Shown here: positions 1-55,877 of the stretch, piece after piece
How the letters are laid out: every line of letters begins with the position of its first letter
How positions within the stretch are numbered: the stretch's first letter is position 1
Virus record (IMG/VR): IMGVR_UViG_3300045988_101944
Source: a virus
Direction: 5' to 3' (one strand)
DNA length: 55,877 bases
The notes under the pieces: generated by a model
Databases searched by the model: none
Seen by the model: only the letters and a program-made list of their open reading frames with translations
Told to the model about the DNA's origin: nothing
Position numbers and translations under genes: made by a program

Positions 1-99
1 ATTTTTTTTATGTTTTTATAAGTAACGCTTTTCTTCCTATTTAAATTGGTATTCGACCTTTCAGTTTCAAGCTGTTCTTTTAAACTTTTGATAGTATTG
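1..99. repeat. 99-bp terminal direct repeat (identical copy at 55779..55877); signature of a circular or circularly permuted assembly
   Basis: Base-by-base comparison of the first 99 nt and the last 99 nt of the window shows identity. Confidence 0.95.
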
Positions 100-1247
100 T
101 TAATTTCTTTTATGCTTAATAATACATCATCGTTTCCGTCAGCATACAAATTAAAAAATCTTTTTCTGCGGTTTTCTTCTTTTTTTATCTGCGACTGTAA
201 AATTTCAATTTTACTTTGTTTTGCAACTGGCTTTTCTGATGACAAATTCAATGATATTTTAATTATTTCTTCTTCAACTTGCTTTTCAATATCAACAGCC
301 CATTCAAGAGTGTTATCGCAATTGGCATCATAGTTAGGAAGATACGACATTGATTTATCTCTTGAACAGCAGTATATTTTATGCTTTCCATGTGTCCATT
401 TTTGATACCGCATAGAACAACCACAAACACCACAATAACATAATCCGGTAAGTAGATTTGGCTCTTTATTTATACAAGTAGTTTTCTTTTTTCTTCGGTT
501 TTTCCTAACTTCCTGTGCTAAATTAAATTTATCAATTTCAAAAATCGGTTCATGTTTACCTTTGTAGATTTTACCTTTATAGAGTATATATCCTATATTG
601 ACTGGACTTATAAGTAGACTTCGCACAACCATTTCACTTTTAAAACCTAGCATGTCACGAATTTTGTTATCTGAATAACCTTGTAAAAACAGGTCTATTG
701 CTTCATTAGCTTGTTTTTTTCTTTCCGGTATCGGCACAAGCGTTCCTGTCTCTTTACTATAAGAATAGCAATAAGGAGTATTACCGCCACCCGGCCAGTA
801 GCCTTCTTTTATTCTTTCCAACATGCCGCCGCGCATACGGAGCAACATAGTGTTTCTGTCATACTCCGCTACTGCTGCCATTATTTGAGTTTGAAATTTA
901 TCCTGTGGCGTTTTATATTTTGCAAAATCATGTACGCTTAACACTTCTACGTTTCTAGGCACGAATATTTTTTCAATCATATTTAAAGCATCAACACTAT
1001 CTCTCGCAAGTCTATCAAGCTTATAGATAACGACTTTATCTATCTTCTTTAAATCAGAAATAAGTTCTTGTAATGCAACTCTTTTGCTCATCTCCATACC
1101 AGTCAGACCTGCATCAATATACCAGTGAGATATTATCATGTTATTTTTTTGACAATACTCTTTGATGTCTCTTTGCTGACTTTCAAGCCCGTAGCCTTCT
1201 TCAACCTGTTTTTCTGTTGATACTCTTATATACGCAACACATTCCAT
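1..1247 (-). CDS. Large serine recombinase (integrase), N-terminal 415 codons. The ORF runs off the window start and continues at 55664..55877 (453 aa in total on the circle).
   Basis: Own translation from the ATG at 1247: MECVAYIRVSTEKQVEEGYGLESQ (resolvase catalytic-Ser region), YKLDRLARD, a recombinase domain and a Cys-rich LCYCGVCG zinc ribbon. It is absent from the ORF track because it is open at the window edge. Confidence 0.85.
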   Translation of the reverse strand, partial: MECVAYIRVSTEKQVEEGYGLESQQRDIKEYCQKNNMIISHWYIDAGLTGMEMSKRVALQELISDLKKIDKVVIYKLDRLARDSVDALNMIEKIFVPRNVEVLSVHDFAKYKTPQDKFQTQIMAAVAEYDRNTMLLRMRGGMLERIKEGYWPGGGNTPYCYSYSKETGTLVPIPERKKQANEAIDLFLQGYSDNKIRDMLGFKSEMVVRSLLISPVNIGYILYKGKIYKGKHEPIFEIDKFNLAQEVRKNRRKKKTTCINKEPNLLTGLCYCGVCGCSMRYQKWTHGKHKIYCCSRDKSMSYLPNYDANCDNTLEWAVDIEKQVEEEIIKISLNLSSEKPVAKQSKIEILQSQIKKEENRRKRFFNLYADGNDDVLLSIKEINNTIKSLKEQLETERSNTNLNRKKSVTYKNIKK

Positions 1248-1404
1248 CTTAAATCCCCCTTTATATAAAAAGAATGTGCCGTGTTTATCGTACTTTACGA
1301 CACATTCTAACCTCTTTTTGCTATAATGTCAATCAAGGCATGATGATATGACTTTCACAACATCAGCAGAAAGTTTTATATCTTCTGCTTTTACTTCTTT
1401 ACCA

Positions 1405-1629
1405 TCAACAGTTATCTTTACCATTTAAACCCTCCAATTTGCCAATCTTGTTTTTAATTTTTATTACTTTTCTATTAACAGTACGCTCACATATCATTAT
1501 ATGTTCAGCAATTTCGATTATGCTTTTTCCTCTTGAAAGTAATTTGAATATATCTTCTTCTTCCTCTGTGAAGTTGGCGTATTTTAAAATAAAATCAAGC
1601 TCCGGCTTAGTCAGTTCTGAAAACTTCAT
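1405..1629 (-). CDS. Small sigma-70 region-4 / LuxR-type HTH protein
   Basis: 74 aa. The segment LSRGKSIIEIAEHIMICERTVNRKVIKIKNKI resembles a region-4 HTH. Confidence 0.5.
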   Translation of the reverse strand: MKFSELTKPELDFILKYANFTEEEEDIFKLLSRGKSIIEIAEHIMICERTVNRKVIKIKNKIGKLEGLNGKDNC

Positions 1630-1641
1630 AAGCCATTTCTC

Positions 1642-1836
1642 CTATATCTCTATTTTCGGTACTGCATCAAGTAAACAATCTTTACATAACTGTTCTCCGT
1701 CATATCCATACAGTTCTTCCACATCTTCACCGCAACAATCGCATATAAGGTGAGGTATATTGTGTTTCGGGCAACTATCACCAAGACAACCTATTTCACT
1801 GGGGCAGTCAACACATTCACTTTTGAATTTTATCAT
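1642..1836 (-). CDS. Cys-rich small protein (zinc-binding likely)
   Basis: 64 aa with 10 Cys, including CVDCP, CLGDSC, CDCC and CKDC. Confidence 0.5.
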   Translation of the reverse strand: MIKFKSECVDCPSEIGCLGDSCPKHNIPHLICDCCGEDVEELYGYDGEQLCKDCLLDAVPKIEI

Positions 1837-2521
1837 CTTGCTTACCTCCCCTGAATATTAAATTATTGTCTTTTTTCCAATGTTCAGTAGCTTTAATTCG
1901 TGGTAAATTGTTTGTAACTTTTGCGGCACATTTAATACATTTTTTACCTTCTCTGTCAAGTGGCTTCCCACAGCAATAACAAAGTCCGTAAGTCGTTCTT
2001 TCACTTCTTGTTATTCCTACCTTTTTTTGTTTTTTGCGTATTTCTCTGCCTTTTATGCGTCTTTTCTCAAGACATTCTTCACAATGTATATGTCCCTCTG
2101 CACGCTCTCTTATTTTGCACATAATGCAAAGATTTTGTTCATCACAACGTTGTCTTGCTTTTTGATAAACTTGTTTATTATACGCTTCTTTGCTGCCAGC
2201 TGTTTTTATTGCGCATTTAGCATTTATTTTTTCGGCATACGCTAAACACTCAGGGCAAGTTTTTTCACTGCTAAACAATTTGTTTTTGCCGCATTTCGGA
2301 CATAGCCCCAGCGTTTTGAAAAACGCTCTATCTTCTCGATATTTATTCTTCTTTTTTTCGGCACATTCCTTGCATAGAGTTTTGTTTGCCATTGCAGGTT
2401 TACCACAATTAGTACATAATCCATGCTCTTTTCTTTGACGATAACGCTCTTTATACCATTTCTTTTTGTTTTCACTATACATAATTTTTTTAGGAGCAAA
2501 ACCGGTTTTTACTGTGCACAA
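1817..2521 (-). CDS. Protein with four tandem CxxC...CxxC zinc-ribbon modules separated by basic linkers
   Basis: 234 aa. The four modules are CTNC..CKEC, CPKC..CPEC, CIMC..CEEC and CYCC..CIKC. Confidence 0.6.
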   Translation of the reverse strand: MCTVKTGFAPKKIMYSENKKKWYKERYRQRKEHGLCTNCGKPAMANKTLCKECAEKKKNKYREDRAFFKTLGLCPKCGKNKLFSSEKTCPECLAYAEKINAKCAIKTAGSKEAYNKQVYQKARQRCDEQNLCIMCKIRERAEGHIHCEECLEKRRIKGREIRKKQKKVGITRSERTTYGLCYCCGKPLDREGKKCIKCAAKVTNNLPRIKATEHWKKDNNLIFRGGKQDDKIQK

Positions 2522-2548
2522 AACTCTTACTCCTTTCTTAGTTTTAGC

Positions 2549-2689
2549 TTAATCTACAATCTCATACTTATCTTCGTGAAATTCTCTATCATCTTCATTA
2601 GAATAGGCTCTTTTACAATTTGTACAAAATTCTAAACATATCTCTATATCTGTGCTGTTCTCATATTTACATCCTTTGCAATCATTCAT
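2549..2689 (-). CDS. Small zinc-ribbon ORF (46 aa)
   Basis: Own translation MNDCKGCKYENSTDIEICLEFCTNCKRAY...; it fills the gap between track ORFs. It is below the track size cut-off. Confidence 0.35.
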   Translation of the reverse strand: MNDCKGCKYENSTDIEICLEFCTNCKRAYSNEDDREFHEDKYEIVD

Positions 2690-2696
2690 TGTATAA

Positions 2697-2894
2697 TTAC
2701 CTCGCTAAATCCTTATTTTTTAACTGCTCCATTATTCCTATGTTATAGAAATCATCAACAGCCTCGCTATAAGCCCTTTGACATGTAGGACAATATTTGG
2801 AATGTAACCTTTCAGCAACAGTTCCATCCCGAAAATCTCTACCACAATTTTTGCATTCTGCTACAACTATTGTATTTCTACTCATTCTTGCCAC
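2697..2894 (-). CDS. Zinc-ribbon protein
   Basis: 65 aa with CKNC...CPTC. Confidence 0.5.
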   Translation of the reverse strand: MARMSRNTIVVAECKNCGRDFRDGTVAERLHSKYCPTCQRAYSEAVDDFYNIGIMEQLKNKDLAR

Positions 2895-3165
2895 CTGCCT
2901 TTACTATTTCGATTGCTAAATTCATTGCTTTTTCTTTTGCTATGAATCGTTTAACAAGTTCATCATTAGTAGCTGTCATAAGCTGTGCAGTTGAGTAGCC
3001 ATCCCTTGCCGTTTTCAACTGCTCCACAACCTTATCCACATCATAAGCTATTGGCTGATTTTCAATCATGTCTTTAAAAATGTTTGTATTCTCCGCCATC
3101 GGTATTTCTTCTAAAAGTGTTGTTATCAATTCATCTGTATCAATCAGTCCCATTGTTTTCCTCAC
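2878..3165 (-). CDS. Hypothetical early protein
   Basis: Track ORF packed in the same-strand operon. No motif recognised. Confidence 0.5.
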   Translation of the reverse strand: MRKTMGLIDTDELITTLLEEIPMAENTNIFKDMIENQPIAYDVDKVVEQLKTARDGYSTAQLMTATNDELVKRFIAKEKAMNLAIEIVKAGGKNE

Positions 3166-3451
3166 TTTCTTCTGACCAGTCTAATTTCTGACCGCAATGG
3201 TAACACCATTTTGCAATACCTGTTCCCGTGAATTTCAAATTACAAATCGGACAACAATATGTATTAACATACCTAATCACTTGTTTTTCACTCTTAATAG
3301 GCTTCTTTGGAATCTGCTTTTCAAGTGCTTTGATTGCTAATGTAATAGCTTCATAATTATCTTCCGCAAACTTAATTTCATTTTGCTTATCTTCTAATTT
3401 CATAAACAATCTAAGATTTTTTAATCCGTCTATTGCTTTACTAGGCTTCAT
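3140..3451 (-). CDS. Hypothetical protein with a C-terminal zinc ribbon
   Basis: Start moved to the internal ATG at 3451, which follows GGAGAGAGGAAGTGAG and avoids overlap with 3474..3851. Contains CCPIC...CYHC. Confidence 0.5.
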   Translation of the reverse strand: MKPSKAIDGLKNLRLFMKLEDKQNEIKFAEDNYEAITLAIKALEKQIPKKPIKSEKQVIRYVNTYCCPICNLKFTGTGIAKWCYHCGQKLDWSEESEENNGTD

Positions 3452-3473
3452 CTTATATCTCACTTCCTCTCTC

Positions 3474-3851
3474 CTATTCCGCTTCTGATTGAAGCCAATC
3501 TTTCCAACATTTAGAACATTCTGTTTTTTCGCAACAGCAATCACACGGAACATCTGCATACTGTGATGAAATGCCATCTTCTCCGACAATATCTAAAAAC
3601 TCCGCTAACTCTTCATCCGACATATTCCTTATTATGTCGGCATTGGTGTGGTTAGTTTCATAATTCTGTATGCTTGCCGCTTCTGCAAAAGCTGTGAGCA
3701 TATCAGCAAAGTATTTCAGCATACTATCTCTGTCGATATTATGCTTGTCTGCCATAGTACATATGCTTGCTAATGTGTTAGTTACTATGTTCTGTAAATC
3801 TTTCATTTCTTTGTCTGTGAGATTGCTCTGTTTATCGCTCATCTTCTTCAC
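3474..3851 (-). CDS. Hypothetical protein with a Cys cluster at the C terminus
   Basis: 125 aa track ORF with CDCCCEKTECSKC. Confidence 0.5.
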   Translation of the reverse strand: MKKMSDKQSNLTDKEMKDLQNIVTNTLASICTMADKHNIDRDSMLKYFADMLTAFAEAASIQNYETNHTNADIIRNMSDEELAEFLDIVGEDGISSQYADVPCDCCCEKTECSKCWKDWLQSEAE

Positions 3852-4176
3852 CTCTCAATTCTCTTAGCCTCGCTTCTGTTTTTTCTTTTGTAGAAAAATA
3901 TTTGCAACCGCTCTTGTCAATGTCCTCAATTTCATAAACTGTCAAATCTCTTATAGCTTTACTCATTACTGCCGCATATTTCGGATTGTTCTTATCAACA
4001 ATGTAATATACTTTATCGCAAGGTAGCTTGAGAAGTCTGCCCTGTTCTTCTAAATCTTCATAATATGCTAACTTGTCAATCAATTGCTGATTTTTCGTCC
4101 GTATGCTTACTCTTTCGTAACCATCTTCTGTTTTCATAGTTAATCTCTCCATTACTGCTCCTTTCCTTAAACTCAT
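3832..4176 (-). CDS. Hypothetical early protein
   Basis: 114 aa track ORF with operon packing. Confidence 0.45.
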   Translation of the reverse strand: MSLRKGAVMERLTMKTEDGYERVSIRTKNQQLIDKLAYYEDLEEQGRLLKLPCDKVYYIVDKNNPKYAAVMSKAIRDLTVYEIEDIDKSGCKYFSTKEKTEARLRELRGEEDER

Positions 4177-4829
4177 TATTCAATGCCAAATTCTTTTTTA
4201 TATTTCTCAGGCATAGGAACACTGTTTCTAACTTCCATTTTGCCTGTTTCCTCGTTTTTTTTATCTTCAAGTGATAAGTTTATAGCATGTTTGCTTTTGT
4301 TTGCTATTTGAGCCGATGTGGAGTTTGTATTTACCATTTCTACAAGTTTTCTTATATCATCAGGCATTTTATTCAACTCTGTTGCTCGCTTGACCTCTGT
4401 TCTATATGTCTTTATAAAATTACTGCTCACAACATTTTCATTAAATTCACTATCGCAAGCCCAAATCTTTAATTGCTGTGGTGTCCCGACAGCTTTTTGC
4501 ACTACTGTCGGCAACTTGACAAACTCTTGTTCTGAATTGTAGCCACAATTTCTTAACGCTTTTCTGACTATCGACCACGCTTCCAGCTCGTTCAGCTCAG
4601 ACGGTTGTGTCAAAGTCTGTAATATTTCTATAAGTTGCCCTGGTGCAGGTGCAAAACCACTTGTATTCGTAGTCATGTATGCTTTAAATGCCGCCATGAC
4701 AACATTATTATCATACTCGCTTAAACACATGAGCCATGCATTTACTGCCGCTTCTCTGCTGGGCGGATTGTAGTTAGGATATACAGCCTGTGTCATGGCA
4801 AGTAATTGTCTTACTTCTTTTTCTGTCAT
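4176..4829 (-). CDS. Putative helicase loader (G39P-like) replication protein
   Basis: The N-terminal pattern AVYPNYNPPSREAAVNAWLMCLSEYDNNVVMAAFKAY...FAPAPGQLIE resembles the loader-of-G40P family. It lies directly downstream of the replisome organiser. Confidence 0.45.
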   Translation of the reverse strand: MTEKEVRQLLAMTQAVYPNYNPPSREAAVNAWLMCLSEYDNNVVMAAFKAYMTTNTSGFAPAPGQLIEILQTLTQPSELNELEAWSIVRKALRNCGYNSEQEFVKLPTVVQKAVGTPQQLKIWACDSEFNENVVSSNFIKTYRTEVKRATELNKMPDDIRKLVEMVNTNSTSAQIANKSKHAINLSLEDKKNEETGKMEVRNSVPMPEKYKKEFGIE

Positions 4830-4832
4830 AAG

Positions 4833-5621
4833 CTACAACCCCCAACCACCTAAAAATTCTTTTGTGCTGTCTTTCTGTTTAATTTGCTGATTAAGATAAC
4901 TTTCAAATTTACTCCCGAACAAAGTATCGGGCCGTAAATACAATTCAAATTTAGTACCTTGCCACTCAGCGGACTTCTTATCAATCACTGTCATGAAATC
5001 CGAAACCGTATAGCCATCAGCAAATCTCGCTGTTATATGCTTTCTAGTGTTTGCTGTGTTACATCTGTAATGTGTACCGCATTTTTCATTCAGATAAGTA
5101 ACAATTTCCTTTATATCTTCTCCTGCGCGGTTCTTTTTATTATTTACAGTATCAGTTTCAGAAACAGTATCAGAAACAGATACAGATGCTTCTATGGGGT
5201 ATCTGACTGGCTCTTTATTACCATTCTTCACACTTTCTGCAACACTTAAAACATAATTTCTAAATTTTTCGCATTTTATGTACTTCGCCGCTGACATAAC
5301 GCCTGTGATAGTTTTTACGGAACTACTCCAATTGTATTTATACCAGTTTAATATCAATATCTCTTTTGTACTTTCATTAAATTTAATAACATTGTGTACT
5401 TTGTCGAATCTTTTTAACAACCTCAGACAAGTATCTTTGCTATATCCTGTATCTTCACTCATACTTTTGTAGCTTATTTCATAGCAACCACATAAATTTG
5501 TCTGCGGATTTGTTAAAAGATACAAATAAAAATACTTATCTTCGGGCGTGAACTCGTCTATTACCTTGTTGTCAGTCCAAAATGATAATCTCACATTTCT
5601 GTAAATTGCCATAATCACCAC
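4833..5621 (-). CDS. Phage replisome organiser (N-terminal organiser domain plus conserved phage C-terminus)
   Basis: N terminus YRNVRLSFWTDNKV...FYLYLLTNPQTNLCGCYEIS. C terminus IVTYLNEKCGTHYR...NTRKHITARF..GYTVSDF..VIDKK..EW. Confidence 0.7.
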   Translation of the reverse strand: MVIMAIYRNVRLSFWTDNKVIDEFTPEDKYFYLYLLTNPQTNLCGCYEISYKSMSEDTGYSKDTCLRLLKRFDKVHNVIKFNESTKEILILNWYKYNWSSSVKTITGVMSAAKYIKCEKFRNYVLSVAESVKNGNKEPVRYPIEASVSVSDTVSETDTVNNKKNRAGEDIKEIVTYLNEKCGTHYRCNTANTRKHITARFADGYTVSDFMTVIDKKSAEWQGTKFELYLRPDTLFGSKFESYLNQQIKQKDSTKEFLGGWGL

Positions 5622-5758
5622 TTCCTTTTTCTCTTATGTTTCTTCTCCTGTAAATAAATGCCGTACTTTTTCGGAGATGTATATTTTGTCAAATCTACAT
5701 TAGTAGGCATCCTGTTATATTCGCTTTTAATAAGTGTTTCAGGAAATCTCCCTTTCAT

Positions 5759-6166
5759 TCAATCACCCTCTCTATAAATATATTCGTTGCATCTAACCAT
5801 TTCTGTAATAACATTCGCCAAATCAACCCAACTGCAATACTTCTTTATGTCCTGCATATCTTCATCGTAATACTCATATTCAATCAACTTCTGTGAAACA
5901 GCAGTACACATTCCATGTATATAGCAAGGCTTTTTGGTTGGCGAACCGAAACCACCTGTTCCGTATTCGTTTTTCAAGAACGCAACTTTTTCTCTCAAGT
6001 TATGATTTTCAAGGAAATAATCTGCTATGCTTTTCATTCCGCCCGGAATTCCTGTACCACATAAAGCAAGTGCTTTCAAAGGGTTAAACTCTTTCACTTT
6101 GTTCTTATCTTCTAAGAAATCAAATATATCCATCTGTCTGCTACAAGAATAATTGTCAAAATTCAT
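5759..6166 (-). CDS. Hypothetical protein
   Basis: 135 aa track ORF. Confidence 0.5.
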   Translation of the reverse strand: MNFDNYSCSRQMDIFDFLEDKNKVKEFNPLKALALCGTGIPGGMKSIADYFLENHNLREKVAFLKNEYGTGGFGSPTKKPCYIHGMCTAVSQKLIEYEYYDEDMQDIKKYCSWVDLANVITEMVRCNEYIYREGD

Positions 6167-6233
6167 ACTTTTTCTACCAAAAGGAAACCTCGGTTTTATG
6201 TCGCGACAACCTATTCCTTTCTTTGATTTTTAG

Positions 6234-6470
6234 TTAGTGCATACCCATACTTCCAAAATCCTTTAATGGGTAATCGCACTTATGATTATGGGCAAAAACT
6301 TTAACTAAACATCTTCCGTCACTCATTTGAAATTCACAGCCTTTGCAACGAAAAACTAAATCTTTTTCAACTTCTGTCTGTTTACAGTCCATACACCAAT
6401 TTTTAGTAAAAATATCAAGTCCGTGTATCGCTTCTGTTATGTTATCAGCATTTACCTTTGTAAAGCTCAC
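6234..6470 (-). CDS. Cys-rich hypothetical protein
   Basis: 78 aa with CMDC...CKGC. Confidence 0.45.
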   Translation of the reverse strand: MSFTKVNADNITEAIHGLDIFTKNWCMDCKQTEVEKDLVFRCKGCEFQMSDGRCLVKVFAHNHKCDYPLKDFGSMGMH

Positions 6471-6790
6471 TCTGAATCACCTACTTTCAAACAATCACTT
6501 CTAAGCATATCTGCTTTGATTAGCTCATAAATAATATCAAGATATGTCCTGTGGTCTCTATATCTGCAATTTGCGTCTTTATGTATCCTCGGGTCATTAT
6601 CTATCCAATCATTAACATCAAAAATCACATTGCTCACAAAAAGCATTTTCACGCCTCTTGCAACACAAAGGTAATAGCAACCATTCTTACCATATTCGCC
6701 CTTACATTTCTTAAATCCGAATTTTTCAAACTCTTTAGCGTTAACTCTCGGAATTAGCATCATTCTCATCCTCTTTCTTTCTCTCTTCAA
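6467..6790 (-). CDS. Hypothetical protein
   Basis: 107 aa track ORF with a 4-nt overlap with the downstream gene. Confidence 0.45.
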   Translation of the reverse strand: MKRERKRMRMMLIPRVNAKEFEKFGFKKCKGEYGKNGCYYLCVARGVKMLFVSNVIFDVNDWIDNDPRIHKDANCRYRDHRTYLDIIYELIKADMLRSDCLKVGDSE

Positions 6791-6868
6791 ACATTACGCA
6801 CGCTTCATTTTTCGGTTTATCCTTTATCGTGCAAGTAAAGAGATTTTTACAGTTTACACATTCGGGTA

Positions 6869-7330
6869 TCACTTAATCACCTCAAATCTATATCTCTGCT
6901 TTGCATCAGGATATTTCTTTTTGCCAACTTCGCTCATAAACATTTCGAGAGGTCTGTTCCAAATGTGTCCCTCATATTCATACACAACCGACATTTCCTC
7001 TGTTTCTGTATGTCTTGAAATGCCGATAACGGTAACAATCTTACCTAACTTGAAATGCTTATATTTCTCGCCTTTCTGCGGAATAGGTCGGTCAAAATTA
7101 TAATCAACATCTTTCTTAAAATGTCTTGTCAATAATGCAAGGTCACAATTTTCTTCCAGTTCTCCATCAATTACAAAATCCTCACCCTGTTCAATGTGGA
7201 GCTGATGAATAGCATAACTTTCAACCATCGTTGTTATTTCATCAAGAAGGGCAGATTCAAATTCCCAATCTTCATACGGGTACTTGTCATTGTCTACAAA
7301 ATAGCCACTAAATCTAAATATCCTTGCCAT
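6869..7330 (-). CDS. DUF1653-like domain protein
   Basis: The C-terminal segment KYKHFKLGKIVTVIGISRHTETEEMSVVYEYEGHIWNRPLEMF matches my recollection of the DUF1653 pattern. Confidence 0.5.
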   Translation of the reverse strand: MARIFRFSGYFVDNDKYPYEDWEFESALLDEITTMVESYAIHQLHIEQGEDFVIDGELEENCDLALLTRHFKKDVDYNFDRPIPQKGEKYKHFKLGKIVTVIGISRHTETEEMSVVYEYEGHIWNRPLEMFMSEVGKKKYPDAKQRYRFEVIK

Positions 7331-7332
7331 GT

Positions 7333-7518
7333 TTATTCCTCGCTTTCTTCAATACAAAAATTCCAAAACCACCGAAATGCTTTAAGAATTTGTTCTTTAG
7401 TCGTTCCATTGTGTGTTGGCATTTCTAAGAACATTTGTAACGCTTCAAGTTTCTCATCTTCTGAATATTTTTCAGAATTTATGTTATGAACTATTGCACA
7501 AGCAACTCCTATTTTCAT
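7333..7518 (-). CDS. Hypothetical protein
   Basis: 61 aa track ORF, tightly packed. Confidence 0.4.
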   Translation of the reverse strand: MKIGVACAIVHNINSEKYSEDEKLEALQMFLEMPTHNGTTKEQILKAFRWFWNFCIEESEE

Positions 7519-7947
7519 TTAATTTCCCTCGCTTTCTAATAACTCTGGATTGTCAAATATGTTGCCGATAACTTCACACTGTCTCTCATTAACCCAAAAA
7601 TACAAATCTTTTCGCCATATAGTATCTTTAATCCACTTAATTCTCCATTCTGCCTTATCCCAAACAACAATAGCTTTTCCACATTGAGTATTGACAATAT
7701 TCTTCTCCCAAATCAGCCTACCGTTTTTGTCTTTCAAGCCTGTGCATTGGCAGATGGTATTCGGTCGCACTTCAAAAATTCCATTTTCCTCTGTAAAATC
7801 CTCAAAGCAATCATATTCTGCTTTATCCGGGCATAAAATGTATGGAATACTTTGACCTAATCTAAAGAACACATTTGTAATTAGATTGCCAATTACCCAT
7901 TCTCCGTTATCAATTCTTTTTGCCTTAAATAAATATCTATCTTCCAT
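7519..7947 (-). CDS. YopX family protein
   Basis: Contains FKAKRIDNGEWVIGNL and TICQCTGLKDKNGRLIWEKNIV, which are typical YopX motifs. Confidence 0.75.
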   Translation of the reverse strand: MEDRYLFKAKRIDNGEWVIGNLITNVFFRLGQSIPYILCPDKAEYDCFEDFTEENGIFEVRPNTICQCTGLKDKNGRLIWEKNIVNTQCGKAIVVWDKAEWRIKWIKDTIWRKDLYFWVNERQCEVIGNIFDNPELLESEGN

Positions 7948-7951
7948 AAAA

Positions 7952-8134
7952 TCACCTCACCATCAAAACTATATTTCCCTTATAGCTGTCTTTATACCTG
8001 TGCGCCCTTGCGTACACTTCCTGTATTTTCCTGCTGCCATATTCGTTTTTATCTTTGAGATACTCCCCAGTGCGTATATCACGCACTGAAATCTTAGTAT
8101 CTACCACAAGTAGCTTAAATTCGTCTACTGTCAT
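7952..8134 (-). CDS. Hypothetical protein
   Basis: 60 aa track ORF. Confidence 0.4.
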   Translation of the reverse strand: MTVDEFKLLVVDTKISVRDIRTGEYLKDKNEYGSRKIQEVYARAHRYKDSYKGNIVLMVR

Positions 8135-8143
8135 GTTCTCACC

Positions 8144-8881
8144 TCACTCTAAATTCAAATAACACATTATGCCGCAGTCAGGAAAAATTTCAGTGTTCAT
8201 ATTCCCTCGTTTCGGGTCTAATTCGTCAAGAAATATAGGTTTGCCGTCACTGTCTTTCAGTATTGAATAACCAACTTCTCTTTCCAACTTGGCTCTGCTT
8301 TCAAATACATCGGGAAAATCCTTGCGGATGTTATTCCAGTAGCCCATGCCGCCTTTTCATCCGATGCAGTTATTATTCGGATAACCCAATTCATACATTT
8401 TCGGTCGGGCAAAATCAAAAGTCCTTTCAAACAGTCCGTGAACCTCCTCTTTAGAAAGCTCTCGGTCAATAAGTGGAAATTCATGTTTTGCTTGCGGATT
8501 AGCTTCGATTGTTCTCTCTGCTCGATTTTTCTCTTTCAAATCAAATCCCCACACATAAGTCAAATCACAATCTTTGTGTTGTTCTTCCCACTCTTTACGA
8601 ACTCTCTTTTTTAACCAGTTTGTGCAAGGAGCAAAACCGTTAGCGGGATTTCTAAAACCACCAAACACTCTTACACAATCTTCAACGCTCCTATATTCCT
8701 TACTGCTCAAAACCTGTATTTCTTTCCCGATTGCTTTCTCACAATCTTTAATAAATCTCAAACTATCTGAATGTTGGTCTGATATATCAATGTAAATCCA
8801 TTCGTCTACATTCCCTGCTAAATATCCAGCCATAAAACTTGATATTCCTGCACTTATCCAACATACATTTAATTTTGTCAT
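8144..8881 (-). CDS. PAPS-reductase / N-type ATP-pyrophosphatase-like protein interrupted by a single in-frame TGA (8357-8359)
   Basis: Track ORFs 8357..8881 and 8144..8347 share one frame. The read-through context is YPNNNCIG-TGA-KGGMGYWNNIRKDFP. The N terminus has an SAGISS (SGGxDS-like) loop. Confidence 0.6.
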
Positions 8882-9011
8882 AACACCACGCTACAAATAC
8901 CGTAACATGGATAATCCTAAATGGCTTCACACGCTTTTTACACTCTACTAATTAGGATTTTTCGCTAGCAGTTATACACCCTCTGCATCAACCCGGTTTA
9001 CCGGGTACTCG

Positions 9012-9182
9012 TTATTCCTTTCTTAAATCGGATTTGCTTTGTTCTCTTGCTTCAATCTGTAATATATGTATAAATTCTCTTTGTGTTTCTACATATTCAC
9101 AGTTTTTCTTTTCAGGATATTCTTTTATATAAGTATCTATCCTGTTTTCGATTTTCTTAATAATCTTCTTTTCGTCTATCAT
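9012..9182 (-). CDS. Small hypothetical ORF (56 aa)
   Basis: Own translation MIDEKKIIKKIENRIDTYIKEYPEKKNCEYVETQREF...; below the track cut-off. Confidence 0.35.
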   Translation of the reverse strand: MIDEKKIIKKIENRIDTYIKEYPEKKNCEYVETQREFIHILQIEAREQSKSDLRKE

Positions 9183-9191
9183 ATTTACCTC

Positions 9192-9755
9192 TTAATGCAA
9201 CTTATAACCAGTCCGTCTTAACATTCGCTCAAAGTAATATTCTGCTGTGTTATTATCGGGGTCAAGTTGCATTTCTAAATACCGATTTGTGCAATACTCC
9301 ATGATGTAATCAAGCCGACCAGTGTTTTTATCGTTACTGCTAAAATTCCATAATTCATTTAGCACCATCAAGACTATTGCGACTGATGTTACAAACAACT
9401 CATGCTTTGATGCACAATAAATCTTTGTAGGAATATCAGCTATATCTTGATACATTCCCAGTGCATCTAGTTTCTTTTCAAACTTCTCAGCATAGTAATT
9501 TGCAACAAATCTAACACCTGTATCATCAAGTCTTGCACTTTCTCTCCCCATAACATTGAGTAACTGTTGTGCTTTATTATTGCTAAACTTGTATTTACTA
9601 TGTAACACTTCAAGGCACGCACTAACACCTATCGCTCTGCCATCAATAATGCCTTGCTCTTTTGCTCTTTCTAAGCTACCAACTTTCCCTTTTTTCTTCT
9701 CGATTTTGTTCCTCTGCAATCTCTCACGCCTTATAGCGGCTCTCCTTGCACTCAT
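9192..9755 (-). CDS. Hypothetical protein
   Basis: 187 aa track ORF. Confidence 0.55.
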   Translation of the reverse strand: MSARRAAIRRERLQRNKIEKKKGKVGSLERAKEQGIIDGRAIGVSACLEVLHSKYKFSNNKAQQLLNVMGRESARLDDTGVRFVANYYAEKFEKKLDALGMYQDIADIPTKIYCASKHELFVTSVAIVLMVLNELWNFSSNDKNTGRLDYIMEYCTNRYLEMQLDPDNNTAEYYFERMLRRTGYKLH

Positions 9756-9770
9756 TTGTAGTTCAACTCC

Positions 9771-10028
9771 TTAATCTTTTAACTCGTCTAATCTTCCTGA
9801 CAACACTAATGCAGTAGCTTCTATTACTATTGACATAAGCGTCATATCAAGTTCATCCCAACTTATATCATTCTTTGTTTCTTTTCTCTGACCGGCAGTC
9901 TTCTGCGTTGTCATTTCGATAAGGTCAAAAACATACTCCTTTAAAGCTGGTATATTTTCTTTCTGACCTTTATCCATGAGAAATTTCCACATGGTAGTTT
10001 TAATTGAGTTTGCTGGATTTTCTTTCAT
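9771..10028 (-). CDS. Hypothetical protein
   Basis: 85 aa track ORF. Confidence 0.45.
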   Translation of the reverse strand: MKENPANSIKTTMWKFLMDKGQKENIPALKEYVFDLIEMTTQKTAGQRKETKNDISWDELDMTLMSIVIEATALVLSGRLDELKD

Positions 10029-10378
10029 ACTTCCACCTCATCATCTTTCGGGAACTGGAAATAATTCTGTGTCATCTTGTCAAAATCAGTTTTCGACAAA
10101 CCTCTTACGAATGAAATACCTTTTTCGGTATTTATTATTGTTTTAAGAAAAGCAACCTTTTCATGTTGCTCTCTAAACATTTCCATAGCCTTTAAAGCCT
10201 TTTCTTTGCTTGAATACTCTGCAATAATTCCATTATAGATTTCAGATGGCGGTGCTACGCATTCTCTGCAACAAGCAATTTTGTTATCTTTTGTTATTCC
10301 AAACACAAATTTCTCATAAGGCAAATCAACATTGCCATTCTGGCTAATTATTCTCATAGAACTCCTTTCTAACATCAA
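10025..10378 (-). CDS. Hypothetical protein
   Basis: 117 aa track ORF with a 4-nt overlap with its neighbour. Confidence 0.45.
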   Translation of the reverse strand: MMLERSSMRIISQNGNVDLPYEKFVFGITKDNKIACCRECVAPPSEIYNGIIAEYSSKEKALKAMEMFREQHEKVAFLKTIINTEKGISFVRGLSKTDFDKMTQNYFQFPKDDEVEV

Positions 10379-10766
10379 CCACCCTGCATTTAAGTTTGTA
10401 ACTCAAATCGTTAATAGGTGGTCTTTTACTCGGACAGCAGATAAACTCTCTGCAAATCCTAGGTCTGACTGAATAAATCTCGCATTTTTCTTTCAACTTA
10501 TCATCATTAAGAAACGGACAAGTTATATCCATTGATGGTGTAGCTGTCGGATAATTATGTCTGTGTTCCTTAATATGATGTTTTTTGATGTACCTGCGGA
10601 TTGTTGCAATCTCATCTTCTGTCATAGGAAGTAAGTTGCTACAACAATTACCGCATTGAGTGCACTCTCCGTTGCAAGTCAAGTCATAAGTGCCATTATT
10701 CATATCAGCCATCATCTGTTCTAAATTTGCCGATTTCATATTCTCACCTTCTTTCTTTTTTCCCAA
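10344..10766 (-). CDS. YkgJ-family (UPF0153) cysteine-cluster protein
   Basis: Contains CTQCGNCCSNLLPMTEDE...CPFL...CEIYSVRPRICREFIC. Confidence 0.65.
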   Translation of the reverse strand: MGKKKEGENMKSANLEQMMADMNNGTYDLTCNGECTQCGNCCSNLLPMTEDEIATIRRYIKKHHIKEHRHNYPTATPSMDITCPFLNDDKLKEKCEIYSVRPRICREFICCPSKRPPINDLSYKLKCRVVDVRKEFYENN

Positions 10767-11089
10767 CTTTCTAAATCCGAATCATCAATATTTTTTATTT
10801 CTTCAAGTATTGAAGTTCCTATGGCATACAATTTTTTTAATATCATATGCTCAACTCTTACAAGAAAATCTCTAAGAAGTTCGTTTTCTTTTCTACAAAC
10901 AGTAATGCTCACATTGCCATTAAAGTGACTGCAAGCATATGTTCCTGCTTCATATTCTTCGCCATAATAATAAAAATATAAATTGTATTTTTCTCCAAGC
11001 AGCCATGGTTGGAGACATGCTATAGTAACATATTCATTTTTAATTTTTATTTTAAAATCATACTGGTGTTTATTTCTTACTACTTTCAA
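10736..11089 (-). CDS. Hypothetical protein
   Basis: 117 aa track ORF. Confidence 0.45.
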   Translation of the reverse strand: MKVVRNKHQYDFKIKIKNEYVTIACLQPWLLGEKYNLYFYYYGEEYEAGTYACSHFNGNVSITVCRKENELLRDFLVRVEHMILKKLYAIGTSILEEIKNIDDSDLESWEKRKKVRI

Positions 11090-11496
11090 TTATTTCCCCT
11101 TTCCAAAACCTCGATTTCCACAACAACTATCGAATTTTCTTTGTCAACTTCTGTGTGAAAAACGCTGTCGTAAACATCATCCCAGCCGTCATTTTTTATA
11201 ACTTTTGCCAACTGCAAAGCATCTAAAAACGATTTTTCAATCGCACTATATAAATTACTTCTGTCGTGCCTTTTATCTGCTGTATAGATGTGATAAGTAC
11301 ATCTGATAGGCTTATCAATATGCACCGATGGCAAGCACCTTTTTATTGCTTTTAAGCACACTCTGTCGTTAAAAGTTTTAACAGGATTATGATACTTTTT
11401 TGTCCTGGGATTATACAATCTGCTTTCTAACAGTTCGTTTAATCCTTTTAATGGAAATATACTATCCACTCCTTTTATAACTACTTTGTATGTCAT
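11086..11496 (-). CDS. RusA-like Holliday junction resolvase
   Basis: 136 aa. The pattern DRSNLYSAIEKSFLDALQLAKVIKNDGWDDV (D..N...K...D) and a position beside the recombination genes support the call. Confidence 0.65.
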   Translation of the reverse strand: MTYKVVIKGVDSIFPLKGLNELLESRLYNPRTKKYHNPVKTFNDRVCLKAIKRCLPSVHIDKPIRCTYHIYTADKRHDRSNLYSAIEKSFLDALQLAKVIKNDGWDDVYDSVFHTEVDKENSIVVVEIEVLERGNN

Positions 11497-12341
11497 TATT
11501 TCTTTTCCTCTTTCTGTGCTTTCTCTTTTTCTTCTTTCTCAGCTTCTTCAAGTAAAGCAGTCATCTGACTTGCTGTTTTTGGCTGTTCAAACCAATCTGA
11601 AACCGTTGTTTCTTTCTGTGCCAAACCGTTGAAAATACCTATATACTCTGTCAGTTCATCTTCACTGATACTCTCGACAGTGTGGTCTAATCTCTTTTCA
11701 AGCATTTCCTTTGTGACACCGTATTTTGCAAACGCAACCACCATGTTTTTGACTTTATCGGCAAATGGTATTCCGTTCTGCCCTGCAAGTGTTTTCTTGC
11801 ACTCTTTTATGCAATCTTCCACCAAGTCGGGTGGTAAAATTGCTAAAATACGGCTTCTTACTCTTCTTGAAGCATCGTTTGCAGTGCGTTCATAAACATC
11901 TCTTTGACTTGTCAATTTTCTGTTACCCTGTCTTGTTTCCATAATATGCTCAACGGTAAAATTCTGAACTGAAATGGTATTCGTTTCAAGGTCCCACGCA
12001 TATGCCTGCATTTCTGATTTGCCTTCTTCGTGTGACAGCTCCTTAAAGCCGTAGTCAATGTTCCCATAACATCTTGCTAATTCCTCAGCAAATCTAATTG
12101 TCACTCCTGTTACCGTCTGCCCCCCTCGTGGATATGCAAAAAACGCTTTATCTGCAAAGCCTTTACGCTGGCACGCTTCAATAGCTGTTGCATAGCAATT
12201 TGTATAATTTCTCGGAAACTGCTTTGCAAGTAACAATTTTCCCTGTGCTTCTGTTATTGCTCTGCTACTTTCAACTGCGACTGTACCTTGATTTATGTTG
12301 TTAAAAGGTACATGATTGTTATTATTACTCACTTCATTCAT
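11496..12341 (-). CDS. Putative single-strand annealing recombinase
   Basis: 281 aa. It sits in the recombination block, with one ORF between it and the upstream PD-(D/E)XK exonuclease and directly upstream of RusA. The family is not firmly recognised. Confidence 0.4.
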   Translation of the reverse strand: MNEVSNNNNHVPFNNINQGTVAVESSRAITEAQGKLLLAKQFPRNYTNCYATAIEACQRKGFADKAFFAYPRGGQTVTGVTIRFAEELARCYGNIDYGFKELSHEEGKSEMQAYAWDLETNTISVQNFTVEHIMETRQGNRKLTSQRDVYERTANDASRRVRSRILAILPPDLVEDCIKECKKTLAGQNGIPFADKVKNMVVAFAKYGVTKEMLEKRLDHTVESISEDELTEYIGIFNGLAQKETTVSDWFEQPKTASQMTALLEEAEKEEKEKAQKEEKK

Positions 12342-12344
12342 GTT

Positions 12345-12884
12345 CTAATCCTCACTTTCTTCAAAATCTTTTAACTGCTCTGCTAACTTCTTGCACTCTG
12401 CTGCCACATAGTCTTCTGTACGGACTGCCAAGTCATCAATGGGATATACTTTTTCAAGTTCAATCCGCATTGCAATACTTGCCTTGTACTTTGGAAATCT
12501 CTTATAAGCAAGTTCCAATTCTTTCCCATCGTCACAATGTCCGCAGTCAAAGCCAAACCACCATAAATCACTTTCTATTGGATAGTTTGAATTTTCTCCG
12601 CCATCTGCAAAAGTAATGCCACCATGCACTGAAAAATATGCTTCAATTCGTATTCTTTCGTCTTTATCAAGGCAAGCTCCAAGCAAAGGAAAAATACCGC
12701 TTATTTTTCGGTCTCCGACATCTGCTTTCTTAATTTCAAGATAGTCTGAATAGTCCTTGCCATATAGTGAATGATTTTTAGGAATACCTACATATCCGCA
12801 CCTATATCCTCCAACACCAAATGTTACAACACACTTATATCCTGAGTGTTCAAACTCACGCTCTACAATATATCTATCACCCAT
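12345..12884 (-). CDS. Hypothetical protein
   Basis: 179 aa track ORF. Confidence 0.5.
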   Translation of the reverse strand: MGDRYIVEREFEHSGYKCVVTFGVGGYRCGYVGIPKNHSLYGKDYSDYLEIKKADVGDRKISGIFPLLGACLDKDERIRIEAYFSVHGGITFADGGENSNYPIESDLWWFGFDCGHCDDGKELELAYKRFPKYKASIAMRIELEKVYPIDDLAVRTEDYVAAECKKLAEQLKDFEESED

Positions 12885-12906
12885 TTATTTCACCTCAAAT
12901 TCTTTT

Positions 12907-13713
12907 CTATTCGTATTGCTTTTGCAACCAGCTTGGTAAACCAAGCGTGTTTACCTCGCCATTTGTGTAACCATACCAGTTGCCGCTTTCTAAACACTCT
13001 TTGTAGACATTAAGATAGGTTCTATACATATCCCTACCACTTTTCAAAAAGTATTCGTTTGCTTCTAAAACATTCACACAATACGGCGGTGTTTTTTCCT
13101 GTGCTATGAAGATTACTGAGTGTTCATAGCCTGTTACTTTATCCATAATGTCTTTATAAAATGCCATTTGTAGGTCATACATTAAGTTGATTGCGTCACG
13201 CATGAACTTGTCACCGCTGGCATCTGAGCAAGATTTGTAGTCAATAAGAATATGTGTATCTCCAACCTGTGTCTGACAGTCGGGACGGCACTTTACAGTT
13301 AAGCCTGTTTCATCATCTTCCGTAAAGTAAGATGCTTCTTTTTTGCCTTTTAATAATTGGCTTACAAAAGGTGTCTGATATAATGTTTCTCTCATGCCTT
13401 TTATCTTTTCAAAATCATCAAGCGAAATTATGTCTTTACCCTCGTTTTGGTCTTGAAATAAAAGCCACTGAGCCTTGCCCTCTTTGGTTCTTTTGTTCAC
13501 TTCGGACGCTATCGCAAATTCCTCAGTGAACTTATCTTTTTCAAGAACATATTTATGTACGGCTCTACCGAAAAGCAACGCTGGGGTGCTTTCTTCGGGA
13601 TTATCTTTCCAGTAACGGAAGTGAGCCGGTGACTTTGCAATCTTCTTTAAATCGGTACTGCTCACTCCCTCTCTAGCCCGATACTCCTTGTTACTTATTA
13701 TTAAATCTTTCAC
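12907..13713 (-). CDS. PD-(D/E)XK exonuclease (DUF3799 / exonuclease VIII-like)
   Basis: Contains ISNKEYRAREGVSSTDLKK...ALLFGRAVHKYVLE...ILIDYKSC. Confidence 0.65.
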   Translation of the reverse strand: MKDLIISNKEYRAREGVSSTDLKKIAKSPAHFRYWKDNPEESTPALLFGRAVHKYVLEKDKFTEEFAIASEVNKRTKEGKAQWLLFQDQNEGKDIISLDDFEKIKGMRETLYQTPFVSQLLKGKKEASYFTEDDETGLTVKCRPDCQTQVGDTHILIDYKSCSDASGDKFMRDAINLMYDLQMAFYKDIMDKVTGYEHSVIFIAQEKTPPYCVNVLEANEYFLKSGRDMYRTYLNVYKECLESGNWYGYTNGEVNTLGLPSWLQKQYE

Positions 13714-14092
13714 GCATTCTCTCCATTTCTCTTGCTATTTTATCAGCTTCTTCAATAGCAAGCTCTGTATTGAGGATTCTCAATATATTTTCTTTTGACG
13801 CATATTCTTCTGTTTTTAAATAGTTTGTCAAAACATCAATGCGTGCTTGTTGTTCTACAAAAACATCATATAAAGTCTTTGTGATTGGAGTAAAACCTTT
13901 AAAGCAATTTTCACTTAACGAACTATCCACTTCTAAGATTTCCAGCAATGTTTCATCGCTCAGAGTTCCATGTCTGAGCAACTCCACCGCAATGTCTATC
14001 TTTGTTGAATTGTAAATAAACTTACGATATAAAGACGCTGCCACTTTATTTTCAGCTTCGTTGTCGTTCCTTTTCACTTCAATATCACACAT
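13691..14092 (-). CDS. Hypothetical protein
   Basis: 133 aa track ORF. Confidence 0.45.
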   Translation of the reverse strand: MCDIEVKRNDNEAENKVAASLYRKFIYNSTKIDIAVELLRHGTLSDETLLEILEVDSSLSENCFKGFTPITKTLYDVFVEQQARIDVLTNYLKTEEYASKENILRILNTELAIEEADKIAREMERMRERFNNK

Positions 14093-14214
14093 TTTCTTTC
14101 TCCTCTCTTATAATTGTTATGTACTTACCCTCGTCGATAATAAAAGCAAATCTTAACTTCTTTATTGCTTTTTCTAACTCAAATACTGACATTTCATTTA
14201 TATCTTTTACTATC

Positions 14215-15261
14215 TTATTCATCTTCTACCTCTTCGATTTCACCATTTACCATAGTGTAAAAAGTATTTTCTTTGATTTTTTTGCCATCAACTCTTACCA
14301 TCTTTGCTCCCTTGAGCGACCATAATTCCGGTGTCCAGTAATTATTTTCGTCACCCTCCCAATCAGCTAATACAAGATAAGAGCCTATGACGCCCTTTGC
14401 TTTTCCGTGATAGCCCCAAGCAACAGCTATACTGTTTTCGCATTCTGCTGATGATACCGAACAATACCCGGTTGCTGATGATACCGAACAATACCCGGTT
14501 GCTGATGATGCCGAACAATACCCGGTTGCTGAGGATGCTCCGTAATCTCCTGTTGCTGAGGATGCTCCGTAATCTCCTGTCGCTGAGGATGCTCCGTAAT
14601 CTCCGGTTGCTGAGGATGCTCCTTTATATCCTGTCGCTGAGGATGCTCCGTTATCTCCTGTCGCTGAGGATGCTCCTTTATCTCCGGTTGCTGAGGATGC
14701 TCCGTAATTTCCTGTCGCTGAGGATGCTCCGTAATCTCCGGTTGCTGAGGATGCTCCTTTATATCCTGTCGCTGAGGATGCTCCTTTATCTCCTGTCGCT
14801 GAGGATGCTCCTTTATCTCCGGTTGCTGAGGATGCTCCTTTATCTCCGGTTGCTGAGGATGCTCCGTAATTTCCTGTCGCTGAGGATGCTCCTTTATATC
14901 CTGTCGCTGAGGATGCTCCGTAATCTCCTGTCGCATCATTTTCTTTATTTGTTCTTTTAGTTGTGTATTCAATAGCCGCTTTGACAATGCCTGCAATATT
15001 GATTGATGCACCTATTTTAATTTTGGATGATGCAACTTTGGTGTCATCATCACTGTGGCTAATTTCTCCATCCTGTTCTACCTCGTGATATACGCTATCA
15101 TTTGGATAGTAATAACGAAAACAATCAAGTGGATACTCGCACGCATGAAACCCCGTTTCACACACTTCTGCTTTATCAGTTTCATATTCTTTGCCATCTT
15201 CGTACTGAAAGCCCCTGCAAGTCATATCCTTGTTAAAACCTTTGTATGTTTTTATACTCAT
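14215..15261 (-). CDS. Repeat protein: conserved N-terminal domain, 18 tandem 9-aa G-x-x-G-A-S-S-A-T units, then a C-terminal domain
   Basis: 348 aa. The repeats were read directly in the translation and as 27-nt DNA units. Confidence 0.8.
   Translation of the reverse strand: MSIKTYKGFNKDMTCRGFQYEDGKEYETDKAEVCETGFHACEYPLDCFRYYYPNDSVYHEVEQDGEISHSDDDTKVASSKIKIGASINIAGIVKAAIEYTTKRTNKENDATGDYGASSATGYKGASSATGNYGASSATGDKGASSATGDKGASSATGDKGASSATGYKGASSATGDYGASSATGNYGASSATGDKGASSATGDNGASSATGYKGASSATGDYGASSATGDYGASSATGDYGASSATGYCSASSATGYCSVSSATGYCSVSSAECENSIAVAWGYHGKAKGVIGSYLVLADWEGDENNYWTPELWSLKGAKMVRVDGKKIKENTFYTMVNGEIEEVEDE
14443..14928 (-). repeat. 18 x 27-nt in-frame tandem repeat inside CDS 14215..15261
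   Basis: Units encode G[DNY][YKNC][GS][AV]SSA[TE]. Variation is confined largely to the second and third residue of each unit. Confidence 0.9.
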
Positions 15262-15418
15262 AATATATATCCTTTCTATTTTCTACCCGACAGCAACGAC
15301 CAAATAATCAAAGCCGCCATTTCTACAAATAAAGTTGCCAAAATTCCTAAAACAAATGGGTTTACGAACATATTTACCTCGCTTTCTATTCATCTGTCAA
15401 TTTACCTAACCTGTGGAT

Positions 15419-15688
15419 TTATTCATTATTTTCCACTAAATCTTTAACGTATTTACAGCTATCATCGTATGTAATATTAATTCCTTTCTTCCTAAAAACT
15501 TTCAAGTCATTTACTCTATAATCAGCTATACGATACCAACCACTATCAGGGTTGAATCCATCACTAAAAACATGTTTTGTATTGAATCTACCTTCACAGT
15601 TATATAGTCCTTCCATACATCCATGACCATATACATTGATGTCAATTAAATTATCTTCTCTTTCTTTGCACATATATCTTATTCCCAT
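15419..15688 (-). CDS. Hypothetical protein
   Basis: 89 aa track ORF. Confidence 0.45.
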   Translation of the reverse strand: MGIRYMCKEREDNLIDINVYGHGCMEGLYNCEGRFNTKHVFSDGFNPDSGWYRIADYRVNDLKVFRKKGINITYDDSCKYVKDLVENNE

Positions 15689-15728
15689 ATATCTATATCT
15701 TCCTTTCGAATGAAATAATGGTTTCTTG

Positions 15729-15977
15729 TTACTTATTTTTAGCAGTAAATCCCATTACCAATAATGTAAAACCATCTCGGTTCATAAGGTACATTGGATA
15801 TTCCTGTTTATTTTGTGGATGAATGTAACTACTTTTTACAAACAGGGGGTCTCCACCATTTTGGGCACACCCTTTTCCAATTAAATCAGAGTACATTCTT
15901 TCTATTTCTGAAATCAGCTTGTCATGTCTTTTTCCAAACTTTTCAGCCACATCACGACAACATGAAAGTTCATCCAT
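15729..15977 (-). CDS. Short Rha-family regulatory protein (N-terminal domain only)
   Basis: VAEKFGKRHDKLISEI...PMYLMNRDGFTLLVMGFT is paralogous to 51542..52195. Confidence 0.55.
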   Translation of the reverse strand: MDELSCCRDVAEKFGKRHDKLISEIERMYSDLIGKGCAQNGGDPLFVKSSYIHPQNKQEYPMYLMNRDGFTLLVMGFTAKNK

Positions 15978-16003
15978 GATTTCTTATATTCTCTCCTCTC
16001 TTG

Positions 16004-16754
16004 TCATGCTGTTACCTCCAAATTCAACTGTGCATTGTTTTCTGCTATTTCTTCCTGTAAAACAAACGGCACATTGTAATTTCTCACAAACGCAACAGCT
16101 TTGTCGCACTGATTACGCTTTATAGCCTTATAAGTTGTGACACCGAACTGCCTTTTTACTTCTCTGTGAATGTCTGCATATACACGACTACGCAAAGACC
16201 TGTCCTTGTATGAATTACTGTCCTTGCCACCTAAGACCTCAACCCCTTTTGTCTTGACTGCTTTTGTTATCAAATCGCAATCAACCGCAAGTAAAGGCAT
16301 TGTTTCTTTCAGTTCTTCAACCTCTGCTTCGACTTCATCTACTCTGTGAGTTAATTCCTCGTCGCTCTGTGCAAGTAAGTGGATTTTTTCTGCTGTTGTC
16401 ATAGGCTTAGACTGTTTAAAATAGCTTTTCACTAATTGTCGCTGCACTTCCCACGCTAAATCATCAGTAAACGATTTTACTAACATCAAATATCCACTTT
16501 CTGTAATCAATGTTTTATCTTTAAAATCATTATCAGATATAGGGAATATGTGGGTTTTCCGAATTTCGGAAGAACTTACAGTGAAATAATCTTCACCCTC
16601 AATGAACCTTTTCTTGTTATCAATAAATCTTTTGTTTGCTGTTCCGCTCGGTCTTTGATGTTACTGTATCAATGTCTTTAAATGTCACTACTCTTTGACC
16701 GTTGTATTCTTTAATAAGAACTTCTGCTTCTCCGATACAAATTAAATCATTCAT
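16004..16754 (-). pseudogene. ORF6N/ORF6C-type antirepressor disrupted by a +1 frameshift near 16660-16664
   Basis: The ATG at 16754 gives MNDLICIGEAEVLIKEYNGQRVVTFKDIDTV. One base later the other frame continues HQRPSGTANKRFIDNKKRFIEGEDYF...ITESGYLMLVKSF into track ORF 16004..16510. Confidence 0.6.
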
Positions 16755-16912
16755 TGTGCACACCTCACTCTCTCTCCGTCTGCTATTTCCTTATCTCTTA
16801 AAGCTGACAGATAAATAACTGCTATTGTCTTACTTTCTTCTGAAAGTGTTGAAAAAATAGTTGAAATTTTCTTAGCGTCTTCAATATCTTTTTTTCTTAA
16901 AGCCTGTGCCAT
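16751..16912 (-). CDS. First gene of the early operon (53 aa, Cro-position protein)
   Basis: The internal ATG at 16912 is preceded by GAAAGTGAGGTGG. It forms an ATGA overlap with the next gene. Confidence 0.45.
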   Translation of the reverse strand: MAQALRKKDIEDAKKISTIFSTLSEESKTIAVIYLSALRDKEIADGERVRCAQ

Positions 16913-16940
16913 ATTAACCACCTCACTTTCAAATATATTT

Positions 16941-17048
16941 TGTACTTTGTACGATTTAATAATAGTACTTTGTAGTTGTAATGTCAACAACTTTTTTGTA
17001 CTTTGTACAATTTTTTATATTGATTTTTATATTTTTATGTTTTATAAT
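16941..17048. promoter_or_regulatory. Lysogeny switch region with three operators and divergent promoters
   Basis: TGTACTTTGTAC occurs at 16941-16952 and 16997-17008, with the variant AGTACTTTGTAG at 16964-16975. The minus-strand promoter has TTGACA (16987-16982), a 17-nt spacer and TATTAT (16964-16959). The plus-strand promoter has TTGATT (17020-17025), a 17-nt spacer and TATAAT (17043-17048). Confidence 0.65.
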
Positions 17049-17070
17049 AAATTTTAGAAAGGAGGTACAA

Positions 17071-17424
17071 ATGAAAGAACGGCTAAAACAGATTAGAAAA
17101 AACAGTCCTTACGGAAAGACGCAAGATGCTTTTGCTGAATTTCTCGGAATATCAAAACAGAATATTTCAAGCTATGAAACAGGAAGAAGAAGCCCGTCTG
17201 ATGGAGTTATACAACTTATTTGTCAGAAATGTCATGTTAATAAAGAATGGCTTTTAACTGGAAAAGGCGATATGGAAAGTTCTATTGATACTGATTACGA
17301 GTCTGTAGCAGTATATATCGGTGAAACAGACCCTAAAGCTAAACAAGCTATATTGGAATATTGGAAATTATCTGATGAAGATAAAGAATTGTTTTGGAAG
17401 TTTTTTGAAAGATTTATAAAATAA
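17071..17424 (+). CDS. XRE-family HTH repressor (CI-like, no S24 peptidase domain)
   Basis: ATG at 17071 after AAAGGAGG. Contains TQDAFAEFLGISKQNISSYETGRRSPS. It is the only plus-strand gene in this part of the window and is divergent from the early operon. Confidence 0.75.
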   Translation: MKERLKQIRKNSPYGKTQDAFAEFLGISKQNISSYETGRRSPSDGVIQLICQKCHVNKEWLLTGKGDMESSIDTDYESVAVYIGETDPKAKQAILEYWKLSDEDKELFWKFFERFIK

Positions 17425-17428
17425 AAAA

Positions 17429-17460
17429 GGGGCGGGGAATTATTCCTCGCCTTTGTTATT
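17429..17460 (+). terminator. Rho-independent terminator after the repressor gene
   Basis: GGCGGGG-AATTATT-CCTCGCC followed by TTTGTTATTT. Confidence 0.6.
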
Positions 17461-17571
17461 TAAGATTTCTAAGTGTGTTCTGATAACAACTAAGATTTTA
17501 TATAATATTTCGTTGCTGTCAATTTGGTCTACAAGTTCTACAATTTCTCTTTTTAGTTCTTCTTTACTCAA
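17440..17571 (-). CDS. 43-aa ORF with a TTG start, transcribed from the LexA-boxed promoter (candidate SOS-induced antirepressor)
   Basis: AGGAGG lies 8 nt upstream of the TTG. Translation is (M)SKEELKREIVELVDQIDSNEILYKILVVIRTHLEILNNKGEE. Coding status is unproven. Confidence 0.35.
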   Translation of the reverse strand: MSKEELKREIVELVDQIDSNEILYKILVVIRTHLEILNNKGEE

Positions 17572-17593
17572 ATTTAATCCTCCTATGTGACAC

Positions 17594-17622
17594 ATTATAG
17601 AACAACTGTTCTGCTATGTCAA
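17594..17622 (-). promoter_or_regulatory. Consensus sigma-70-type promoter with a GAAC-N4-GTTC (Cheo/LexA) box in its spacer
   Basis: The minus strand reads TTGACA-TAGCAGAACAGTTGTTC-TATAAT with a 17-nt spacer. GAACAGTTGTTC is at 17600-17611. Confidence 0.65.
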
Positions 17623-17760
17623 TCCCCTCAAAAAAACAGGGCAGTGCAACGCCAATTACACCGCCCATAACCGAAACTTGATATGCCGATGTGTTTATCG
17701 ACATTCTTATTATAAGACTATTCGAGGGAATTTTAAATAGTTGTCAGACAATAAAATGCA

Positions 17761-18126
17761 CTAAAGTATGTCATTATTCGACAAAACTTTTAGTTCTTCT
17801 TCAATCTCATTTACCCTGTCCCTCTTGTATATCCTATCGTTAATTTGACTTCCGATATTCATATATGTTTCCGTTGCCCAGTTCTTGATACAAACACCGA
17901 TTTCTTCGGTTTCGCAGTCCTGTAATGCAATAAGCAACTTCTCTATAGCTTTTGCCATACGCCAATCACCACACTCTGAGGTGTTCTGCTGTAAATCAGA
18001 GTGTAAACATCTGAGTTCACTTTCCAACTCATTTTGTTTTTCTTGCTTTCTCATCATTTCACGGTACTGCATTTTGCTTTCTTCGTCCATGCTATTTTCC
18101 GAAGTTTCTATTGTTGTATAGTCCAT
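17761..18126 (-). CDS. Hypothetical protein (last gene of the late operon)
   Basis: 121 aa track ORF. Confidence 0.5.
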   Translation of the reverse strand: MDYTTIETSENSMDEESKMQYREMMRKQEKQNELESELRCLHSDLQQNTSECGDWRMAKAIEKLLIALQDCETEEIGVCIKNWATETYMNIGSQINDRIYKRDRVNEIEEELKVLSNNDIL

Positions 18127-18230
18127 TATCTTACCTCCGTTTTAAAGTTCTTCAATACTGCCATTTATTTTTTTCTCTCTTTCGTAAATTTGTGCATCCC
18201 TACACACAAGAGGTAGGTATGTTAGAACCG

Positions 18231-19346
18231 CTACGCTCCGATTACAAAGCGAGGACGAACATGCCCCCAAACATTGCCCGCATCGTAGTAGTACGCACCG
18301 CCATCAAGGTAACAATTGCAAAAATGAGCACCCGATGCACTATCCTTTAGCCAATACCAGCCACTTCTATTATTCATAGCTTGCCTGTTATGAGCAAATA
18401 GCGGCATTTGCATTTTTGCGTTTCCTGTATCATGTCCACTAGAACTCCAAACTATAGAACCGTAGACTTCAATTTCGCTCATTAAAATAGCTTGAAAACT
18501 ACCCCAAACCCAGTTGTTAGAACAACCAGTGTTACTGCCAAATCTATTATAACCGCTTTCATTTATGCCATTGCTACATAATTCTCTCGTAGTTTTTAAG
18601 TGTGAATCAAACTCAGCATACAATTGTTGATTTATGGTAGCATCACTAGTAGTAGAACCCTTCGAAGTAACTGCTCCTAATATGCTTGTATTCATCTCAG
18701 AGCCTACATATCCACCTGCCGTTGTATTTGTACTGTTCATCCTATGTCTGCCAAAATGCTGTGTACCGCCAAATCCCTGCCCTGCTGTCATAACTGCATG
18801 GTGATAATTCATATCTATGTTATCTCCATTGCCTTGCAAGGTATCTAAGCCGATGATTGTTACATATTGTGACCCTTTCATAGCCTCCGAGCTGTCTTGA
18901 TTCGGGCATGTGATAGGTCTTGACATTTTTATATAATCGCCTACATAAATGTCCTCAAATAAATCAAAACCATCTGTACCGTTTAATCTTTGATAGAATG
19001 TTCCGTCTGTGATATATGATGTAATGTCTTTTGGAACTATTCGAGGCATATTGTGGGTGGCGGTTTGAGATAATATACCGATTTCTTTTTCTATATCATT
19101 TATAGCTTCTGCTACCACTTTGTTTGCAACGGGATTTGATGATGCGGTCGATAACTCGCTGTCAACTTGCGTTCCTTTAACATACAACGTCCAGTTCGTC
19201 CCATCGTTTGTAGGTGTTATGCCTGTTACTGTTTTTAAAGCTATGTAGCCGTTGTTATTGTATTCAACTGCATCTAACCTTTCGTATGTTATATTACTTT
19301 TATACTCCCCTTTAGGTATTATTACTATTCTTCCTGCGTCTGCCAT
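18231..19346 (-). CDS. Putative receptor-binding tail fibre protein
   Basis: 371 aa, at the distal end of the tail module and directly after the fibre shaft gene. Confidence 0.5.
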   Translation of the reverse strand: MADAGRIVIIPKGEYKSNITYERLDAVEYNNNGYIALKTVTGITPTNDGTNWTLYVKGTQVDSELSTASSNPVANKVVAEAINDIEKEIGILSQTATHNMPRIVPKDITSYITDGTFYQRLNGTDGFDLFEDIYVGDYIKMSRPITCPNQDSSEAMKGSQYVTIIGLDTLQGNGDNIDMNYHHAVMTAGQGFGGTQHFGRHRMNSTNTTAGGYVGSEMNTSILGAVTSKGSTTSDATINQQLYAEFDSHLKTTRELCSNGINESGYNRFGSNTGCSNNWVWGSFQAILMSEIEVYGSIVWSSSGHDTGNAKMQMPLFAHNRQAMNNRSGWYWLKDSASGAHFCNCYLDGGAYYYDAGNVWGHVRPRFVIGA

Positions 19347-19348
19347 AT

Positions 19349-20227
19349 TTAATTTACCTCCCAGTTTAAATGTCCGTTATCCGCCACTTCAAAAGTAAAT
19401 CTTGCTCCTGTGTATTCAAGATGCCCTGTTTCAAAGTTTACTTTAAAAGTGGCTTCTGTTTTGCCAAATGCATCATTTATCTTGTCTATTTGACTGTTTC
19501 CGGCATCTTCAATTTGTTTTAAATACGATGGCACATTTGCACTTACTGTTTCTGCTTTTTCTGAATAATACTTTGCATTGTCAGTATCTTCCCCATCACG
19601 GATGCCGCTTTTACCAACGCTGTAAGACTGAGATAACTTAGCGTCTAACTCAGCATTTGTAGCCGACTGAGCCGCCGCTTTTGCACTTGCCGCCGCATTG
19701 TTCTCTGACAGTGTTATAGATGCCATAACTTCACTTGACAGCATAGCTTTTGTAATACTGCCGCTTTTGATAGACGCACTCACTTTTCCATCGCTATCAA
19801 CGCTAAAAGCTATCGTATCAGTGTCTTTAAACTCATACTGAGTAATCAAAGCTGACATATCAATGTATTGCTTTTCGCCGTTTTCAAGTGTAAGTATGAG
19901 CTGTTGTGTCTGTGCGTTATATTCAAAGTTTACGGCTATCTTTTCCATTGCGGTATCAATGTTCAAAACTGTACCATTGTGCTTCGTTATACTGATAACG
20001 CCATTTTTATCATTAAAAGATACATCAGTCACCATGTTATTAAGTTGGTCTGCACTTACTTTTGTAGTGTCAATTTCATCAATTTTAGCCGACATTGATA
20101 CAACTTCATCATCAATAAGATTGATTGCTTTATCCATCTTATTTAAGTTTGTTTTACCAAGCGGTGTTGTCAGACTTTCCGACTTATTAAGCCAATTTAT
20201 TCGGGTGTAAACCTTTATTACTGCCAT
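19349..20227 (-). CDS. Tail fibre protein (shaft)
   Basis: 292 aa. Contains an N-terminal INWLNKSESLTTPLGKTNLNKMD motif and an AASAKAAAQSATNAELDAK segment typical of fibre proteins. Confidence 0.55.
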   Translation of the reverse strand: MAVIKVYTRINWLNKSESLTTPLGKTNLNKMDKAINLIDDEVVSMSAKIDEIDTTKVSADQLNNMVTDVSFNDKNGVISITKHNGTVLNIDTAMEKIAVNFEYNAQTQQLILTLENGEKQYIDMSALITQYEFKDTDTIAFSVDSDGKVSASIKSGSITKAMLSSEVMASITLSENNAAASAKAAAQSATNAELDAKLSQSYSVGKSGIRDGEDTDNAKYYSEKAETVSANVPSYLKQIEDAGNSQIDKINDAFGKTEATFKVNFETGHLEYTGARFTFEVADNGHLNWEVN

Positions 20228-20240
20228 CGTGTGTCACCTC

Positions 20241-20486
20241 TTATTCTGCTGTTTTTGTTTCCTCTGTTTCCATAAGACTATATACATAATTGTCAAATGC
20301 CGCAAAGTCTTTTAAAATCTCATCTTTATTTGCATTAAATAATTCTACATCTTGAATCGACTTTCCCATGTTTGGTGTACCACTGACTGGGATGGTTGCG
20401 TTCATATATGCTACTTGTTTTTCTTTACCATCAACTGTTAATACACTCACTCCTGTTAATGTAGTTTGTTTGTTTAATTTAACCAT
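20241..20486 (-). CDS. Small tail-associated protein
   Basis: 81 aa track ORF within the tail module. Confidence 0.4.
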   Translation of the reverse strand: MVKLNKQTTLTGVSVLTVDGKEKQVAYMNATIPVSGTPNMGKSIQDVELFNANKDEILKDFAAFDNYVYSLMETEETKTAE

Positions 20487-20487
20487 T

Positions 20488-22908
20488 TTATTTTCCTCCT
20501 AAAATCTGTTGTTTTAATATCATAAATTCACCTTGTAAATTTAAAAGTTGAAATTGTAACTGCTGATTTTTTTCTATTTCCTGCTTTAAATCTCGCTTTA
20601 AGCACTGGCAGTATTTTGTAAGTGGTGCTATAAATTCCTCATACCTCAAAGCGGCATACTCCTGTTTATCTTCATCTATCTTTACTGTTGCATATGCGGC
20701 AAAATTTTCGGCTGTTCCTAAGACTTTTTCAGCCGTCTGCTTGACCTCATCCGCTATAAATCCGCTATGAGTTCGTTTGCCGTCTATCATTCTATATGTT
20801 GACGGTTTTAAGCCGTCTATAAGGTCGTTTGCGTACTGTTCATCTATTTCATTGATGTTTGTTTTTAATCGTCTGTCTGACGCCGTAAATGCCCCTGTGT
20901 TCGTTGTTACTGAACTGTTACCTACATCTACTGCGAACAAATAGCCGTTATTCATAGCTTTATCTTTTGAATAAAAGCCTGCAACTGACAAATCACAATA
21001 CCCATAACTTGTTGTAGGTATGCCTGTACTTGCCGTGCCTGTTTGAACACCACAAATCAATTTACCTTGATATAATGATGACTTGTAGGGATAGCCATTC
21101 CATTGATAGTAGTTTGTGTAAGAATGTGTGGATATAAACGATTCTCCATTAGAATACATATAGCCATTACCAAAATTCCAACCACCGATTTTTCCGTTTC
21201 CCGACCTGTCAAGACTAAAATTAGAACTATTTACTACAAGTCTGTTAGAATTAAGTGTAATCTGCTCTGACGATTGATTTATCTCACTGCATACATCACC
21301 CTTTGAAACTTTTTGTGATATTCCGTTTTCAGTTATTGATATTCTGCTCGATAAACTATTTTCTTCATTCGTTGCTCTTGTAACCTCGGCTGTTATACTA
21401 TTTGAAGTTTGAGTGAATCTTGAATCTGTACTATCTGATAAATTGGACAATTCAGTAGAGAATTGTTCCGCAGTCAAAGTTATTCTACCGCTTAACTTTG
21501 TTTCTTCACCTTTGGCTCTTGTTACTTCTTGTGTAATTGCATCTGCCGTAACTGTTATCCTGCCCGAAAGTTCTCCCTCAGCGTTGCTTGCTCGGATTAC
21601 TTCCGCTTCTATGCTGTCCTCAGTTTTTTTCAAACTTACTGTAGTTTTTTCGGCTAAATCGTTTAAATTCCCCGACACCTCGTCTATGCTATCAGATATT
21701 TCATCTGTTTTTTCGTCCAGTTCATCATCTTTATTTTTTAAATCTTCAATATCATCTTCAACACTTGTTTGATTGTCTCTATATTTATTTCCTTTTGCTG
21801 ATATAGTATCTGTAAGGGCTTGTATGCCTTTTAATTCCCTTGAAAACAAATATGCTACTATATCATCATTTTTCTTTTCTAAGGCTATCTGTGAGCCTAT
21901 ATCAAGCCATGCCATGCCATCAGTAGTTATATCACATGGTCTATAGCCAACAACCGATGTAAATTTATTGACTATGTTGTTTCCAATCGTGTTTAGTTCC
22001 TCAGTTGTTTTTCCGTACAACAAGTAATTCCCTGATATTATATAAGGATTTGACGTATCGTTGCCAATTGTAGTGGTTATACTTGATTTATTAGTTTTTA
22101 GAATCAAACATGATATACGTTCTACATTATACTCTTCATAAGTTACGCTCCTGTACTCAGGATAAAATGTTTCTGTTCCATCTTTGTTTAAACCAATATA
22201 TTCAAATTCGCCATCTTCAGGATAAAGTGTTTCTTCGGGATATAAATTTTCTTCGGGATATAACGGCTCGCTTGTTAAATATGTAATTTCAAATTTACCA
22301 TTACGGTTTATTATTCCGAAACCACCAGCCAAAACGCATGTCATTTTCAATAATGCTTGCCCTGTTATTTTATTAGATGTGGTATCAATAGTCTTTGCTA
22401 CCGTCATATTATCATTTGGTAAGGATTGTACTTCGCTTTCAACACCAAAATGCAATAATAGAGATTGCCTAAAGTTTTTTAAGGTTGTTTGAGTTATATT
22501 TGAAAAAAAGCTGTTATACCAATCAGATACATCATCTTGCATTTTATAAAACGCATCATACCCGACAACTTTTTTGTAATCATTATCATCTACTTGCGTA
22601 ACTGTCTCAGCTATGTAAGTCCCCATTTTGACTCTTGCGGCGTTGCCATTATTTACCAGTAATTCTGTTGTAAATTCCTGCCCTTTTAGTTCCTCTGTTA
22701 AAACTTCCGACACTTCAAATTCAAAAGTTGATGCAATACAGCCGCCAAATTCTAAATCTCCGTCACCTGTTATAGCTTGCTTTATGCTTACGCTTTCTTG
22801 ATGTATAGTTTCATTTGTTATAGTAACAGCCGGAAACTTAATAACATAATCGTTAAAATAACCTGCACCGCCTAAGAGTGCTTTCTTTTCTTCGTCAGTA
22901 ACTTGCAT
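20488..22908 (-). CDS. Tail protein with a C-terminal S74 intramolecular-chaperone (auto-processing) domain
   Basis: 806 aa. Contains a coiled-coil repeat region and the C-terminal segment SDRRLKTNINEI...GFIADEVKQ...ALRYEEFIAPL. Confidence 0.75.
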   Translation of the reverse strand: MQVTDEEKKALLGGAGYFNDYVIKFPAVTITNETIHQESVSIKQAITGDGDLEFGGCIASTFEFEVSEVLTEELKGQEFTTELLVNNGNAARVKMGTYIAETVTQVDDNDYKKVVGYDAFYKMQDDVSDWYNSFFSNITQTTLKNFRQSLLLHFGVESEVQSLPNDNMTVAKTIDTTSNKITGQALLKMTCVLAGGFGIINRNGKFEITYLTSEPLYPEENLYPEETLYPEDGEFEYIGLNKDGTETFYPEYRSVTYEEYNVERISCLILKTNKSSITTTIGNDTSNPYIISGNYLLYGKTTEELNTIGNNIVNKFTSVVGYRPCDITTDGMAWLDIGSQIALEKKNDDIVAYLFSRELKGIQALTDTISAKGNKYRDNQTSVEDDIEDLKNKDDELDEKTDEISDSIDEVSGNLNDLAEKTTVSLKKTEDSIEAEVIRASNAEGELSGRITVTADAITQEVTRAKGEETKLSGRITLTAEQFSTELSNLSDSTDSRFTQTSNSITAEVTRATNEENSLSSRISITENGISQKVSKGDVCSEINQSSEQITLNSNRLVVNSSNFSLDRSGNGKIGGWNFGNGYMYSNGESFISTHSYTNYYQWNGYPYKSSLYQGKLICGVQTGTASTGIPTTSYGYCDLSVAGFYSKDKAMNNGYLFAVDVGNSSVTTNTGAFTASDRRLKTNINEIDEQYANDLIDGLKPSTYRMIDGKRTHSGFIADEVKQTAEKVLGTAENFAAYATVKIDEDKQEYAALRYEEFIAPLTKYCQCLKRDLKQEIEKNQQLQFQLLNLQGEFMILKQQILGGK

Positions 22909-22920
22909 TGTCTCACCTCG

Positions 22921-23370
22921 CTAATACTCTATTAACTCAAATGTCGTAGGCAAATATGTCGGTGTTCCCCTATATGTACCGCCGTATTTCCATTCAACAT
23001 CCGGTATATAGAAAAATCCTGTTTCGTAATCGTTAGTCCATTCATTAAAGTACCTAACACGAACTTTCTTTTCGGGCGGCTCTGCACAATCCTTTTGTTT
23101 CATGGCTTTGCGTATGATAGTCATAAACTTTTCTTTTTTGTCATACTCCATATAGACTGTTGAAAAAGATATGCCATCACGCATATGCTTTAAAACATTT
23201 CTCTTTAAACGACCGTTTGCATTGACATAACTATCTAAATCCTGTGCCCTGTCAGCGGTGATACTCAAATTATCTGCCGCTATGAATTGGTCTATTTTTG
23301 TGTATTCGTAGTTTCCACCGCTATATCCTGTAGCAATAGAAACAAGACCCTTACTCTTTGAAAATGCCAT
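22921..23370 (-). CDS. Putative distal tail protein (Dit-position)
   Basis: 149 aa. It is the first conserved tail gene after the tape measure. The call rests on position only. Confidence 0.35.
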   Translation of the reverse strand: MAFSKSKGLVSIATGYSGGNYEYTKIDQFIAADNLSITADRAQDLDSYVNANGRLKRNVLKHMRDGISFSTVYMEYDKKEKFMTIIRKAMKQKDCAEPPEKKVRVRYFNEWTNDYETGFFYIPDVEWKYGGTYRGTPTYLPTTFELIEY

Positions 23371-23412
23371 AATTCTACCTCTAACTTTTTAAGGTTAATG
23401 ATTTTTTTGCAT

Positions 23413-23438
23413 CAAAAAAGACGGATATTAAATCCGCC
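23413..23438 (-). terminator. Rho-independent terminator after 23461..23976
   Basis: The minus strand reads GGCGGAT-TTAAT-ATCCGTC followed by TTTTTT. Confidence 0.6.
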
Positions 23439-23460
23439 TTGTGGTTTTGTAAAATTTAAT

Positions 23461-23976
23461 TTATTCTTTTATCAATTTAGCATAATGTAAATCCAATGCA
23501 ACATCTTTTGTTTTTTCACCAGTAAGAGAATTTTCAGTATCTCCCATTCCGTTAAAAACAGTATATGCTTCGATAACATCACCCTCTAATATATTAAGGT
23601 TATCATCATTTGTCTGATAATCATACAGCCAAACAAATTTATCATAATCTTCTTGCTTTTCTTTCTTGTTATACACATATGCTTTATAATACTTGTCACA
23701 TCCTGTTTTTATGCTGTCGTTTATTACATCACTAATGTAAAGATTAACCTTAAAGCATTGTCCATCATATTTTTTAGGCTCTCTTGCAACCTTTTTGTAC
23801 GGAAACGATACACTTTTATTCTTCATTTCTTGTAAAGTATAGCTTTGTTCTATTCGTTTCGTATCATCATCTGAGCTATCGTCTCCGATTACTGACAATA
23901 CATAAAGTCCAATCACAATTCCAACTATTATCCATAATATCTTATGTTTTTTCTTACCTTTATTCATTTCCAACAC
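23461..23976 (-). CDS. Membrane-anchored extracytoplasmic protein (moron; candidate superinfection exclusion)
   Basis: 171 aa. The N-terminal KKHKILWIIVGIVIGLYVLSVIG transmembrane anchor is followed by an acidic linker. The gene has its own promoter-like and terminator sequences. Confidence 0.6.
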   Translation of the reverse strand: MLEMNKGKKKHKILWIIVGIVIGLYVLSVIGDDSSDDDTKRIEQSYTLQEMKNKSVSFPYKKVAREPKKYDGQCFKVNLYISDVINDSIKTGCDKYYKAYVYNKKEKQEDYDKFVWLYDYQTNDDNLNILEGDVIEAYTVFNGMGDTENSLTGEKTKDVALDLHYAKLIKE

Positions 23977-24034
23977 TCCTTTTCTTTTAAATATTTGCTA
24001 TATCGTACCACATTTAGCACAATATAGCAATATT

Positions 24035-27000
24035 CTAAGTGAAAAGAGGTTTGCCGTAACGCTTTTTGTAATTACTGTTGGCATTTTGCGTTATTTTGAC
24101 TATATCACCCTCGGAAACGCCCTCGACATACAAAGGAGTGCCACTGCTATTCATGCGGTTTATGCTTGTTACAAGACTTGTTAAAACAGGTGTCATAACA
24201 TTGTAAACTGCATCTGACACACCTTGTGACACTGACGCTACAATCTGGTCGTTGTTCATAACCGCTGTATGACCTTTTAATGTACTTACAAGCTCAGGAC
24301 CTTTTTCTCTTGCTACAAATAATTGCCCCATATTCGGCATACCGCCATTTGCATATTTTGCTATGTTGTGCCACGAACCATTTTCAAAAATACCGCCTTT
24401 TGCCAACTTAGGTACTGAGGGAATACTAACTCCCGGTATTTTATTGATAGTTTTAATGCCTTTGTTAATTGCACTAGCAATAGCATTCCAAGCCTTTTTT
24501 AACGGTGCTGTGAACATATCTTTAAAAGTAGCTGTTAAAACTGCTGTTTTACTCGTTAATTCTTTCCATTTATCTTTTATTGACTTAAAAACATCTTTGG
24601 TTTTTTCTTCTGCTCTTCCTGTTAAGGTAGCCGTTTTGGTTTTAACGCTTTTCCATATGCTACCGAGTTTGTCAACGCCATCTTTAATTGTAGCTTTTGC
24701 AGTTACAATCGCATCTTTGGACTTTATTTTTCCCCATTTTTCGGATAACTCGTCAAACTTATTTGAAATTGTTGCTTTTGCCTTAGCCCAAAACTCCTTT
24801 GTACCACCTTTTATTTTCCCCCAAGCTTCTGAAACTTTCTCAAAGCCATCCTCAACAACTCCTTTGGCTCTGACGAAAATATTTTTTGTACCCTCTTTAA
24901 AATCAGACCACGCCTGTTGTGCTTCATTAAAAGTAGCTTCAATCTTACCTTTTGCTTTAGCCCATAAATTTTTAACTCCTTCTTTGATATTATTCCAGCC
25001 TTCAACAACTTTATTAAATGCTCCCTCAACTGTAGCTTTTGCTTTAGCCCATAAACTTTTAACTCCCTCTTTAACCTTGCCCCAAGCTTCTTTTACAGCT
25101 TCAAACTTTTTAGTTATTTCTCCTTTTGCTTTAGCCATTAAAGTTTTCACTTTTTCTTTTTTGCCGTTCCACCATTCCTTGATTTCTTTGGCTTTATCGT
25201 CAAAACTGCCTTTTATTTTTAATCCAAGTTCAATAGTTGCTTTACCTAAATTTTGAAGTTTTTCTTTTATTTTGTCCTTTAAATTAAAATTATTCATAAA
25301 ACCATCAACGCAAAATCCAGCAATCTCCTTAAATACCGTTGACGGAGAATGTATTCCTAATGCTTCTTTGACAGGTTTTACAATAAGATTGTAAAGGAAA
25401 TTTGCAGGATATACCAACGCATTAGCAAACCCCTTTAAAACTCCGTTCGCCATATCGTTTCCCACATCAATTCCGGATGTCATGGCTGTCGTATCATCCC
25501 AAGTATCTCCGAAAAAGTCTTTTATTGTTGTGCCTATCTTTATAGCTAATTTTACAGGTACTTGAAAAACACCCATAGGTGAGTTTTCATCAAGCCAAGA
25601 AACTTTTTTGCAAAGTGGCTTCCAAATTTTGTTTGTAAACCATTCATCAATATTTCTTGCTAGTTCATCAGCCGCCATATCGGGATTTGCTAATGTTGGA
25701 AGTTTTGTAGCGATTTTTACAGCAATATTTGACAGCGTCAAACCTTTTTGTATTCCCAATGCTGTTTTCACAGCTTTTATAACATCGCTTATTTTTGCTC
25801 CGTTTGCTATCCAATTTTTAATACTTGCATATACATTTTTAAATGTGACAACTATTTTGCCGATTCCTGATTTAATCTTTGTTGCAAGAGCCTTAGCCGC
25901 CTTGCTTATTTTCGATATGGACCATGCTTTTATAACAGCAAAAACTCTTGAAAGTCCTACACTTAATTTAGACTTTCCAATTTTACTTCCAAGCAATATT
26001 GCAAGTAGCTTTTTCCATCCTTTTCTTAATGTAAATCCTAAAATTCCTATTGTGATTATTCCTGAAACTGGGTCTTCTTTTGTTTGTGCTGTAATCGTTG
26101 TCCCTATTGCTTTAACTAAAGATTTCGCCATTTTGCCTAGTGACCAAATAACTCCACCCCAATCAATAGAACCGATAAAATCAGCAATAGCCTGTCCTAC
26201 TTGTTCCCAATCAACAGTATCAAGTGCAGTCGTAATACTATCTGCTATGCCTTTTATTCCGTCACTCAAACTCTTTCCAAGTTCCTGCCAACCACTAAGT
26301 CCAGTCTGCTTATTCTTCTTGTTCATTGTCTTAAAGAAGTCGTTTATACCTTGACCTAACGCTTTTCCAAGACCTTTAAAATCAAAAGTTGTTATTGCTC
26401 CAAATGCTGTTTCGATAGCCGCCCTTAATTTGGATGCCATTGATTTAAAATAAGATTGTAATACACCTGTTTTAATTGCTGAGTTAAGTGTTTTTGACAA
26501 ACCTTTTCCGAGATTTACCCAGTTTACAGTCTCAAAAAAGTTTGTTTCCGCCTCAAGCACTCCTTTAATTGAATTTCCAATAGCTTTTCCAAGGCCTTTC
26601 CACTTGAATTTTTCAACAAAGCCATTTAAAGAAGTACCCATAATTGAGGTAATCTTTTTCAAGCCTTTAGCCCATTTGCTTGTATTTTCGTTCACCCAGT
26701 CAATGCCCTTATTTAAGGTTGTCGCAAGTGCTTCACCGATTTCTGTTCCGTCACCTGTGTCCCAAGCTGTTGTAAACAGTTTTTCAATCTTTTCTTTGAG
26801 CTTGTCAGCATCGCTTGTCATGCTTTTAAACGCTTTATTCCAGCGTTTTTCATAATCTTCGACAGCATTTATAAGAGCATCAGATAAAACGCCACTAACA
26901 TCTCCTGTGCCGTTTTTATCCTTGTCACTGTCTTTCTTAGATGTTTCGTTTGTCGTAAGATTATTTAACTTATCAAAACCCTGTAACTGCTTATTAAACT

Positions 27001-29599
27001 TTTTCTGTGCATCTGCCGCATTATTTATACTGTCTGCCGCATTGTTGGCACTGTCTGATACATCGTCATAGGTATCTGATGTGCCACTGTCTGTTGAACC
27101 AAGACTGCTATCAAACTTTAAGCCGAACAAGTCACCGATATGTTTCATTAAATCTTTGACAGCCATTGCCATTGCGTTGAGCCACGGCAATACTTTTTGT
27201 ATGACAGGCATAAACAGCCTTGAAAGCATTAAACCGCACTGTTTGATGTTGGACTTTAACATTCTAAATTGATTTGCGGGAGAATTGATAGTCTTAGCTA
27301 AGTCGCCCCATGCTACTTTAGATTGTTGCAACATAGTGATAACACGCAAATACTCTTTCTCAGCCTGTGTCATATCAGAAACATTTTTCTTAACACCTAG
27401 CCCAAGTGCTGTTTCCTGTAATGCCGCAACTGATATGTCCATACCATATTTTTTTACAGCCATTGCCGCACCCGAAAGACCACTTGAAAAGTTTTTCATA
27501 ACGGTGTCTAATGGCATATTTGTTAATGAGGACATATCCCCAGCAAGCATTGTCATGGCTTTTGATGTTGCAATAGACGCTTCGCCCATCATTCCGACAG
27601 AGTTTGTCATTTGTGCAATCTGTGCTTCAAAGTTTGTAACCTGTGTAATATCAAGCCCAAGACTTGCCACATCAGTATCTATAAGATTCCCATTTTTATC
27701 GGGCTTATATCCTGTCATTTTGCCTGTAAGAGTTGTAAGTCTATCCTCAAAGCTATCCGCATAACTCTTAGCATCATCATAGCCGTATTTTTTGTAATTG
27801 CCTTTATTTTCCTGTGCAATCTTATCTATTGCCTTTTGAAAATAGTTGTATTCCTCGACATAGTCACTTGATATGCCAAGAACTTTACCAAGTGCACCAG
27901 CAACCCTCGACAGCATCATGTACTTGAAATACAGCCTTGCAACTGAATTTCCTAATTTACTAATTTGACCGAGTGCAAGTTTTAAAGGCGATTTCATGTT
28001 ACGGACATTCTTAGCAAAATTCAATGTTGCCGCACCAGCATTTTTAATCTTACTGATAAAATTAGAAAAACCTGTTGCCGCACTCTTTAATGTACTGCCA
28101 AAACTTCTTGTCGAGTTTTCACTTTCTGTCAGTCTAGCTTTGTACTCTGCAAGTTCTTTTTCGGCTTGATTAAGTTGCTGATACAGTTTATCAAAATTTG
28201 TATCACCGAAGCCAATACCTCTATTTCTCATTTGCTCTATAGCAAGATTTAATTTCTTTATCTTTGTTTCGAGGTTGTCCGTTGATTTAATGTCGGTATC
28301 AAGTCCTAATGCTTTTTGATTTAAAGCCGCTTTATACCGCCTTGCTTCATCTTCTAACTTGATTAAAGCCATTTTGGCAGTGTCCCATTCAGAAGTCCCC
28401 ATGCCCTTGCCACTAGCTTGTATATTAGCAAGATTGATTTTAGCCTGTGAAATCCGCTCGTCATAGCCTTGCAAAGCACTGCTTGCACCTGTGATTTTTA
28501 TTCTCTGCTTATCTAATTCTTCTCTAACTCGTCCAAGTTGATAAATTGTTTCGTTATAATCAGTACTTCCGTATAGTCCTTTTCCAGCAAGTTGATTTGA
28601 TTTTTGTACTAATTTGCTTTCTTCTGCTTCAAGTTCCTTAATGGATTTGACATTTAAACCAAGGTCGGCAGCCGCTTCTTTTAAGGTATTTTCATACCAC
28701 TTAGCTTCTGCCACAACTTTTCGCAATGCAATACTAGCATTATTCCATTCCTCAGTACCCATGCCTTTGCCACTTTTTTCGACTGCTTTAAGGTCGGCTG
28801 TGGCTTTCTTTATTCTTTCGTCATATCCCTCTAATGCTCCTGCTGTTCCCTCTCGAGACTGTTTTAATGCTTTAAGAAGTTCTGCTTGACTATCCCAACC
28901 TGTGTGTTTAGGCAATGTGTCTGATGATATTTTTTCCATATTTTTTTGATATGTTTCAGCCGCCTTTTTCATTTCACTCTCAGGTGGTATCATCATGGCA
29001 GTTTTGTTTTCTTGATTTGCCTTTGCATTTTCTCTTTCAAAAAATTGTGCCTTGCTTGCCTGTTCTGCTTTTTGAACTTCTGTAATTTTAGATTTAAGTG
29101 TGTCAAGTTGGTTTATGGTTGACTGTATGTTACGCTCTAATTTAACAAACTTTTCATCACCTGTACTTGCTTTGCCTAAATCAAGTGCTGCGTTTTCTTT
29201 TGCAAAGAGTTTTGAAAGACTGTTAGATAATCTGTCGTATTGCTTTTCAAGTTGTTTTGTTGACCCAGTAAATCTTATATCTTTGTCTGCATTTTCAAAT
29301 CGTTTCTGTAATTCTGCAATAGCTTCTAAACCTTGCTTAACATCGACTTTAACCTCAGTCTTTGTTTTCTTCTTACCGACATTGTCTACAGTTTTTCCTA
29401 AGTCCTCTACCTCTTTAGTGACAATTTTCAAGCCACCGACTTTAGCAAGATTTTCAAGGTTTTTGCTGATGGAAGTAGTGTTTATACCGCCAAGTGCTTT
29501 TGAAAAACTCTGTAATTTACCTATAAGGCTGTCAAGTGCTTTTTCTGCCGACTGTGCTTCTGCCGATACTTTCAGTTCTAAACTATCTAATTCCATCAA
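24035..29599 (-). CDS. Tape measure protein
   Basis: 1854 aa, largely alpha-helical with internal repeats, located between the tail chaperones and the distal tail genes. Confidence 0.9.
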   Translation of the reverse strand: MMELDSLELKVSAEAQSAEKALDSLIGKLQSFSKALGGINTTSISKNLENLAKVGGLKIVTKEVEDLGKTVDNVGKKKTKTEVKVDVKQGLEAIAELQKRFENADKDIRFTGSTKQLEKQYDRLSNSLSKLFAKENAALDLGKASTGDEKFVKLERNIQSTINQLDTLKSKITEVQKAEQASKAQFFERENAKANQENKTAMMIPPESEMKKAAETYQKNMEKISSDTLPKHTGWDSQAELLKALKQSREGTAGALEGYDERIKKATADLKAVEKSGKGMGTEEWNNASIALRKVVAEAKWYENTLKEAAADLGLNVKSIKELEAEESKLVQKSNQLAGKGLYGSTDYNETIYQLGRVREELDKQRIKITGASSALQGYDERISQAKINLANIQASGKGMGTSEWDTAKMALIKLEDEARRYKAALNQKALGLDTDIKSTDNLETKIKKLNLAIEQMRNRGIGFGDTNFDKLYQQLNQAEKELAEYKARLTESENSTRSFGSTLKSAATGFSNFISKIKNAGAATLNFAKNVRNMKSPLKLALGQISKLGNSVARLYFKYMMLSRVAGALGKVLGISSDYVEEYNYFQKAIDKIAQENKGNYKKYGYDDAKSYADSFEDRLTTLTGKMTGYKPDKNGNLIDTDVASLGLDITQVTNFEAQIAQMTNSVGMMGEASIATSKAMTMLAGDMSSLTNMPLDTVMKNFSSGLSGAAMAVKKYGMDISVAALQETALGLGVKKNVSDMTQAEKEYLRVITMLQQSKVAWGDLAKTINSPANQFRMLKSNIKQCGLMLSRLFMPVIQKVLPWLNAMAMAVKDLMKHIGDLFGLKFDSSLGSTDSGTSDTYDDVSDSANNAADSINNAADAQKKFNKQLQGFDKLNNLTTNETSKKDSDKDKNGTGDVSGVLSDALINAVEDYEKRWNKAFKSMTSDADKLKEKIEKLFTTAWDTGDGTEIGEALATTLNKGIDWVNENTSKWAKGLKKITSIMGTSLNGFVEKFKWKGLGKAIGNSIKGVLEAETNFFETVNWVNLGKGLSKTLNSAIKTGVLQSYFKSMASKLRAAIETAFGAITTFDFKGLGKALGQGINDFFKTMNKKNKQTGLSGWQELGKSLSDGIKGIADSITTALDTVDWEQVGQAIADFIGSIDWGGVIWSLGKMAKSLVKAIGTTITAQTKEDPVSGIITIGILGFTLRKGWKKLLAILLGSKIGKSKLSVGLSRVFAVIKAWSISKISKAAKALATKIKSGIGKIVVTFKNVYASIKNWIANGAKISDVIKAVKTALGIQKGLTLSNIAVKIATKLPTLANPDMAADELARNIDEWFTNKIWKPLCKKVSWLDENSPMGVFQVPVKLAIKIGTTIKDFFGDTWDDTTAMTSGIDVGNDMANGVLKGFANALVYPANFLYNLIVKPVKEALGIHSPSTVFKEIAGFCVDGFMNNFNLKDKIKEKLQNLGKATIELGLKIKGSFDDKAKEIKEWWNGKKEKVKTLMAKAKGEITKKFEAVKEAWGKVKEGVKSLWAKAKATVEGAFNKVVEGWNNIKEGVKNLWAKAKGKIEATFNEAQQAWSDFKEGTKNIFVRAKGVVEDGFEKVSEAWGKIKGGTKEFWAKAKATISNKFDELSEKWGKIKSKDAIVTAKATIKDGVDKLGSIWKSVKTKTATLTGRAEEKTKDVFKSIKDKWKELTSKTAVLTATFKDMFTAPLKKAWNAIASAINKGIKTINKIPGVSIPSVPKLAKGGIFENGSWHNIAKYANGGMPNMGQLFVAREKGPELVSTLKGHTAVMNNDQIVASVSQGVSDAVYNVMTPVLTSLVTSINRMNSSGTPLYVEGVSEGDIVKITQNANSNYKKRYGKPLFT

Positions 29600-29614
29600 A
29601 TCACCTCATTCTGA

Positions 29615-30307
29615 TTAAATCTCTTTTACTTTTTCAAGACTTATCCAATATCCGTTGTCAGTAAGTCCCCAATTCCCATTGAGTTTGACAATCTTAACTT
29701 TTGTTCCTTTTTTTGCAGTACCTTTTTTATTTACTGCCCCCAGCTTCGGTTTACTTCTTAATGCCGCATCTTTTGTAACAACCGCCGTAAACTTATAGCC
29801 TGCTGTTATAAAACGCTTAAATTCAGTCCATTTCTCATTACCACTACCTGTAAAAGGTGCTGGACAATCTTTTCCGTTTACATCCCAATGTCTGATAATT
29901 GTTTTTGCATTAGGGCACTTACTTTGAATGTATTTAACAAGTTTTCTTGTCGCATACATCTGTTCCCAGTTTGTTTTTAAGCACATATCACACAATTCAA
30001 TAGACACCGAGTTTGCGTTTGTGCATTTGCCAAAATAAGCCGCTTCGCCTTTTCTTCCACTTCTGTAATCTCTGCCTACCGCCCAAGCTGTACGGTTCAT
30101 TGCTATTGACTTGCCAACTTTTCCTTTTTTATCAACAAAGAAATGCGCTCCCGTTTCTTTTTCATTAACATTTACAAAATAATCAAGATTATTCTGTGCT
30201 GTATCTCCCTCATTGCTTGTGTAATGTATGACAATGTATTTGATATTACTTAATGGTCTTTTATTTCCATAACTAATGCTTTTTGCATATTTTGTAGTCA
30301 TTTTCAT
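29615..30307 (-). CDS. N-acetylmuramoyl-L-alanine amidase (Amidase_2/PGRP type) with a C-terminal SH3b-like domain
   Basis: Contains KYIVIHYTSNEGDTAQNNLDYF...AHFFVD...NSVSIELC...IIRHWDVNGKDCPAPF. Confidence 0.85.
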   Translation of the reverse strand: MKMTTKYAKSISYGNKRPLSNIKYIVIHYTSNEGDTAQNNLDYFVNVNEKETGAHFFVDKKGKVGKSIAMNRTAWAVGRDYRSGRKGEAAYFGKCTNANSVSIELCDMCLKTNWEQMYATRKLVKYIQSKCPNAKTIIRHWDVNGKDCPAPFTGSGNEKWTEFKRFITAGYKFTAVVTKDAALRSKPKLGAVNKKGTAKKGTKVKIVKLNGNWGLTDNGYWISLEKVKEI

Positions 30308-30351
30308 TGATTATCACCTCAAAAATAAAAGAGGAACGGCAAATAAAATTG

Positions 30352-30690
30352 CTATTCCTCTTTTTCTATTTTATCTAATTCTGCATTAGCAAATGTAGCA
30401 AACAATCTTGCTGCAAATAATTCTCTTTGCTTCTGCAGGTCTGATTTTGGCTTTTCGCCGTTTTCATTATTATTATTTTCCTGTAAAGGATTTTTAGGGT
30501 AACTTCCTCCCCCAAAAGTACAGGCTATTGCTTTAACGACATAATGACCGTTGAGCCATGAAAGATATTCAGATACTTTTATTTTCTCTTGTTCTTGTTC
30601 CGTATATGCCTTTATGTGCATCTCAATGGCTTTCGGGGTCATATGCATAGCTTCTTTATATGTCAATCCTGCCTTTATCGCATTTGGCAA
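30352..30690 (-). CDS. Tail assembly chaperone, T-like part (possibly expressed by a -1 frameshift from 30720..31172)
   Basis: Its frame stays open upstream through the 3' end of the preceding gene. It lies before the amidase and tape measure. Confidence 0.5.
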   Translation of the reverse strand: MPNAIKAGLTYKEAMHMTPKAIEMHIKAYTEQEQEKIKVSEYLSWLNGHYVVKAIACTFGGGSYPKNPLQENNNNENGEKPKSDLQKQRELFAARLFATFANAELDKIEKEE

Positions 30691-30719
30691 GATATTTTTT
30701 TCAATATTTTCTTTGAAAC

Positions 30720-31172
30720 TTAATTTTTCTTCAAATGGTCTTGTGGAACTTTCGGAGTTTTCTTCGGTTCTTCTTCCTCGGTCTGTATCATGTCGTTCAG
30801 ACCTATCAAGTCTAAAAAACCATCTTCTGCCATCTGTCCCATAATCATTTCCATAACAGCATAGAAGTTTGTTTTATTTTCACTTATATACTGTTTTAAC
30901 AATACCTTTGCATCTTCTATTGATGTTACTGTTCCGTCACTATCCGAACCTGTTCCGTGGTGTTCTAACAGTCCTGCATAGAACATATGTAATGTTGTTT
31001 GTGGAACATTTGACATTCCTTTAATTATATTTTTAATCTTGTCATTCTCGTTTTCTGCATCTGTTGATGATATAAGTTCTAATAACTTTTCTGTGCTGTC
31101 AGGATAAAGTGATGCTTCTAATGAGTATTCAAGTTTATAGTCCTTTTTATTGATGTTTATAATTTTATACAT
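30720..31172 (-). CDS. Tail assembly chaperone (G-like)
   Basis: 150 aa acidic protein directly after the major tail gene. Confidence 0.55.
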   Translation of the reverse strand: MYKIININKKDYKLEYSLEASLYPDSTEKLLELISSTDAENENDKIKNIIKGMSNVPQTTLHMFYAGLLEHHGTGSDSDGTVTSIEDAKVLLKQYISENKTNFYAVMEMIMGQMAEDGFLDLIGLNDMIQTEEEEPKKTPKVPQDHLKKN

Positions 31173-31197
31173 ATTATTTCCCTTTCCCTTACATTTG

Positions 31198-31227
31198 TAA
31201 GAAAGGGGGCAGTCCTAAGACCGCCCC
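31198..31227 (-). terminator. Stem-loop terminator or attenuator downstream of the major tail gene
   Basis: The minus strand has the hairpin GGGGCGGTC-TTAG-GACTGCCCC (9 bp including one G.U) followed by CTTTCTT. Confidence 0.5.
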
Positions 31228-31344
31228 GCTTTTAATCATTTAATCAATTTTGCTATTTTTAAATTGTTTCATCTTTATCGTATGAGTAGTCGGCTGTTTT
31301 AGATTTGCTATCCGACACAGCCTTTGTCTCAGCCGAATAGCTTT

Positions 31345-31821
31345 TTATTCCCCCGGTGTAAAGTCTACCTTTGTATCAGGGTCTTTTTTCTCAACAATAG
31401 TTAAGTTCATCTCAACTGTTAAGATTTCATTCTGCCCGATTTCCGGCTGAGGGATGCTTTCCGGTGGCTCTGCGATAACAAATAACGCTTTAGTAATGCC
31501 CGGAATGATAGTTTCAAACCACATCTGTTTCCCGCCTGTCAACGCTTTATACGCCTTTATAAGAGCTTCCCACTCTTTTTCGGTATCATCCGTAAAGTTT
31601 ACCGTTACTGCAAAAGACCCACCAGTATCGGCACGACCTTTGACATATTTTGTCGTGTAATCTTCAAGTGCTGATGCGTCTATTTGCTCCGGCTCAATAT
31701 TGATACCGCCGATTGCATTTATTCTTGTAAGCTGTTTAAAAGCTGTCGGCTTTTCTCCGGCTGTCGCTTCTACACCATAACCAAAAGTAATACCGAGTGT
31801 CGAAATTCCGGCTGCTGCCAT
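31345..31821 (-). CDS. Major tail (tube) protein
   Basis: Start moved to the ATG at 31821 after AAGTGAGG. 158 aa. Position and size fit a siphovirus tube protein. Confidence 0.6.
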   Translation of the reverse strand: MAAAGISTLGITFGYGVEATAGEKPTAFKQLTRINAIGGINIEPEQIDASALEDYTTKYVKGRADTGGSFAVTVNFTDDTEKEWEALIKAYKALTGGKQMWFETIIPGITKALFVIAEPPESIPQPEIGQNEILTVEMNLTIVEKKDPDTKVDFTPGE

Positions 31822-31891
31822 ATTTACCTCACTTTCTTCTGCTAATTTTATGCAGTTAGCGAACATTTCTAATAAATGTCCGGTCAATAAG

Positions 31892-32308
31892 TTACAATCT
31901 GTCATTTGCCGCAACTACCCTTGATACTCTGAAAGTTGCCGACCTGACTTTGTTTGAAATACCATAGACGATGCTTGTTACTTCAAATCTTTTATCTTTA
32001 AAAAATAAAACGGCATATGCCGCTATATTTTCTAAATCACTTCTATTTCCTTTAAATGTTATTGTTATCTGAAAAATAGGTCTTATTGCGTTTATTAACT
32101 GTCCGTCAAGTGTTTTGCCTACTTCTGTAAATGAAATTTGTTGAAATAACACTGTAGGAAACACCGCTACTCCCTCTAATTCTTCATCTTGTGTAATATT
32201 AAGGTTTTTATATTTTGTTCCATACTCTTTTTTTAGGTTGTATGAAAACAAGCTATAAAGAGTATTCTTAAATTCTAAAGCCCATGAACTTGATTTATCC
32301 ATTTCCAA
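31892..32308 (-). CDS. Tail completion / tail terminator-position protein
   Basis: 138 aa. The call rests on position only. Confidence 0.4.
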   Translation of the reverse strand: MEMDKSSSWALEFKNTLYSLFSYNLKKEYGTKYKNLNITQDEELEGVAVFPTVLFQQISFTEVGKTLDGQLINAIRPIFQITITFKGNRSDLENIAAYAVLFFKDKRFEVTSIVYGISNKVRSATFRVSRVVAANDRL

Positions 32309-32843
32309 ATACTCTCCTTGCTACTGATACATAATCAGCTATAATCTTTTCATATGCCTTTAAAACAGGCATTGTTGCTTCAACACCATGCGTCATTACA
32401 AGTGCTCCTGTTTCGTCATAATATCCCCACACTTTCTGAACACCATGACCGACACCGTATGAGCCAATTAAAAAGCCAAATTCCTGCCCTTTTGGATGTG
32501 GGCTTGTTCCTGCTTCGCCGTTGTAATAAACACCAGCTCCAAACTCAATAAAAAGAATTTCTTCACCCTCAACAACAAGATTTGCTTGTGAATAACTTCC
32601 AAAATTATTAAGTTTTACATAAGTATAATGTTCGGTGTTAGAACCACTCCTAATCCCTTTGCTGTCAAAGGTATAACTTGCGTCAGCGACATTTGTTTCT
32701 ATAACAGGTATGCCAATATTCGCAAGTGCCTTTACAAGTTCTGTAGTTTTGTTTCTAAGCCATTGTTTGTACTGTCTAAGCTGTTTTAAAGCCTTTTCTA
32801 CAGACTTTTGAGACAATCCCAGTGTTATTGTTTGCTTTGCCAT
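32295..32843 (-). CDS. HK97 gp10-like head-tail joining protein (tentative)
   Basis: 182 aa. The call rests on position in the head-tail module. Confidence 0.35.
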   Translation of the reverse strand: MAKQTITLGLSQKSVEKALKQLRQYKQWLRNKTTELVKALANIGIPVIETNVADASYTFDSKGIRSGSNTEHYTYVKLNNFGSYSQANLVVEGEEILFIEFGAGVYYNGEAGTSPHPKGQEFGFLIGSYGVGHGVQKVWGYYDETGALVMTHGVEATMPVLKAYEKIIADYVSVARRVFGNG

Positions 32844-33019
32844 TGTTTTACCACTCTCTCAACAGTATCTTTTACGCTTTCAGCAAGGCTTTGTACGATT
32901 TTGTCACTATCCGCTGTGCATGTTGTTTCCGGTGACATTGTCCCCACTAACTCTGGTGTGTTGTCTGTAAGCATCCAAAAATACCCTTCATTAAATCCGC
33001 CAGTTTCATATTTTTTCAT
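32825..33019 (-). CDS. Small hypothetical structural-module protein
   Basis: 64 aa track ORF. Confidence 0.35.
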   Translation of the reverse strand: MKKYETGGFNEGYFWMLTDNTPELVGTMSPETTCTADSDKIVQSLAESVKDTVERVVKQWQSKQ

Positions 33020-33030
33020 AATTCACCTAC

Positions 33031-33459
33031 CTACTTTACAACTGCTTTAAGCACATATTTTGTTGACTTTAAAGCCGGTTTAACTCCAACCACAGTAAAA
33101 TCTGCCGATGTTTCGTCAACTATTTCTGTATCTTCGTCAATGTAAGTTACTTCACTATCAAGCCATATTAAGTCACCTTTTTTTAAAGGGAACTCGTTTT
33201 TATCTGTCAACATTATTGCGTCATAGTCGGCGGCATCAAAGCCGAACTCTTCTGTTTTAGCTTCGCCGCCACTGAACGCTATGTTTGCTCTAAAATTGAC
33301 AGGTTTTGAAAAACCGACTTTTTCCTCTGCAATCAGAGGGATTTTGTTTCCGTCGCTATCTATATAGTATTTGATGTTTCCATCATCGTCTCTTTCGTAA
33401 ATTGTGATGCGTGCCCCTTGCTGTGAATACTTCATTGACTGCTTGTTTATATCAAGCAT
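33031..33459 (-). CDS. Putative head closure / adaptor protein
   Basis: 142 aa. The call rests on position only. Confidence 0.35.
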   Translation of the reverse strand: MLDINKQSMKYSQQGARITIYERDDDGNIKYYIDSDGNKIPLIAEEKVGFSKPVNFRANIAFSGGEAKTEEFGFDAADYDAIMLTDKNEFPLKKGDLIWLDSEVTYIDEDTEIVDETSADFTVVGVKPALKSTKYVLKAVVK

Positions 33460-33676
33460 TTGTTTCTACCTCAGGAAGTCCTGTTACAGATGTTAAAATA
33501 CTTACAACTCCTGCAAGAACCGCTGATGAAACAACCACTTTCCAATCGACCGAACTTACAACAGTGCTTGCACCGATAACTCCGACCGCTGTTTGTGCAA
33601 CTGTTTTAATTGCTCTAACTGCCGCCGCCTTAGTCCACTGTTTCCAATCTCTCATAAAACAATCACTCCTTTTCAT
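33452..33676 (-). CDS. Holin (r1t-holin-like)
   Basis: 74 aa. KAAAVRAIKTVAQTAVGVIGAS...DWKVVVSSAVLAGVVSILTSV gives two transmembrane helices. Confidence 0.5.
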   Translation of the reverse strand: MKRSDCFMRDWKQWTKAAAVRAIKTVAQTAVGVIGASTVVSSVDWKVVVSSAVLAGVVSILTSVTGLPEVETNA

Positions 33677-33968
33677 CGTTTATACGAACTTCCAAGCCAT
33701 CAAGCCTATGGTGTGCTGAACTTGTACTTTGTTCAACCTTTGTAATTCTACTTTCATGGTCTGCTAATTCTTTTCGCATTTCTGAACGCTCGCTTTTTAA
33801 TTCGTTAATCAGTTCCAAGATACTATCTAACTTCATATTGATACGGGTGTTTTCTTTGACCCGTTCTTCGATTTCTTTTGTATCTGTCCGTTTGTTGTTT
33901 TTTAATCCAAAATAGACGGAAAAAGTAACGGATATGACACTTATAAGAATTGCAACTTCTATTTGCAT
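33663..33968 (-). CDS. N-terminally membrane-anchored coiled-coil protein (holin partner?)
   Basis: Start at the ATG at 33968. MQIEVAILISVISVTFSVYFGL is followed by a long coiled coil. Confidence 0.45.
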   Translation of the reverse strand: MQIEVAILISVISVTFSVYFGLKNNKRTDTKEIEERVKENTRINMKLDSILELINELKSERSEMRKELADHESRITKVEQSTSSAHHRLDGLEVRINDEKE

Positions 33969-34081
33969 CCTATACCGCCTTTCTATAATTTGGCACACTG
34001 CCCACCACCCTTACTGTGTGCCGCCTGCTACCATTTTCGTAACCTCACGAATATGGTAACGCACATTCTTCTTTTTAATGT

Positions 34082-34474
34082 TTATAACATTTTTACAAAA
34101 GGAAATACCCCAACAAATAAGCTGTCTCTGTCTTTCCAAGTTCGACTTACGCCATTTTCACCATAGCTTGCCATAAATGCTTCACCAGCCTGTGAATGGT
34201 CGTACACAACAAGATTTACGATAACTCCCTCAAACTGTTTTAAGTCCTCTGTTATCATTTCTTCTGTGTAGCTGTCGGGGTAATTTCTTCTGTTCTTGAC
34301 ATCTTCTGTAGCCTGTTTAATAAGCTGTTCAATAAACAAATTATCCTCTTTGTTGTCAAACACAACTACATCTTTTGTTGTATCATCTTCATTTGTGACA
34401 GTCTCTATATGAAATTGTTTAAGTCTGATTTTTACTTGTGCTAAAATCGTATATTCTGCTTTGTTCAATTCCAT
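34082..34474 (-). CDS. Head-tail connector (gp6-like)
   Basis: 130 aa, located after the capsid and a small decoration-position gene. Confidence 0.45.
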   Translation of the reverse strand: MELNKAEYTILAQVKIRLKQFHIETVTNEDDTTKDVVVFDNKEDNLFIEQLIKQATEDVKNRRNYPDSYTEEMITEDLKQFEGVIVNLVVYDHSQAGEAFMASYGENGVSRTWKDRDSLFVGVFPFVKML

Positions 34475-34485
34475 ACAGATACCTC

Positions 34486-34764
34486 CTACAAATTGAATTT
34501 CTCGATTAACATACTTTTCAAATCAGCACCGCTAAAACTGTCAGCATCTACAATACCGTTTTCAGATGCAAGTGCCTGTAAGTCCGCTGTTGGCATACGC
34601 TTAATAGCTGTCTTTGTGTAATCGTTTGTAGGTTGAGTAGGGAACTTGTCCTGCTCTTCCTCATACTTAAGCTCATCTCCATAAACAGCTTCCTGTCTTA
34701 CATTGTCTGTTGTTACTTCTTCGCTCTGCTTTGCGGCGTTGATTTTATGTCGTCTTAATAACAT
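34486..34764 (-). CDS. Small head-associated protein
   Basis: 92 aa, immediately downstream of the major capsid gene. Confidence 0.4.
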   Translation of the reverse strand: MLLRRHKINAAKQSEEVTTDNVRQEAVYGDELKYEEEQDKFPTQPTNDYTKTAIKRMPTADLQALASENGIVDADSFSGADLKSMLIEKFNL

Positions 34765-34775
34765 ATAAGCACCTC

Positions 34776-35807
34776 TTACTTTCCGAACTTAGCAAGAACA
34801 ACCTTTGAATCATTGCTTAAGACTGCTGTATAGTGCTCATCACCAGAGATAACAGTTGTCTTTGCAAGAATATCTCTGTCCGATTCAATCTCAACGCTTC
34901 TCTTCATATAGATTGTAAGTGCGTTCTCTTCCTCTGATACGCCATCTGCACCTGCGTCCTCGTTAGGGTCTTCTGCTGATACGATAACAATAGGGCAAGC
35001 GTAGAACTCTGTTGTAACAGCCTTTAACTTGCTACCTACCTTGATTTCCTTGTCCTTTGACTTAAGTGTATGTGCAAGTGCTGTGTCAAGATGAACATTA
35101 GTTGAATCCTCGCTTGTTGTATCAGCTACAACATTGATTGTTCCTGTTGAATCATCAAGCTCATACTTAACCAGCTTAACTTTCTTAGACTTAACAACCT
35201 GTGCTCCTGCAATAGAACCGATAGTGCCATTCATAATTACATTAAGTGGGTACTTGTCATTGCTCTTGAAATCATCGTCATTAAGCAATGTGGCTTCCTG
35301 TGCTGGATTGATGAACAATATCTTCGTAAGCGATGAATCTGATTCATCATCAAATTTGCTATTAGCTGCTACAACTGCTGAATAGCTGATAGGTGCTGCT
35401 GTTCCATTGTAATCAATAGGTGCTGTGCAAAGTGCGTCATAGCTGTCATTATCAACCTTTGCAGCGATTGACATAGCAATCTGATTAATAGCTGTACCAA
35501 GTGGGTCGCCATAACCAGATAACACTGATTCATCTGTAAGTTCTACTGCCTTACCTGCTTTCTTAACTTTTGCTTCTGTTGTAGATGTTGTAAGTACTGT
35601 TGTACCCATAGCAACACCTTCTGCTACATCTTCTGCGTCGCCAATATAAGCATACTTTGGCACAACGATTGTGCTTCCCGGTCTGCCTACAAGTGTTGTA
35701 TCAACTCTTGCGATAGGTGAGAACTTAATCTTCTTTGGCAACTTAGCTGATACCATATCAGCCATCACCTGTGGGTCTACTAAATTTGTTAACTTAGTCT
35801 GTGGCAT
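34776..35807 (-). CDS. Major capsid protein
   Basis: 343 aa. The N terminus LVDPQVMADMVSAKLPKKIKFSPIARVDTTLVGRPGSTIVVPKY resembles the N4-gp56-type capsid family. It follows the scaffold gene. Confidence 0.75.
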   Translation of the reverse strand: MPQTKLTNLVDPQVMADMVSAKLPKKIKFSPIARVDTTLVGRPGSTIVVPKYAYIGDAEDVAEGVAMGTTVLTTSTTEAKVKKAGKAVELTDESVLSGYGDPLGTAINQIAMSIAAKVDNDSYDALCTAPIDYNGTAAPISYSAVVAANSKFDDESDSSLTKILFINPAQEATLLNDDDFKSNDKYPLNVIMNGTIGSIAGAQVVKSKKVKLVKYELDDSTGTINVVADTTSEDSTNVHLDTALAHTLKSKDKEIKVGSKLKAVTTEFYACPIVIVSAEDPNEDAGADGVSEEENALTIYMKRSVEIESDRDILAKTTVISGDEHYTAVLSNDSKVVLAKFGK

Positions 35808-35827
35808 AGTTTATTTACCTCCATTTT

Positions 35828-36406
35828 CTACTCTGTAAACTTCTTATAAAGTTCTGGATTCTTATTTTTGAACTCCACTCTTTCGTGGTAATTCATCTTG
35901 TTAAACTGTTTCTGTGTTATCGTACTTTCTTCTCCACCGCCTGCATTAATAGCCGGTCTCGATTTAAGCCACTCTGCCTTAGCTTCTTTAACCTGTCTTT
36001 GCACTTCATTGGCAATTACAGTTGCTATAAGGCTATGGTCTGCATCTGCAACCGCCTCAATCAAAGAATCAATATCCTTTCCATCGCCTATAACTTTCTG
36101 ATAAGCGTTGACAGCTTTCATATGATTAAGCTCTTTGCTCATATTCTCGAACTTTTCAGCCTGCAACTTTTCAGCTTCTGCCTTTGCTTCTGCCTCCTGT
36201 TCTTCTGCTGTCTGCTTTGAGCGAAGTTCTTTCTTGTACTTAGCTGCTTCTGAACTGGCTTTATCAGAAGCGTTCTTATACTTCTCTTTTTCAGCTCTTT
36301 CACTAGCAAGTTGTGCCATAAGCTCTTCTATACTAGGTGTCTGTTCTTCGTTCTGTGGCTCATTATTAGTTGTTGGTTCTGTTGTTGTGTTAGTTACATC
36401 TGCCAT
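35828..36406 (-). CDS. Scaffolding protein
   Basis: Start at the ATG at 36406. Contains the E/K/A-rich coiled coil EELMAQLASERAEKEKYKNASDKASSEAAKYKKEL and lies between portal and capsid. Confidence 0.7.
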   Translation of the reverse strand: MADVTNTTTEPTTNNEPQNEEQTPSIEELMAQLASERAEKEKYKNASDKASSEAAKYKKELRSKQTAEEQEAEAKAEAEKLQAEKFENMSKELNHMKAVNAYQKVIGDGKDIDSLIEAVADADHSLIATVIANEVQRQVKEAKAEWLKSRPAINAGGGEESTITQKQFNKMNYHERVEFKNKNPELYKKFTE

Positions 36407-36532
36407 AATTTCTTTACCTCTGCTTTCTGCGTTTTTTGTTGTTCTCTCAACTTCTTGCGATATTTGTATTGCCCTTTCTCTAGGGCATATAAAAAGCCAC
36501 AAGGCATTTTCTACCCTGTGGCTCAATATCAA

Positions 36533-38125
36533 TTATTTATCTGTTCTGCTCTTATCTATAACTGGACTATTTTCTGTCTGGTCTGATAAGTCTTGCATTG
36601 TGCGGTCTTTGTTAGGTGATTGTTCGCCATCTCCGCCCTCCGCTTGGTTCTGTGTGTCTTTGTTGATTATACTGTCTTGATATGCCTTAACCATCTCTCC
36701 GCTTCTCGCTACAACATCGTTAGGGTCGTCAAAGAACGGAATCGCATCAACTGTATCTTTAAGGCTAAATCCGTGGCTTATCAATGTTGCCATAGCATTA
36801 ACCTTGGTTGACATTTCATAAGTTTTTTGTCGCTTAATGTTAGGCTTTACATCTCTTGCCCTTAATTTAAGTAATGGATTGCTGCTATTAACATTGTTTG
36901 ACAGCTTGATAGCTGCAAGAACAACTTTTATCTCTTCCATTTTGCAGCCATCTGTAATTAATTGCTGTTTTGCCGCCGCTGTTTCAGCCTGTGACCAGCC
37001 TGTTGCGTCTGACATTGCAACTCCTGTACTACCGCCGCTGCTATCATTTCGTTGTGGCACATTGCATTTCTGTAAGATTATCTGTCGCCTTGATTGGATA
37101 TTGTTAAGCATACCTGTGTAATCATAATTGATTGCAAGTGGCTCAACTATTGGAGTTTTGCCATCTGCCGATGTATAGGTCTGCATCCATTCTCCAGATT
37201 TTGGCTTCCTTGCTTTTTCAGTAATGCGTTGCGTTCCATCTTTATCAACTGTTATTTCCTGTTCAACTGGGAAATCAACATCATTTGTGTGCCATACTGC
37301 CTGCGTATTCTGTTCAACATCATTTGTAAAATCTGAAATGAGTAGGTTTAAGTTATCCATTTCAGATATTTGCCGTTCAAAACACCCCATTCTGTCGAAT
37401 GACCTTGTGTATTCAATGATAGGAATTTTATGCAGTGGATTTTCTTCTCCACTTCTCTCTAAAAATCCCCATTTTGTTTTTCCCTTTTCTGACCCGTTAG
37501 TGATTTTTATCCCATCCGTAACTTCATAGCGAATATCTTTTGTAAAACAGGTGTAATATCTTGTACCACTATGTTTGTCTTTGATATAAGTGCCTGCAAG
37601 AATAACCCTCTTATCACTATAAGCTGTTGACCTTACGACAAATGTTGTTCTTGGGTCTAATATGTCATATGTAAAATAGCTTTCCCCATCCTCATATTCT
37701 GTATTCACATCAATAAGAACATATCCAACGCCACCGATTTCAACATATCTTGCAAGTTCCTGTTGCTTCTGTCTTGCGTTCTGCGATTCGTAGCAACTAT
37801 TTAATTCCACTATAGCTTCTGTGAGGTTAGAATCCTCATCGTCGCCGTTTTGAACTAGCGTTATAGGATTCCCCCACTTAAAGCCTAAATTAAACTCTGT
37901 GACTTCGTTAGCCACATTGTCACAGCACTCACAGTCAATGTCTGGTCTGTAAGTCTTTGGATTCTTCCTAACTATTGGCTGTATTCCTGCATCATAATCA
38001 AGAAGAAACTGTATTCTGTTGGAATTAATATCATGTTCCAAAATTGCTTCACGCAAAATTGGTATTATGTTGTCAGATGTTATTTCTTTTGCACCTGTAT
38101 AAATAACAATTCTTCCTGTCTGCAT
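36533..38125 (-). CDS. Portal protein
   Basis: 530 aa. Size and position downstream of the large terminase support the call. Confidence 0.8.
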   Translation of the reverse strand: MQTGRIVIYTGAKEITSDNIIPILREAILEHDINSNRIQFLLDYDAGIQPIVRKNPKTYRPDIDCECCDNVANEVTEFNLGFKWGNPITLVQNGDDEDSNLTEAIVELNSCYESQNARQKQQELARYVEIGGVGYVLIDVNTEYEDGESYFTYDILDPRTTFVVRSTAYSDKRVILAGTYIKDKHSGTRYYTCFTKDIRYEVTDGIKITNGSEKGKTKWGFLERSGEENPLHKIPIIEYTRSFDRMGCFERQISEMDNLNLLISDFTNDVEQNTQAVWHTNDVDFPVEQEITVDKDGTQRITEKARKPKSGEWMQTYTSADGKTPIVEPLAINYDYTGMLNNIQSRRQIILQKCNVPQRNDSSGGSTGVAMSDATGWSQAETAAAKQQLITDGCKMEEIKVVLAAIKLSNNVNSSNPLLKLRARDVKPNIKRQKTYEMSTKVNAMATLISHGFSLKDTVDAIPFFDDPNDVVARSGEMVKAYQDSIINKDTQNQAEGGDGEQSPNKDRTMQDLSDQTENSPVIDKSRTDK

Positions 38126-38136
38126 TATCTACACCT

Positions 38137-38346
38137 CTAATAAAATCTCATACCGCTTGAAGTTCTGCTATCCGGTATTTCCTTAATTTGAAAATTACTA
38201 TTATCGTTAGGCACATACCAAATCCATTTGTGGCAATGTTTACACGCTAACTTATGTGTCCGTGGGTCTTTGCTGTCTGCCTTAGTTAAGAACTTACGAC
38301 AGTTCGGACACATGATTGATTTATCTTTATTCATATAAAAATTCAT
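38137..38346 (-). CDS. Zinc-ribbon protein
   Basis: Start at the ATG at 38346 after CGAGG. Contains CPNC...CKHC. Confidence 0.45.
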   Translation of the reverse strand: MNFYMNKDKSIMCPNCRKFLTKADSKDPRTHKLACKHCHKWIWYVPNDNSNFQIKEIPDSRTSSGMRFY

Positions 38347-38486
38347 ATTTTTACCTCGTTGCATAACAAAAACACCGCTGCAATTAAGTAACGATGCTTT
38401 TCTGATAAAGGGTTTTTTATGTTTATGAAGTTTGCTTTTGCTCAATATAATAATACAAGATTTTTTTGTCACAATCGTAACAACTT

Positions 38487-38921
38487 TTAATTTTTTTTAA
38501 TAAATCTCTGAAAAGCCATTTTTACACTGCTTTCAGAATTACCCCCGATAATGTGTGCTATTTGAATCCAAGTCTTATTCTCTAAGAATCTAAGATTGAT
38601 AATTCTTCTCATCCTGCTATCATCAATGCTTGAAATAAACTGTTCAACCTCATTGGTTTTTTCCAACAAATCATCTTCAAGCAACTGCAATGTGGCTTTT
38701 CTAGCATAAAGAAGTGTTTTCTTTCTACTGTACTCTGGAAATGGTATGCCCTCAATCTTAAAATGCTGTTTGCCACCATTGCCGCCGCTAACAGAATCTA
38801 TAACCCTTTCTCCGGCTTCGATTTTACTTATATCTTTTTCAAGTCGTTCTATCTTTAGCCTTACTTCTTTTACTTCTTCCTGTAAGTCTGAATATTGTGA
38901 CAAAACTTCCTTTGTTACCAT
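38487..38921 (-). CDS. Sigma-70 region-4-like DNA-binding protein
   Basis: 144 aa. The C terminus RRIINLRFLENKTWIQIAHIIGGNSESSVKMAFQRFIKK follows an N-terminal coiled coil. Confidence 0.4.
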   Translation of the reverse strand: MVTKEVLSQYSDLQEEVKEVRLKIERLEKDISKIEAGERVIDSVSGGNGGKQHFKIEGIPFPEYSRKKTLLYARKATLQLLEDDLLEKTNEVEQFISSIDDSRMRRIINLRFLENKTWIQIAHIIGGNSESSVKMAFQRFIKKN

Positions 38922-38934
38922 AAATATCCTCCTC

Positions 38935-40659
38935 TTATATTGGACTTGACATAATTACTGTCTTTTTTATTCTGTTTCCTTTTGTCATTCTTAATGCAAA
39001 GTTTGAAAAAACATCCGGTACATCATCTAATTGTTTTTTACCTGACACCGAATATTGCTTTAATAATGACATCATTACTCCATATGGCTCGTTAGGCTTA
39101 TAAAGTGAGGGGTCTTTAAAAATAATGTGCTGTAATATCCAGTTAGAACATTGGAATATCCTTGCTTCCTTATTTGTTTCCGTTGGGGTGTCAGTGATGT
39201 TACATATCCATCCGACACTCTCAACACGCTTATTAACTTCCATTGCAACTCTGTCTCCACCGGCATTACGCTCAAATTCACATTCCTGTACTTTATTATT
39301 TACAAGCACGCCCGCTGCGTTCCTGTATTGGGCTTCATAGTCCGCTGTATTATCACACACGCAATCAACACAATAATAATCATCCCCATACTTTTGAAGA
39401 ATCGGTAATACAAAATAATCCGTTCCTTTTCCTTTTGTATCACATTGCCCTGTAATAATCTCCGGTTCTCCGTGTGGCAAATTAAGGTATCTGCGTATTT
39501 TATCATCAGGAAACAATAATCCCTCACGCTCAATGGGTTCTTGTTTATACAAACATCTATAAGAGATTTCATCCATCAAAAGTTGTTGGTCTGCAAAGAA
39601 CTCTTTTGTAAAGCCCCCATATTCGTAATTAAAATTGCTTTCTCCTGTAACCGGGTCAACATCCGGTACTGCAATCACTTTAACCCTCGGATTTTCCTCA
39701 TACATATTTTGTATTCTTCCAATAACATCATGTACCGACCACCTAGTAGCAATGTGTATCTCCTTACACGGCTTTCCGTCCGTGTCTTGCGTCTTACGCT
39801 GTCTTGCGTCTACTGCATACTTATTCCATAGTTTATCAAGAATAACTGGATTTAAGGCTTCCTCAATACCGCCTATCATATCATCTACAAGTAAAAATTT
39901 ACTCGCACGAACTTTACCAGCATTTTTACTTCCTACAGATGTGCATTGTACGCTTGGAAACGGTTTATATTTCCCTATGTTAAACTGTTCCATCTTTGCA
40001 TTTGTGCTTGTTACTGAAAGTTTTGGAAATATTTCATGCCATGCATATTCCTCGTCATTTGTCACAATGTCGTAAACGCCATCATAATACATTCGTGTAA
40101 TATCACCGCTATGCGAATAAAACAAGCTATAATCTTTCGGAAACCAACCGGCTATACCGGAGTGAAAAAACTTTTCAACCGTACTTTTCCCAGCCCCCGG
40201 CACTAAGCTGACACACAAAATATCGTATTTATCATCAATCATGCCTTGCAATGCATCAATAAGCCCAATTTTTACTAATTGCTTTCTTCGTGGCATATAA
40301 AATCTGTCTTTAGGCTCTCTTTTTCTCTCTATGTACTGAAAATAACTGTCTACAATTTTGTTTTGAGCTTCATATAATGTTGGTTTATAATATTTATCAA
40401 TTAAATCATACTCAACTTTATTCTCAAACGCATACTTTTCCAATTTCCATATTGTGCCGCCTGTTTTTTTCATGCAAAAACGCTCTACAAAGTCCTTAGA
40501 ACGCTTTGTAAGTTGCAATCCATACTGAATATCCTTTTCTGTATTTATTGCCACTCCTGCCGCTTCTATGTATGCATCAATAACATTTTCATCTATTCCA
40601 TTTTTCTCTATGTAATTTTCATAACTTTGAACTGTTTCTTTAAGATATTTAGATGCCAA
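38935..40659 (-). CDS. Terminase large subunit
   Basis: 574 aa with Walker A VPGAGKST, Walker B LLVDD and a C-terminal nuclease-size domain. Confidence 0.85.
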   Translation of the reverse strand: MASKYLKETVQSYENYIEKNGIDENVIDAYIEAAGVAINTEKDIQYGLQLTKRSKDFVERFCMKKTGGTIWKLEKYAFENKVEYDLIDKYYKPTLYEAQNKIVDSYFQYIERKREPKDRFYMPRRKQLVKIGLIDALQGMIDDKYDILCVSLVPGAGKSTVEKFFHSGIAGWFPKDYSLFYSHSGDITRMYYDGVYDIVTNDEEYAWHEIFPKLSVTSTNAKMEQFNIGKYKPFPSVQCTSVGSKNAGKVRASKFLLVDDMIGGIEEALNPVILDKLWNKYAVDARQRKTQDTDGKPCKEIHIATRWSVHDVIGRIQNMYEENPRVKVIAVPDVDPVTGESNFNYEYGGFTKEFFADQQLLMDEISYRCLYKQEPIEREGLLFPDDKIRRYLNLPHGEPEIITGQCDTKGKGTDYFVLPILQKYGDDYYCVDCVCDNTADYEAQYRNAAGVLVNNKVQECEFERNAGGDRVAMEVNKRVESVGWICNITDTPTETNKEARIFQCSNWILQHIIFKDPSLYKPNEPYGVMMSLLKQYSVSGKKQLDDVPDVFSNFALRMTKGNRIKKTVIMSSPI

Positions 40660-40758
40660 AAAAGAAGCACCTCGCTTTCTAGCAAAGGTGCTTATAGACC
40701 TCTGCCTATAATTGTTTTAGGGTAGCGACTAACTCCGTTTGTTAGCCGGTAATTGTTT

Positions 40759-41967
40759 TTATTCGTTTGCTTTGAAATTGTAAATCGGTTTAATAATGTC
40801 AACTATTTCAACAGTATCTTTTATATTTCCAATTATTTCATCCATTGTTTTATATGCCATAGGGCTTTCATCAATCGTAGATGTATTTACGGATGTTGTA
40901 AATATTCCATCCATTGCTTTTTGATACTCTTCTAGCAAAATGCTTTCTTTTGCTTTTGACCTGCTCATTGTTCGCCCTGCTCCATGCGGTGCTGAATAAT
41001 TCCAATCTTCATTTCCTTTGCCAATTCCCAAAATGCAACCGTCACGCATGTTTATCGGTATTAGTACCTTTTCGCCTGTTTTTGCAGAAATAGCACCTTT
41101 ACGAACAATATTTGTATCGTGTTCAATGTAGTTGTGAATTGTTTGAAATCGTTCTGTTTCTTTTGTAACTTTCCAACCCATATAGTAACAAATAATGCTC
41201 TGAATGGCTCTTCTGTTAATTTCCGCAAACTCTTGACATAATTTCATATCGTGCAAATACATTTCTCTATGTTTTCCAACAAGATATGATAACTCTCTAG
41301 GGATTTTAGTTGTATTTGCTTCGTAGGACTGCTTTAATTCTTTGATAGCCTTGCTGATTTCTCTTTCTCTTTTACATTTTTTGTATTCAGCAATCAATTT
41401 CTCACTATCTTGTTTAAAATTCGATTTTCCCGATATATCATCAATCGCCATTTGCTGATATATTTCTGCAACTTGCTTTCCGACATTTCTACTTCCCGAA
41501 TGAATAACAAGATATTTATTATTCTTGCTATCGCTATCAACTTCGATAAAATGATTGCCGCCTCCCAACGTGCCGCAACTCCTTTTCAGCCAATCTATAT
41601 TTTTCAACTGTTCCTTGCAATACAATTTTTCAATAATATCGCTTGCGACAGACGAGTTTTCTTCTCCATGAACTTTTCTACCGCTTGGAACATATTCTCT
41701 AATGATGTTATCCAATCTCTCAAAATCAATATCAATATTCCCCAAGTTTGTAGTAAGCATCCCACAGCCTATGTCAACTCCAACAATGTTCGGTATTACT
41801 TTTTCTCCTAAATCAGCAGTAAACCCGATAACACACCCTGCTCCTGCATGAACATCTGGCATAATTCTTATCTTACAATCCGAAAATGCTGGCTGTTTAA
41901 CAAGCGTATATATCTGATTTAACGCTTCCTGTTCTATATTTTCTGTAAATATTTTCAAATCAGCCAT
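40759..41967 (-). CDS. rtcB: RtcB RNA 3'-phosphate/2',3'-cyclic-phosphate to 5'-OH ligase
   Basis: 402 aa with the RtcB motifs MPDVHAGAG, GVDIGCGM, GGGNHFIE, HSGSRNVG and SAPHGAGR. Confidence 0.9.
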   Translation of the reverse strand: MADLKIFTENIEQEALNQIYTLVKQPAFSDCKIRIMPDVHAGAGCVIGFTADLGEKVIPNIVGVDIGCGMLTTNLGNIDIDFERLDNIIREYVPSGRKVHGEENSSVASDIIEKLYCKEQLKNIDWLKRSCGTLGGGNHFIEVDSDSKNNKYLVIHSGSRNVGKQVAEIYQQMAIDDISGKSNFKQDSEKLIAEYKKCKREREISKAIKELKQSYEANTTKIPRELSYLVGKHREMYLHDMKLCQEFAEINRRAIQSIICYYMGWKVTKETERFQTIHNYIEHDTNIVRKGAISAKTGEKVLIPINMRDGCILGIGKGNEDWNYSAPHGAGRTMSRSKAKESILLEEYQKAMDGIFTTSVNTSTIDESPMAYKTMDEIIGNIKDTVEIVDIIKPIYNFKANE

Positions 41968-41992
41968 GATACGTTCCCCTTTCCGCTGATAA

Positions 41993-42457
41993 TCAGCAAT
42001 TTATTTTAATGCCCTCTGTTAATATGGCGGTTTTTTCCTCATTCAGAATTGTATTTCCGTTTTCATCCGTTTTATGCCATCGTGCATTAACTTTAATCAT
42101 TGGGCTTTGGTTTGAATGACTGATAAAATGTAACTCCATGTCCGTACATCTTACTTTTTCACCGTCAATAAATATTTGTGCGGTTTTGCCATCGGATATT
42201 ATCTTGATTTTTTCTTTTGTAACTTCAATAGGCTCGCATTTGTACATGGATTTCCATGAATCTTCATGCCACTTATCTATTTCATCAATAACAGCACTCG
42301 CATAATAAGTCGGTTTGCTCATTGTTTTCGTTCGGCTACACAATACTTCTTGATAGTTTTTGATAATAAATTCGCAATCATCGCCGTTATACTCATAATC
42401 TTTATAAAACTGATAAAACGATTTTAGATTTTTAATAAATCTAATCAGTGTTTTCAT
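41993..42457 (-). CDS. Hypothetical protein
   Basis: 154 aa track ORF. Confidence 0.5.
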   Translation of the reverse strand: MKTLIRFIKNLKSFYQFYKDYEYNGDDCEFIIKNYQEVLCSRTKTMSKPTYYASAVIDEIDKWHEDSWKSMYKCEPIEVTKEKIKIISDGKTAQIFIDGEKVRCTDMELHFISHSNQSPMIKVNARWHKTDENGNTILNEEKTAILTEGIKINC

Positions 42458-42463
42458 TTCTAT

Positions 42464-42643
42464 TCACCCCTTAAAGCAATCTCTCAACGCTTGCCTGTCT
42501 GCTTCATTATCTGCCACAATAACTGGTTCATCTTCTAAAATGGAACAATCTATAGGCTCACCGTTTCTACCACCTATTTTATGTGGCTGTATCTCTCTAA
42601 ACGCTCCACATTCTATTGATTTAATTACATCTGCCATGCTCAT
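42464..42643 (-). CDS. Small hypothetical ORF (59 aa)
   Basis: Own translation MSMADVIKSIECGAFREIQPHKIGGRNGEP...; it fills an otherwise empty gap. Confidence 0.35.
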   Translation of the reverse strand: MSMADVIKSIECGAFREIQPHKIGGRNGEPIDCSILEDEPVIVADNEADRQALRDCFKG

Positions 42644-42654
42644 TTTTAAAACTC

Positions 42655-42873
42655 CTATTCTGCCAACAACTTATGCAGTTCCAACGCTTCATCATCTTTG
42701 ATAAGTTTTCTGATATAGGGTTTTCCGTTATAGTTCTCAAATACCATTGCTAACGGTCGGTCTCCTGTTTCCAAGCCTAAATCAAACGCAACTGACATTA
42801 CTTCTTCGCCAGCTTTTTCAACTCTAGCTTTTGGAATTATCACATTTTCAGGCATTTTAAATATTTTACTCAT
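42655..42873 (-). CDS. Hypothetical protein
   Basis: 72 aa track ORF. Confidence 0.4.
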   Translation of the reverse strand: MSKIFKMPENVIIPKARVEKAGEEVMSVAFDLGLETGDRPLAMVFENYNGKPYIRKLIKDDEALELHKLLAE

Positions 42874-42890
42874 TCTTCCACCTCGCCAAA

Positions 42891-43163
42891 CTATTTATGA
42901 TTCTTCCACCAAAACAAAATTTTTTCACGTGGGATAGCATATGTACTGTGCATAAATTCTTCTGAACCCTCATAAACAATTACGGAGTTAAAATCAATGC
43001 GGTCTTTAAATAGTTCACAGTTTTTTGCAACTTTATCCATGGCATATACTATTGCCTCATCATAAGTCTTAAACCATTTTTCTGCTGCACCATATGCAAG
43101 AGGGCAAGTTCCGCTCTCGTCAAATACGATATATCCGTCTTTACTTTGTGTTAATTCATTCAT
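42891..43163 (-). CDS. Hypothetical protein
   Basis: 90 aa track ORF. Confidence 0.4.
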   Translation of the reverse strand: MNELTQSKDGYIVFDESGTCPLAYGAAEKWFKTYDEAIVYAMDKVAKNCELFKDRIDFNSVIVYEGSEEFMHSTYAIPREKILFWWKNHK

Positions 43164-43573
43164 TTTTCCACCTTTCTATACGGATTAAAAAATTCTTTGT
43201 CCTGTCCGATTCCAAGATGTTCTCTCAACGCAAAATTAGTTATCTGCTCTCGATTAAAAGAATTTCTGACAATATAATTTGCTAAATCCCCATCTTTCCA
43301 TCTGTCCGTACCTGTCATAGAATCATAAATCTGTTTATATTCTCCGGTCAGCTTGCCAAATTCAAACCATCCCAAGTCAAGTGTTACTCCGTAATCATAA
43401 AATCCCTTGTCGCACCACTTTCTGACATAATACATTAACTGCTTGTATGAGAACCCAAGCCTTTCAAAAATATTTCCAATAGTTCTTATGCTCAATTCAC
43501 GGTCGCTCGAACGCAATTTTCTTTTCTGCTCATTCACGCAAGCTCTAAAAAATATTTCTTCTAATGGCTTCAT
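43160..43573 (-). CDS. Hypothetical protein
   Basis: 137 aa track ORF. Confidence 0.45.
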   Translation of the reverse strand: MKPLEEIFFRACVNEQKRKLRSSDRELSIRTIGNIFERLGFSYKQLMYYVRKWCDKGFYDYGVTLDLGWFEFGKLTGEYKQIYDSMTGTDRWKDGDLANYIVRNSFNREQITNFALREHLGIGQDKEFFNPYRKVEK

Positions 43574-43833
43574 TCTTTCACCAGCTTTCTACCACAGATA
43601 GGGCAAAACACAATCTCAAAATATCCTCTCGCTATTCCATTCTTGCCCCAAATAATGATTGACGGATTATCTTCGCCATGAAGATATACTTGGCAATCTT
43701 TCAAATCCGTTTCTGTTGCGCATTTATTGATTGCAATTTCTTTTCCCGTTATCATTCCTTTTTGTGAATGATATTTGTCACAAAATTCACACATACTTAG
43801 TCCTCGCTCAGTTTTTTGCCACACATAGGGCAA
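43570..43833 (-). CDS. Zinc-ribbon protein
   Basis: 87 aa with CEFC...CPIC. Confidence 0.45.
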   Translation of the reverse strand: MPYVWQKTERGLSMCEFCDKYHSQKGMITGKEIAINKCATETDLKDCQVYLHGEDNPSIIIWGKNGIARGYFEIVFCPICGRKLVKE

Positions 43834-44027
43834 TAAGATATTTGCTTTTTTAATGTTGTAAGATTAAAGTAATCTAATAAGTGATTAGAAACTATTTCAA
43901 ACATCAATTCATTGCCTTTTATTGTAGCTTGAAAAACTTGTATTTTCTCGTTCATTATGCCGTCTTGTTCTACATTTAAAATTATAGGTTTAGCTTTATT
44001 ATTGCAAAACTTACACATATTCATCAT
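43797..44027 (-). CDS. Zinc-ribbon protein
   Basis: 76 aa with CKFC...CPMC. Confidence 0.45.
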   Translation of the reverse strand: MMNMCKFCNNKAKPIILNVEQDGIMNEKIQVFQATIKGNELMFEIVSNHLLDYFNLTTLKKQISYCPMCGKKLSED

Positions 44028-44506
44028 TCCTTTTTGTTGTATTTACAATACACAAGCAAATGCTCCGCAATCTGTTCTAACTCGTCAATTCCATACTTAC
44101 TGCTTTCAGTTTTTCTCCCTGTAAACGAAATACTGTGTTCATATGTTTCATTGATGAGCATATCGACAACTTCTAGTGGGTCAAACGGCAACTCTTTGTT
44201 TTCGTTTTTCTTATTTTCACATTTTTCCAAGTCATATTTTAATTGTTTGTTGTAGTTACTTAAATCACTGCATTTTTTCTTCCAGCACTCGATTTCATCT
44301 ATAAACTTTTTGTCATGCTCCGTAAAATCAAGTTTATCAAAAACAATCTCTAATAAGCCTCCAGTCATAATGCTCTGTTCACATTCTGAACAATGTACCG
44401 TCACTCCGTTTTCTTTTAATAATTTACCAATAGTGTTTGTAAACTCCATAGCCATCTCTTTATCTTTTATGTCAGTTATTTTTCTTGTTAATTCTTCAAA
44501 ATCCAT
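44024..44506 (-). CDS. Hypothetical protein
   Basis: 160 aa track ORF. Confidence 0.45.
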   Translation of the reverse strand: MDFEELTRKITDIKDKEMAMEFTNTIGKLLKENGVTVHCSECEQSIMTGGLLEIVFDKLDFTEHDKKFIDEIECWKKKCSDLSNYNKQLKYDLEKCENKKNENKELPFDPLEVVDMLINETYEHSISFTGRKTESSKYGIDELEQIAEHLLVYCKYNKKE

Positions 44507-44517
44507 TACCTACTACC

Positions 44518-45036
44518 TCACTGTTTATATTCTTTGATAATCTGTGAAATCCGCCCCTGTGAGCACCCCATTTCATCAGCAATCTTTGCTTGCGACCATT
44601 TGGCATTATGTAAAGCCATTACCTTGCCTACATCAATAGAACTCTTTTCCACTGATGTTTTATTAGAAGTATCTGTTTCTTCATTTTCGTTCTCGTTATC
44701 TTCTCCAAAAACTTCGGTATATTCATCCCGAACCTGTTCTTCAAATGCCTTTTGATTTGCGTTATCTTTCTCTCTGTCCAGTTCCATCGTTGTCATAACA
44801 CAATATCCAGCAAGGTCTAGCAGCGTATCTCTTATAGTTTCGTCAGCAACTTTCTGTTCTGCTCCTAATGCCATATTATCAAGTCTGTTCCATTTATCTT
44901 CCATGCGAACCATAGCCGCTACTAATCCATATTTCTTAAATGAACGACTAAAGCTATCGCCGTAATCGTGATTTTTCTTGACATATGTATCATGTATCTG
45001 TTGTAAAAGTATTTTGTGTTGTTCCAAATTATCCAT
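44518..45036 (-). CDS. DUF1599-like (nucleotide-modification-associated) domain fused to a C-terminal HTH
   Basis: N terminus KKNHDYGDSF...MVRMEDKWNRL...DLAGYCVM. C terminus WSQAKIADEMGCSQGRISQIIKEY. Confidence 0.5.
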   Translation of the reverse strand: MDNLEQHKILLQQIHDTYVKKNHDYGDSFSRSFKKYGLVAAMVRMEDKWNRLDNMALGAEQKVADETIRDTLLDLAGYCVMTTMELDREKDNANQKAFEEQVRDEYTEVFGEDNENENEETDTSNKTSVEKSSIDVGKVMALHNAKWSQAKIADEMGCSQGRISQIIKEYKQ

Positions 45037-45093
45037 ATTTCTTACCTCTCACTTAAATTATTAAATCACCTATGAACTCACAGTTGTCGTAAA

Positions 45094-45203
45094 ATAGTTG
45101 CCGTGGGAGTCGAACCCACCCGACCCAAACAATGCTCGACTGCTTTTGAATCTGCAAATTCTACTTGCAGAAGTGTTTTTCGTTGACCGATAATGAGCAA
45201 CTA
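45094..45203 (-). ncRNA. 109-nt tRNA-like gene with an 8-bp acceptor plus 5-bp T stem (tRNA-Sec/allo-tRNA-like geometry) and non-standard internal arms
   Basis: Folded by eye. Acceptor TAGTTGCT/GGCAACTA; D-position TTATCG-GTCAA-CGAAAA; hairpin TCTGCAA-GTAGAAT-TTGCAGA; extra arm AAGCAG-TCGAGCA-TTGTTT; T arm GTGGG-TTCGACT-CCCAC. Confidence 0.45.
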
Positions 45204-45271
45204 CTATCCATACATCTCCCATCGACCGGAACTATTGCAGTAGTGCCCGACCAAGTGGAGATAAAGATAAG

Positions 45272-45339
45272 CACGCCCGGAAAGCATCGAACTTTCGTTA
45301 GAGGTTTTGGAGACCTCATTCTGGCCAACAGACAGACGC
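45272..45339 (-). tRNA. tRNA-Trp(CCA) with a reduced D arm
   Basis: Anticodon arm GAGGT-CTCCAAA-ACCTC; T arm GAAAG-TTCGATG-CTTTC; acceptor GCGTCTG/CGGGCGT (3 G.U pairs); D arm only CTG-TTGGC-CAG. Total 68 nt. Confidence 0.55.
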
Positions 45340-45371
45340 ATATAAAGTTTTCACGATAGTTTTGAGGATAA

Positions 45372-45500
45372 GTAGATAGGTGTGGATTTGCACCACACAG
45401 GAAAGACTTACTTTCTCATAATGTCCCCTGAGAAATACTTTCTCTGTATTGCGTTTTGCAATAGACATTTCATAGCGTTTACCTATTCCGCCACTATCTA
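45372..45500 (-). ncRNA. 129-nt tRNA-like gene whose anticodon domain is replaced by a roughly 75-nt multi-hairpin insert
   Basis: Acceptor TAGATAG/CTATCTA; D arm GCG-GAATAGGTAAA-CGC; T arm GTGTGG-TGCAAAT-CCACAC (G at T-loop position 2). The insert has the closing stem AATGTC/GACATT, with hairpins TATTGC-AAAAC-GCAATA and GAGAAA-GTA-TTTCTC inside it and GAAAG-TAAGT-CTTTC 3' of it. Confidence 0.45.
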
Positions 45501-45584
45501 CCACCCGCGTCGTAACTAGTATTTTTGCGTAGGCATATTATTTGGTTATTCAATATGCCGTCAGTAAACAACAGCATATTGCCA

Positions 45585-45664
45585 TCGGATAGACAGGGCT
45601 CGAACCTGTGACTCCCTCCGCTACCATTACCGCAGTGGGTTTCTCCCAACTGAACTACTATCCG
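45585..45664 (-). ncRNA. 80-nt tRNA-like gene with an anticodon arm 7 nt too long (7-bp stem, 10-nt loop)
   Basis: Acceptor CGGATAG/CTATCCG (perfect); D arm GTTC-AGTTGGGA-GAAAC; T arm ACAGG-TTCGAGC-CCTGT; anticodon region CCACTGC-GGTAATGGTA-GCGGAGG. No 5-bp/7-nt solution exists in any register. Confidence 0.5.
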
Positions 45665-45860
45665 TTATATAGTTTAATTAGCTGCTAAAACAGGTTTCTC
45701 AACTCACAGCATTGCATATCCCCACTACGAACATTGATATGCGTTCCCACTCGAATTGATGTGGTGTGGATTTGAACCGCACATAGCAATCACTTTGCAA
45801 CAGGTAACACCCATACAGGTTTCTTTGCCGACATTGTTTTCTGCACAAGTGTTGACATAA

Positions 45861-45943
45861 CGCAGACACAAGGATTTGAACCTTGACAGCATTTCTGCTG
45901 GATAGCTTAGCAAGCTACTGTGATACCATTACACCATATCTGC
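45861..45943 (-). tRNA. tRNA-Ser(GCU), type II
   Basis: Acceptor GCAGATA/TGTCTGC; anticodon arm GTAGC-TTGCTAA-GCTAT; variable arm AGCA-GAAA-TGCT; T arm CAAGG-TTCAAAT-CCTTG; discriminator G. Confidence 0.85.
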
Positions 45944-46135
45944 ATAACTGGTCAGTTTCCGTTTTTACTTACTCCACACTGCCCTAAGTGTAAGGTTCTT
46001 TTAGTCAGCGGTTAACGCTATCTTTTGAATAACAACCGCTCAATTCAGTTCCCTGTGCTAAGTTTAACCGGTATATTGATTAGCACCTGCATTTCTATAA
46101 TAAACGCACTAGGAGTGTACTGACAACATCACCAA

Positions 46136-46207
46136 CTGGCATAGCAGGTATCGAACCTACGACCCACAGATTAACAATCTGTTGCTCTACCACTGAGCTA
46201 TATACCA
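46136..46207 (-). tRNA. tRNA-Asn(GUU)
   Basis: TGGTATA-TA-GCTC-AGTGGTA-GAGC-A-ACAGA-TTGTTAA-TCTGT-GGGTC-GTAGG-TTCGATA-CCTGC-TATGCCA-G forms a canonical cloverleaf. Confidence 0.9.
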
Positions 46208-46461
46208 AAATTGCATACACCTCTGTATAGGCTTTTAAGATGGTATGCAAGCACCTGTGTGTTATGGGGGTGTGAAATTTGTAATGGAACTACATTAGTC
46301 CAGTACGGAAAAAGTATGTAAGTTCGGGCATCGTGGGATAGACACCCGAACAACCACACCGAGCCGTGCGATGGCTCTTAACAGCATTCCGCTAGTGTGG
46401 GAAAGGAGTTTTTCTCCGCGATTTTGCAAGAAGAAAAACAAAGATGGCATATCTTGCCAAA

Positions 46462-46533
46462 CTGGGGTAATGGGATTTGAACCCATGATGTAGCAGTCAA
46501 AGTGCTATGCCTTAACCTCTTGGCGATACCCCA
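46462..46533 (-). tRNA. tRNA-Gln(UUG)
   Basis: TGGGGTA-TC-GCC-AAGAGGTTAA-GGC-A-TAGCA-CTTTGAC-TGCTA-CATC-ATGGG-TTCAAAT-CCCAT-TACCCCA-G, with the U1-A72 pair typical of bacterial tRNA-Gln. Confidence 0.9.
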
Positions 46534-46690
46534 TTATTCCGCAAGACTGTTATTGCCTTGCGGATGTGATATGTAATATTTTTATGAAGTACAAAAGATA
46601 TGAATTAAAATACAAATATTAAACAAGTTTCAAAAAATGTTTCACTTTAAATTGTTGGTGCTCTTATTGCCATACTTTATCACCTCAGTT

Positions 46691-47068
46691 CTATTTATTA
46701 TCTTCATATAATCGGGCATATTCCCAAGCCACACAGACAGAGTCTCTCGCACTCCATGAAGTTGAGCCATTAGCCCATGCGAAAACTTTTCCATTTTCAT
46801 ATTTTGCAAAATGTCCATGTATCCATTTTGGTGCCAGTTCGTCTTTTACAAGAATCGGAGTATCGACAGGTACTTTTGACCAATCTGTTTTATATTCTTC
46901 ATCAAGCCACTGTTTTGCAAGTGTTTTGCAAGCTATTCCGTTATGAGAAAACTGGCATTGTTCACTACAGGATGCAGGGCACTGAAAAGGCTTATTTTTT
47001 TCATCCACTCCAAAACTGCTTAAAAAGATACTGTATAAATCTTCCGCATACTTTTCTTTGTTTGTCAT
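46691..47068 (-). CDS. Hypothetical protein
   Basis: Start moved to the ATG at 47068 (MTNKEKYAEDLY...). 125 aa. Confidence 0.5.
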   Translation of the reverse strand: MTNKEKYAEDLYSIFLSSFGVDEKNKPFQCPASCSEQCQFSHNGIACKTLAKQWLDEEYKTDWSKVPVDTPILVKDELAPKWIHGHFAKYENGKVFAWANGSTSWSARDSVCVAWEYARLYEDNK

Positions 47069-47085
47069 TCTATCCACCGCCCTTA

Positions 47086-47241
47086 TCAATATTTTATAAT
47101 ATGCTTTTTCAAGCACTTTTTACAAACATAAACATCTTTATATCCGACTGGAATTTTATCATTTTCTCCTTGTATCGCAATGCAATGCTTTAATTCCCAT
47201 TCATGCTTACAAAATAACCTTTTTAAAGTCTCTGCTATCAT
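47086..47241 (-). CDS. Small Cys-containing ORF (51 aa)
   Basis: Own translation MIAETLKRLFCKHEWELKHCIAIQGENDKIPVGYKDVYVCKKCLKKHIIKY. Confidence 0.35.
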   Translation of the reverse strand: MIAETLKRLFCKHEWELKHCIAIQGENDKIPVGYKDVYVCKKCLKKHIIKY

Positions 47242-47248
47242 ATTCACC

Positions 47249-47434
47249 TCATACCAATCTTGCTAAATGCTTGCCTTTGAGGACGATATATACTTTCTTA
47301 GGACTACTGCCATCTTTCGGGAAATGCCAATCAACTATATGATTTTGCACCATCAAGAATTTTCCAAGGATAAACTTTGTTGCAATTCCATTATGTCTCA
47401 ATGAAAATAAATCTTTAACTGTGTATTTTCTCAT
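47249..47434 (-). CDS. Hypothetical protein
   Basis: 61 aa track ORF. Confidence 0.4.
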   Translation of the reverse strand: MRKYTVKDLFSLRHNGIATKFILGKFLMVQNHIVDWHFPKDGSSPKKVYIVLKGKHLARLV

Positions 47435-47650
47435 AGACTACTCCTTTTCCTGAAAAGCCGGTTTTTGTTTTTGAGGTTGTTTGAGGGACTTAGTGGGTCG
47501 ATTTTTTCAAGCTCACCAGAGGGGTACCCCCTGCCGCAATGATTGTTGGCTTTACTGTTGTGAACATATATTTGTAAATACCAAAAATCTGTCATTTTCT
47601 TTAACTATTCGTAAAAGTATAGTTTAGCGAAGAGTTGAGTTCTTAAACCG

Positions 47651-48322
47651 CTATATCTTGTTGTTCTTATCCTCAACAGCCGCTACATGTCGTGGTGCTG
47701 TGTCATGTCGTGGTGCTGTGTCAAGTCTTGGAAGCTCTGCTGCTGTCTTTTGTTCGACTTGCTGTACATGAAGCTTGCCGTCTTCTCGCCAACCCTTTTT
47801 ATGATTGAGTGCTGCGAGTGCTCCGGTCGGGTTTCTGAGTGAGAACGCTTTAGACATCAAAGCCTCTTCCTCACTATCATAAAGATTTTGCAAAAACTCT
47901 GAACCCGCTTTACTTAGTACACTACTATCTTTCTTCCACCTGCATATAGTATCTACTGTAATACCTGTCATATATATAAATCCTTGTTGAGTAGGTATTT
48001 TATCATATAGCATACACTCATATATATATATATCGCATATACGTTTTACTTTCTCTAAGTCATATGCATTACAGTTACTCTTATTAAGATTGCTATGCTC
48101 GTTGTCATAGTTGTTGTTTATATAACCCTCTGGTGGTGTAGTCATTTTTAACATTTTATTATTTTTAAATACATGCTTTTGAATGTACATCAATGCAGAA
48201 CTCCACACGTTTTGCGGTTCGCTTCTCATGTCTTTTATGCCCTGCTCTTCAAGAAAAAGCTGTAAATATTTATCTACATCATTTTCAAAAACATCTATGT
48301 TTTGCTCTACATCCTTTACCAT
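47651..48322 (-). CDS. Terminase small subunit (putative)
   Basis: Start at the ATG at 48322 after GGAGGTGAG. The pattern IPTQQGFIYMTGITVDTICRWKKD...EEALMSKAF..RNPTGALAALNHKKGW resembles small terminases. It is adjacent to the HNH gene and the repeat array. Confidence 0.55.
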   Translation of the reverse strand: MVKDVEQNIDVFENDVDKYLQLFLEEQGIKDMRSEPQNVWSSALMYIQKHVFKNNKMLKMTTPPEGYINNNYDNEHSNLNKSNCNAYDLEKVKRICDIYIYECMLYDKIPTQQGFIYMTGITVDTICRWKKDSSVLSKAGSEFLQNLYDSEEEALMSKAFSLRNPTGALAALNHKKGWREDGKLHVQQVEQKTAAELPRLDTAPRHDTAPRHVAAVEDKNNKI

Positions 48323-48514
48323 CTTCTCACCTCCAGTATTGTTATATAAATAAAAAAGCACCTGAAAAAGATATTATACATGGCATATACGCTATATATG
48401 TTCATATCTCTCAAGTGCAATTCTGCTAAATATTTAATTTATGCATCTACTATACAGCTAAATACAACTACTGTCAATACCCTAAATATATTTTTTTGCT
48501 TTATATATAATCTA

Positions 48515-48620
48515 TATACTGGCTATATGTATGTATAATTTACTGTATTGGTTTATAATATACTCTACTGGCTGTATTTATATATATTTATGCTTAATAT
48601 ACTTTACTGGCTAATACTAT
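48515..48620. repeat. Three phased copies of a TACTGGCT-containing motif at a 39-bp period, in a 480-bp A+T-rich non-coding region
   Basis: ACTGGCT occurs at 48528, 48567 and 48606. Copies 2 and 3 share TAATATACT[CT]TACTGGCT. Confidence 0.8.
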
Positions 48621-48852
48621 AGTTTTATCTAAGAGTTTAATTCTTTGATATAACAGTAACAGATAACAGATGCTTGCATGGTGTATCGAAAAACTCGAAA
48701 ATCTGTATAAACATAGTATGTTTTTTAGGCAAAACTAACATAAAACATTATAAATAGCATTAAAGTTTTGTAAATTTTCAACTATAAAAACACACATTAT
48801 ATAATTATACAAAAATTCGAGTTTATAAGTTTAAAGATAATATTAAGTTGTA

Positions 48853-49185
48853 CTATTTTTTTAGAAATTTTCGTTTTTCAAAATAAAACTTGATGGGTCT
48901 TCTAACAATCGTCATATATTTATCAACCATCATCACATGTTTATCCGTATGAAGATAATTCAAAATAACTCTTCTAAATTCCTCTATACTTTTGTCGCCT
49001 TTTATCATGTTGCATTGAGGGCAAGCAGGAACAAGATTTTCCCTCATTTTTCCACCCTTGGCTTTCGGGATAAAATGGTCTACATGAAAATTTTCTAAAT
49101 CAATGTCATAACCGCAATAAAAGCACTTCCCTCTAGTCATGTCATAGATTTGCTTTCTTCGTTCTTTAGTCATGGTTTTGCTCAT
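48853..49185 (-). CDS. HNH endonuclease
   Basis: Contains CFYCGYDI...HVDHFIPKAKGG...NLVPACPQCNMIKGDK. Confidence 0.85.
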   Translation of the reverse strand: MSKTMTKERRKQIYDMTRGKCFYCGYDIDLENFHVDHFIPKAKGGKMRENLVPACPQCNMIKGDKSIEEFRRVILNYLHTDKHVMMVDKYMTIVRRPIKFYFEKRKFLKK

Positions 49186-49280
49186 TTACCATTCCGCCTT
49201 TCTTTTTTTGTTTCTATGATATTATTTTTAACTTTACAAGCAGCTATATTTCAAGCTGCTACAAAAATCAATTTTTATTT

Positions 49281-49541
49281 TTATAAACAATACTGGATAT
49301 AATATGTTTTTTCGTCATGTTCAACAATTCCCCAGTCTGTAACCGGCTTTTTCTCTGCCACCATTCTTCTATACTCTGCTCTATCTTCCTCGTCAATATT
49401 CCACTCGTCAAGGTAGCTTTCAAGATTTTTTTCAAAGTCGGTATCTTCAAAAACTGTTGTCCCGTTTTCTAAATGTTTTGTTGCTTCGCTTTCTGTGCAT
49501 CCATCCATTTTTAAAACTTCAATACTTGTCATAATATCCAC
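49281..49541 (-). CDS. Hypothetical acidic protein
   Basis: 86 aa track ORF. Confidence 0.45.
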   Translation of the reverse strand: MDIMTSIEVLKMDGCTESEATKHLENGTTVFEDTDFEKNLESYLDEWNIDEEDRAEYRRMVAEKKPVTDWGIVEHDEKTYYIQYCL

Positions 49542-49626
49542 CTTTCAGTCATTGACTGCCTTTCTTTATTTGATATATTTATTATACATCCTTGAGCGGT
49601 AAATGTCAACACCTTATTAGATGTTA

Positions 49627-49854
49627 TTAAAAATATTTTATTTTTTCATTGTCTGTGACAATTACTTTAAAAATGTCGGATGGCTGGCACTTTAAAATAA
49701 CGCAAATAGTGTTCAAACTCTTAGTATTGATGTCGCTTCTATTCCTCAAGCGTTGCATAGTGCTTTCGCTTAAAATCTTTTCTCGCCTCATTTTATTTGC
49801 TGTATACCCTCGTTCTGCCAGTGCTTTCATTACATCAATTTTATATTCTATCAT
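49627..49854 (-). CDS. XRE/Cro-type HTH regulator
   Basis: 75 aa. It is the first gene after a divergent promoter region and contains MRREKILSESTMQRLRNRSDINTKSLNTICVILKCQPSDIF. Confidence 0.55.
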   Translation of the reverse strand: MIEYKIDVMKALAERGYTANKMRREKILSESTMQRLRNRSDINTKSLNTICVILKCQPSDIFKVIVTDNEKIKYF

Positions 49855-49909
49855 TTAAAAAAATCTCCTTTCGTTTTTTCTATATTATATATGATTTTTT
49901 CTGTCTTTT

Positions 49910-49978
49910 CAACACTTTTAAAAAAAATACTATATCACCCTAAAAAGTGTTGACAAACACCTAAAAAGATGTTATTAT
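49910..49978. promoter_or_regulatory. Divergent promoter region with a 10-bp inverted repeat
   Basis: CAACACTTTT (49910-49919) pairs with AAAAGTGTTG (49943-49952). The plus-strand promoter has TTGACA (49950-49955), a 17-nt spacer and TATTAT (49973-49978). A minus-strand TTGAAA-17-TATAAT promoter lies just upstream. Confidence 0.55.
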
Positions 49979-50018
49979 ATATACAACATAAGGAAAGCAA
50001 ATAAGAAAGGTTGAAAAG

Positions 50019-50423
50019 GTGAACATTATGACAAAAGTGGAAAATTATGAAAACGTTTCTTTAAAAGCTGAAGAAATCAGAGCTTATTTATTACAAAATC
50101 AAGAACCGTATGCACTTGACGCAGCATATAGCAAGCCGTGGGTTTGGTACAGAGACCACACAACTCAGGAGGCTATCGAAATTTTAAGAAAAGAAACTGA
50201 GTTCCAAACCGTTATTAACGGAAGATTTACGAGTAAAAAAGGTATCGAATACAGATTTACAATTTCTAGTGATTTAAGTGTGGAGCAGTACAAAAGCGGG
50301 TATGATTATTATGTACGATGCCCGGGCGGTTCAAAAGTTGGACGTGATAAATATGTAAATCCCACAAAAGAACTTAAAGAATATATAAAAAGCAGATATG
50401 GTTTAGATGTTTGGAATTATTAA
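50019..50423 (+). CDS. Hypothetical protein (plus-strand cassette gene 1)
   Basis: 134 aa track ORF. The ATG at 50028 is the more likely start. Confidence 0.55.
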   Translation: MNIMTKVENYENVSLKAEEIRAYLLQNQEPYALDAAYSKPWVWYRDHTTQEAIEILRKETEFQTVINGRFTSKKGIEYRFTISSDLSVEQYKSGYDYYVRCPGGSKVGRDKYVNPTKELKEYIKSRYGLDVWNY

Positions 50424-50432
50424 GAAAGGTTT

Positions 50433-50472
50433 AGCAAGACCGGCATATCGGGGTTCAACTCCCCGACTTGCT
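50433..50472 (+). other. tRNA-like minihelix (acceptor-like stem plus canonical T arm) between two plus-strand genes
   Basis: AGCAAG-ACCGGCATAT-CGGGG-TTCAACT-CCCCG-A-CTTGCT. No D or anticodon arm is present upstream. Confidence 0.5.
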
Positions 50473-50523
50473 TTGAATGAAAATAAAATAAAAGGCAATA
50501 ACTTAGCATAGGGAGGCGATTTT

Positions 50524-50694
50524 ATGACAGCAAAGCAATTTTACAATTTTCACCGTTCCCAGTTCGATACTTGGGAACATGGTGAAATCGAAAAAACATG
50601 GATTGACGAAAACGGTAATGTTTGCATCATGTATCAATCGGGCAAATGGTGGCATTATAATATGGACAAAAAAGGGAATATAATTTTTTGGTAA
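50524..50694 (+). CDS. Small hypothetical protein (56 aa, plus-strand cassette gene 2)
   Basis: ATG after GGGAGG. Translation begins MTAKQFYNFHRSQFDTWEHGEIEKTWIDENGNVCIMYQSGKWWHY... It ends at the bidirectional terminator. Confidence 0.45.
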   Translation: MTAKQFYNFHRSQFDTWEHGEIEKTWIDENGNVCIMYQSGKWWHYNMDKKGNIIFW

Positions 50695-50728
50695 AAAAAA
50701 GAGACTGTAAAAAGTCTCTTTTTGTTTT
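50693..50728. terminator. Bidirectional Rho-independent terminator
   Basis: An A8 run, then AGAGACT-GTAAAA-AGTCTCT, then TTTTTGTTT, lying between convergent genes. Confidence 0.75.
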
Positions 50729-50981
50729 ACAATATCGAATTTTGTTTCTGTAAAATATCCATAAGCTGACTGGCTGACATAAGCGTATATTTATGCCCTT
50801 GCTTTAACTGTATTCTATCGGTATATTCATAGCCTGTATAGATTTCCACTCCCTGCATCATTTCAGATATTGCGTAAACTCTGCAACTCTTGCCATACTC
50901 TGATATATCAAGCTCAAGACTTTCTATCAAGTCATCACACTCATACGATACATATTCGCCTTTTGTTCCTATTATTGCCAT
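50727..50981 (-). CDS. Hypothetical protein
   Basis: 84 aa track ORF. Confidence 0.45.
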   Translation of the reverse strand: MAIIGTKGEYVSYECDDLIESLELDISEYGKSCRVYAISEMMQGVEIYTGYEYTDRIQLKQGHKYTLMSASQLMDILQKQNSIL

Positions 50982-50995
50982 ATTGAAACTCCTTT

Positions 50996-51154
50996 TTATT
51001 TGTTAGTATAGCAGTTTTCCTCTTTGCTGGCAATTCCTTTACTTATCATCAACGCTCTTGTTAAATAGTCACTATATCGTATCTCAGATATAAGTTTTTC
51101 TATTGTTATGTCGGGATTCGTCTTTTGTATCTGCTCTAATAATTTCTCTATCAT
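50996..51154 (-). CDS. Small hypothetical ORF (52 aa)
   Basis: Own translation MIEKLLEQIQKTNPDITIEKLISEIRYSDYLTRALMISKG...; it has a 4-nt overlap with the upstream gene. Confidence 0.35.
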   Translation of the reverse strand: MIEKLLEQIQKTNPDITIEKLISEIRYSDYLTRALMISKGIASKEENCYTNK

Positions 51155-51471
51155 GCCACACTCCTTGTTAATGTTATCATCAAATCGTCAAGTAAATATA
51201 TCAAATCTGCACCATACAGGCTTATCCAGTCTGCCAAATACTCCTCCTGCTGAATAGGCATATATATGTTATAGCTAAAGCAAAAACAATGACATAGTTC
51301 GTGAGCTATTATTTTGCGTAAATAGCCGTTTTTTACATTATCTGATACATATACTGTCTTGTCGTTAAAATCGGTCACAGCAAGGCTAATAGAACCGTCA
51401 GAACGCATAAGTTTATTACTGCCGCTTGGTACAAATACAATTTGCCACATTATATTGTTTATTATAAACAT
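51151..51471 (-). CDS. Putative small zinc metallopeptidase (HExxH; ImmA/IrrE-like?)
   Basis: 106 aa with IIAHELCHCF. Confidence 0.4.
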   Translation of the reverse strand: MFIINNIMWQIVFVPSGSNKLMRSDGSISLAVTDFNDKTVYVSDNVKNGYLRKIIAHELCHCFCFSYNIYMPIQQEEYLADWISLYGADLIYLLDDLMITLTRSVA

Positions 51472-51541
51472 AAAATCACCTCACAAAAAAGAAGCCACTA
51501 ACTTATATTGTTAATGACTTCGTGAATGGTAGAAAATATTT

Positions 51542-52195
51542 TTATGCCGCTGTTAATTTTAAAGTTGATGAAGTAATAAAATGTTTGATTTCATTATATC
51601 CCCATCCACAATTAACAAGACCGCTTACTATCATTTCTATGGACTGGACTTTTGCAAGTTCCTCTACTGTGAAATAATCACGCAAATTAGCCTTTTTATC
51701 AATTCCATATTCTTCTCTTAACTGCTTTGCTGTCTTGCAAAATACAGCCCTATATACAATGTCAGTATAAACAGAATATGCGTGTCCGTGCATACGCTCG
51801 TTTTCTTTCGACATTTGAATTGCTTTTGTAAGTGATTGCCTAACCGCAATGCCTTTTTCTCTTTCTATCAACTTGCCTTTAAGAAGTTCTTCCATCTCAT
51901 TAAATTGATTGATGTAGGCTAACTTAAATTTCATAGCCTTTTCTCCTGTATAGCCCATTACTAAAAGTGTAAAGCCATCTCGGTTCATAAGATACATTGG
52001 ATTTTTCTTGCCGTTTGATGCAACATAATCACTTTCATAGAATAGCCCCGAAAATTCGGTGCTACTAATTTTCTCCCGTATAGCTCTTATTTCCTCTATG
52101 ACATGGTAATGTTCCTTTTCAAAAGTTTTCGCTACATCAAGACTTGTTACTACAGTTACCTCTTTTTTGCTTAATTTTCTTGTTTCTACTAACAT
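51542..52195 (-). CDS. Rha-family phage regulatory protein
   Basis: Start at the ATG at 52195 after GGAGG. Contains TSLDVAKTFEKEHYHVIEEI...PMYLMNRDGFTLLVMGYTGEKAMKFKLAYINQF. Confidence 0.7.
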   Translation of the reverse strand: MLVETRKLSKKEVTVVTSLDVAKTFEKEHYHVIEEIRAIREKISSTEFSGLFYESDYVASNGKKNPMYLMNRDGFTLLVMGYTGEKAMKFKLAYINQFNEMEELLKGKLIEREKGIAVRQSLTKAIQMSKENERMHGHAYSVYTDIVYRAVFCKTAKQLREEYGIDKKANLRDYFTVEELAKVQSIEMIVSGLVNCGWGYNEIKHFITSSTLKLTAA

Positions 52196-52410
52196 AGTAT
52201 CATTCCTCCAGTTGATATTTTTTGTTATTCTATCCATGTGTGTATCATAAATTTATGTACATTTTTCATGGAATGTATCAACTCTAGCCTATAAACTGCA
52301 TACAAAGATTGTCTTTATTTAAAAATCATTAACAATATAAAGTTTTCAAAGTTCAAAACAGGCTACAGATATTGCTATCTATAGCCCTAGATTGTCGGAA
52401 AATATTATTC

Positions 52411-53073
52411 TCAAATCTTAGAAACAAGCGTACTAAGTTTTGTTCTTAAAAGATTTTTTTCCTCTGCGGTCATGTCACCGAGCAAGTGTGTAATGTCTGT
52501 TGACAACTCTTTCATGTAGCTGTCAAGGGATTTCATCTTATGCTCTTTATCTTCCTGAGTGTTCCCTTTGTGTAACTCTTTTGTTTCTGTATAGTTACGC
52601 TTTGCCCTGTCATAGTTGCTTTCAGAGTAGTTTCTTGACATATTATTGCTACCACTCACATTGCTTGCAGGTTCGCTGTAATACATCTTTCCTCTATCAT
52701 CCCTATCCATGTCTCTCATACGCTCTCTTTCGTCGTATTCAGGGTACATATGATAATATGGCGGTTCTTCATATCCTCTGCGTGTTCCGCGACCTTTAGG
52801 GGCAAATCTGCCGTTTGCATAGCGGTAAGCGTCGTAATATCTTCTGTCCGGATAATCTTCGTACTGTTCAAGCATACGCATAATATCTTCATTATCTTCT
52901 GACTTTTCCATAGCTTCAACAATTCTGTAATCCTTGTCAAAGCAAGCTATATTCTTCGCTATTTCTGTAAAATCCTTTAAATCGTCAAGGTTCTGCCCCT
53001 CAAAATTGTCAATTCCAATTCCGTCAACTTTTGTCTTAACACATTCCATAATCTGTTTAGCCCATTTGTGCAT
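52411..53073 (-). CDS. Charged, Tyr/Arg/Asp-rich low-complexity protein (cargo block)
   Basis: 220 aa. Contains RRYYDAYRYANGRFAPKGRGTRRGYEEPPYYHMYPEYDERERMRDMDRDDRGKMYY. Confidence 0.55.
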   Translation of the reverse strand: MHKWAKQIMECVKTKVDGIGIDNFEGQNLDDLKDFTEIAKNIACFDKDYRIVEAMEKSEDNEDIMRMLEQYEDYPDRRYYDAYRYANGRFAPKGRGTRRGYEEPPYYHMYPEYDERERMRDMDRDDRGKMYYSEPASNVSGSNNMSRNYSESNYDRAKRNYTETKELHKGNTQEDKEHKMKSLDSYMKELSTDITHLLGDMTAEEKNLLRTKLSTLVSKI

Positions 53074-53077
53074 ATCA

Positions 53078-53497
53078 TCAAGCCTCCCTTACTGCAATCA
53101 AATTACTGTTCTGAACCTCGATAGCCTGCGTGGACGTATTCTGCACGGCTACGGTACTGCAACAACCGCAAGGCACATCAACGTATGCCTGTGCTGATAC
53201 ATTAAAGAAATTCTCAACTGCGGCTGGCGTTACAATCATCTTCGTTGACTGCAAAGGCTCTCCGTCAACCGCGATTGCAAGTGAAATCTCTCCAACTGTG
53301 CCGCCTGTCGGAATCTGAATGTTTCCGGAATACGATACCAAAAATCTAGCCTTGCACTGATTGGTGATACCTCTTAACTTGATAATTCCACTTCCCTGTC
53401 TGTGTACGATACATTTTGTTCCGTTTACTGCTGTTTCTGTAAACGCAACATCTTCTCCGACGGCAACTGTTTGTAACGCAATTCCTGTTATTTCCAT
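53078..53497 (-). CDS. Small beta-rich protein; tentative BclA-C-terminal/C1q-like fold
   Basis: 139 aa. The pattern VAFTE..NGT..IVHRQGSG.I.LRG...ARFLVSYSGNIQIPTGGTVGEISLAIAVDGEP...VQNTS...NSNL resembles, from memory, clostridial exosporium-type domains. Confidence 0.3.
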   Translation of the reverse strand: MEITGIALQTVAVGEDVAFTETAVNGTKCIVHRQGSGIIKLRGITNQCKARFLVSYSGNIQIPTGGTVGEISLAIAVDGEPLQSTKMIVTPAAVENFFNVSAQAYVDVPCGCCSTVAVQNTSTQAIEVQNSNLIAVREA

Positions 53498-53763
53498 TAT
53501 TTTTACCTCTCTTTCATAAAAATAAGGGCAAACATTATAGCCTGCCCTTTGATTATAAGTAATACTGCTTAGCAGACATAATCTCGTTTAAATCTTGTTT
53601 TAATTTGTTAATGCCAAATTAAAAACAAGTTAAGCTTAATTAAGATACTTTATTGTTTTAAGCCTTTTTGAAAGCTTTTATTTTTTTAGTTAAGTTTTTT
53701 CCAACAATGCCATATATAAAAGAATTACTATCAAAAAATCAAAATCTTCATATTCTTCTTTCA

Positions 53764-54543
53764 TTAGCAGCCACATCCTGTATTGCAACCACATCCATAA
53801 GCATAAGCATTAGGATTAGGCACAACATAGGCTGGAATAGCTGTAGGATTTACAGAGTTGACAATCTGCTGTGTCTGTGCGCTCATGGCAGAAGTCAGAA
53901 GTGCGTTCTGTCTATCCTGTGAAGCAGCTCTTCTCAAATCGTTATTCTCTGCCTGTAAAGTTGCAATCTTGTCATTTGTCAGGAAGTCAAGGATTGCCCT
54001 TGTTCCTGCCTGCTGGCTGTCAATAATATCTCTTGTATTATTGTTCATTGTGTTCTGTAAAGCACAAGTGTTAGTAGCCATGTTGTAGTTTACACCCTGA
54101 ATGGCTTCTCTTGTCTCACAGCAACAGTTTGCAAGCTGTGACTGCAAAGCGTTTGTATTCTGCATATTAGCGACTGTATCAGCGTTAATAGCCTGTTGGA
54201 TGCCGTAGCCTGTCTGCATAATGTTTGTATTTATGCCATTGAAGCCTGTGAGCATACTGTTGTTCATAGCATAGAAACCGTCACAAAGTCCGTTAGAAAT
54301 GCCGTCAAGTTTTGAAACAACAGCCTGATTATCAAATCCACGCTGAATAGCACTGTCTGTATAAGCGGCGGCAGTAGAACCCATTCCATTACCGTTACCC
54401 CAGCCGTTGTTACCAAAACCACCCCAGCCGAAAATAAGAAGAATGACAATCCACCATGCTCCGTCTCCCCACATACCGTCATTGTTTCTGTTATTGCCTG
54501 TTACTGCCGCAATATCGGCAAGGCTAACTCCGTTGTTAAACAT
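53764..54543 (-). CDS. Asn/Gly/Gln-rich membrane protein with a C-terminal GCGCNTGCGC tail
   Basis: 259 aa. Contains the transmembrane segment AWWIVILLIFGWGGFG, a CCC motif and a terminal Cys-Gly repeat. Confidence 0.55.
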   Translation of the reverse strand: MFNNGVSLADIAAVTGNNRNNDGMWGDGAWWIVILLIFGWGGFGNNGWGNGNGMGSTAAAYTDSAIQRGFDNQAVVSKLDGISNGLCDGFYAMNNSMLTGFNGINTNIMQTGYGIQQAINADTVANMQNTNALQSQLANCCCETREAIQGVNYNMATNTCALQNTMNNNTRDIIDSQQAGTRAILDFLTNDKIATLQAENNDLRRAASQDRQNALLTSAMSAQTQQIVNSVNPTAIPAYVVPNPNAYAYGCGCNTGCGC

Positions 54544-54620
54544 ATTAGTTTACCTCCATTTGATTTATTTACAAATAGGGAACCTTGGTTTTTATTGTCC
54601 GGACAAAACCCTAATATGTA

Positions 54621-54851
54621 CTATTTTTGAATTTGTTTTTGAATTTCCTGTATATTTAATCCCTGTTCATTCATAAAATTACCAAGAATTTGCTGTGCTC
54701 CATTCATGTCGCCACTGTTTATTTTTTGCAACATATTTTTTGCCATGGGATTTCCTTGATTTGCCGCTTGCTCTAATGCTTTCATAGCGGCTTCTTTTGG
54801 ATTTTTTATATTTTTAATCTGATTTAACATCTGCATAATCTGATTATTCAT
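54621..54851 (-). CDS. Small Asn/Gln-rich helical protein
   Basis: 76 aa track ORF. Confidence 0.45.
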   Translation of the reverse strand: MNNQIMQMLNQIKNIKNPKEAAMKALEQAANQGNPMAKNMLQKINSGDMNGAQQILGNFMNEQGLNIQEIQKQIQK

Positions 54852-55368
54852 TTACACCGCCCTCCTTTTTTAAAGTCGAAGTTTTCCTTTGAGCAGTCGA
54901 ACTTTTGCACATCTTGTTTTCTAACTCGTCAAATTTATTAAAAATTTCATCAAACTTCTGCATAAATACCGCTGTGCTTTCGTCTGATAGGTCAATTTTC
55001 AAGTTTTCGATATTTTCTGTATTATTTATGCCCTGACTGTTTTTGGGTTCTGTATAAGGCTTATAAACAACTGTTTTTATTGAGCCGTCTGCACCCCATT
55101 GTTTTGCGTATATTTCTGTTAAATCCTGTTTAGGAAAAAATGCAACTGAGCCATCCATAGGTACATCATTAGCCGCAATTTGTTCAACTGCTGTCACCAT
55201 TCTGCCATTTATCCCTGTTTGCATTTGTAAATTCTGTTGTTGTGGTACTTGCTGAACTGGCTGTTGCGGCAACTGCTGTTCCTGAAATCTTTGCATCGGG
55301 TTGTACGGATACGCATTATAACCCGGTGTATAAGTCATCATCTGTGGTTGATAAGGATTGTTTATCAT
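54844..55368 (-). CDS. Protein with a Pro/Gln/Tyr-rich N terminus
   Basis: 174 aa beginning MINNPYQPQMMTYTPGYNAYPYNPMQRFQEQQLPQQPVQQVPQQQN. Confidence 0.55.
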   Translation of the reverse strand: MINNPYQPQMMTYTPGYNAYPYNPMQRFQEQQLPQQPVQQVPQQQNLQMQTGINGRMVTAVEQIAANDVPMDGSVAFFPKQDLTEIYAKQWGADGSIKTVVYKPYTEPKNSQGINNTENIENLKIDLSDESTAVFMQKFDEIFNKFDELENKMCKSSTAQRKTSTLKKEGGVNE

Positions 55369-55486
55369 GTTCTCTCTCCTCTAATACATCCTCAATAACG
55401 CTAAACAATATTGTTTGAGTTACTAAGTCTAATTTTTGTATTTGTTCCCGTGAGAGTAATCGCTCTCTTAAATCTTCGTCGTACAT
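55316..55486 (-). CDS. Possible small ORF (56 aa) at the head of the cargo block
   Basis: ATG after GGAGAGTG. It overlaps the next gene by about 50 nt, so it is uncertain. Confidence 0.25.
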   Translation of the reverse strand: MYDEDLRERLLSREQIQKLDLVTQTILFSVIEDVLEEREHDKQSLSTTDDDLYTGL

Positions 55487-55523
55487 TTCAATCACTCTCC
55501 TTTTTGTAATTTTATTTTCACAT

Positions 55524-55545
55524 AAAAAAAGCCGCTTAAAGCGAC
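55524..55545 (-). terminator. Rho-independent terminator downstream of the integrase gene
   Basis: The minus strand reads GTCGC-TTTAA-GCGGC followed by TTTTTTT. Confidence 0.6.
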
Positions 55546-55583
55546 AGAAAAACGACAGTTTAACGACACAAAAACGACAGTTT
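55540..55583. repeat. 2 x 22-bp tandem repeat (AGCGACAGAAAAACGACAGTTT / AACGACACAAAAACGACAGTTT)
   Basis: Direct reading. The two units match at 19 of 22 positions. Confidence 0.85.
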
Positions 55584-55663
55584 GATTTTATTTAATTGTA
55601 AAAAGTACGATAAGCACGGCATTAGCACTAACTTAATGCCATTGGCACAGCGTATAGTAAGTG

Positions 55664-55877
55664 CTAAAAATTCTTTAACTGTATTTCAATATCTCCATTG
55701 ACTATAACAATCTTATCAATTATACTTTTAAGTATAATATTTTTATCTTTTTTGTCGATGCTGTCCCAAACATCGGCAATTTTTTTTATGTTTTTATAAG
55801 TAACGCTTTTCTTCCTATTTAAATTGGTATTCGACCTTTCAGTTTCAAGCTGTTCTTTTAAACTTTTGATAGTATTG
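55664..55877 (-). CDS. Large serine recombinase, C-terminal part (continuation of 1..1247 across the circular junction)
   Basis: The frame is continuous on the circle: ...RKKSVTYKNIKKIADVWDSIDKKDKNIILKSIIDKIVIVNGDIEIQLKNF, ending at the stop at 55664-55666. 1247 + 115 unique nt = 1362 nt = 454 codons. Confidence 0.85.
   Translation of the reverse strand, partial: NTIKSLKEQLETERSNTNLNRKKSVTYKNIKKIADVWDSIDKKDKNIILKSIIDKIVIVNGDIEIQLKNF

Follow-up and report, generated by a model that had tools for sequence, protein, structure and literature searches.

The DNA that we analyzed (IMG/VR record IMGVR_UViG_3300045988_101944, 55,877 nucleotides, hereafter called the window) carries on its minus strand a gene for an RtcB-type RNA ligase, which lies between an island of tRNA genes and the gene for the large terminase (TerL) (Table 1). 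The window ends with a repeat of its first 99 nt and an ORF encoding a large serine recombinase crosses the junction, which indicates that a circular genome of about 55.8 kb is completely represented. It has a G+C content of 36% and is identical to contigs of the human gut metagenome ERR589785. The Pfam tables for all called genes comprised a CI-like repressor, pRha antirepressors, a DUF3799 gene, replication proteins, and an HNH endonuclease. After the latter come, in this order, the tRNA island, a protein with DUF1599 and HTH domains, eight small ORFs without a family, RtcB, and TerL, while the genes found downstream of TerL by Pfam encode an SPP1-type portal, a capsid protein, a tape measure protein, a tail fiber, and an amidase. 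As judged from its gene content, this appears to be the genome of a temperate siphovirus of the human gut, which belongs to an abundant lineage with genomes of about 56 kb. Its host is probably a member of the Lachnospiraceae.

Table 1. Position of rtcB, of its conserved motifs, and of the neighboring features in the window
Feature	Position	Strand	Basis and remarks
TerL (large terminase)	38935..40659	-	phrog_38 (E=6.9e-37); Pfam domains of the Terminase RNaseH-like type; conserved, anchors the downstream side of the variable slot
3' cassette edge and 99-nt TerL spacer	40660..40773	-	Breakpoint alignments; sequence reading
rtcB CDS	40759..41967	-	402 aa, ATG start, predicted 3'-phosphate/5'-OH RNA ligase; ORF list, PF01139, phrog_1075, alignment with E. 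coli RtcB
HGAGR, residues 328-332	40972..40986	-	His328 = E. coli His337 (covalent His-GMP); Arg332 = Arg341
IHNY, residues 277-280	41128..41139	-	His278 = E. coli His281 (Mn1 ligand)
HSGSR, residues 156-160	41488..41502	-	His156 = E. coli His185 (Mn1 ligand); Arg160 = Arg189 (5'-OH strand contact)
GGGNHFIE, residues 135-142	41542..41565	-	Asn138, His139 = E. coli Asn167, His168 (Mn2 ligand = His168)
VGVDIGCGM, residues 62-70	41758..41784	-	Asp65, Cys68 = E. coli Asp75, Cys78 (binuclear Mn site)
MPDVHAGAG, residues 36-44	41836..41862	-	Aligns with MPDVHLGKG of E. coli RtcB
5' cassette edge and ribosome-binding site (GGAAAGGGGAACGTATC ahead of the ATG)	41968..42010	-	Alignment with L167; sequence reading
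tRNA island	45093..46533	-	ARAGORN, Rfam, alignments; tRNA-Gln, tRNA-Asn, tRNA-Ser, aberrant tRNA, two tRNA-like RNAs

The assignment of the gene to the RtcB family was unambiguous. Residues 30-399 of the protein matched positions 12-425 of the 426 positions of PF01139 with a score of 196.8 bits (cut-off, 27 bits), and the E-value of 9.8e-58 rules out a chance match. The profile phrog_1075 ('tRNA splicing ligase') aligned with residues 3-402 over its positions 65-443 of 459 (E=3.5e-128). With BLASTP, the phage protein was 30% identical to E. coli K-12 RtcB over the full length (E=2e-46), and sequence matches to solved RtcB structures were segmental only (E=1e-9 to 1e-11). The four motifs from which the first-pass annotation had recognized the protein (MPDVHAGAG, GGGNHFIE, HSGSR, and HGAGR) were all present.

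In E. coli RtcB, Mn2 is bound by Asp75, Cys78, and His168, and Mn1 by Cys78, His185, and His281, while Arg189 contacts the 5'-OH strand and His337 is the nucleophile that forms His-GMP (PMC8051266). In our alignment, all the ligands of the binuclear Mn2+ site were kept in the phage protein (Asp65, Cys68, His139, His156, and His278), and the context of His328 (SAPHGAGR) aligned with that of E. coli His337 (SCSHGAGR). The catalytic residues were also intact in about 90 variants of RtcB. The prediction that the gene in the window encodes a catalytically competent RtcB is therefore fully supported by residue conservation, and the protein would act as an RtcB-type ligase. The phage protein differs from E. 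coli RtcB by an extra segment of about 36 aa (residues 173-208), located after HSGSR.

As indicated in the first-pass annotation, rtcB is placed directly upstream of TerL and about 3 kb downstream of the tRNA island: 99 nt separate its stop codon from the start of TerL, which is on the same strand, and its start is 3.1 kb downstream of the nearest element of the island, which ends at 45093. In relatives devoid of RtcB, homology with the window restarts at 40753-40773, and the slot is filled in other genomes by unrelated small ORFs. Pairwise alignments placed the upstream breakpoint either at about 42010 or at about 42464-42491. The first of these was obtained with an RtcB-containing relative (L167), which is homologous to the window from 42010 to 38900 and skips the gene at 41993-42457. 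These clean breakpoints indicate that the unit consists of the rtcB ORF plus its ribosome-binding site; rtcB is a single-gene, stand-alone accessory cassette in the variable stretch that separates the tRNA island from TerL. When the surroundings of rtcB were scanned for promoters and terminators, the counts were within shuffled expectation, including a terminator-like match in the spacer between rtcB and TerL. A weak hairpin with a T-run is found in this spacer, at 40687-40670.

We determined how often the gene is present in related phages. A close relative of TerL is encoded by at least 586 IMG/VR contigs, as compared with at least 201 for RtcB. Among the 80 best TerL loci, 74 extended for 2 kb or more upstream of TerL and could be evaluated (TerL 85-99% identical); RtcB was present in just 9 of these 74. 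Several phages with a TerL 97-99% identical to that of the window were yet devoid of RtcB (L165, L166, L169, L170, and L172-L174), while at L003/L223 RtcB was 99% identical where TerL was merely 86% identical. A degenerate 32-mer derived from rtcB, a pattern that catches close variants only, matched 94 IMG/VR contigs, and none of 10 checked near-complete contigs without RtcB was among the matches listed. The dN/dS values of rtcB versus its relatives ranged from 0.04 to 0.14, indicating that the gene is under purifying selection where it is present. This accessory status of RtcB in the gut phage lineage is what is new in our data. An optional and mobile gene, kept by purifying selection in a hypervariable region of small ORFs, is what would be expected of cargo involved in host range or counter-defence.

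RtcB as such is a known kind of phage gene. Homologues were detected by tblastn in 681 of 50,697 phage records (about 1.3%), most often in phages of Mycobacterium (221), Bacillus (63), and Listeria (58), and most of them are annotated as tRNA-splicing ligase or RtcB. The closest match among phage records (74% identical) was that of Dulem virus 39, from lemur feces, in which RtcB also adjoins and precedes the terminase and lies downstream of four tRNAs. The likeness is full length with the phrog_1075 family, which includes Dulem virus 39, the Bacillus phages Deep Blue, Hoody T, and Bcp1, and cluster K mycobacteriophages. The window differs in that it represents an uncultured temperate gut siphovirus, in which rtcB is seen as a presence/absence cassette. 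In a comparative survey of jumbo phages (PMC7824862), the RtcB and Rnl ligases of phages are said to 'ligate cleaved tRNAs', and their probable role is given as the repair of RNA damaged by various RNase effectors. A counter-defence role through RNA repair is thus already a published expectation, and it stands as textbook-level speculation; our literature search found phage RtcB mentioned in genome announcements and no experiment on any phage RtcB.

The best cellular matches in GTDB (one genome per species) were with Lachnospiraceae MAGs (79% and 78% identical), Acetatifactor (78%), and Blautia (66%). At the locus of the 79% identical copy (L083), the neighbors are a Fic protein and an AAA-ATPase and there is no terminase, which corresponds to a nonphage context and means that the host may already supply RtcB activity. 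At four other loci (L084, L085, L086, and L114), RtcB is 0.2-2.1 kb upstream of a TerL only 28-41% identical to that of the window, with tRNAs nearby, indicating that the same placement recurs in diverged prophage-like loci of Lachnospiraceae. RtcB proteins sharing 57-61% identity with that of the phage are chromosomal in Clostridium and its relatives, where they are flanked by a TROVE (Ro60/Rsr) protein and by WYL/WCX regulators; in the one locus that was scanned for it (L127), a LigT-like 2H phosphoesterase is encoded further upstream. These clostridial TROVE/WYL/RtcB loci represent a classical RNA-repair cassette, comparable to Salmonella rsr-yrlBA-rtcBA. The phage shares with these conserved operons, which harbor its closest cellular relatives, the ligase alone, and lacks TROVE, the 2H phosphoesterase, and WYL as well as any Y-RNA-like RNA detectable with Rfam.

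No partner of RtcB was recognized in the phage. The genome-wide Pfam tables listed no RtcA, archease, Pnkp, ATP-dependent RNA ligase (Rnl), TROVE/Ro60, PrfH, or tRNA-intron endonuclease, and neither PHROGs nor NCBIfam added a Pnkp or an Rnl near RtcB. In the nine small ORFs at 41993-45036, searches with Pfam, PHROGs, NCBIfam, and PADLOC returned DUF1599 and HTH domains, weak zinc-ribbon-like matches, and no credible nuclease or defence family, which bears out the failure of the first-pass annotation to recognize an endonuclease, Pnkp, or Rnl in this interval. The gene adjoining rtcB (41993-42457) was considered as a partner such as an archease and discarded, as it had no family match, was absent from the RtcB-containing L167, and was present in L176, which is devoid of RtcB. 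We also discarded an Rsr(Ro60)/Y-RNA/RtcB cassette, since there was no TROVE match in the Pfam tables of the genome and no YrlA or Y-RNA match with Rfam. The same holds for an RtcB2 coupled to PrfH, since the phage protein scored 88.8 bits with TIGR03073 (release_rtcB), well under the cut-off of 271.8 bits, and the genome-wide Pfam tables contained no release-factor-like gene; E. coli RtcB1 is likewise under this cut-off.

The phage ligase can be compared with several known systems, each of which it resembles in part. With E. coli RtcB, encoded by rtcBA under the control of RtcR, it shares end-to-end similarity, the catalytic residues, and presumably the chemistry, but the phage has neither the RtcA cyclase nor the RtcR regulator. 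The RtcB2-PrfH ribosome repair module is similar in that an RtcB paralogue mends damage made by an RNase (16S rRNA cut by colicin E3), and differs by the TIGR03073 score and by prfH, which the phage lacks. In archaea and metazoa, RtcB acts with EndA or TSEN as the ligase of tRNA splicing. The phage has the ligase family in common with this pathway; it has no splicing endonuclease according to Pfam, no bulge-helix-bulge motif was seen, and its tRNA-like genes are independent of its RtcB (see below). The first-pass annotation had suggested a counter-defence against host RNases analogous to that of T4, in which Pnkp and Rnl1 act on tRNA-Lys cut by PrrC. This suggestion is plausible, and it fits with an optional cassette that is under purifying selection in a hypervariable region. 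The T4-type proteins, however, are absent, and the likeness is functional only: it resides in the proposed logic, in which a phage enzyme would undo a cut made by a host RNase, the products of which have 2',3'-cyclic phosphate and 5'-OH ends. The proteins themselves are unrelated, and T4 first heals and then seals the ends with an ATP-dependent ligase, whereas RtcB seals them directly with GTP. The proposed counter-defence role appears reasonable and is already standard.

ARAGORN and Rfam agreed on three canonical genes in the island, tRNA-Gln(UUG), tRNA-Asn(GUU), and tRNA-Ser(GCU). The aberrant tRNA (45584-45664) scored 35.6 bits with the Rfam tRNA model, with a 16-nt 'loop'. An 8-bp stem with a 10-nt loop takes the place of its anticodon arm; with the intron option, ARAGORN no longer called it tRNA-Leu(taa) but tRNA-Thr(ggt), with an 'intron' of 5 nt. 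Its relatives have the same acceptor, D, and T arms together with either a normal 7-nt loop or a second variant of 16 nt; the anticodon in the normal loops is UUA or UCA, which corresponds to ochre and opal suppressors. This comparison points to an exchange of the whole anticodon arm, without interruption. The anticodon arms of the island tRNAs are hypervariable among relatives. Changes in the anticodon loops of phage tRNAs have been hypothesized to serve in the evasion of host tRNases (PMC10264068).

In the RNA at 45379-45496, the acceptor, D, variable, and T arms are those of a tRNA and the anticodon stem is capped by two hairpins; in a diverged variant (L170), the D stem and the first hairpin are kept via compensatory changes. 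The element at 45093-45270 starts with a hairpin; the RNA that comes next has an acceptor stem, a T arm, and a long arm of 60 nt. Among its 21 distinct variants, 98.3% of the cells pair, and changes on both sides were found in 19 of 51 pairs, as compared with 4.9 ± 1.8 in shuffles (none of 500 reached 19) and 3-7 in slid controls. The tRNA-like genes that the first-pass annotation had placed at 45094-45664 are thus real, as indicated by the Rfam score, the alignments, and the covariation, and at least one of them is a conserved structured RNA with strong covariation. Theta/HDV-like ribozymes adjoin tRNAs in gut phages (PMC10879173). We looked for a known self-cleaving ribozyme, which would leave RtcB-type ends, by searching the whole window with Rfam at its gathering threshold and the interval 44900-46800 at E≤1, and found tRNAs only. 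The conserved hairpin at 45208-45268 could not be fitted by eye to the double pseudoknot of an HDV-like ribozyme. A Y-RNA-like (YrlA) identity of the tRNA-like RNAs was rejected, as the two termini of these RNAs come together at the acceptor stem, the phage lacks a Ro60 gene, and no Rfam match was obtained.

The first-pass annotation had also proposed that RtcB performs the ligation step in the maturation of these RNAs, a nuclease that escaped recognition excising the insertions of their anticodon arms and RtcB joining the halves. In favor of this, the tRNA-like genes are real and structured, and the ligase belongs to the family that splices tRNAs in archaea and metazoa. However, copies of all three elements, 91-100% identical, are present in numerous relatives whose TerL is not preceded by RtcB, for instance in L172, L198, L202, L230, and L234 for 45584-45664, in L174, L177, L179-L182, L187, L189, and L190 for 45379-45496, and in L169 for 45093-45270. 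After de-duplication, there were 3.45 tRNAs per genome in phages with RtcB (n=60) and 3.62 in those without (n=53), and the two aberrant tRNA forms were found in 7% versus 8% and in 15% versus 13% of the same two groups. Since the tRNA-like genes are equally frequent in relatives devoid of RtcB, a role of the ligase in their maturation lacks support. Other data speak against it as well: neither a tRNA-intron endonuclease (Pfam tables, whole genome) nor a known self-cleaving ribozyme (Rfam) is present, the insertions did not look like bulge-helix-bulge introns on inspection, and the anticodon arm of 45584-45664 is replaced rather than interrupted when compared with the suppressor relatives that have a normal loop. 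As host RtcB could substitute, these data weaken the proposal without refuting it; it survives only if RtcB and a nuclease of the host act in the phages without RtcB. We consider it very unlikely. There is a still smaller chance that RtcB ligates or circularizes the 45584-45664, 45379-45496, and 45093-45270 RNAs after a cut by a host nuclease or an unrecognized phage nuclease, RtcB-less relatives relying on host RtcB. If true, the action of RtcB on the phage's own tRNA-like RNAs would represent the first protein-dependent pathway of tRNA-type splicing or processing in a bacterial virus.

On balance, we slightly favor the view that phage RtcB reseals tRNA, rRNA, or mRNA cut during infection by metal-independent RNases of the host. 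Such cuts would be made by anticodon nucleases, HEPN or toxin RNases, or CRISPR-associated RNases. [quoted passage not shown] This chemistry is established for E. coli and Pyrococcus RtcB, while for the phage we infer which RNA it acts on, when it does so, and that counter-defence profits from it. The RNA-repair reading is supported by the intact active site, the purifying selection, the accessory behavior of the gene, its kinship with the clostridial RNA-repair operons, the hypervariable anticodon arms in the nearby tRNA island, with the tRNase-evasion hypothesis cited above, and the previous proposal (PMC7824862). As the presence of RtcB is not linked to the tRNA repertoire, a role restricted to tRNA is not favored over the repair of rRNA or mRNA. 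We counted against RNA repair the absence of trigger or nuclease genes nearby, the fact that most close relatives live without RtcB, and the L083 copy in a Lachnospiraceae MAG.

This last copy, with its Fic/AAA-ATPase island, is also an argument for the main rival, lysogenic conversion, in which RtcB of the prophage would shield the lysogen from the RNase toxins that competitors deliver, whether these tRNases and rRNases are colicin-like, contact-dependent, or type VI, or from RNases of toxin-antitoxin systems induced by stress, to the benefit of the host and not of lytic growth. The phage is temperate (large serine recombinase, CI-like repressor, and pRha antirepressors), rtcB is a moron-like cassette of one gene with its own ribosome-binding site, and RtcB2, a bacterial relative, is reported to rescue cells from colicin E3 (PMC9304027, PMC13166195). 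We nonetheless hold this explanation to be rather unlikely, because rtcB shares the orientation of the small-ORF block on one side and of the late packaging genes on the other, is not near the lysogeny module, and has no convincing promoter or terminator of its own in our scan. It is highly improbable that rtcB is a neutral passenger, i.e., a host gene captured recently and of no use to the phage: it is optional in the lineage and 78-79% identical to genes of Lachnospiraceae-family MAGs, but the low dN/dS, the catalytic residues intact in about 90 variants, the wide occurrence in IMG/VR contigs and phage records, and the recurrent placement near TerL at L084, L085, L086, and L114 are at odds with this. 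Least probable of all, in our opinion, is a function on DNA ends tied to packaging. Although rtcB adjoins TerL, and RtcB caps DNA 3'-phosphate ends and ligates 5'-OH DNA in vitro (PMC8051266), relatives with a 97-99% identical TerL package their DNA without it, and RtcB is away from the terminase in other phage families, as in Bacillus phages, where it is far from the packaging genes.

The covarying tRNA-like RNAs and the suppressor-tRNA variants of the island merit a separate study, apart from RtcB. The rtcB gene itself adds little to what is known. What is useful is the natural series of near-isogenic genomes with and without RtcB, in which the edges of the cassette are clean and which makes the counter-defence hypothesis for phage RtcB directly testable.

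One end of the tRNA island is occupied by a conserved, structured RNA approximately 175 nt long. No call was obtained for it with either ARAGORN or Rfam, and no homologue was found among the 50,697 phage records searched. Comparison of its 21 variants showed covariation in 19 of 51 pairs, a number that none of 500 shuffles matched. Its 5' portion is a long hairpin; next comes an RNA that comprises an acceptor stem, a T arm, a linker containing GG, and an arm of 60 nt, whose conserved terminal loop of 23 nt reads GAUUAGAAAUUGCAGAUUUGAAA in most variants. In several relatives, this hairpin lies directly after (5 nt downstream of) a second type of tRNA-like RNA, which the window also carries. In the window's copy of this second RNA, two hairpins (38 nt) take the place of a loop at the end of the anticodon stem (AUGUC/GACAU). 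Its acceptor stem seems to comprise 8 bp and its T stem 6 bp. In the variant of L170, one of the TerL-relative loci, compensatory changes preserve the D stem as well as the first of the two hairpins. The window also contains the 3' half of a gene of this type without a matching 5' half, which is probably a recombination remnant within a mosaic tRNA island.

Features of the window and of related loci and phage records
Feature	Window position	Strand	Relatives or records
Terminal duplication, 99 nt	1-99 and 55778-55877		
Hypervariable small-ORF set, tRNA island to TerL	41993-45036	-	equivalent slots in L165-L244
Conserved structured RNA, ~175 nt	45093-45270	-	
Long hairpin, 5' portion of ~175-nt RNA	45208-45268	-	
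tRNA-like RNA with acceptor, D, variable and T arms	45379-45496	-	
Aberrant tRNA, 16 nt replacing loop	45584-45664	-	compared with relatives
Same tRNA body, anticodon TTA			L006-L008, L056, L081
Same tRNA body, anticodon TCA			L051, L052
3' half (T arm and acceptor 3' strand) of 45379-45496-type gene	45745-45790	-	
236-aa protein with HTH-like segment	47651-48361	-	
Aberrant call Arg(acg), 89 nt			L021, L029, L064
Aberrant call Ile(tat), 90 nt			L021, L072
TROVE(Ro60) / RtcB / WYL-WCX set			L127, L098, L124, L097, L113 (Clostridium and relatives)
Split RtcB			MT835481.1; LC785692.1 (Bacillus phage CM1); MZ501265.1 (Bacillus phage 278BB001)

The body of the aberrant tRNA was found in at least four versions among near-identical phages. 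Two of these have a normal 7-nt loop, with ochre (UUA) and opal (UCA) suppressor anticodons; in the two others, one of which is that of the window, the loop is replaced by 16 nt. Because the large terminase gene (TerL) reads intact with the standard code in all relatives, the suppressor tRNAs are not obviously linked to recoding. In the aberrant Arg(acg) and Ile(tat) calls, the anticodon stem is lengthened and encloses a loop of about 17 nt (e.g., AAAUCUA-17 nt-UAGAUUU). Thus, oversized anticodon arms recur in the tRNA island of this phage lineage.

Chromosomal homologues of RtcB (57-61% identical) belong to a conserved TROVE(Ro60) / RtcB / WYL-WCX gene set, and in L127 a LigT-like 2H phosphoesterase is additionally encoded further upstream. 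This set, found in Clostridium and relatives, is a counterpart in Firmicutes of the rsr-rtcBA operon of Salmonella, but its regulators are of the WYL type where Salmonella has RtcR. In the records of three other phages, an insertion of about 1 kb interrupts RtcB and leaves it in two pieces; for one of these insertions the annotation is an HTH homing endonuclease.

The genome that makes up the window is circular, and the duplication at its ends is an assembly leftover. The ORF of a large serine recombinase (about 450 aa) crosses the junction and identifies the phage as temperate.

RtcB is one among many interchangeable occupants of the slot upstream of TerL. The small ORFs of this region and of the equivalent slots are without family assignment; several contain CxxC zinc-ribbon pairs, and one alternative occupant (L165) has an HExxH metalloprotease-like motif. 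Upstream of the tRNA island, the 236-aa protein is conserved across nearly all relatives and may be the small terminase (TerS). If so, the gap between TerS and TerL would represent about 7 kb of accessory cargo, made up of tRNAs, small ORFs and RtcB.

Follow-up and report, generated by a model that had tools for sequence, protein, structure and literature searches.

A phage tRNA gene island holds conserved, non-decoding tRNA-shaped RNAs

What kind of locus is a phage tRNA array in which ordinary tRNA genes alternate with odd elements that are tRNA-shaped? The usual explanation for tRNA genes in phages is codon usage; a more recent one is evasion of host anticodon nucleases. The array studied here lies in the IMG/VR virus record IMGVR_UViG_3300045988_101944, of which the whole stretch of 55,877 nucleotides (the window) was analysed. 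It occupies positions 45095-46533 on the minus strand, the same strand as the phage genes, and contains tRNA-Gln(UUG), tRNA-Asn(GUU), tRNA-Ser(GCU), a borderline tRNA-Trp-like gene, three aberrant elements closed by an acceptor helix, and a lone T arm. The features of this island and one gene downstream of it are listed below.

46462-46533, minus strand: tRNA-Gln(UUG), without encoded CCA (ARAGORN; Rfam tRNA model, 63.9 bits)
46445-46459, minus strand: hairpin UGGCAAGAUAUGCCA and then a U-rich run, immediately 3' of tRNA-Gln (consensus scan, also present in the fold)
46322-46401, minus strand: structured module within the Gln-Asn spacer (kept in 60 related loci, with varying flanks)
46135-46208, minus strand: tRNA-Asn(GUU) (ARAGORN; Rfam, 68.7 bits)
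45860-45944, minus strand: tRNA-Ser(GCU), class II (ARAGORN; Rfam, 59.1 bits)
45756-45829, minus strand: 5'-truncated relic of an LTL, defined in the next line but one (comparison with complete LTLs)
45585-45664, minus strand: TL4, an 80-nt tRNA-shaped RNA (ARAGORN, Rfam, closure scan, relatives)
45372-45500, minus strand: LTL (long tRNA-Leu-like RNA), 128 nt plus the discriminator C (closure scan, family signature, covariation)
45271-45339, minus strand: borderline tRNA-Trp(CCA)-like gene (ARAGORN at a lowered threshold only)
45214-45262, minus strand: conserved hairpin domain with an inner stem enclosed by AUCUCC...GGGAGAU (9 distinct versions aligned)
45095-45203, minus strand: E7, a tRNA-shaped RNA of a third kind, 108-109 nt (closure scan)
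40759-41967, minus strand: gene for a predicted RtcB-type RNA ligase (PHROG 1075, E = 3.5e-128; Pfam RtcB PF01139, 9.8e-58; PDB RtcB matches)

The Gln, Asn and Ser tRNAs, called textbook examples in a preliminary description of this DNA, indeed pass both the Rfam RF00005 gathering threshold of 29 bits, with 59-69 bits, and the ARAGORN defaults. The tRNA-Trp(CCA) of that description is borderline; its D arm is weak, its acceptor stem contains three G-U pairs, and Rfam returned no match to it at E<=10. Homologues of the Trp-like gene in two related loci, Trp(cca) in L007 and Cys(aca) in L009, show compensatory changes in the acceptor and T stems when their sequences are read. In line with that description, CCA is encoded after none of the island tRNAs, no open reading frame is longer than 64 amino acids, and the island is less A+T-rich than its flanks (G+C 0.41-0.44 vs 0.30-0.40 in the flanking genes), although G+C also reaches 0.43 farther upstream at 47550-47999. 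The earlier picture of long, hairpin-rich spacers was correct in part. Three spacers are long (253, 190 and 195 nt) but the others measure 84, 32 and about 67 nt, and only the Gln-Asn spacer folded better than its shuffles (z = -4.26); the Asn-Ser spacer (45945-46134, z = -0.6) and the Ser-TL4 spacer (45665-45859, z = +0.84) did not.

The island had also been placed between the two terminase genes. The large terminase gene is at 38935-40659, but the putative small terminase at 47651-48361, upstream, rests on a weak GP3_package match under the Pfam cut-off. About ten small open reading frames and the RtcB gene, unnoted earlier, separate the island from the large terminase gene.

A T arm together with a 7-bp acceptor closure was the criterion of our own scan for aberrant elements. 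The scan recovered 45373-45500 (with the discriminator at 45372) and 45095-45203, and it left a T arm at 45764-45782 unclosed. The claim of four aberrant elements without an anticodon arm is thus borne out for 45095-45203, 45372-45500 and 45585-45664, whereas the fourth, the lone T arm, is the remnant of a 5'-truncated LTL.

No close relative of the phage at the DNA level was found among GenBank phages, the nearest being Dulem virus 39, with 78% identity of the TerL protein. Comparison with 111 related loci showed that the island is a mosaic, conserved module by module, with frequent gain and loss of modules. Its tRNA-Gln leads the island in nearly all relatives, as called by ARAGORN, and the aberrant elements recur in related phages as independently shuffled modules with compensatory base changes. 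Modules are swapped between phages, and cargo domains shift between scaffolds. These results demonstrate that the aberrant elements do not decay freely in related phages and agree with the first impression of a dedicated structured-RNA locus rather than a simple tRNA set; nor do ARAGORN, with introns allowed, and Rfam treat these elements as ordinary tRNAs. The island consists of three decoding tRNAs, one borderline Trp-like gene, and conserved tRNA-shaped RNAs that are non-decoding and of at least three kinds. The non-decoding RNAs keep the upper half of a tRNA, namely the 7-bp acceptor, T arm and elbow nucleotides and, usually, a D arm, and each kind carries a different structured domain at the position of the anticodon arm (and variable arm). 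We hold with great confidence that these are selected, modular, non-decoding tRNA-shaped RNAs and that one of them belongs to a widespread family.

TL4 has acceptor, D and T arms nearly identical to those of 72-nt suppressor tRNAs of related phages, whose anticodon is UUA or UCA. ARAGORN labels it 'Leu(taa)', and the Rfam tRNA model scores it at 35.6 bits, in sensitive mode only and with a 21-nt insertion at the anticodon-arm position. In place of the 17-nt anticodon arm, TL4 has a 26-nt irregular hairpin (CCCACUGC / GCGGAGGG, with a loop of about 10 nt). A suppressor tRNA was ruled out, the 26-nt replacement arm having no stop-complementary anticodon in a 7-nt loop. TL4 is a suppressor-tRNA frame from which the anticodon arm was swapped out.

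The acceptor helix of E7 is AGUUGCU/GGCAACU and its T arm is GUGGG-UUCGACU-CCCAC; a stem with a large conserved loop (UAGAAUUUGCAGAUU) stands at the position of the anticodon arm. Across nine versions the helices covary, the acceptor changing from AGUUG to AGCGG and the T stem taking the forms GUGGG, CGGAG, CAGGG and CAAGG. The hairpin domain at 45214-45262 is a constant companion of E7, and each of its two stems shows one compensatory pair in which C-G becomes U-A.

The LTL of the window folds with the acceptor UAGAUAG/CUAUCUA, U8 and G9, the D arm GCG-GAAUAGGUAAA-CGC, a 72-nt insert of several hairpins, the 6-bp T stem GUGUGG/CCACAC, and the T loop UGCAAAU; the first hairpin of the insert is supported by three compensatory pairs. 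Neither this RNA nor E7 had an Rfam match at E<=10 or an ARAGORN call, also with introns allowed. We defined the LTL family by an acceptor helix of 7 bp whose register around U8-G9 is fixed, a D arm of the tRNA-Leu type, a hypervariable insert of about 40-150 nt where the anticodon arm and the variable arm would be, a T stem of 6 bp, and the T loop U(G/U)CAAAU. This signature matched the window once, with all helices closed, vs 0 matches expected from 100 shuffles. At least 120 viral contigs carry it, as do at least 120 genomes, mostly of Bacillota, in phages and prophages of Gram-positive bacteria, including the laboratory Bacillus phages phi3T and Goe3, where it is unannotated, as it apparently also is in SBSphiJ-type phages. 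The family has no Rfam match, and searches of the literature by keyword and by sequence motif found no description of it; unnamed tRNA-like RNAs are mentioned among the 10,006 viral structured-RNA candidates of one survey. That 45372-45500 belongs to such a family was beyond the reach of the preliminary description, which was made from the sequence alone.

We compared the LTL with canonical tRNAs. With class II tRNA-Leu it has in common an acceptor helix of 7 bp, U8, and the characteristic tRNA-Leu D arm (GCGGAAUAGGUAGACGC); it keeps G18 and G19, and in the T loop U54, C56, a purine at 57, and A58, and its A15 could form a Levitt pair with the U before the T stem. When 100 LTL scaffolds were grafted with a canonical anticodon and variable arm and G55 was changed to U, ARAGORN called tRNA-Leu in 100 of 100, demonstrating that the frame is a true tRNA frame. 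Unlike a canonical tRNA, the LTL has neither a 5-bp/7-nt anticodon arm nor a consistent anticodon, its first base pair is A-U or U-A as often as G-C, a G replaces pseudouridine-55, and it carries the insert. Since its T stem is of 6 bp, the acceptor and T helices make a coaxial stack of 13 bp instead of 12 bp. The trailer after the discriminator is U-rich and CCA is not encoded.

The possibility that the aberrant elements are decaying tRNA pseudogenes or recombination debris, without function in a hypervariable region, is suggested by the mosaic island with its frequent gain and loss of modules, by the two spacers that fold no better than shuffles, and by the element at 45756-45829, which is clearly truncated. 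This relic retains the 3' half of a 'class F' insert, a T arm at 45764-45782 with a C.A mismatch in its stem, and the acceptor 3' strand CACAUCA, but its 5' acceptor strand and D arm are gone; in many loci complete LTLs share about 97% identity with its 3' block and have the matching 5' strand UGAUGUG. Nonetheless, compensatory substitutions preserve helices in all three aberrant kinds. Among 206 distinct LTL copies, taken in the fixed register and without selection for pairing, all seven acceptor pairs close in 81%, and 129 different acceptor strands occur, whereas shifted registers give at most 1; the four T-stem pairs that the signature leaves unconstrained are kept in 94% and the D stem in 93%. 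Acceptor sequences are thus fully diverse over about 200 distinct copies drawn from various groups of phages and hosts, and the derived signature of a 6-bp T stem, G55 and a conserved G7-C66 pair is nevertheless retained throughout. In the phage group of the window, 95% of the scaffold cells are paired and 12 of 16 pairs show double changes; none of 500 shuffles scored as high, and slid registers collapsed. Decay or debris is therefore, of the readings considered here, the one to which we give the least credence.

The insert is under selection for structure as well, because the LTL class of 111-114 nt has a covarying pseudoknot in its insert and the class of the window has a covarying hairpin. 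Two phages of B. subtilis, the temperate phi3T and the lytic Goe3, carry LTL cargo that is about 85% identical, and their acceptor, D and T helices differ through compensatory changes, showing that an insert can be common to unrelated phages of a single host. A hypervariable insert with co-oriented genes downstream also suggests a comparison with the c4 RNA of phages P1 and P7, an RNase P-excised RNA that acts on genes farther along the same transcript. LTLs would then be tRNA-like antisense regulators, processed by RNase P, with variable loops that base-pair to mRNAs from their own operon; this would account for an insert that differs from phage to phage. Matches between the window inserts and the window transcripts, however, were 11-mers at most, which is the chance level, and the best duplexes between insert and flank (600 nt on each side, 110 loci) had a mean z of -0.23 on the transcribed strand vs -0.28 on the opposite strand. 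Rfam gave no c4 match either, and we regard regulation of the C4 type as quite improbable.

Immediately before the large terminase gene, 3 kb downstream of the island, lies the predicted RtcB RNA ligase gene; in its product the motifs MPDvH, GGGNHF and HGAGR (metal binding, His-GMP) align to PDB RtcB entries. RtcB joins 3'-phosphate or 2',3'-cyclic-phosphate ends to 5'-OH ends. An enzyme annotated as a 'tRNA-splicing ligase', encoded nearby and in all relatives whose fetched stretch spans that position, raises the question of whether the aberrant elements are interrupted or intron-bearing tRNAs, from which an endonuclease removes the insert before the phage RtcB rejoins the halves into functional tRNAs. 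The preliminary description had likewise thought of precursors that need processing. The frames are true tRNA frames, and the CUUAGAU loop retained in the class of 111-114 nt resembles the anticodon loop of tRNA-Leu(UAG). When all single contiguous deletions were made in silico, however, no tRNA was called for the window LTL or for E7. The same test was applied to 100 diverse family members after G55 was changed to U, and with a positive control, as ARAGORN disfavours a T loop with G55; the resulting calls were spread across all anticodons (Leu 39, Ser 33, Arg 22), a scatter that chance hairpins would produce. A group I intron would not fit into an insert of about 40-150 nt, and Rfam found no intron or ribozyme in the inserts. 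RtcB was encoded within the fetched stretch in only 6 of 120 listed viral LTL loci and absent from it in the other 114. Taken together, these data make spliced tRNAs very improbable, and this part of the earlier description did not hold. Because RtcB is present in so few of these loci and 69 of the 120 have no tRNA within the fetched stretch, the link of LTLs to tRNA repair may be incidental.

LTLs usually lie at the head of the late operon, between the RinA/ArpU late activator and the HNH, TerS and TerL genes. In diverse prophages the LTL is on the gene strand, just 3' of the RinA/ArpU gene and 0.7-1.9 kb before HNH, TerS and TerL; in phi3T yonN and yonK flank it, with yonO farther upstream, and in Goe3, as in the window, it stands upstream of portal and terminase genes. 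The LTL occupies 50193-50325 in phi3T (KY030782) and about 31448-31591 in Goe3 (KY368640). The tRNA island of Goe3 resembles that of the window in that tRNAs alternate with odd elements. Activators of the RinA type target a promoter upstream of terS (PMC3152322, PMC3753634). This recurrent position suits a role in cis at least as well as a role in trans, and in 80% of the copies the next 90 nt lack a terminator-like hairpin. LTLs could thus be cis elements of the late transcript, either as RNase P/Z 'punctuation', as a 5' stabiliser against a 5'-3' exonuclease, or as a modifier of transcription elongation, with no job for the released RNA. A hypervariable yet structurally selected insert would, however, be superfluous for a processing signal, as would cargo common to unrelated phages of one host. 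The phage group of the window has several different LTL copies per tRNA array, far from start codons. A terminator-like hairpin follows within 90 nt in 20% of copies vs 6% in a control interval, which suggests that some LTLs are independent genes. In view of both sides we consider a purely cis role unlikely. Clustering of neighbouring open reading frames in 240 loci, in search of a partner protein, returned only standard late and packaging genes.

The explanation that we prefer is that these RNAs are released and act on the host. Host RNase P, RNase Z and CCA-adding enzyme would excise and stabilise them from the long late transcript by way of the tRNA frame, on the principle of the engineered 'tRNA scaffold', and we think it fairly probable that these RNAs mature in this manner; the lack of an encoded CCA and the U-rich trailer are indirect hints of it. 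Decoding would be avoided through the 13-bp stack, G55 and the absent anticodon. A host factor would be bound by the inserted domain, or by the uncleavable tRNA body itself; a decoy consisting of the body alone leaves the selection on insert structure unexplained. The most likely targets would be tRNA-directed defence enzymes, which the RNAs would sequester, sharing a tRNA-protection toolkit with the phage's own tRNAs and the RtcB ligase. The decoys or resistant substitutes against host tRNA-targeting defences that the preliminary description had suggested would likewise be plausible roles. Structure, maturation and a host-factor or anti-defence role, taken as one explanation, have in our judgement about an even chance of being right. 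The role of an anti-defence sponge, taken separately, is tentative and less probable than not, and a few LTL copies are chromosomal, after azlCD in relatives of Listeria, so that a purely anti-defence role fits poorly. Put in its most specific form, LTLs may be a new and widespread phage-encoded class of tRNA-Leu-derived, non-decoding RNAs whose conserved body would provide for maturation and stability. Late in infection a fast-evolving, host-specific insert (or the body, lacking an anticodon) would capture and neutralise tRNA-directed immune effectors of the host or some other machine of the host that binds RNA, and the lineage of the window may have expanded this class into an island with suppressor-derived and other tRNA-shaped RNAs; this wording we offer as doubtful.

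Several known systems resemble the LTL or its setting. The engineered 'tRNA scaffold' of Ponchon and Dardel, in which a foreign structured RNA is placed at the anticodon arm, is reportedly processed and protected like a tRNA; the island elements have the same architecture, but the scaffold is a laboratory design whereas LTLs occur in nature, evolve as a family and have a derived T arm. Phage T4 encodes 'species 1 and 2' (rnaC, rnaD), small stable RNAs of unknown function that lie among its tRNA genes and mature from the same precursors. The host of T4 is Gram-negative and the fold is presumably different, so that the comparison is by description and does not claim membership. tmRNA shares a tRNA-like domain of acceptor and T arm with a large, pseudoknotted insertion between them, but the LTL has a full D arm and no coding tag region and is far shorter; an ARAGORN tmRNA search of the window and the island found none, nor did Rfam. 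The termini of YrlA fall in the Ro60-binding stem, on the anticodon side, and its acceptor-like stem is closed, whereas the island elements have their open ends at the acceptor helix. YrlA, a bacterial non-coding RNA that is Y-RNA-like, contains a tRNA-like module composed of an acceptor-like arm, a D arm and a T arm, and adjoins rsr and rtcB in Salmonella (PMC4201824). Membership in this group was rejected for the island: Rfam gave no Y-RNA-like match, and no Ro60-like protein was present among the 30 window proteins scanned. GOLLD and ROOL are phage-borne structured RNAs of unknown function that often stand beside tRNA genes; they are 500-800 nt long and not tRNA-shaped. Both were absent from the window by Rfam, which found no ribozyme or other non-tRNA family there.

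To phage tRNA genes and their usual explanations the locus adds a third component, tRNA-bodied RNAs that are incapable of decoding, are selected, and are exchanged as modules. LTLs in phi3T and Goe3 make the role of non-tRNA RNAs in phage tRNA clusters testable by B. subtilis genetics. Should these RNAs act against host defences or on the machinery that handles tRNA, they would represent an RNA-based phage counter-measure of a new type and, at the same time, a natural counterpart of the tRNA scaffold of RNA engineering. At the least, short 'hypothetical proteins' called over LTL elements should be dropped from annotations.

The head of the island holds further structure. The hairpin at 46445-46459 looks like a terminator by its sequence. 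Promoter-like sites within the island numbered 2 vs 5.6 expected, a count that we judged not informative. In the module at 46322-46401, a helix CCACAC/GUGUGG encloses two hairpins, AGC-GGAAU-GCU and GAGCC/7-nt loop/GGCUC, and the hairpin UUCGGG..CCCGAA comes next, 3' of this domain. The outer helix and the last hairpin covary, the former to CCUCA/UGAGG and CCUAU/AUAGG, the latter to UCGUG/CACGA.

The island (window 45095-46533, minus strand) proved to be largely what the preliminary description had made of it, a tract in which tRNAs alternate with aberrant tRNA-shaped elements and long spacers, with qualifications on the spacers and the terminase neighbourhood. Essentially all genes of the window, which comes from an uncultured tailed phage, lie on the minus strand; the major head protein, portal, large terminase, RecE-like exonuclease, DnaD-like loader and anti-repressors indicate a siphovirus-like phage with Gram-positive hosts. 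No DNA-level relative was found among GenBank phages, the nearest of which is Dulem virus 39 from lemur faeces (TerL identity, 78%).

Features of the island and its neighbourhood
46462-46533, minus strand: tRNA-Gln(UUG), ordinary tRNA, ARAGORN and Rfam agreeing
46322-46401, minus strand: 80-nt module in the Gln-Asn spacer, conserved in 60 loci
46135-46208, minus strand: tRNA-Asn(GUU), ordinary tRNA, ARAGORN and Rfam agreeing
45860-45944, minus strand: tRNA-Ser(GCU), ordinary tRNA, ARAGORN and Rfam agreeing
45585-45664, minus strand: aberrant element TL4, 'Leu(taa)' to ARAGORN, reached by the Rfam tRNA model in sensitive mode only
45271-45339, minus strand: Trp(CCA)-like gene, found by ARAGORN at a relaxed threshold only
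44518-45036, minus strand: gene just downstream of the island for a 172-aa protein with a DUF1599 domain and a sigma-70 region-4-like helix-turn-helix
40759-41967, minus strand: RtcB RNA ligase gene (402 aa, compact), directly upstream of the large terminase gene

The three tRNAs described as textbook examples were thus confirmed by both programs. No ORF in the island exceeds 64 aa, which upholds the absence of a credible ORF; the G+C content of 0.41-0.44, against 0.30-0.40 in the flanking genes, bears out the impression of a less A+T-rich island; and the tRNAs indeed encode no CCA. The long spacers had been called hairpin-rich, which holds for the Gln-Asn spacer (z = -4.3 against shuffled sequence) but not for the next two, which fold no better than shuffled sequence. 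The 80-nt module of the Gln-Asn spacer shows covariation in its outer helix and last hairpin. The placement between the terminase genes stands only loosely, as about ten small ORFs and the RtcB gene intervene before the large terminase gene, and the upstream 'small terminase' is a sub-threshold match only. The Trp-like gene has homologues in two loci only, with the anticodon ACA in one.

We then applied a closure scan of our own, which looks for a T arm and, after it, a 7-nt strand able to pair with a 7-mer further upstream. Perfect 7-bp helices close 45585-45664, 45373-45500 and 45095-45203, and the T arm at 45764-45782 is without a 5' partner, so that every aberrant element listed previously, and the lone T arm, was recovered. 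Fitting TL4 to the Rfam tRNA model required a 21-nt insertion at the expected position of the anticodon arm.

Using the 172-aa protein and RtcB as queries, we collected 111 related IMG/VR loci. BLAST comparison gave a patchwork of similarity: the individual tRNAs and aberrant elements reappear in differing combinations and orders, with 75-100% identity, and the 80-nt Gln-Asn spacer module and a 30-nt block containing the lone T arm do likewise; the DNA separating these pieces is unrelated among loci. According to ARAGORN, Gln(UUG) comes first almost everywhere, followed by a changing set of Asn, Ser, Tyr, Cys, Ile(UAU), Arg(ACG), stop-codon suppressors (UUA, UCA) and cloverleaves with odd anticodons (AUU, AAU). 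One well-formed 73-nt cloverleaf of the relatives (CGGCAUG...) has the loop CUAUUAG or CUAAUAG, with 'Asn(att)' calls in L032, L033, L039, L041 and others and 'Ile(aat)' calls in L045, L050, L054 and others; its anticodon, of the A34 type normally unused in bacteria, flips between close relatives.

In most loci, the conserved T-arm block forms the 3' end of a complete element that begins with UGAUGUG-UG-GCGGAAUGGGUAAACGC. The UGAUGUG acceptor strand complements CACAUCA after the T arm, and a tRNA-Leu-type D arm comes next. Window 45372-45500 has the identical layout, with a different yet fully compensated acceptor helix (UAGAUAG/CUAUCUA). We named these elements long tRNA-Leu-like (LTL) RNAs. 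The window's phage group holds 45 distinct LTL sequences, with five acceptor helices, several T stems (of 6 pairs rather than 5) and about ten unrelated classes of insert, the structured domain in place of the anticodon arm; inserts measure 55-145 nt and whole elements 110-202 nt. Across 30 distinct end combinations from this group, the acceptor, D and T helices were 95% paired, compared with 76% after shuffling, and 12 of 16 pairs had changed on both sides; no shuffle matched these values, and the signal vanished once the partner was slid by 1-3 columns. The copy at 45756-45829 lacks its 5' half, and what is left can be aligned to the 3' half of the 157-159-nt insert class; with a C.A mismatch acquired in its T stem and an unstructured spacer around it, it is an LTL relic. 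Free decay of the elements was rejected for all except this relic.

The signature GAATRGGTARAC-N58-88-GGTKCAAATCC matched once in the window, where no match was expected, and in at least 120 IMG/VR contigs and at least 120 species genomes. The genomes among the matches listed are nearly all Bacillota, namely Listeria, Bacillus, Paenibacillus, Lactobacillaceae, Leuconostoc, Weissella, Enterococcus, Clostridia, Lachnospiraceae, Faecalibacterium and Erysipelotrichaceae. Family-wide pairing was counted in 206 distinct matches among those listed, not selected for pairing. All seven acceptor pairs closed in 166 copies in one fixed register (0 or 1 in shifted registers), through 129 different acceptor strands; the four T-stem pairs left free by the pattern were kept in 193 of the 206, and the D stem in 191. 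The consensus, N6G-UG-GCGGAAUAGGUAGACGC-[insert]-cAUG-(6-bp stem, loop UGCAAAU)-C-N6-N, retains U8, A14, A15, G18, G19, C56, A58 and a U at the U48 position, which would build the tRNA core and elbow. Derived features are a G for pseudouridine-55 and an acceptor-T stack of 13 bp. An A discriminator is present in 55% of copies; CCA is unencoded, and the base that follows the discriminator is usually U. When a canonical tRNA-Leu anticodon and variable arm were grafted into 100 LTL scaffolds, with G55 changed to U, ARAGORN called all 100 tRNA-Leu. The LTL frame is a genuine tRNA frame. Rfam 15 contains no family for these RNAs, and literature searches, including one by sequence motif, found no description of them.

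In the 111-114-nt LTL class, both helices of an H-type pseudoknot covary (98% paired, 14 of 27 pairs doubly changed), and none of 500 shuffles equalled the real data in pairing or covariation score. For the window's class, a divergent relative supplies three compensatory pairs that support the first insert hairpin. Insert classes and frames mix, one class occurring on different frames and one frame with different inserts. The LTL insert is evidently selected and behaves as cargo.

Outside the anticodon arm, TL4 has 25/26 and 27/29 nt in common with 72-nt cloverleaf tRNAs of the relatives, which are ochre and opal suppressors because their anticodons are UUA (for UAA; L036-L038, L086, L111) or UCA (for UGA; L081, L082). 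The window copy carries a 26-nt irregular hairpin in place of the 17-nt anticodon arm, and further relatives have 69-, 81-, 118- and 139-nt versions of this frame, the last with cargo homologous to an LTL insert class. The third element, E7 (45095-45203), is always accompanied by a conserved hairpin domain (45214-45262); its nine distinct versions show compensatory changes in both the acceptor and the T stem and share an invariant UAGAAWUUGCAGAUU in the large loop. Taken together, these data show that the aberrant elements are RNA structures under selection, whose upper half is that of a tRNA and whose lower half is not; by their sequences they are unable to decode and modular, with one family widespread. 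We rejected simple intron-bearing tRNAs as their identity, tmRNA, Y RNA and known ribozymes as identities of island elements, and cis-antisense pairing with neighbouring sequence. An int-alpA RNA motif (RF02996, 45-50 bits), absent from the window, lies within the RNA islands of two relatives (L035 4594-4660, directly after a TL4-type element; L085 407-471).

tRNA-like non-coding RNAs are already known; new here are the signature, the hypervariable cargo position and the wide distribution. The engineered tRNA scaffold has the same architecture, and T4 reportedly carries stable RNAs of unknown function in the same setting, a tRNA cluster. tmRNA also counts among the closest analogues. YrlA, a tRNA-like module near rtcB (PMC4201824), differs in topology, although the tRNA-like module and the nearby rtcB are common to both. 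The elements show none of the defining features of these four families.

LTL RNAs also occur in cultured Bacillus phages, either unannotated or under short 'hypothetical protein' CDSs (phi3T_57, Goe3_c06000, KLEB271_gp112).

LTL RNAs of cultured phages
KY030782 50193-50325: phi3T (L353), downstream of yonO, between yonN and yonK
KY368640 about 31448-31591: Goe3 (L355), within a tRNA island (Asn, Met, Arg, Asp, Tyr) that immediately precedes the portal gene
OM654379 63851-63962: KLEB27-1 (L354), about 370 nt from the integrase gene

The Goe3 island has the architecture of the window island: its spacers are long, it holds additional acceptor-closed odd elements, and short 'hypothetical proteins' are annotated on top of these. 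phi3T is a temperate SPbeta-like phage and Goe3 a lytic herellevirus, both infecting B. subtilis. Their LTL inserts are about 85% identical while the acceptor, D and T helices differ through compensatory changes, a pattern expected if the insert were matched to the host. LTL RNAs are directly testable in B. subtilis phages. An apparently non-prophage chromosomal LTL is present in seven genomes among the matches listed, of which at least four are from Listeria relatives; it lies directly 3' of azlC-azlD, the branched-chain amino-acid exporter genes, and is followed by a convergent membrane protein gene (L253, L273, L292 and L305, from Listeria cornellensis, L. rocourtiae and L. riparia; also L318, L326 and L352).

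In a diverse genome set among the matches listed, LTL is encoded on the gene strand, separated by 350-550 nt from the preceding gene for a RinA- or ArpU-family late activator, with genes for an HNH endonuclease 0.7 kb, TerS 1.1 kb and TerL 1.7-1.9 kb downstream. RinA-type activators turn on the late operon in that region (PMC3152322, PMC3753634). A terminator-like hairpin follows 20% of the copies listed, against 6% for a control interval. The main rival explanation, a function in cis at the start of the late operon, strikes us as rather improbable. In the island, sigma-70-like promoter matches at 45537-45564 and 46097-46126 (minus strand) precede LTL (CTGACG-16-AATAAT) and tRNA-Ser (TTGTCA-18-TATTAT), respectively, a number not above chance expectation.

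The most likely role, proposed tentatively and with low confidence, is sequestration of tRNA-directed defence enzymes, which we favour because the window phage has tRNAs and an RtcB ligase and its relatives have suppressor tRNAs. The tRNA frame would attract RNase P, RNase Z and the CCA-adding enzyme, and stable small RNAs would thereby be freed from the long late transcript. These RNAs would be barred from translation by the 13-bp stack, G55 and the absent anticodon, and the insert, or an uncleavable body, would bind a host factor; defence enzymes directed at tRNA would then be sequestered in time with late gene expression.

RtcB ligase can reseal 2',3'-cyclic-phosphate/5'-OH breaks. The window RtcB has intact metal-binding and His-GMP motifs, and at least 80 related viral contigs carry it with 95-99% identity; RtcB is near LTL in only 6 of 120 other viral loci among the matches listed. 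One relative has a type II hammerhead ribozyme (RF02276, 60 bits; L076 321-387, minus strand of the locus) about 2.6 kb upstream of its RNA island; cleavage by this ribozyme would yield RtcB substrates. The 172-aa protein may be a regulator, since its DUF1599 ('nucleotide modification associated') domain is fused to the sigma-70 region-4-like helix-turn-helix. Finally, a very A+T-rich tract (48450-49050, G+C 0.23-0.26) overlaps the start of a small HNH endonuclease gene (48853-49185), both upstream of the putative packaging genes.

What the first reader, a model, noticed from the sequence alone, without database searches (positions are those of the whole stretch)
45094..45203. tRNA-like gene with an 8+5 bp acceptor/T helix, 6-bp D stem, long extra arm and a 7-bp anticodon-position stem
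The hand fold on the minus strand gives these parts in order. Acceptor TAGTTGCT/GGCAACTA is 8 bp, with one possible further G.U pair. Next come CA and the D arm TTATCG-GTCAA-CGAAAA (6 bp including one A.A). After the linker ACACT comes the hairpin TCTGCAA-GUAGAAU-UUGCAGA. An extra arm AAGCAG-UCGAGCA-UUGUUU follows, and then the T arm GTGGG-TTCGACT-CCCAC. A 13-bp acceptor/T stack, a 6-bp D stem with a tiny loop and a long variable arm are the hallmarks of bacterial tRNA-Sec. They also recall the allo-tRNAs described from Clostridia and metagenomes. However, the loop has U at position 2 and A at position 6, which would present AGA rather than UCA. A UCA triplet lies just 3' of the hairpin (GAUUCAAAAG) but is not in any stem-loop I could draw. 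The element is therefore a non-canonical tRNA of unclear identity. This is noteworthy because the same genome carries a gene with an in-frame TGA (8357).
Basis: partly seen in the sequence, partly recalled or inferred. Interest (0 to 1): 0.65.

Follow-up and report, generated by a model that had tools for sequence, protein, structure and literature searches.

The report
Phage tRNA-like RNA without an anticodon
The element is a real, conserved tRNA-shaped RNA gene in a gut phage's tRNA cluster, but it is not a selenocysteine or other decoding tRNA: it is the 3' half of a roughly 180-nt two-part structured RNA of unknown role, whose two hairpin tips are perfectly complementary.

Summary
The 8-bp acceptor stem and 5-bp T arm at 45203-45094 (minus strand) are real. 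They keep pairing through compensatory changes among 138 copies from related gut-phage contigs. Covariation supports a different fold: one long arm made of stem 45171-45167/45143-45139, an AGUA/(G/A)AA internal loop of sarcin-ricin type, a 4-bp helix and the hexaloop UUGCAG. No 7-nt anticodon loop or UCA triplet is conserved. ARAGORN (default settings) and the Rfam tRNA and tRNA-Sec models find no tRNA here. The element always follows a 67-nt covarying hairpin (45270-45204) that abuts acceptor nucleotide 1. That hairpin's invariant loop, CUGCAA, is the exact complement of UUGCAG. The unit is one cassette in a mosaic tRNA array. It does not co-occur with RtcB. The in-frame TGA at 8357 is a lineage-specific 3-nt deletion in a CxxC motif, not recoding. 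Best reading: a non-decoding tRNA-like RNA, probably cut out by tRNA-processing enzymes, that acts through its two complementary loops. The structure is well supported. The function is inferred.

The parts
45204..45270 (-). 5' leader hairpin, about 26 bp with small internal loops. It ends at the base directly before acceptor nucleotide 1.
   Evidence: It is present in every copy, and upstream homology breaks about 68 nt before acceptor nucleotide 1, just 5' of the hairpin, whichever tRNA precedes it. It is predicted by RNAalifold and by single-sequence folds of divergent copies. Twelve of its 26 pairs changed on both sides with pairing kept.
45235..45240 (-). Leader hexaloop CUGCAA.
   Evidence: It is identical in 71 of 71 distinct extended sequences and in the 7 metagenome copies, even where the stems have diverged. 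It is the exact Watson-Crick complement of the arm hexaloop.
45196..45203 (-). Acceptor stem, 5' strand (TAGTTGCT).
   Evidence: It pairs with 45102-45095. Three pairs show compensatory changes, in L138 and L139.
45177..45193 (-). D-arm region (TTATCG GTCAA CGAAAA). The inner hairpin is 45190-45180.
   Evidence: Its sequence is almost invariant. RNAalifold predicts the inner 3 bp. There is no informative variation.
45127..45178 (-). Long composite arm that replaces the anticodon arm. It consists of a basal helix 45178-45174/45131-45127, stem 45171-45167/45143-45139, an internal loop, an apical helix 45161-45158/45151-45148, and a hexaloop.
   Evidence: The middle stem has compensatory changes in five of its six tested pairs; four pairs (107-110 with 134-137) are paired in every sequence and the fifth is U.U in the window and most copies. 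The apical helix covaries at two pairs: G-C to C-G in L101, and A-U to G-C in L175. The basal helix rests only on RNAalifold and one A-U to U.G change.
45162..45165 (-). AGUA strand of the internal loop. The partner strand, AAA, is at 45147-45145.
   Evidence: AGUA is conserved in all copies but one (L175, AUUA). The partner strand is AAA or GAA, and GAA occurs in L063, L186, L183 and L175. This matches the bulged-G, U-A handle, A-A core of the sarcin-ricin/loop E motif as described in PMC6633198. The three-dimensional fold was not tested.
45152..45157 (-). Arm hexaloop UUGCAG.
   Evidence: It is identical in 70 of 71 distinct sequences. L138 and L166 read GUGCAG.
45120..45126 (-). Connector GGGUCGG between the long arm and the T arm.
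   Evidence: It is conserved, and no covarying pairing was found.
45103..45119 (-). T arm GTGGG-TTCGACT-CCCAC.
   Evidence: Three of its five pairs have compensatory changes. The loop fits UUCRANY. It is the only part that any Rfam model recognises.
45094..45102 (-). Acceptor stem 3' strand (GGCAACTA) plus an invariant U at the discriminator position (45094).
   Evidence: The pairing counts are. Conservation across copies ends 2-3 nt after this point.

Best explanation
The element is the 3' domain of a roughly 180-nt phage-encoded structured non-coding RNA at window 45270-45094 (minus strand). It is not a decoding tRNA.

The RNA has two parts. The first is a 67-nt hairpin. The second is a tRNA-like body: an 8-bp acceptor stem, a small D hairpin and a canonical T arm. 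In this body the anticodon arm is replaced by a 52-nt arm. That arm carries a sarcin-ricin-type internal loop, a 4-bp helix and the hexaloop UUGCAG.

Inferred mechanism:
- The unit is transcribed as one cassette of the phage tRNA array.
- Its acceptor/T minihelix lets the host's tRNA-processing enzymes (RNase P, RNase Z and the CCA-adding enzyme) cut it out and stabilise it.
- The RNA then acts through its two invariant, mutually complementary hexaloops, CUGCAA and UUGCAG.
- These loops either kiss each other, closing the molecule or linking molecules, or present the same YUGCAR loop twice to a common partner.
- The likely role is a tRNA mimic or scaffold used during infection. It is not an adaptor in translation.

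Shown here: the helices, the cassette boundaries, the strand, the absence of a conserved anticodon loop, and the loop complementarity.

Inferred only: processing, kissing and biological role.
For: - 138 copies were recovered: 131 in IMG/VR loci and 7 in metagenome loci.
- On 18 representative sequences, 25 of 63 pairs changed on both sides with pairing kept. Shuffles gave 5.2 +/- 1.5, and 0 of 500 reached the observed value. Cells paired are 95.6%, against 32-43% when partners are slid.
- Several conserved pairs in the window are G.U (for example 5-73, 12-64, 26-52, 31-47 and 81-175), so the RNA is read from the minus strand. The energies agree: -58.3 kcal/mol for the minus strand and -42.5 for the plus strand.
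- The leader hairpin occurs only together with the element, and its boundary is fixed whichever tRNA lies upstream.
- The loops CUGCAA and UUGCAG are invariant while the stems beneath them diverge and covary.
- Chance complementarity of two 6-nt loops is about 3 in 10,000 (own estimate from base composition).
- The element occupies a slot in arrays otherwise filled with ordinary tRNAs: Gln, Tyr, Glu, Arg or Ile, Ser, Trp and Met.
- A second tRNA-like frame in the same array (45500-45372) keeps its acceptor, D and T parts constant. Its 55-87-nt centre differs completely between relatives. This suggests these phages use tRNA frames to carry non-tRNA modules.
Against: - No transcript data exist. 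The RNA ends, RNase P cleavage between hairpin and body, and CCA addition are all unproven.
- The six loop-loop pairs never vary, apart from one terminal pair lost in L138 and L166. Covariation therefore neither supports nor refutes the kiss.
- The loops could be conserved for a protein or for a DNA-level reason.
- In the window and the main clade, the hexaloop can instead pair with the 5' strand of the middle stem. So the conformation in vivo is uncertain.
- All copies come from one phage clade at 90-100% identity outside a few lineages. Most compensatory changes therefore rest on four or five divergent lineages.
Confidence: 0.5

Rival explanations
1. It is a decoding tRNA of unusual shape (tRNA-Sec, allo-tRNA, selC*-type tRNA-Cys or a suppressor) that reads UGA, UCU or another codon.
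For: - The acceptor/T stack is 8/5, as in bacterial tRNA-Sec.
- The base after the 8-bp stem is an invariant U.
- Both hexaloops fit Y-U-GCA-R, the pattern of a tRNA-Cys anticodon loop. U73 and GCA as the CysRS determinants are recalled from memory.
- The gene lies in a tRNA array.
Against: - No 7-nt loop is compatible with the covarying helices. The apical loop is 6 nt, on an arm about twice the normal length.
- UCA is not conserved.
- ARAGORN (at default settings) and the Rfam tRNA and tRNA-Sec models give no hit.
- The genome uses the standard code.
- Its one in-frame TGA is a 3-nt deletion.
Confidence: 0.04
2. It is a tRNA gene interrupted by a short intron. The intron is removed by an endonuclease, and the halves are rejoined by the phage RtcB ligase encoded 3 kb downstream.
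For: - RtcB is encoded at 40759-41967 on the same strand (Pfam E = 1e-57).
- The last seven bases of the 23-nt region enclosed by the middle stem read UUCAAAA. That would be a good Leu(CAA) anticodon loop.
Against: - RtcB and the element do not co-occur. L007 and L009 have the element but no RtcB. L004, L006, L013 and L014 have RtcB but not the element.
- No bulge-helix-bulge motif is present. The arm has a 4x3 internal loop and a terminal loop instead.
- The putative anticodon bases vary and covary as stem bases. They read CAA, GAA, CGA and GGA in different copies.
- Every splice register tried by hand gives a non-conserved loop or one that lacks U33.
Confidence: 0.05
3. It is only a processing signal, comparable to a plant-mitochondrial t-element. 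The tRNA-like minihelix would exist just to be cut by RNase P and RNase Z, so as to separate array transcripts from the downstream mRNA. The rest would have no function of its own.
For: - In the window it is the last element before the DUF1599 gene, 58 nt upstream.
- Some relatives carry a bare acceptor plus T-arm minihelix of about 54 nt at that same place.
- t-elements are documented RNase P and RNase Z signals (PMC1920247).
Against: - In most copies the element lies inside the array, followed about 158 nt later by a tRNA-Met gene rather than by an mRNA.
- A pure cutting signal does not need a 52-nt covarying arm, an invariant internal loop, a covarying 67-nt leader hairpin, or two invariant complementary loops.
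Confidence: 0.15
4. The two hairpin tips do not pair with each other. Each is a binding site for the same protein or other trans partner, for example a dimeric RNA-binding protein that recognises YUGCAR hexaloops on 4-bp A/U stems. Alternatively, each pairs with the anticodon loop of host tRNA-Cys.
For: - Both tips share one design: a 4-bp A/U-rich stem plus a YUGCAR hexaloop, ACUA-CUGCAA-UAGU and GAAU-UUGCAG-AUUC.
- Strict invariance without covariation is what a shared external partner would produce.
- Sarcin-ricin-type loops are common protein-binding sites (from memory).
Against: - No candidate protein partner was found. The roughly 27 window proteins scanned gave none.
- Perfect 6-of-6 complementarity is not required by this model and would be a coincidence of the UGCA palindrome.
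Confidence: 0.2
5. It is a decaying tRNA pseudogene, or a short protein-coding ORF (45222-45070, 50 aa).
For: - ARAGORN fails to call it at default settings.
- A 50-aa ORF spans it.
Against: - Compensatory changes maintain every helix.
- The loops are invariant across 138 copies.
- Single-base deletion variants at alignment column 70 would shift the frame of the ORF.
Confidence: 0.02

Closest known systems
Bacterial tRNA-Sec, and the allo-tRNA and selC* tRNA-Cys groups (Mukai et al. 2017, PMC5389517)
   Same: All have a lengthened acceptor stem. The 13-bp 8/5 stack equals that of bacterial tRNA-Sec. The D hairpin has a small loop. [quoted passage not shown]
   Different: This element has no 7-nt anticodon loop, no conserved UCA or GCA in a decoding position, and no covarying variable-arm hairpin. 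Allo-tRNAs have a 12-bp branch (8/4 or 9/3), not 13. The Rfam tRNA-Sec model gives no hit.
Phage T4 RNAC and RNAD (species 1 and 2 RNAs)
   Same: These are stable small RNAs encoded in a phage, beside its tRNA genes according to my recollection, and their function is still unknown (PMC9697503 calls them RNAs of yet unknown functions). That they have tRNA-like termini and are processed with the tRNAs is also from memory.
   Different: No sequence relationship was tested or is expected. No leader hairpin or complementary loops are known for the T4 RNAs.
t-elements of plant mitochondria and other tRNA-like processing signals (PMC1920247)
   Same: Both are non-canonical cloverleaves with a well-kept T arm that are read by RNase P and RNase Z rather than by the ribosome.
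   Different: t-elements are simple and poorly conserved outside the T arm. This RNA has a large covarying arm, a covarying leader and invariant loops.
YrlA, the bacterial Y RNA with a tRNA-like module (PMC4201824)
   Same: Both are non-coding RNAs that mimic the tRNA T and D arms. In YrlA a long protein-binding stem stands where the anticodon stem would be. YrlA is also linked to RtcB operons in some bacteria (from memory).
   Different: In YrlA the RNA ends lie in the long stem and the acceptor-like stem is closed (from memory). Here the long arm is closed by a loop and the ends lie at the acceptor. There is no Rfam hit, and no Ro60 gene was seen among the proteins scanned.
Kissing-loop RNAs: TAR/TAR*, ColE1 RNA I/RNA II, phi29 packaging RNA, and the tRNA-adjacent ornate phage RNAs ROOL and GOLLD (all from memory)
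   Same: All have fully complementary hairpin loops able to form a 6-bp loop-loop helix. In phi29 pRNA, ROOL and GOLLD such contacts build multimers. ROOL and GOLLD are often next to tRNA genes in phages.
   Different: No sequence or Rfam similarity exists. The size is about 180 nt, against 500-800 nt for ROOL and GOLLD. Multimerisation was not tested.
Engineered tRNA scaffolds for expressing recombinant RNA (Ponchon and Dardel, from memory)
   Same: In both, the anticodon arm of a tRNA frame is replaced by a foreign structured RNA, so that the cell processes and stabilises it.
   Different: The scaffolds are a laboratory design. This RNA would be a natural counterpart.

Membership tests
Canonical tRNA (Rfam RF00005) | The covariance model score reaches the gathering threshold (29 bits), or ARAGORN calls a tRNA. 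| tested here: not met
   There was no match at gathering score or at E <= 10. ARAGORN at default settings finds nothing. Only with introns up to 60 nt allowed and the score threshold relaxed (-i0,60 -ps80) does it force an 'Asp(atc)' call with a 59-nt intron.
Canonical tRNA (Rfam RF00005) | A 7-nt anticodon loop with U33 and a purine at 37, on a 5-bp stem, conserved among orthologues. | tested here: not met
The covarying helices leave a 6-nt terminal loop on a 52-nt arm.
Canonical tRNA (Rfam RF00005) | An acceptor stem stacked on a 5-bp T stem with a UUCRANY loop. | tested here: met
   Both helices are 100% paired, with compensatory changes in three pairs each. The loop is UUCGACU or UUCAACU.
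Canonical tRNA (Rfam RF00005) | Aminoacylation and use on the ribosome. | not testable with these tools
   This needs in vitro charging and reporter assays.
Bacterial tRNA-Sec (Rfam RF01852) | An 8-bp acceptor stem plus a 5-bp T stem. | tested here: met
   The stack is 8+5 pairs. Compensatory changes were seen in the three outermost acceptor pairs (3-111, 4-110, 5-109); the five inner pairs, including the closing U.G, never vary.
Bacterial tRNA-Sec (Rfam RF01852) | Anticodon UCA in a 7-nt loop. | tested here: not met
   UCA at 45149-45147 lies partly inside the apical helix. It reads UGA, UCG, UGG or CGG in relatives.
Bacterial tRNA-Sec (Rfam RF01852) | A long base-paired variable arm. | tested here: not met
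   The proposed arm shares its 5' strand with a covarying stem, has no compensatory change, and loses pairs in L101 and L138. The remaining connector, GGGUCGG, shows no pairing.
Bacterial tRNA-Sec (Rfam RF01852) | Conserved in-frame UGA codons to be decoded in the same genome. | tested here: not met
   The TGA at 8359-8357 replaces Cys-Val. It arose by a 3-nt deletion found in none of 80 relatives. ORF lengths fit the standard code.
Allo-tRNA (PMC5389517) | A 12-bp acceptor branch in 8/4 or 9/3 configuration. | tested here: not met
   The branch here is 13 bp, 8/5. The definition was read.
Allo-tRNA (PMC5389517) | A long variable arm and a normal anticodon loop. | tested here: not met
   The same evidence applies as for tRNA-Sec.
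Archaeal-type intron-containing pre-tRNA joined by RtcB | A bulge-helix-bulge motif (two 3-nt bulges separated by 4 bp) at the exon-intron borders. | tested here: not met
   By inspection of the covariation-supported fold, the arm has a 4-5-nt bulge, a 7-pair helix, a 4x3 internal loop, a 4-bp helix and a terminal loop. The definition is from memory.
Archaeal-type intron-containing pre-tRNA joined by RtcB | Removal of the insert leaves a conserved anticodon loop, and the ligase co-occurs with the element. | tested here: not met
   Every register tried gives variable loops or loops without U33. RtcB presence is independent of the element.
tmRNA | A tRNA-like domain together with a tag reading frame and pseudoknots. 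| tested here: not met
   ARAGORN in tmRNA mode finds none. The Rfam tmRNA model matches only the 17-nt T arm, at 12.3 bits against a threshold of 47.
YrlA / bacterial Y RNA | A match to the Rfam model, RNA ends in the long stem, and a neighbouring Ro60 (Rsr) gene. | tested here: not met
   There is no Rfam match. The long arm is closed by a loop. No TROVE/Ro60 domain was found among the 27 window proteins scanned, but not all ORFs were scanned.
Sarcin-ricin / loop E (bulged-G) motif | An internal loop with AGUA opposite GAA: a bulged G, a U-A handle, an A-A pair and a flanking sheared pair (PMC6633198). | tested here: inconclusive
   The sequence fits. AGUA lies opposite AAA in most copies, and opposite GAA in L063, L183 and L186. 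L175 reads AUUA opposite GAA. The three-dimensional fold cannot be tested here.
Kissing-loop complex | Two hairpin loops with Watson-Crick complementarity that covaries. | tested here: inconclusive
   Complementarity is 6 of 6 in 17 of 18 aligned sequences. Five pairs never vary, and one is lost in L138, so there is no covariation either way.

The most novel reading that the evidence does not exclude
The cassette may encode a self-closing or self-assembling RNA particle. In this reading the leader hairpin and the long arm of a tRNA-shaped core join through a 6-bp kissing helix. The particle would display tRNA-Cys-like features: an invariant U at the discriminator position and two Y-U-GCA-R loops. 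It could thereby trap a host factor that binds tRNA-Cys, or pair with the host tRNA-Cys anticodon loop. That would make it a phage-made tRNA decoy of a kind not described before. It would also be a natural example of a tRNA frame used to carry and stabilise a non-tRNA module.
Probability: 0.15. Interest if true: 0.85.

Novelty: new variant of a known kind. Interest (0 to 1): 0.6.

Why it matters
Phage tRNA arrays are usually read as codon-supply or anti-defence tRNA sets. Elements that tRNA finders miss are ignored.

This work shows that one such miss is a conserved, covarying, two-domain RNA with a tRNA frame and no anticodon. The same array holds at least one more tRNA frame whose centre is swapped between close relatives.

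If these are functional tRNA mimics or tRNA-scaffolded RNAs, arrays in gut phages hide a class of non-coding RNAs. These RNAs would exploit the host's tRNA-processing machinery. That has consequences for phage annotation, for phage-host conflict over tRNAs, and for RNA design.

The study also removes a false lead. Nothing here points to selenocysteine or to UGA recoding in this phage.

Tried and rejected
- **tRNA finders and Rfam.** ARAGORN at default settings, with introns allowed, and at relaxed thresholds gave only forced calls. Rfam at gathering score and at E <= 10 matched only the T arm.
- **Intron models.** I tried, by hand, every split of the 23-nt and 42-nt enclosed regions that would leave a 7-nt loop. 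UUCAAAA (Leu CAA) and CUUCUG+U (Arg UCU) looked plausible in the window sequence. Both vary or covary as stem bases in relatives, so I rejected them.
- **RtcB partnership.** Rejected on co-occurrence.
- **Alternative pairing.** Pairing of UUGC in the hexaloop with GCAG at 45143-45140 would expose UCA in a 10-nt loop. It is not kept in L063, L139 or L101.
- **Variable-region hairpins** within 45138-45120. No consistent pairing was found.
- **GTDB genome scan** with the apical-domain pattern. The three hits all lie inside coding sequences and have no tRNA-like context, about the number expected by chance.
- **GenBank phage collection.** No DNA match. The closest phage, Dulem virus 39, has tRNAs and RtcB but not the element.
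- **Metagenome scan.** It gave 25 hits, of which 7 are real copies. The remaining hits were not recognised by the model; the one inspected, L181 (and the identically scoring L182), lies inside a coding sequence.
- **More YUGCAR-tipped hairpins.** A search of the window found no network of them.
- **Literature searches** for a described phage tRNA-like RNA of this kind found none.
Full report
**The observation**

- ARAGORN finds four tRNAs in the window: Gln 46533-46462, Asn 46207-46136, Ser 45943-45861, and an odd "Leu(TAA)" at 45664-45585. It does not find this element.
- Rfam finds nothing at the element, either at gathering score or at E <= 10. A dedicated scan of 45080-45290 matched only the 17-nt T arm, through the tmRNA model at 12.3 bits.
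- With relaxed settings ARAGORN forces an "Asp(atc) with a 59-nt intron" call.
- The 116-nt stretch folds better than shuffles, with z = -3.22.

**Homologues**
- A 26-nt 3' pattern and two other patterns recovered the element in more than 120 IMG/VR contigs of 30-60 kb.
- After pooling there are 131 copies and 31 distinct 114-nt variants.
- One metagenome scan added 7 copies.
- Most copies are 93-100% identical. Lineages L063/L139, L101 (with L168, L177, L185, L186, L183 and L175) and L138/L166 are divergent enough to be informative.

**What covariation shows**
- In both, the acceptor stem (8 pairs) and the T stem (5 pairs) are 100% paired, with three compensatory pairs each.
The extra arm also has no compensatory change.
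- The 5' strand of that hairpin, CUGC (45170-45167), instead covaries with GCAG (45143-45140). The pair reads CCAU/AUGG in L063 and L139, CUCGU/ACGGG in L101, and UGUGU/GCACA in L138.
- Inside this stem lies a 4-bp helix, GAAU/AUUC. Its pairs change G-C to C-G in L101 and A-U to G-C in L175. It closes the hexaloop UUGCAG.
- Between stem and helix is a 4x3 internal loop, AGUA opposite AAA. The partner strand is GAA in L063, L186, L183 and L175. This fits the bulged-G, U-A handle, A-A core of the sarcin-ricin/loop E motif as described in PMC6633198.
- RNAalifold adds a basal helix, AAACA/UGUUU, supported only by one A-U to U.G change.
- The arm that stands where the anticodon arm should be is therefore 52 nt long and ends in a 6-nt loop.

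- Upstream homology among copies extends about 68 nt before acceptor nucleotide 1 and then breaks, whichever tRNA lies upstream.
- This leader folds into a long hairpin (45270-45204) that ends at the base before acceptor nucleotide 1.
- On 18 sequences the full two-domain structure has 25 of 63 pairs with changes on both sides. Shuffles gave 5.2 +/- 1.5, and 0 of 500 reached the observed value. Twelve of those pairs lie in the leader. Cells paired are 95.6%, against 32-43% when partners are slid.
- Several conserved pairs are G.U, and the minus strand folds far better than the plus strand (-58.3 against -42.5 kcal/mol). The RNA is therefore read from the minus strand.
- The leader's apical loop is CUGCAA in 71 of 71 distinct sequences. 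The arm's loop is UUGCAG in 70 of 71. The same holds in the metagenome copies.
- The two loops are exact complements. Each sits on a 4-bp A/U-rich stem.
- Because the loops never vary, covariation cannot test the pairing.

**Context**
- The window is a siphovirus-type phage genome with the standard genetic code. It encodes a terminase, an SPP1-type portal, a capsid protein, a G39P-like loader and a Rha regulator.
- Its closest GenBank relative is Dulem virus 39, with 82% identity in the terminase.
- The element lies at the 3' end of a 1.6-kb non-coding array, between a small-terminase-like gene and a block of small genes that ends with RtcB and the large terminase.
- The array is a mosaic of cassettes. 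Relatives carry different sets of Gln, Tyr, Glu, Arg or Ile, Ser, Trp and Met tRNAs. In most of them the element is internal, followed about 158 nt later by tRNA-Met.
- RtcB is present or absent independently of the element.
- The 50-aa ORF across the element is not coding. Single-base deletion variants would shift its frame, and substitutions are compensatory in RNA helices.

**The TGA at 8357**
- Reading through it joins two ORFs into one protein with the sequence ...NNNCIG*KGG....
- All 80 relatives read CIGCVKGG, encoded TGY GTN AAR. The window reads GGA TGA AAA, which is a 3-nt deletion.
- It is a private mutation or an assembly error, not a recoding site. It gives no reason to expect a UGA-reading tRNA.

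**Most likely mechanism**
- Shown: a two-domain, covarying RNA gene with a tRNA-type acceptor/T minihelix, no anticodon loop, a motif-bearing long arm, and two invariant complementary hexaloops. It is inherited as one cassette in a tRNA array.
- Inferred: the minihelix makes it a substrate for RNase P, RNase Z and the CCA-adding enzyme, so it is excised and stabilised like its tRNA neighbours.
- Inferred: the loops either form a 6-bp kissing helix or present the same loop twice to a common partner.
- A kissing helix would close a triangle made of the roughly 28-layer leader hairpin, the roughly 20-layer arm and the 13-bp acceptor/T stack.
- In the window and the main clade, the hexaloop can also pair with the 5' strand of the middle stem. 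It might be an alternative conformer, but it is not conserved.
- Both loops fit Y-U-GCA-R, and the base after the 8-bp acceptor stem is an invariant U. These recall the tRNA-Cys identity set (from memory). I record this only as a lead.

**A wider pattern**
- A neighbouring tRNA-like frame (45500-45372) keeps its acceptor, D and T parts nearly constant among relatives. Its central 55-87 nt are replaced by unrelated sequences.
- The Arg(TCT) and Ile(TAT) genes that alternate in one slot share their acceptor and T arms but differ in their D and anticodon arms.
- These arrays seem to evolve by swapping inner modules on constant acceptor/T frames.

**Comparison with known families**
- The element fails the defining tests for canonical tRNA, tRNA-Sec, allo-tRNA (12-bp branch, PMC5389517), intron-containing tRNA, tmRNA and YrlA.
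- In kind it is closest to non-decoding tRNA-like RNAs: T4 RNAC and RNAD, whose function is still unknown (PMC9697503), and plant-mitochondrial t-elements (PMC1920247). Its architecture is more elaborate than either.
- No Rfam 15 family and no paper found in four searches describes it.

**Limits**
- All copies belong to one phage clade.
- Most compensatory events come from four or five lineages.
- No expression data are available.
- The kiss, the processing and the biological role remain inferences.

Noticed in passing
window 45372-45500 (minus strand): A second tRNA-like frame: acceptor TAGATAG/CTATCTA, a D arm, and a T arm GTGTGG-TGCAAAT-CCACAC with G at position 55. Its acceptor, D and T parts are nearly constant among relatives. 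Its central 55-87 nt are replaced by unrelated sequences in different phages. It looks like a tRNA scaffold with swappable cargo.
   Followed up: partly
window 45585-45664 (minus strand): The 'tRNA-Leu(TAA)' called by ARAGORN scores only 35.6 bits in Rfam. It has 21 nt where the model expects 13. By eye it has an 8-pair stem with an A.A mismatch and a 10-nt loop without U33. It may be another non-decoding tRNA-like gene.
   Followed up: no
window 45271-45339 (minus strand): A small 69-nt tRNA-Trp(CCA)-like gene with a normal anticodon arm but three G.U pairs in the acceptor stem and a weak D arm. ARAGORN finds it in the window only at relaxed threshold, but at default settings in relatives such as L007.
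   Followed up: partly
window 8357-8359 (minus strand), gene 8144-8881: The in-frame TGA replaces Cys-Val of a CIGCVKGG (CxxC) motif. It arose by a 3-nt deletion that is absent from all 80 relatives. The gene is truncated, or the assembly has an error. This is not recoding.
   Followed up: yes
loci L032-L160, slot about 143 nt upstream of the element: tRNA-Arg(TCT) and tRNA-Ile(TAT) alternate in the same slot. They share the acceptor stem TGGGATG/CATCCCA and the T arm, but their D and anticodon arms differ. Gln(TTG)/Gln(CTG) and Asn(GTT)/Trp(CCA) also alternate in other slots.
   Followed up: partly
L002 2969-3022, L003 5924-5977, L027 5924-5977: These relatives lack the element. At the same place, just upstream of the DUF1599 gene, they carry a roughly 54-nt acceptor plus T-arm minihelix with no D or anticodon arm.
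   Followed up: no
window 40759-41967 (minus strand): An RtcB RNA ligase gene lies directly upstream of the large terminase gene. The same arrangement occurs in Dulem virus 39. The gene is present in only some close relatives and is independent of the tRNA-like element.
   Followed up: partly
window 45040-46690 (minus strand): The canonical tRNAs are separated by spacers of about 190-255 nt, long for a tRNA array. The spacers contain hairpins and further T-arm-like sequences, for example around 45830-45760. No Rfam ribozyme or RNA family matched.
   Followed up: no
whole window: The hexamer CTGCAG (the PstI site) occurs once in 55.9 kb, whereas TTGCAA occurs 54 times. TTGCAG occurs 38 times on the coding strand. 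This may reflect restriction-site avoidance.
   Followed up: no

Follow-up and report, generated by a model that had tools for sequence, protein, structure and literature searches.

Genes and RNA features at the locus

The window, by which we mean the whole stretch of DNA analysed (55,877 nt, from IMG/VR virus record IMGVR_UViG_3300045988_101944), encodes a large terminase, a portal and a major head protein, and thus comes from a tailed phage. It also codes for a serine recombinase, a Rha regulator and a G39P-type loader, and because these were found the window was judged, from its gene content, to represent a temperate siphophage of Bacillota. A non-coding stretch of approximately 1.6 kb houses three ordinary tRNA genes, Gln(UUG), Asn(GUU) and Ser(GCU), which were called by ARAGORN and Rfam, together with the RNA element that is the subject of this analysis (Table 1). 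A gene for an RtcB RNA ligase lies 3.4 kb from the element; among the 127 loci examined, RtcB was confined to the window's own clade (10 loci). The small ORFs nearby gave no Pfam, NCBIfam or PHROG match, and they were rejected as a candidate splicing endonuclease for this reason. No Ro/TROVE gene was present among the window proteins scanned.

Table 1. Coordinates of the element, its parts and its surroundings in the window (RNA letters are those of the gene strand).
Feature	Position	Strand	Remarks
RtcB RNA ligase gene	40759-41967		phrog_1075, E = 3.5e-128
Small ORFs	41993-44506
Non-coding stretch with element and tRNA genes	about 45037-46640
Whole tRNA-like RNA gene	45372-45500	minus	129 nt including discriminator C at 45372; CCA not encoded
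Acceptor stem, 5' strand UAGAUAG	45494-45500	minus	7/7 Watson-Crick pairs with 45373-45379
U8-G9 and Leu-type D arm GCG-GAAUAGGUAAA-CGC	45475-45493 (D arm 45491-45475)	minus	3-bp stem
Type A insert	45399-45474	minus	76 nt, replaces anticodon arm and variable arm; homologues
Insert closing stem, 5' strand AAUGUC	45464-45469	minus	pairs with GACAUU 45420-45425; RNAalifold
Hairpin 1, UAUUGC-AAAAC-GCAAUA	45447-45463	minus	compensatory changes at three pairs, none broken
Hairpin 2, GAGAAA-GUA-UUUCUC	45430-45444	minus	in MFE and alifold consensus
Insert closing stem, 3' strand GACAUU	45420-45425	minus	RNAalifold
Variable-arm-position hairpin GAAAG-UAAGU-CUUUC, then CU junction	45401-45415	minus	fold and RNAalifold; register ambiguous
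T arm GUGUGG-UGCAAAU-CCACAC	45380-45398	minus	6-bp stem, G at position 55 (site of U55)
Acceptor stem, 3' strand CUAUCUA	45373-45379	minus	partner of UAGAUAG 45500-45494

Predicted fold of the element

A first-pass annotation, made from the letters of this DNA, had described a tRNA scaffold with a perfect 7-bp acceptor, UG and a D arm, a T arm and several hairpins in between, and all of these parts are present on the minus strand. Its finer details, a type-II-like D arm, G at position 55 and a third hairpin in the variable-arm position, were likewise correct. The length that it gave for the insert (about 75 nt) is close to the 76 nt found, whereas the register of the third hairpin is ambiguous.

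The single-sequence minimum free energy (MFE) of the element was -36.2 kcal/mol (z = -3.9), and none of 200 dinucleotide shuffles folded as well. The MFE structure retained the acceptor, the D arm, the T arm and hairpins 1 and 2, and the closing stem of the insert was absent from it. When 20 homologues carrying the same insert type (type A) were folded together with RNAalifold, the closing stem and all hairpins were recovered. Within these 20 homologues, hairpin 1 covaried (UAUUGC/GCAAUA was exchanged for UAUCAUA/UAUGAUA), the closing stem was invariant, and hairpin 2 varied little, apart from several changes to G-U and a small number of broken pairs. The variable-arm hairpin showed little covariation, and the insert loop sequences were unconserved. 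The closing stem and hairpin 2, being nearly invariant in this sample, are thus backed by conservation rather than by covariation.

The element combines canonical tRNA features, the 7-bp acceptor and a D arm with an 11-nt loop that holds A14, A15, G18 and G19, with the loss of others, namely the 5-bp anticodon stem with its 7-nt loop (U33 and positions 34-36) and a 5-bp T stem with U54-U55-C56. Its discriminator is C73, and its junction before the T stem reads C-C-U, as compared to the family consensus U-C-A-U, so that the invariant U is kept and the conserved A is replaced by C. ARAGORN made no call at this position and Rfam gave no match there at E<=10, as would be expected since the anticodon loop is absent; these negative results agree with the earlier statement that the element has no 7-nt anticodon loop.

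Several known kinds of RNA were considered and rejected. Rfam searches, run on the window at gathering score and at E<=10 and on 15 related loci at gathering score, returned ordinary tRNAs and one hammerhead elsewhere; the first-pass annotation had suggested such a search, and no known family was found at the element at E<=10. Small self-cleaving ribozymes (hammerhead, twister, pistol, hatchet, HDV-like) were likewise absent from the element at E<=10 and from the elements of the 15 related loci at gathering score. A role as antisense regulator of the phage's own genes was dismissed, because the 55.9-kb window contains no complementary match to the element of 12 nt or longer, and matches of 10 to 11 nt occurred near chance.

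A covarying family of phage RNAs

We scanned IMG/VR, GTDB and GenBank phages by patterns, using exact motifs for retrieval; metagenome 3300045988 dominates the IMG/VR matches. A search of IMG/VR with the exact 26-nt T arm and acceptor yielded at least 12 loci with 5' parts (acceptor and D arm) and 3' parts (T arm and acceptor) identical to those of the window. While these flanks were constant in the 12 loci, the middle consisted of at least four unrelated sequences of 58-104 nt. Looser patterns consisted of the D loop followed by the T loop, the T arm alone or the D arm alone. Overall, more than 150 distinct relatives with at least 71 different acceptor stems were found among the matches listed, and at least 136-148 distinct elements could be parsed, in which the acceptor stem occurred in 71 versions, the T stem in 16 and the D stem in 17.

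The first-pass annotation had proposed covariation in homologues as a check of the fold. In 71 distinct chassis, the acceptor, D and T helices were paired in 98.0% of cells, a figure to be read with the fact that the parsers passed acceptor and T stems with no more than one mismatch; when the positions were set from the D and T loops, 47 of 57 sequences still passed. Both-sided changes occurred at 13 of the 16 pairs, and the covariation score was 0.69, as compared to 0.17 for shuffles and at most 0.16 for slid partners. Six of the seven acceptor pairs covaried, with G7-C66 invariant, as did four of the six T-stem pairs, the sixth of which alternated between G-C and A-U, and the D stem appeared as GCG/CGC, GUG/CAC, ACG/CGU and CUG/CAG. 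The structure of the chassis is therefore far beyond chance. Fortuitous acceptor pairing, named earlier as grounds for refutation, is contradicted by this covariation and by the MFE structure, which keeps the acceptor. G-U pairs were found on the gene strand only, indicating that the structure is that of the RNA of this strand.

Across the family, U8, A14, A15, G18G19 and a U resembling U48 were invariant or nearly so, and the upper half and L-shaped core of a tRNA are retained. The consensus before the T stem was U-C-A-U, and its final U, at the place of U48, was present in 105 of 106 insert types. The discriminator was A in 53-57% and U in 34% of members, nucleotide 74 was U in 52%, and CCA was encoded in 4 of 148 members. 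The family is described neither by Rfam 15, ARAGORN or GenBank annotation nor in the full-text literature searched, including searches with literal sequence strings. The element is one member of a large phage RNA family that has not been annotated so far. The architecture originally suggested for it, a tRNA chassis that carries a different RNA domain, has been borne out by these comparisons, since the chassis covaries across more than 150 relatives and the middle is replaced wholesale.

Relationship to tRNA-Leu(UAA)

The scan with the D arm alone left the rest of the molecule unconstrained, and 140 elements were parsed among the matches listed. Approximately 20 matches were genuine phage tRNA-Leu(UAA) genes: their anticodon loop reads CUUAAAA, the variable arm is normal, the T stem has 5 bp and a canonical UUCRANU loop, and position 73 is A. 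At least 95 of the 140 parsed elements combined the same D arm with the UGCAAAU T loop, a 6-bp T stem and an insert, and a few matches were single-nucleotide variants of the UGCAAAU loop. The D arm of the element is identical to, or differs by 1 nt from, that of genuine phage tRNA-Leu(UAA), and alignment with the annotated tRNA-Leu-TAA of Enterococcus phage EFDG1 gave the same D arm. Because genuine tRNA-Leu(UAA) and the elements have this D arm in common, it follows that the family derives from phage tRNA-Leu(UAA).

The family D arm can be written as UG followed by GCG-GAAUAGGUA(A/G)A-CGC, to which positions 45493-45475 of the window conform. Positions 45398-45373 conform as well to the 3' part, a 6-bp T stem that ends in GG/CC and encloses the loop UGCAAAU, abutting a 7-bp acceptor with G7-C66. 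Loss of the anticodon loop, the presence of G55 and the shift from a 7/5 to a 7/6 acceptor/T geometry go together. The 6-bp T stem gives an acceptor/T stack of 13 bp (12 bp in canonical tRNA). We know of no earlier description of a 7/6 acceptor/T geometry with G55. The idea that the acceptor stem imitates that of the phage's own tRNA-Leu was discarded, because the element of EFDG1 has GUCACUG, unlike the GCGGGUA of the EFDG1 tRNA-Leu.

Types, layout and exchange of the insert

Insert lengths ranged from 27 to about 200 nt across the family. The 130 distinct inserts fell into about 107 clusters with less than 20% of 8-mers in common, as compared to only 16 T stems. In the common layout, a short linker or a stub of 3-5 bp directly follows the D arm, often as UUA(C)...(G)UAA; next comes a stem, often GAU.../...AUC, that encloses the bulk of the insert, and then AU and the T stem. 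This layout can be read from sequence as a type II tRNA with a shrunken anticodon arm and an enlarged variable arm. Most relatives thus have the main insert enclosed by a stem at the variable-arm position, and in short family members the anticodon arm is reduced to the 3-5-bp stub or to a single-stranded linker. The type A insert of the window has the opposite layout, with a three-way junction at the anticodon-arm position and a small hairpin at the variable-arm position.

Type A was found in more than 80 IMG/VR contigs, in at least 29 distinct variants and on at least three chassis. Most type A copies ride on the chassis UGAUGUG/CACAUCA with a canonical UUCAAAU or UUCGAAU T loop, indicating that inserts and chassis recombine and that G55 is not obligatory for type A. 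Conversely, the UAGAUAG chassis of the window carried at least four unrelated inserts among near-identical phages. Inserts are thus exchanged between chassis by recombination. Several different members can coexist within one phage.

The first-pass annotation regarded the insert as a candidate functional domain. Within one type, structure is kept, as seen from the compensations in hairpin 1; across the 106 insert types, on the other hand, nothing is common except the junctions. As compared to shuffles, inserts were modestly more structured (mean z = -0.72, p = 6e-9), and since the excess is only modest, the insert could be for the most part filler under no constraint, in which case the chassis alone would carry the function.

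Three further observations concern the inserts themselves. In some relatives a second insertion splits the D loop precisely between G18 and G19. Nested T-arm-like hairpins occur in some inserts. Covarying 6-nt palindromes were seen in type B inserts, an observation specific to that type. General homodimerisation through palindromic loops was rejected, as palindromes were observed in 53 of the 106 insert types, versus 67 expected.

Distribution and genomic position

Among the matches listed, four came from GTDB representative genomes: Oscillospiraceae, Clostridium and Lachnospiraceae MAGs and one Metabacillus isolate. In the GenBank phage matches listed, the element was never annotated as an RNA gene. 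Carriers include the Lactiplantibacillus plantarum phages Sha1, LP65, Lenus, Satyr, Maenad, phiJL-1, 8014-B2, P1, P2, Lpa804 and others, which have one chassis (GUGCUUG/CAAGCAC) with differing inserts. Further carriers are Enterococcus Schiekvirus phages, Leuconostoc phages of the LN34 group, and phages of Weissella, Listeria, Brochothrix, Bacillus and Lacticaseibacillus.

The position of the element differs among these phages. It lies between rinA and the HNH/terS/terL genes in Sha1, stops 3 nt short of the right genome end in phiJL-1, and is found within tRNA arrays in Lenus and EFDG1; in EFDG1 a separate tmRNA-like gene adjoins it. In LN34 an HNH gene precedes the element, and a stem with a U run, judged by eye to be an apparent intrinsic terminator, comes after it, which supports a stand-alone gene. 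Clustering of ORFs over 39 diverse loci revealed no conserved protein partner adjoining the element, and the sole recurring neighbours were terminase genes (6 loci). The lack of a conserved neighbouring protein in the 39 loci points to a partner encoded by the host.

Proposed role and alternatives

We consider there to be about an even chance that the element is a non-decoding tRNA look-alike that is processed as a tRNA and carries a swappable module, most likely serving as a decoy or sponge in a conflict over tRNAs. The RNA would be transcribed together with the tRNA cluster and excised by RNase P and RNase Z of the host like a CCA-less tRNA, and CCA may be added afterwards. Maturation of the tRNA type is plausible because of the scarcity of encoded CCA, the frequency of U at nucleotide 74 and the restriction of G-U pairs to the gene strand. 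As it has no anticodon, the RNA would be incapable of decoding; instead, it would be a stable tRNA look-alike that acts in trans. Through its conserved chassis the RNA would be processed, kept stable and recognised by a tRNA-binding factor, whereas its variable module would confer lineage-specific specificity or escape from recognition. In the phage of the window, such a non-cleavable decoy or sponge would operate alongside replacement tRNAs and the RtcB repair ligase.

Three points favour the decoy or sponge role: the combination of an unchanging chassis and a hypervariable insert resembles the product of an arms race, different members can coexist in one phage, and the window has replacement tRNAs and a repair ligase near the element. 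The anticodon nucleases known so far recognise the anticodon loop, and since the element lacks one, its binding to such nucleases is not assured. The function is possibly that of a decoy or sponge in the phage-host conflict over tRNAs.

A wider and more tentative proposal, which we think rather unlikely in its full form, is that phages of Firmicutes have turned tRNA-Leu into a natural 'tRNA scaffold' for modules swapped by recombination. These modules would be decoys, sponges or antitoxin-like inhibitors directed against host defences that target tRNA or other RNA, forming a cassette-like counter-defence that in the window's clade would be accompanied by replacement tRNAs and RtcB.

Alternatively, the RNA might be a chargeable tRNA-Leu that no longer decodes and is used as a leucylated amino-acid donor, or as a sink for LeuRS or leucine, outside ribosomal decoding, comparable to alanyl-tmRNA or the staphylococcal cell-wall glycine tRNAs. 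In line with this, the D arm is that of genuine tRNA-Leu, U8, A14, A15, G18G19 and the U48-like U are near-invariant, and A is the most frequent discriminator. [quoted passage not shown] The same report found that A73 substitutions lower leucylation 45-143-fold and called the G18-U55 contact critical (PMC2377443). As compared to this requirement for A73 and an intact core of U8-A14, G18-U55 and G19-C56, the window has C73 and G55; the latter changes the critical contact with G18, the discriminator is not conserved in the family, with U as a frequent alternative, and no aminoacyl-transferase gene was found nearby in the 39 loci. We regard leucylation as a genuine but improbable alternative.

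To a similar degree, we doubt that the element is a degenerate tRNA gene retained only to mark a site of processing or punctuation, or for some other role in cis, with the insert as neutral filler. It is true that inserts share nothing across types and are weakly structured on average, and that the element is frequently located between regulatory and packaging modules or beside cos ends. However, a normal tRNA or a simple hairpin would do for this purpose, and G55, the 7/6 geometry and UCAU are conserved across 71 acceptor variants. Furthermore, hairpins within one insert type are maintained by compensatory changes, and the LN34 element is the last one before the apparent terminator, not a separator.

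The first-pass annotation had also offered a precursor with a novel kind of intervening sequence, in which case an endonuclease or a ribozyme would excise the insert and RtcB would join the ends, giving a small tRNA-like RNA or a circular insert. The nearby RtcB gene, the conserved insert junctions (...UAA/G-stem...stem-C/AU, with slashes at the junctions), the intron-like second insertion in the D loop of some relatives and a type II hammerhead in a related phage are consistent with it. However, the flanks contain no anticodon arm, so that no functional tRNA could result; the conserved flanks consist of the acceptor with the D arm and of the T arm with the acceptor only, and do not make a complete tRNA. 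When all internal segments were deleted in turn in search of a hidden single intron, ARAGORN at its default threshold returned no match. In a control, ARAGORN detected the chassis at -ps80 only, and the approximately 890 internal deletions run at -ps80 gave noisy and inconsistent anticodons. There was no ribozyme, group I or bulge-helix-bulge signature, and the earlier remarks that the insert is too short for a group I intron and that no bulge-helix-bulge motif could be drawn are consistent with the lack of Rfam intron or ribozyme matches and with the single-stranded UAA and AU junctions around one stem. Moreover, RtcB is limited to one clade, and members occur in 28-kb Leuconostoc phages with flanks in which no ligase is visible. 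The idea of an intervening sequence thus fared poorly, and we consider it quite improbable.

It would be more surprising still if the element were an RNA cofactor of DNA packaging like the phi29 pRNA, with a variable module matched to the phage's own packaging proteins. In cos-type siphophages (phiJL-1, Sha1, LN34 and others) the element does lie 3-150 nt from the genome end or beside HNH/terS, and terminase was the most frequent neighbour in the ORF clustering. Large myoviruses, in contrast, have it in tRNA arrays far from the terminase, and near-identical phages have different inserts. Splicing through RtcB, a cis or punctuation role and packaging are all less likely than the decoy or sponge that we favour. 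Finally, the 62-codon ORF at 45504-45316 on the minus strand, whose frame is also open in type B relatives, has practically no chance of being the functional product, as it is refuted by two to four stop codons in relatives L004, L005, L009 and L010 and by length differences that are not multiples of three, and the substitutions follow the pattern of paired RNA.

Implications and comparison with known systems

If the proposed interpretation is true, an RNA gene that has escaped annotation is present in hundreds of phages whose hosts are lactic acid bacteria, enterococci, listeriae, bacilli and gut clostridia; the well-studied dairy and therapeutic phages LN34, Sha1, phiJL-1, LP65 and EFDG1 would be among these carriers. 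The family would add a new case of bacterial tRNA mimicry beside tmRNA and Y RNAs and provide a natural precedent for the engineered tRNA scaffold. Recognising it would also lead to better annotation of phage genomes and supply stable RNA scaffolds ready for use in Gram-positive bacteria. The constant chassis with its hypervariable insert suggests an arms race over the tRNA machinery, which is testable in tractable phage-host pairs.

The nearest decoding relative is bacterial and phage tRNA-Leu(UAA); the comparison made use of the E. coli tRNA-Leu sequence. Both have a 7-bp acceptor, an identical U8-G9 and D arm, the AU/U48 junction, a long arm at the variable position and a location in tRNA clusters. 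Unlike tRNA-Leu(UAA), the element lacks a 7-nt anticodon loop, has a T stem of 6 instead of 5 bp and G55 instead of U55, and is negative with ARAGORN and RF00005. Its discriminator is not fixed as A, and its family carries inserts of 27-200 nt.

The tRNA-like domain of tmRNA is similar in that it is a top half without anticodon, its ends form the acceptor, and a long helix leads to a variable interior. The element differs in having G3-C70 rather than G3-U70, a real D stem and a length of 80-200 as compared to 260-400 nt, and the family has no conserved tag frame or resume codon, the in-frame ORF being lost in L009. A tmRNA was rejected on the basis of G3-C70, the lack of a conserved tag ORF and a negative ARAGORN tmRNA search.

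YrlA and bacterial Y RNAs, mascRNA and the MHV68 TMER vtRNAs are also tRNA mimics that do not decode and are acted on by the enzymes of tRNA processing. In YrlA, which is linked to rsr, the termini belong to a Ro-binding stem, whereas the termini of the element lie in the acceptor stem, for which reason a Y RNA was rejected; mascRNA and the TMER vtRNAs are eukaryotic or herpesviral. No Y RNA or viral tRNA-like family was matched by Rfam at the element or in the related loci searched. Staphylococcal non-proteinogenic tRNA-Gly is diverted from translation and has G-U-G-C in place of G-T-Psi-C, as does the element; in contrast to the latter, it is a type I tRNA with a normal anticodon arm.

Mimicry of tRNA is already known from tmRNA, YrlA, viral tRNA-like RNAs and an engineered scaffold. 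In the 'tRNA scaffold' reportedly engineered by Ponchon and Dardel in 2007, a foreign RNA replaces the anticodon arm and the chimera is said to be processed and stabilised like a tRNA. Of the known systems, this scaffold comes nearest to the way in which the element may function. It differs from the element in being man-made, whereas the element is natural and derived from tRNA-Leu, has its insert at the variable-arm position in most members, and shows an altered T-arm geometry.

Other tRNA-like RNAs in the window cluster

The odd 'tRNA' of the cluster (table) was called by ARAGORN as Leu(taa) or, alternatively, as Thr with a 5-nt intron; its Rfam tRNA score was low (35.6 bits) and its acceptor stem is CGGAUAG. 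In its relatives, the 'anticodon' loop GGUAAUG becomes GGCAAUG or a 4-nt loop, AAUA, and the counterpart in L002 (L numbers denote related loci from database scans) carries a 66-nt insert in place of the entire 'anticodon' arm. This gene appears to be a second tRNA-like chassis that does not decode and whose middle region varies.

A further tRNA-like element, also kept in L011 and L193, combines the acceptor stem UAGUUGC/GCAACUA with the T arm GUGGG-UUCGACU-CCCAC, and neither a D arm nor an anticodon arm was recognisable in its sequence. The D arm of the neighbouring tRNA-Trp(CCA)-like gene is degenerate. The spacers between the tRNA-Gln, Asn and Ser genes, which had no Rfam match and no ORF support, are conserved in L004, L005 and L009 and may contain more structured RNAs or processing signals. 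Between the large terminase gene and the tRNA cluster lies the gene for RtcB, which is 88-98% identical among close relatives; in distant family carriers, no RtcB was seen adjoining the element.

Features of the window cluster and of related phages
Feature	Position	Strand	Basis
RtcB RNA ligase, phage-encoded, 402 aa	window 40759-41967	-	
tRNA-like element, 110-123 nt	window 45095-45217	-	acceptor + T arm
tRNA-Trp(CCA)-like gene, low score	window 45271-45339	-	ARAGORN, relaxed threshold only
Odd 'tRNA'	window 45585-45664	-	ARAGORN + Rfam
Remnant of another family member, 5'-truncated	window about 45760-45830	-	sequence parts
Spacers tRNA-Gln/Asn/Ser, 190-250 nt	window 45945-46134 and 46209-46461	-	
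Type II hammerhead ribozyme	L030 8558-8625	+	Rfam RF02276, 49.3 bits
tmRNA-like gene, unannotated	L355 (Enterococcus phage EFDG1, KP339049.1) about 2145-2493		

RNAs near relatives of the element

The hammerhead ribozyme was found in a related phage that also encodes RtcB; the window yielded no equivalent. In EFDG1, a tmRNA-like gene with the 5' end GGGGUAGUUUUGGUUUCGAC, the 3' T arm ACGGGUUCGAGUCCCGU and a stretch that reads as a tag, AKNEELLAVA*, ends 7 nt ahead of the family member. We also observed mini tRNA-like genes of 47-60 nt, in which only a short linker separates the acceptor stem from the T arm, as in AGAGUAG-A-CAGAUGGUGUUUUAU-CCGG-UUCGAYY-CCGG-A-CUACUCU. They sit downstream of the element in L001, L002, L006, L009, L010 and L259, and another is present at L249 860-915. 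Immediately upstream of the phiJL-1 family member is a mini tRNA-like gene that has a D arm and lacks an anticodon arm.

Variation within the family

Some family members (L148, L180, L172, L205, L194, L181, L173, L213 and L122) carry a second insertion of 40-90 nt in the D loop, exactly between G18 and G19. The motif GUGGUAAAGC is common to those of L148, L180, L213, L122 and L173, and is followed in the first two by a T-loop-like hairpin.

Type B inserts (L002, L013, L025, L069 and L092) contain an H-type pseudoknot with covarying pairings (UUGGU/ACCAG, UGGGU/ACCCA and UUCGU/ACGAG) and, at a homologous position, a 6-nt palindrome (UGUACA, UGCGCA, GUGCAC or GCUAGC). The palindrome varies in sequence yet remains palindromic, which suggests, for type B inserts alone, that the RNA dimerises.

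The window also holds a remnant of another family member, which retains the 3' portion of a type C insert, the T arm GUGCGG-UUCAAAU-CCACAC and the acceptor 3' strand CACAUCA, and lacks the acceptor 5' strand and the D arm. In contrast to this truncated copy, those in L004 and L010 are intact.
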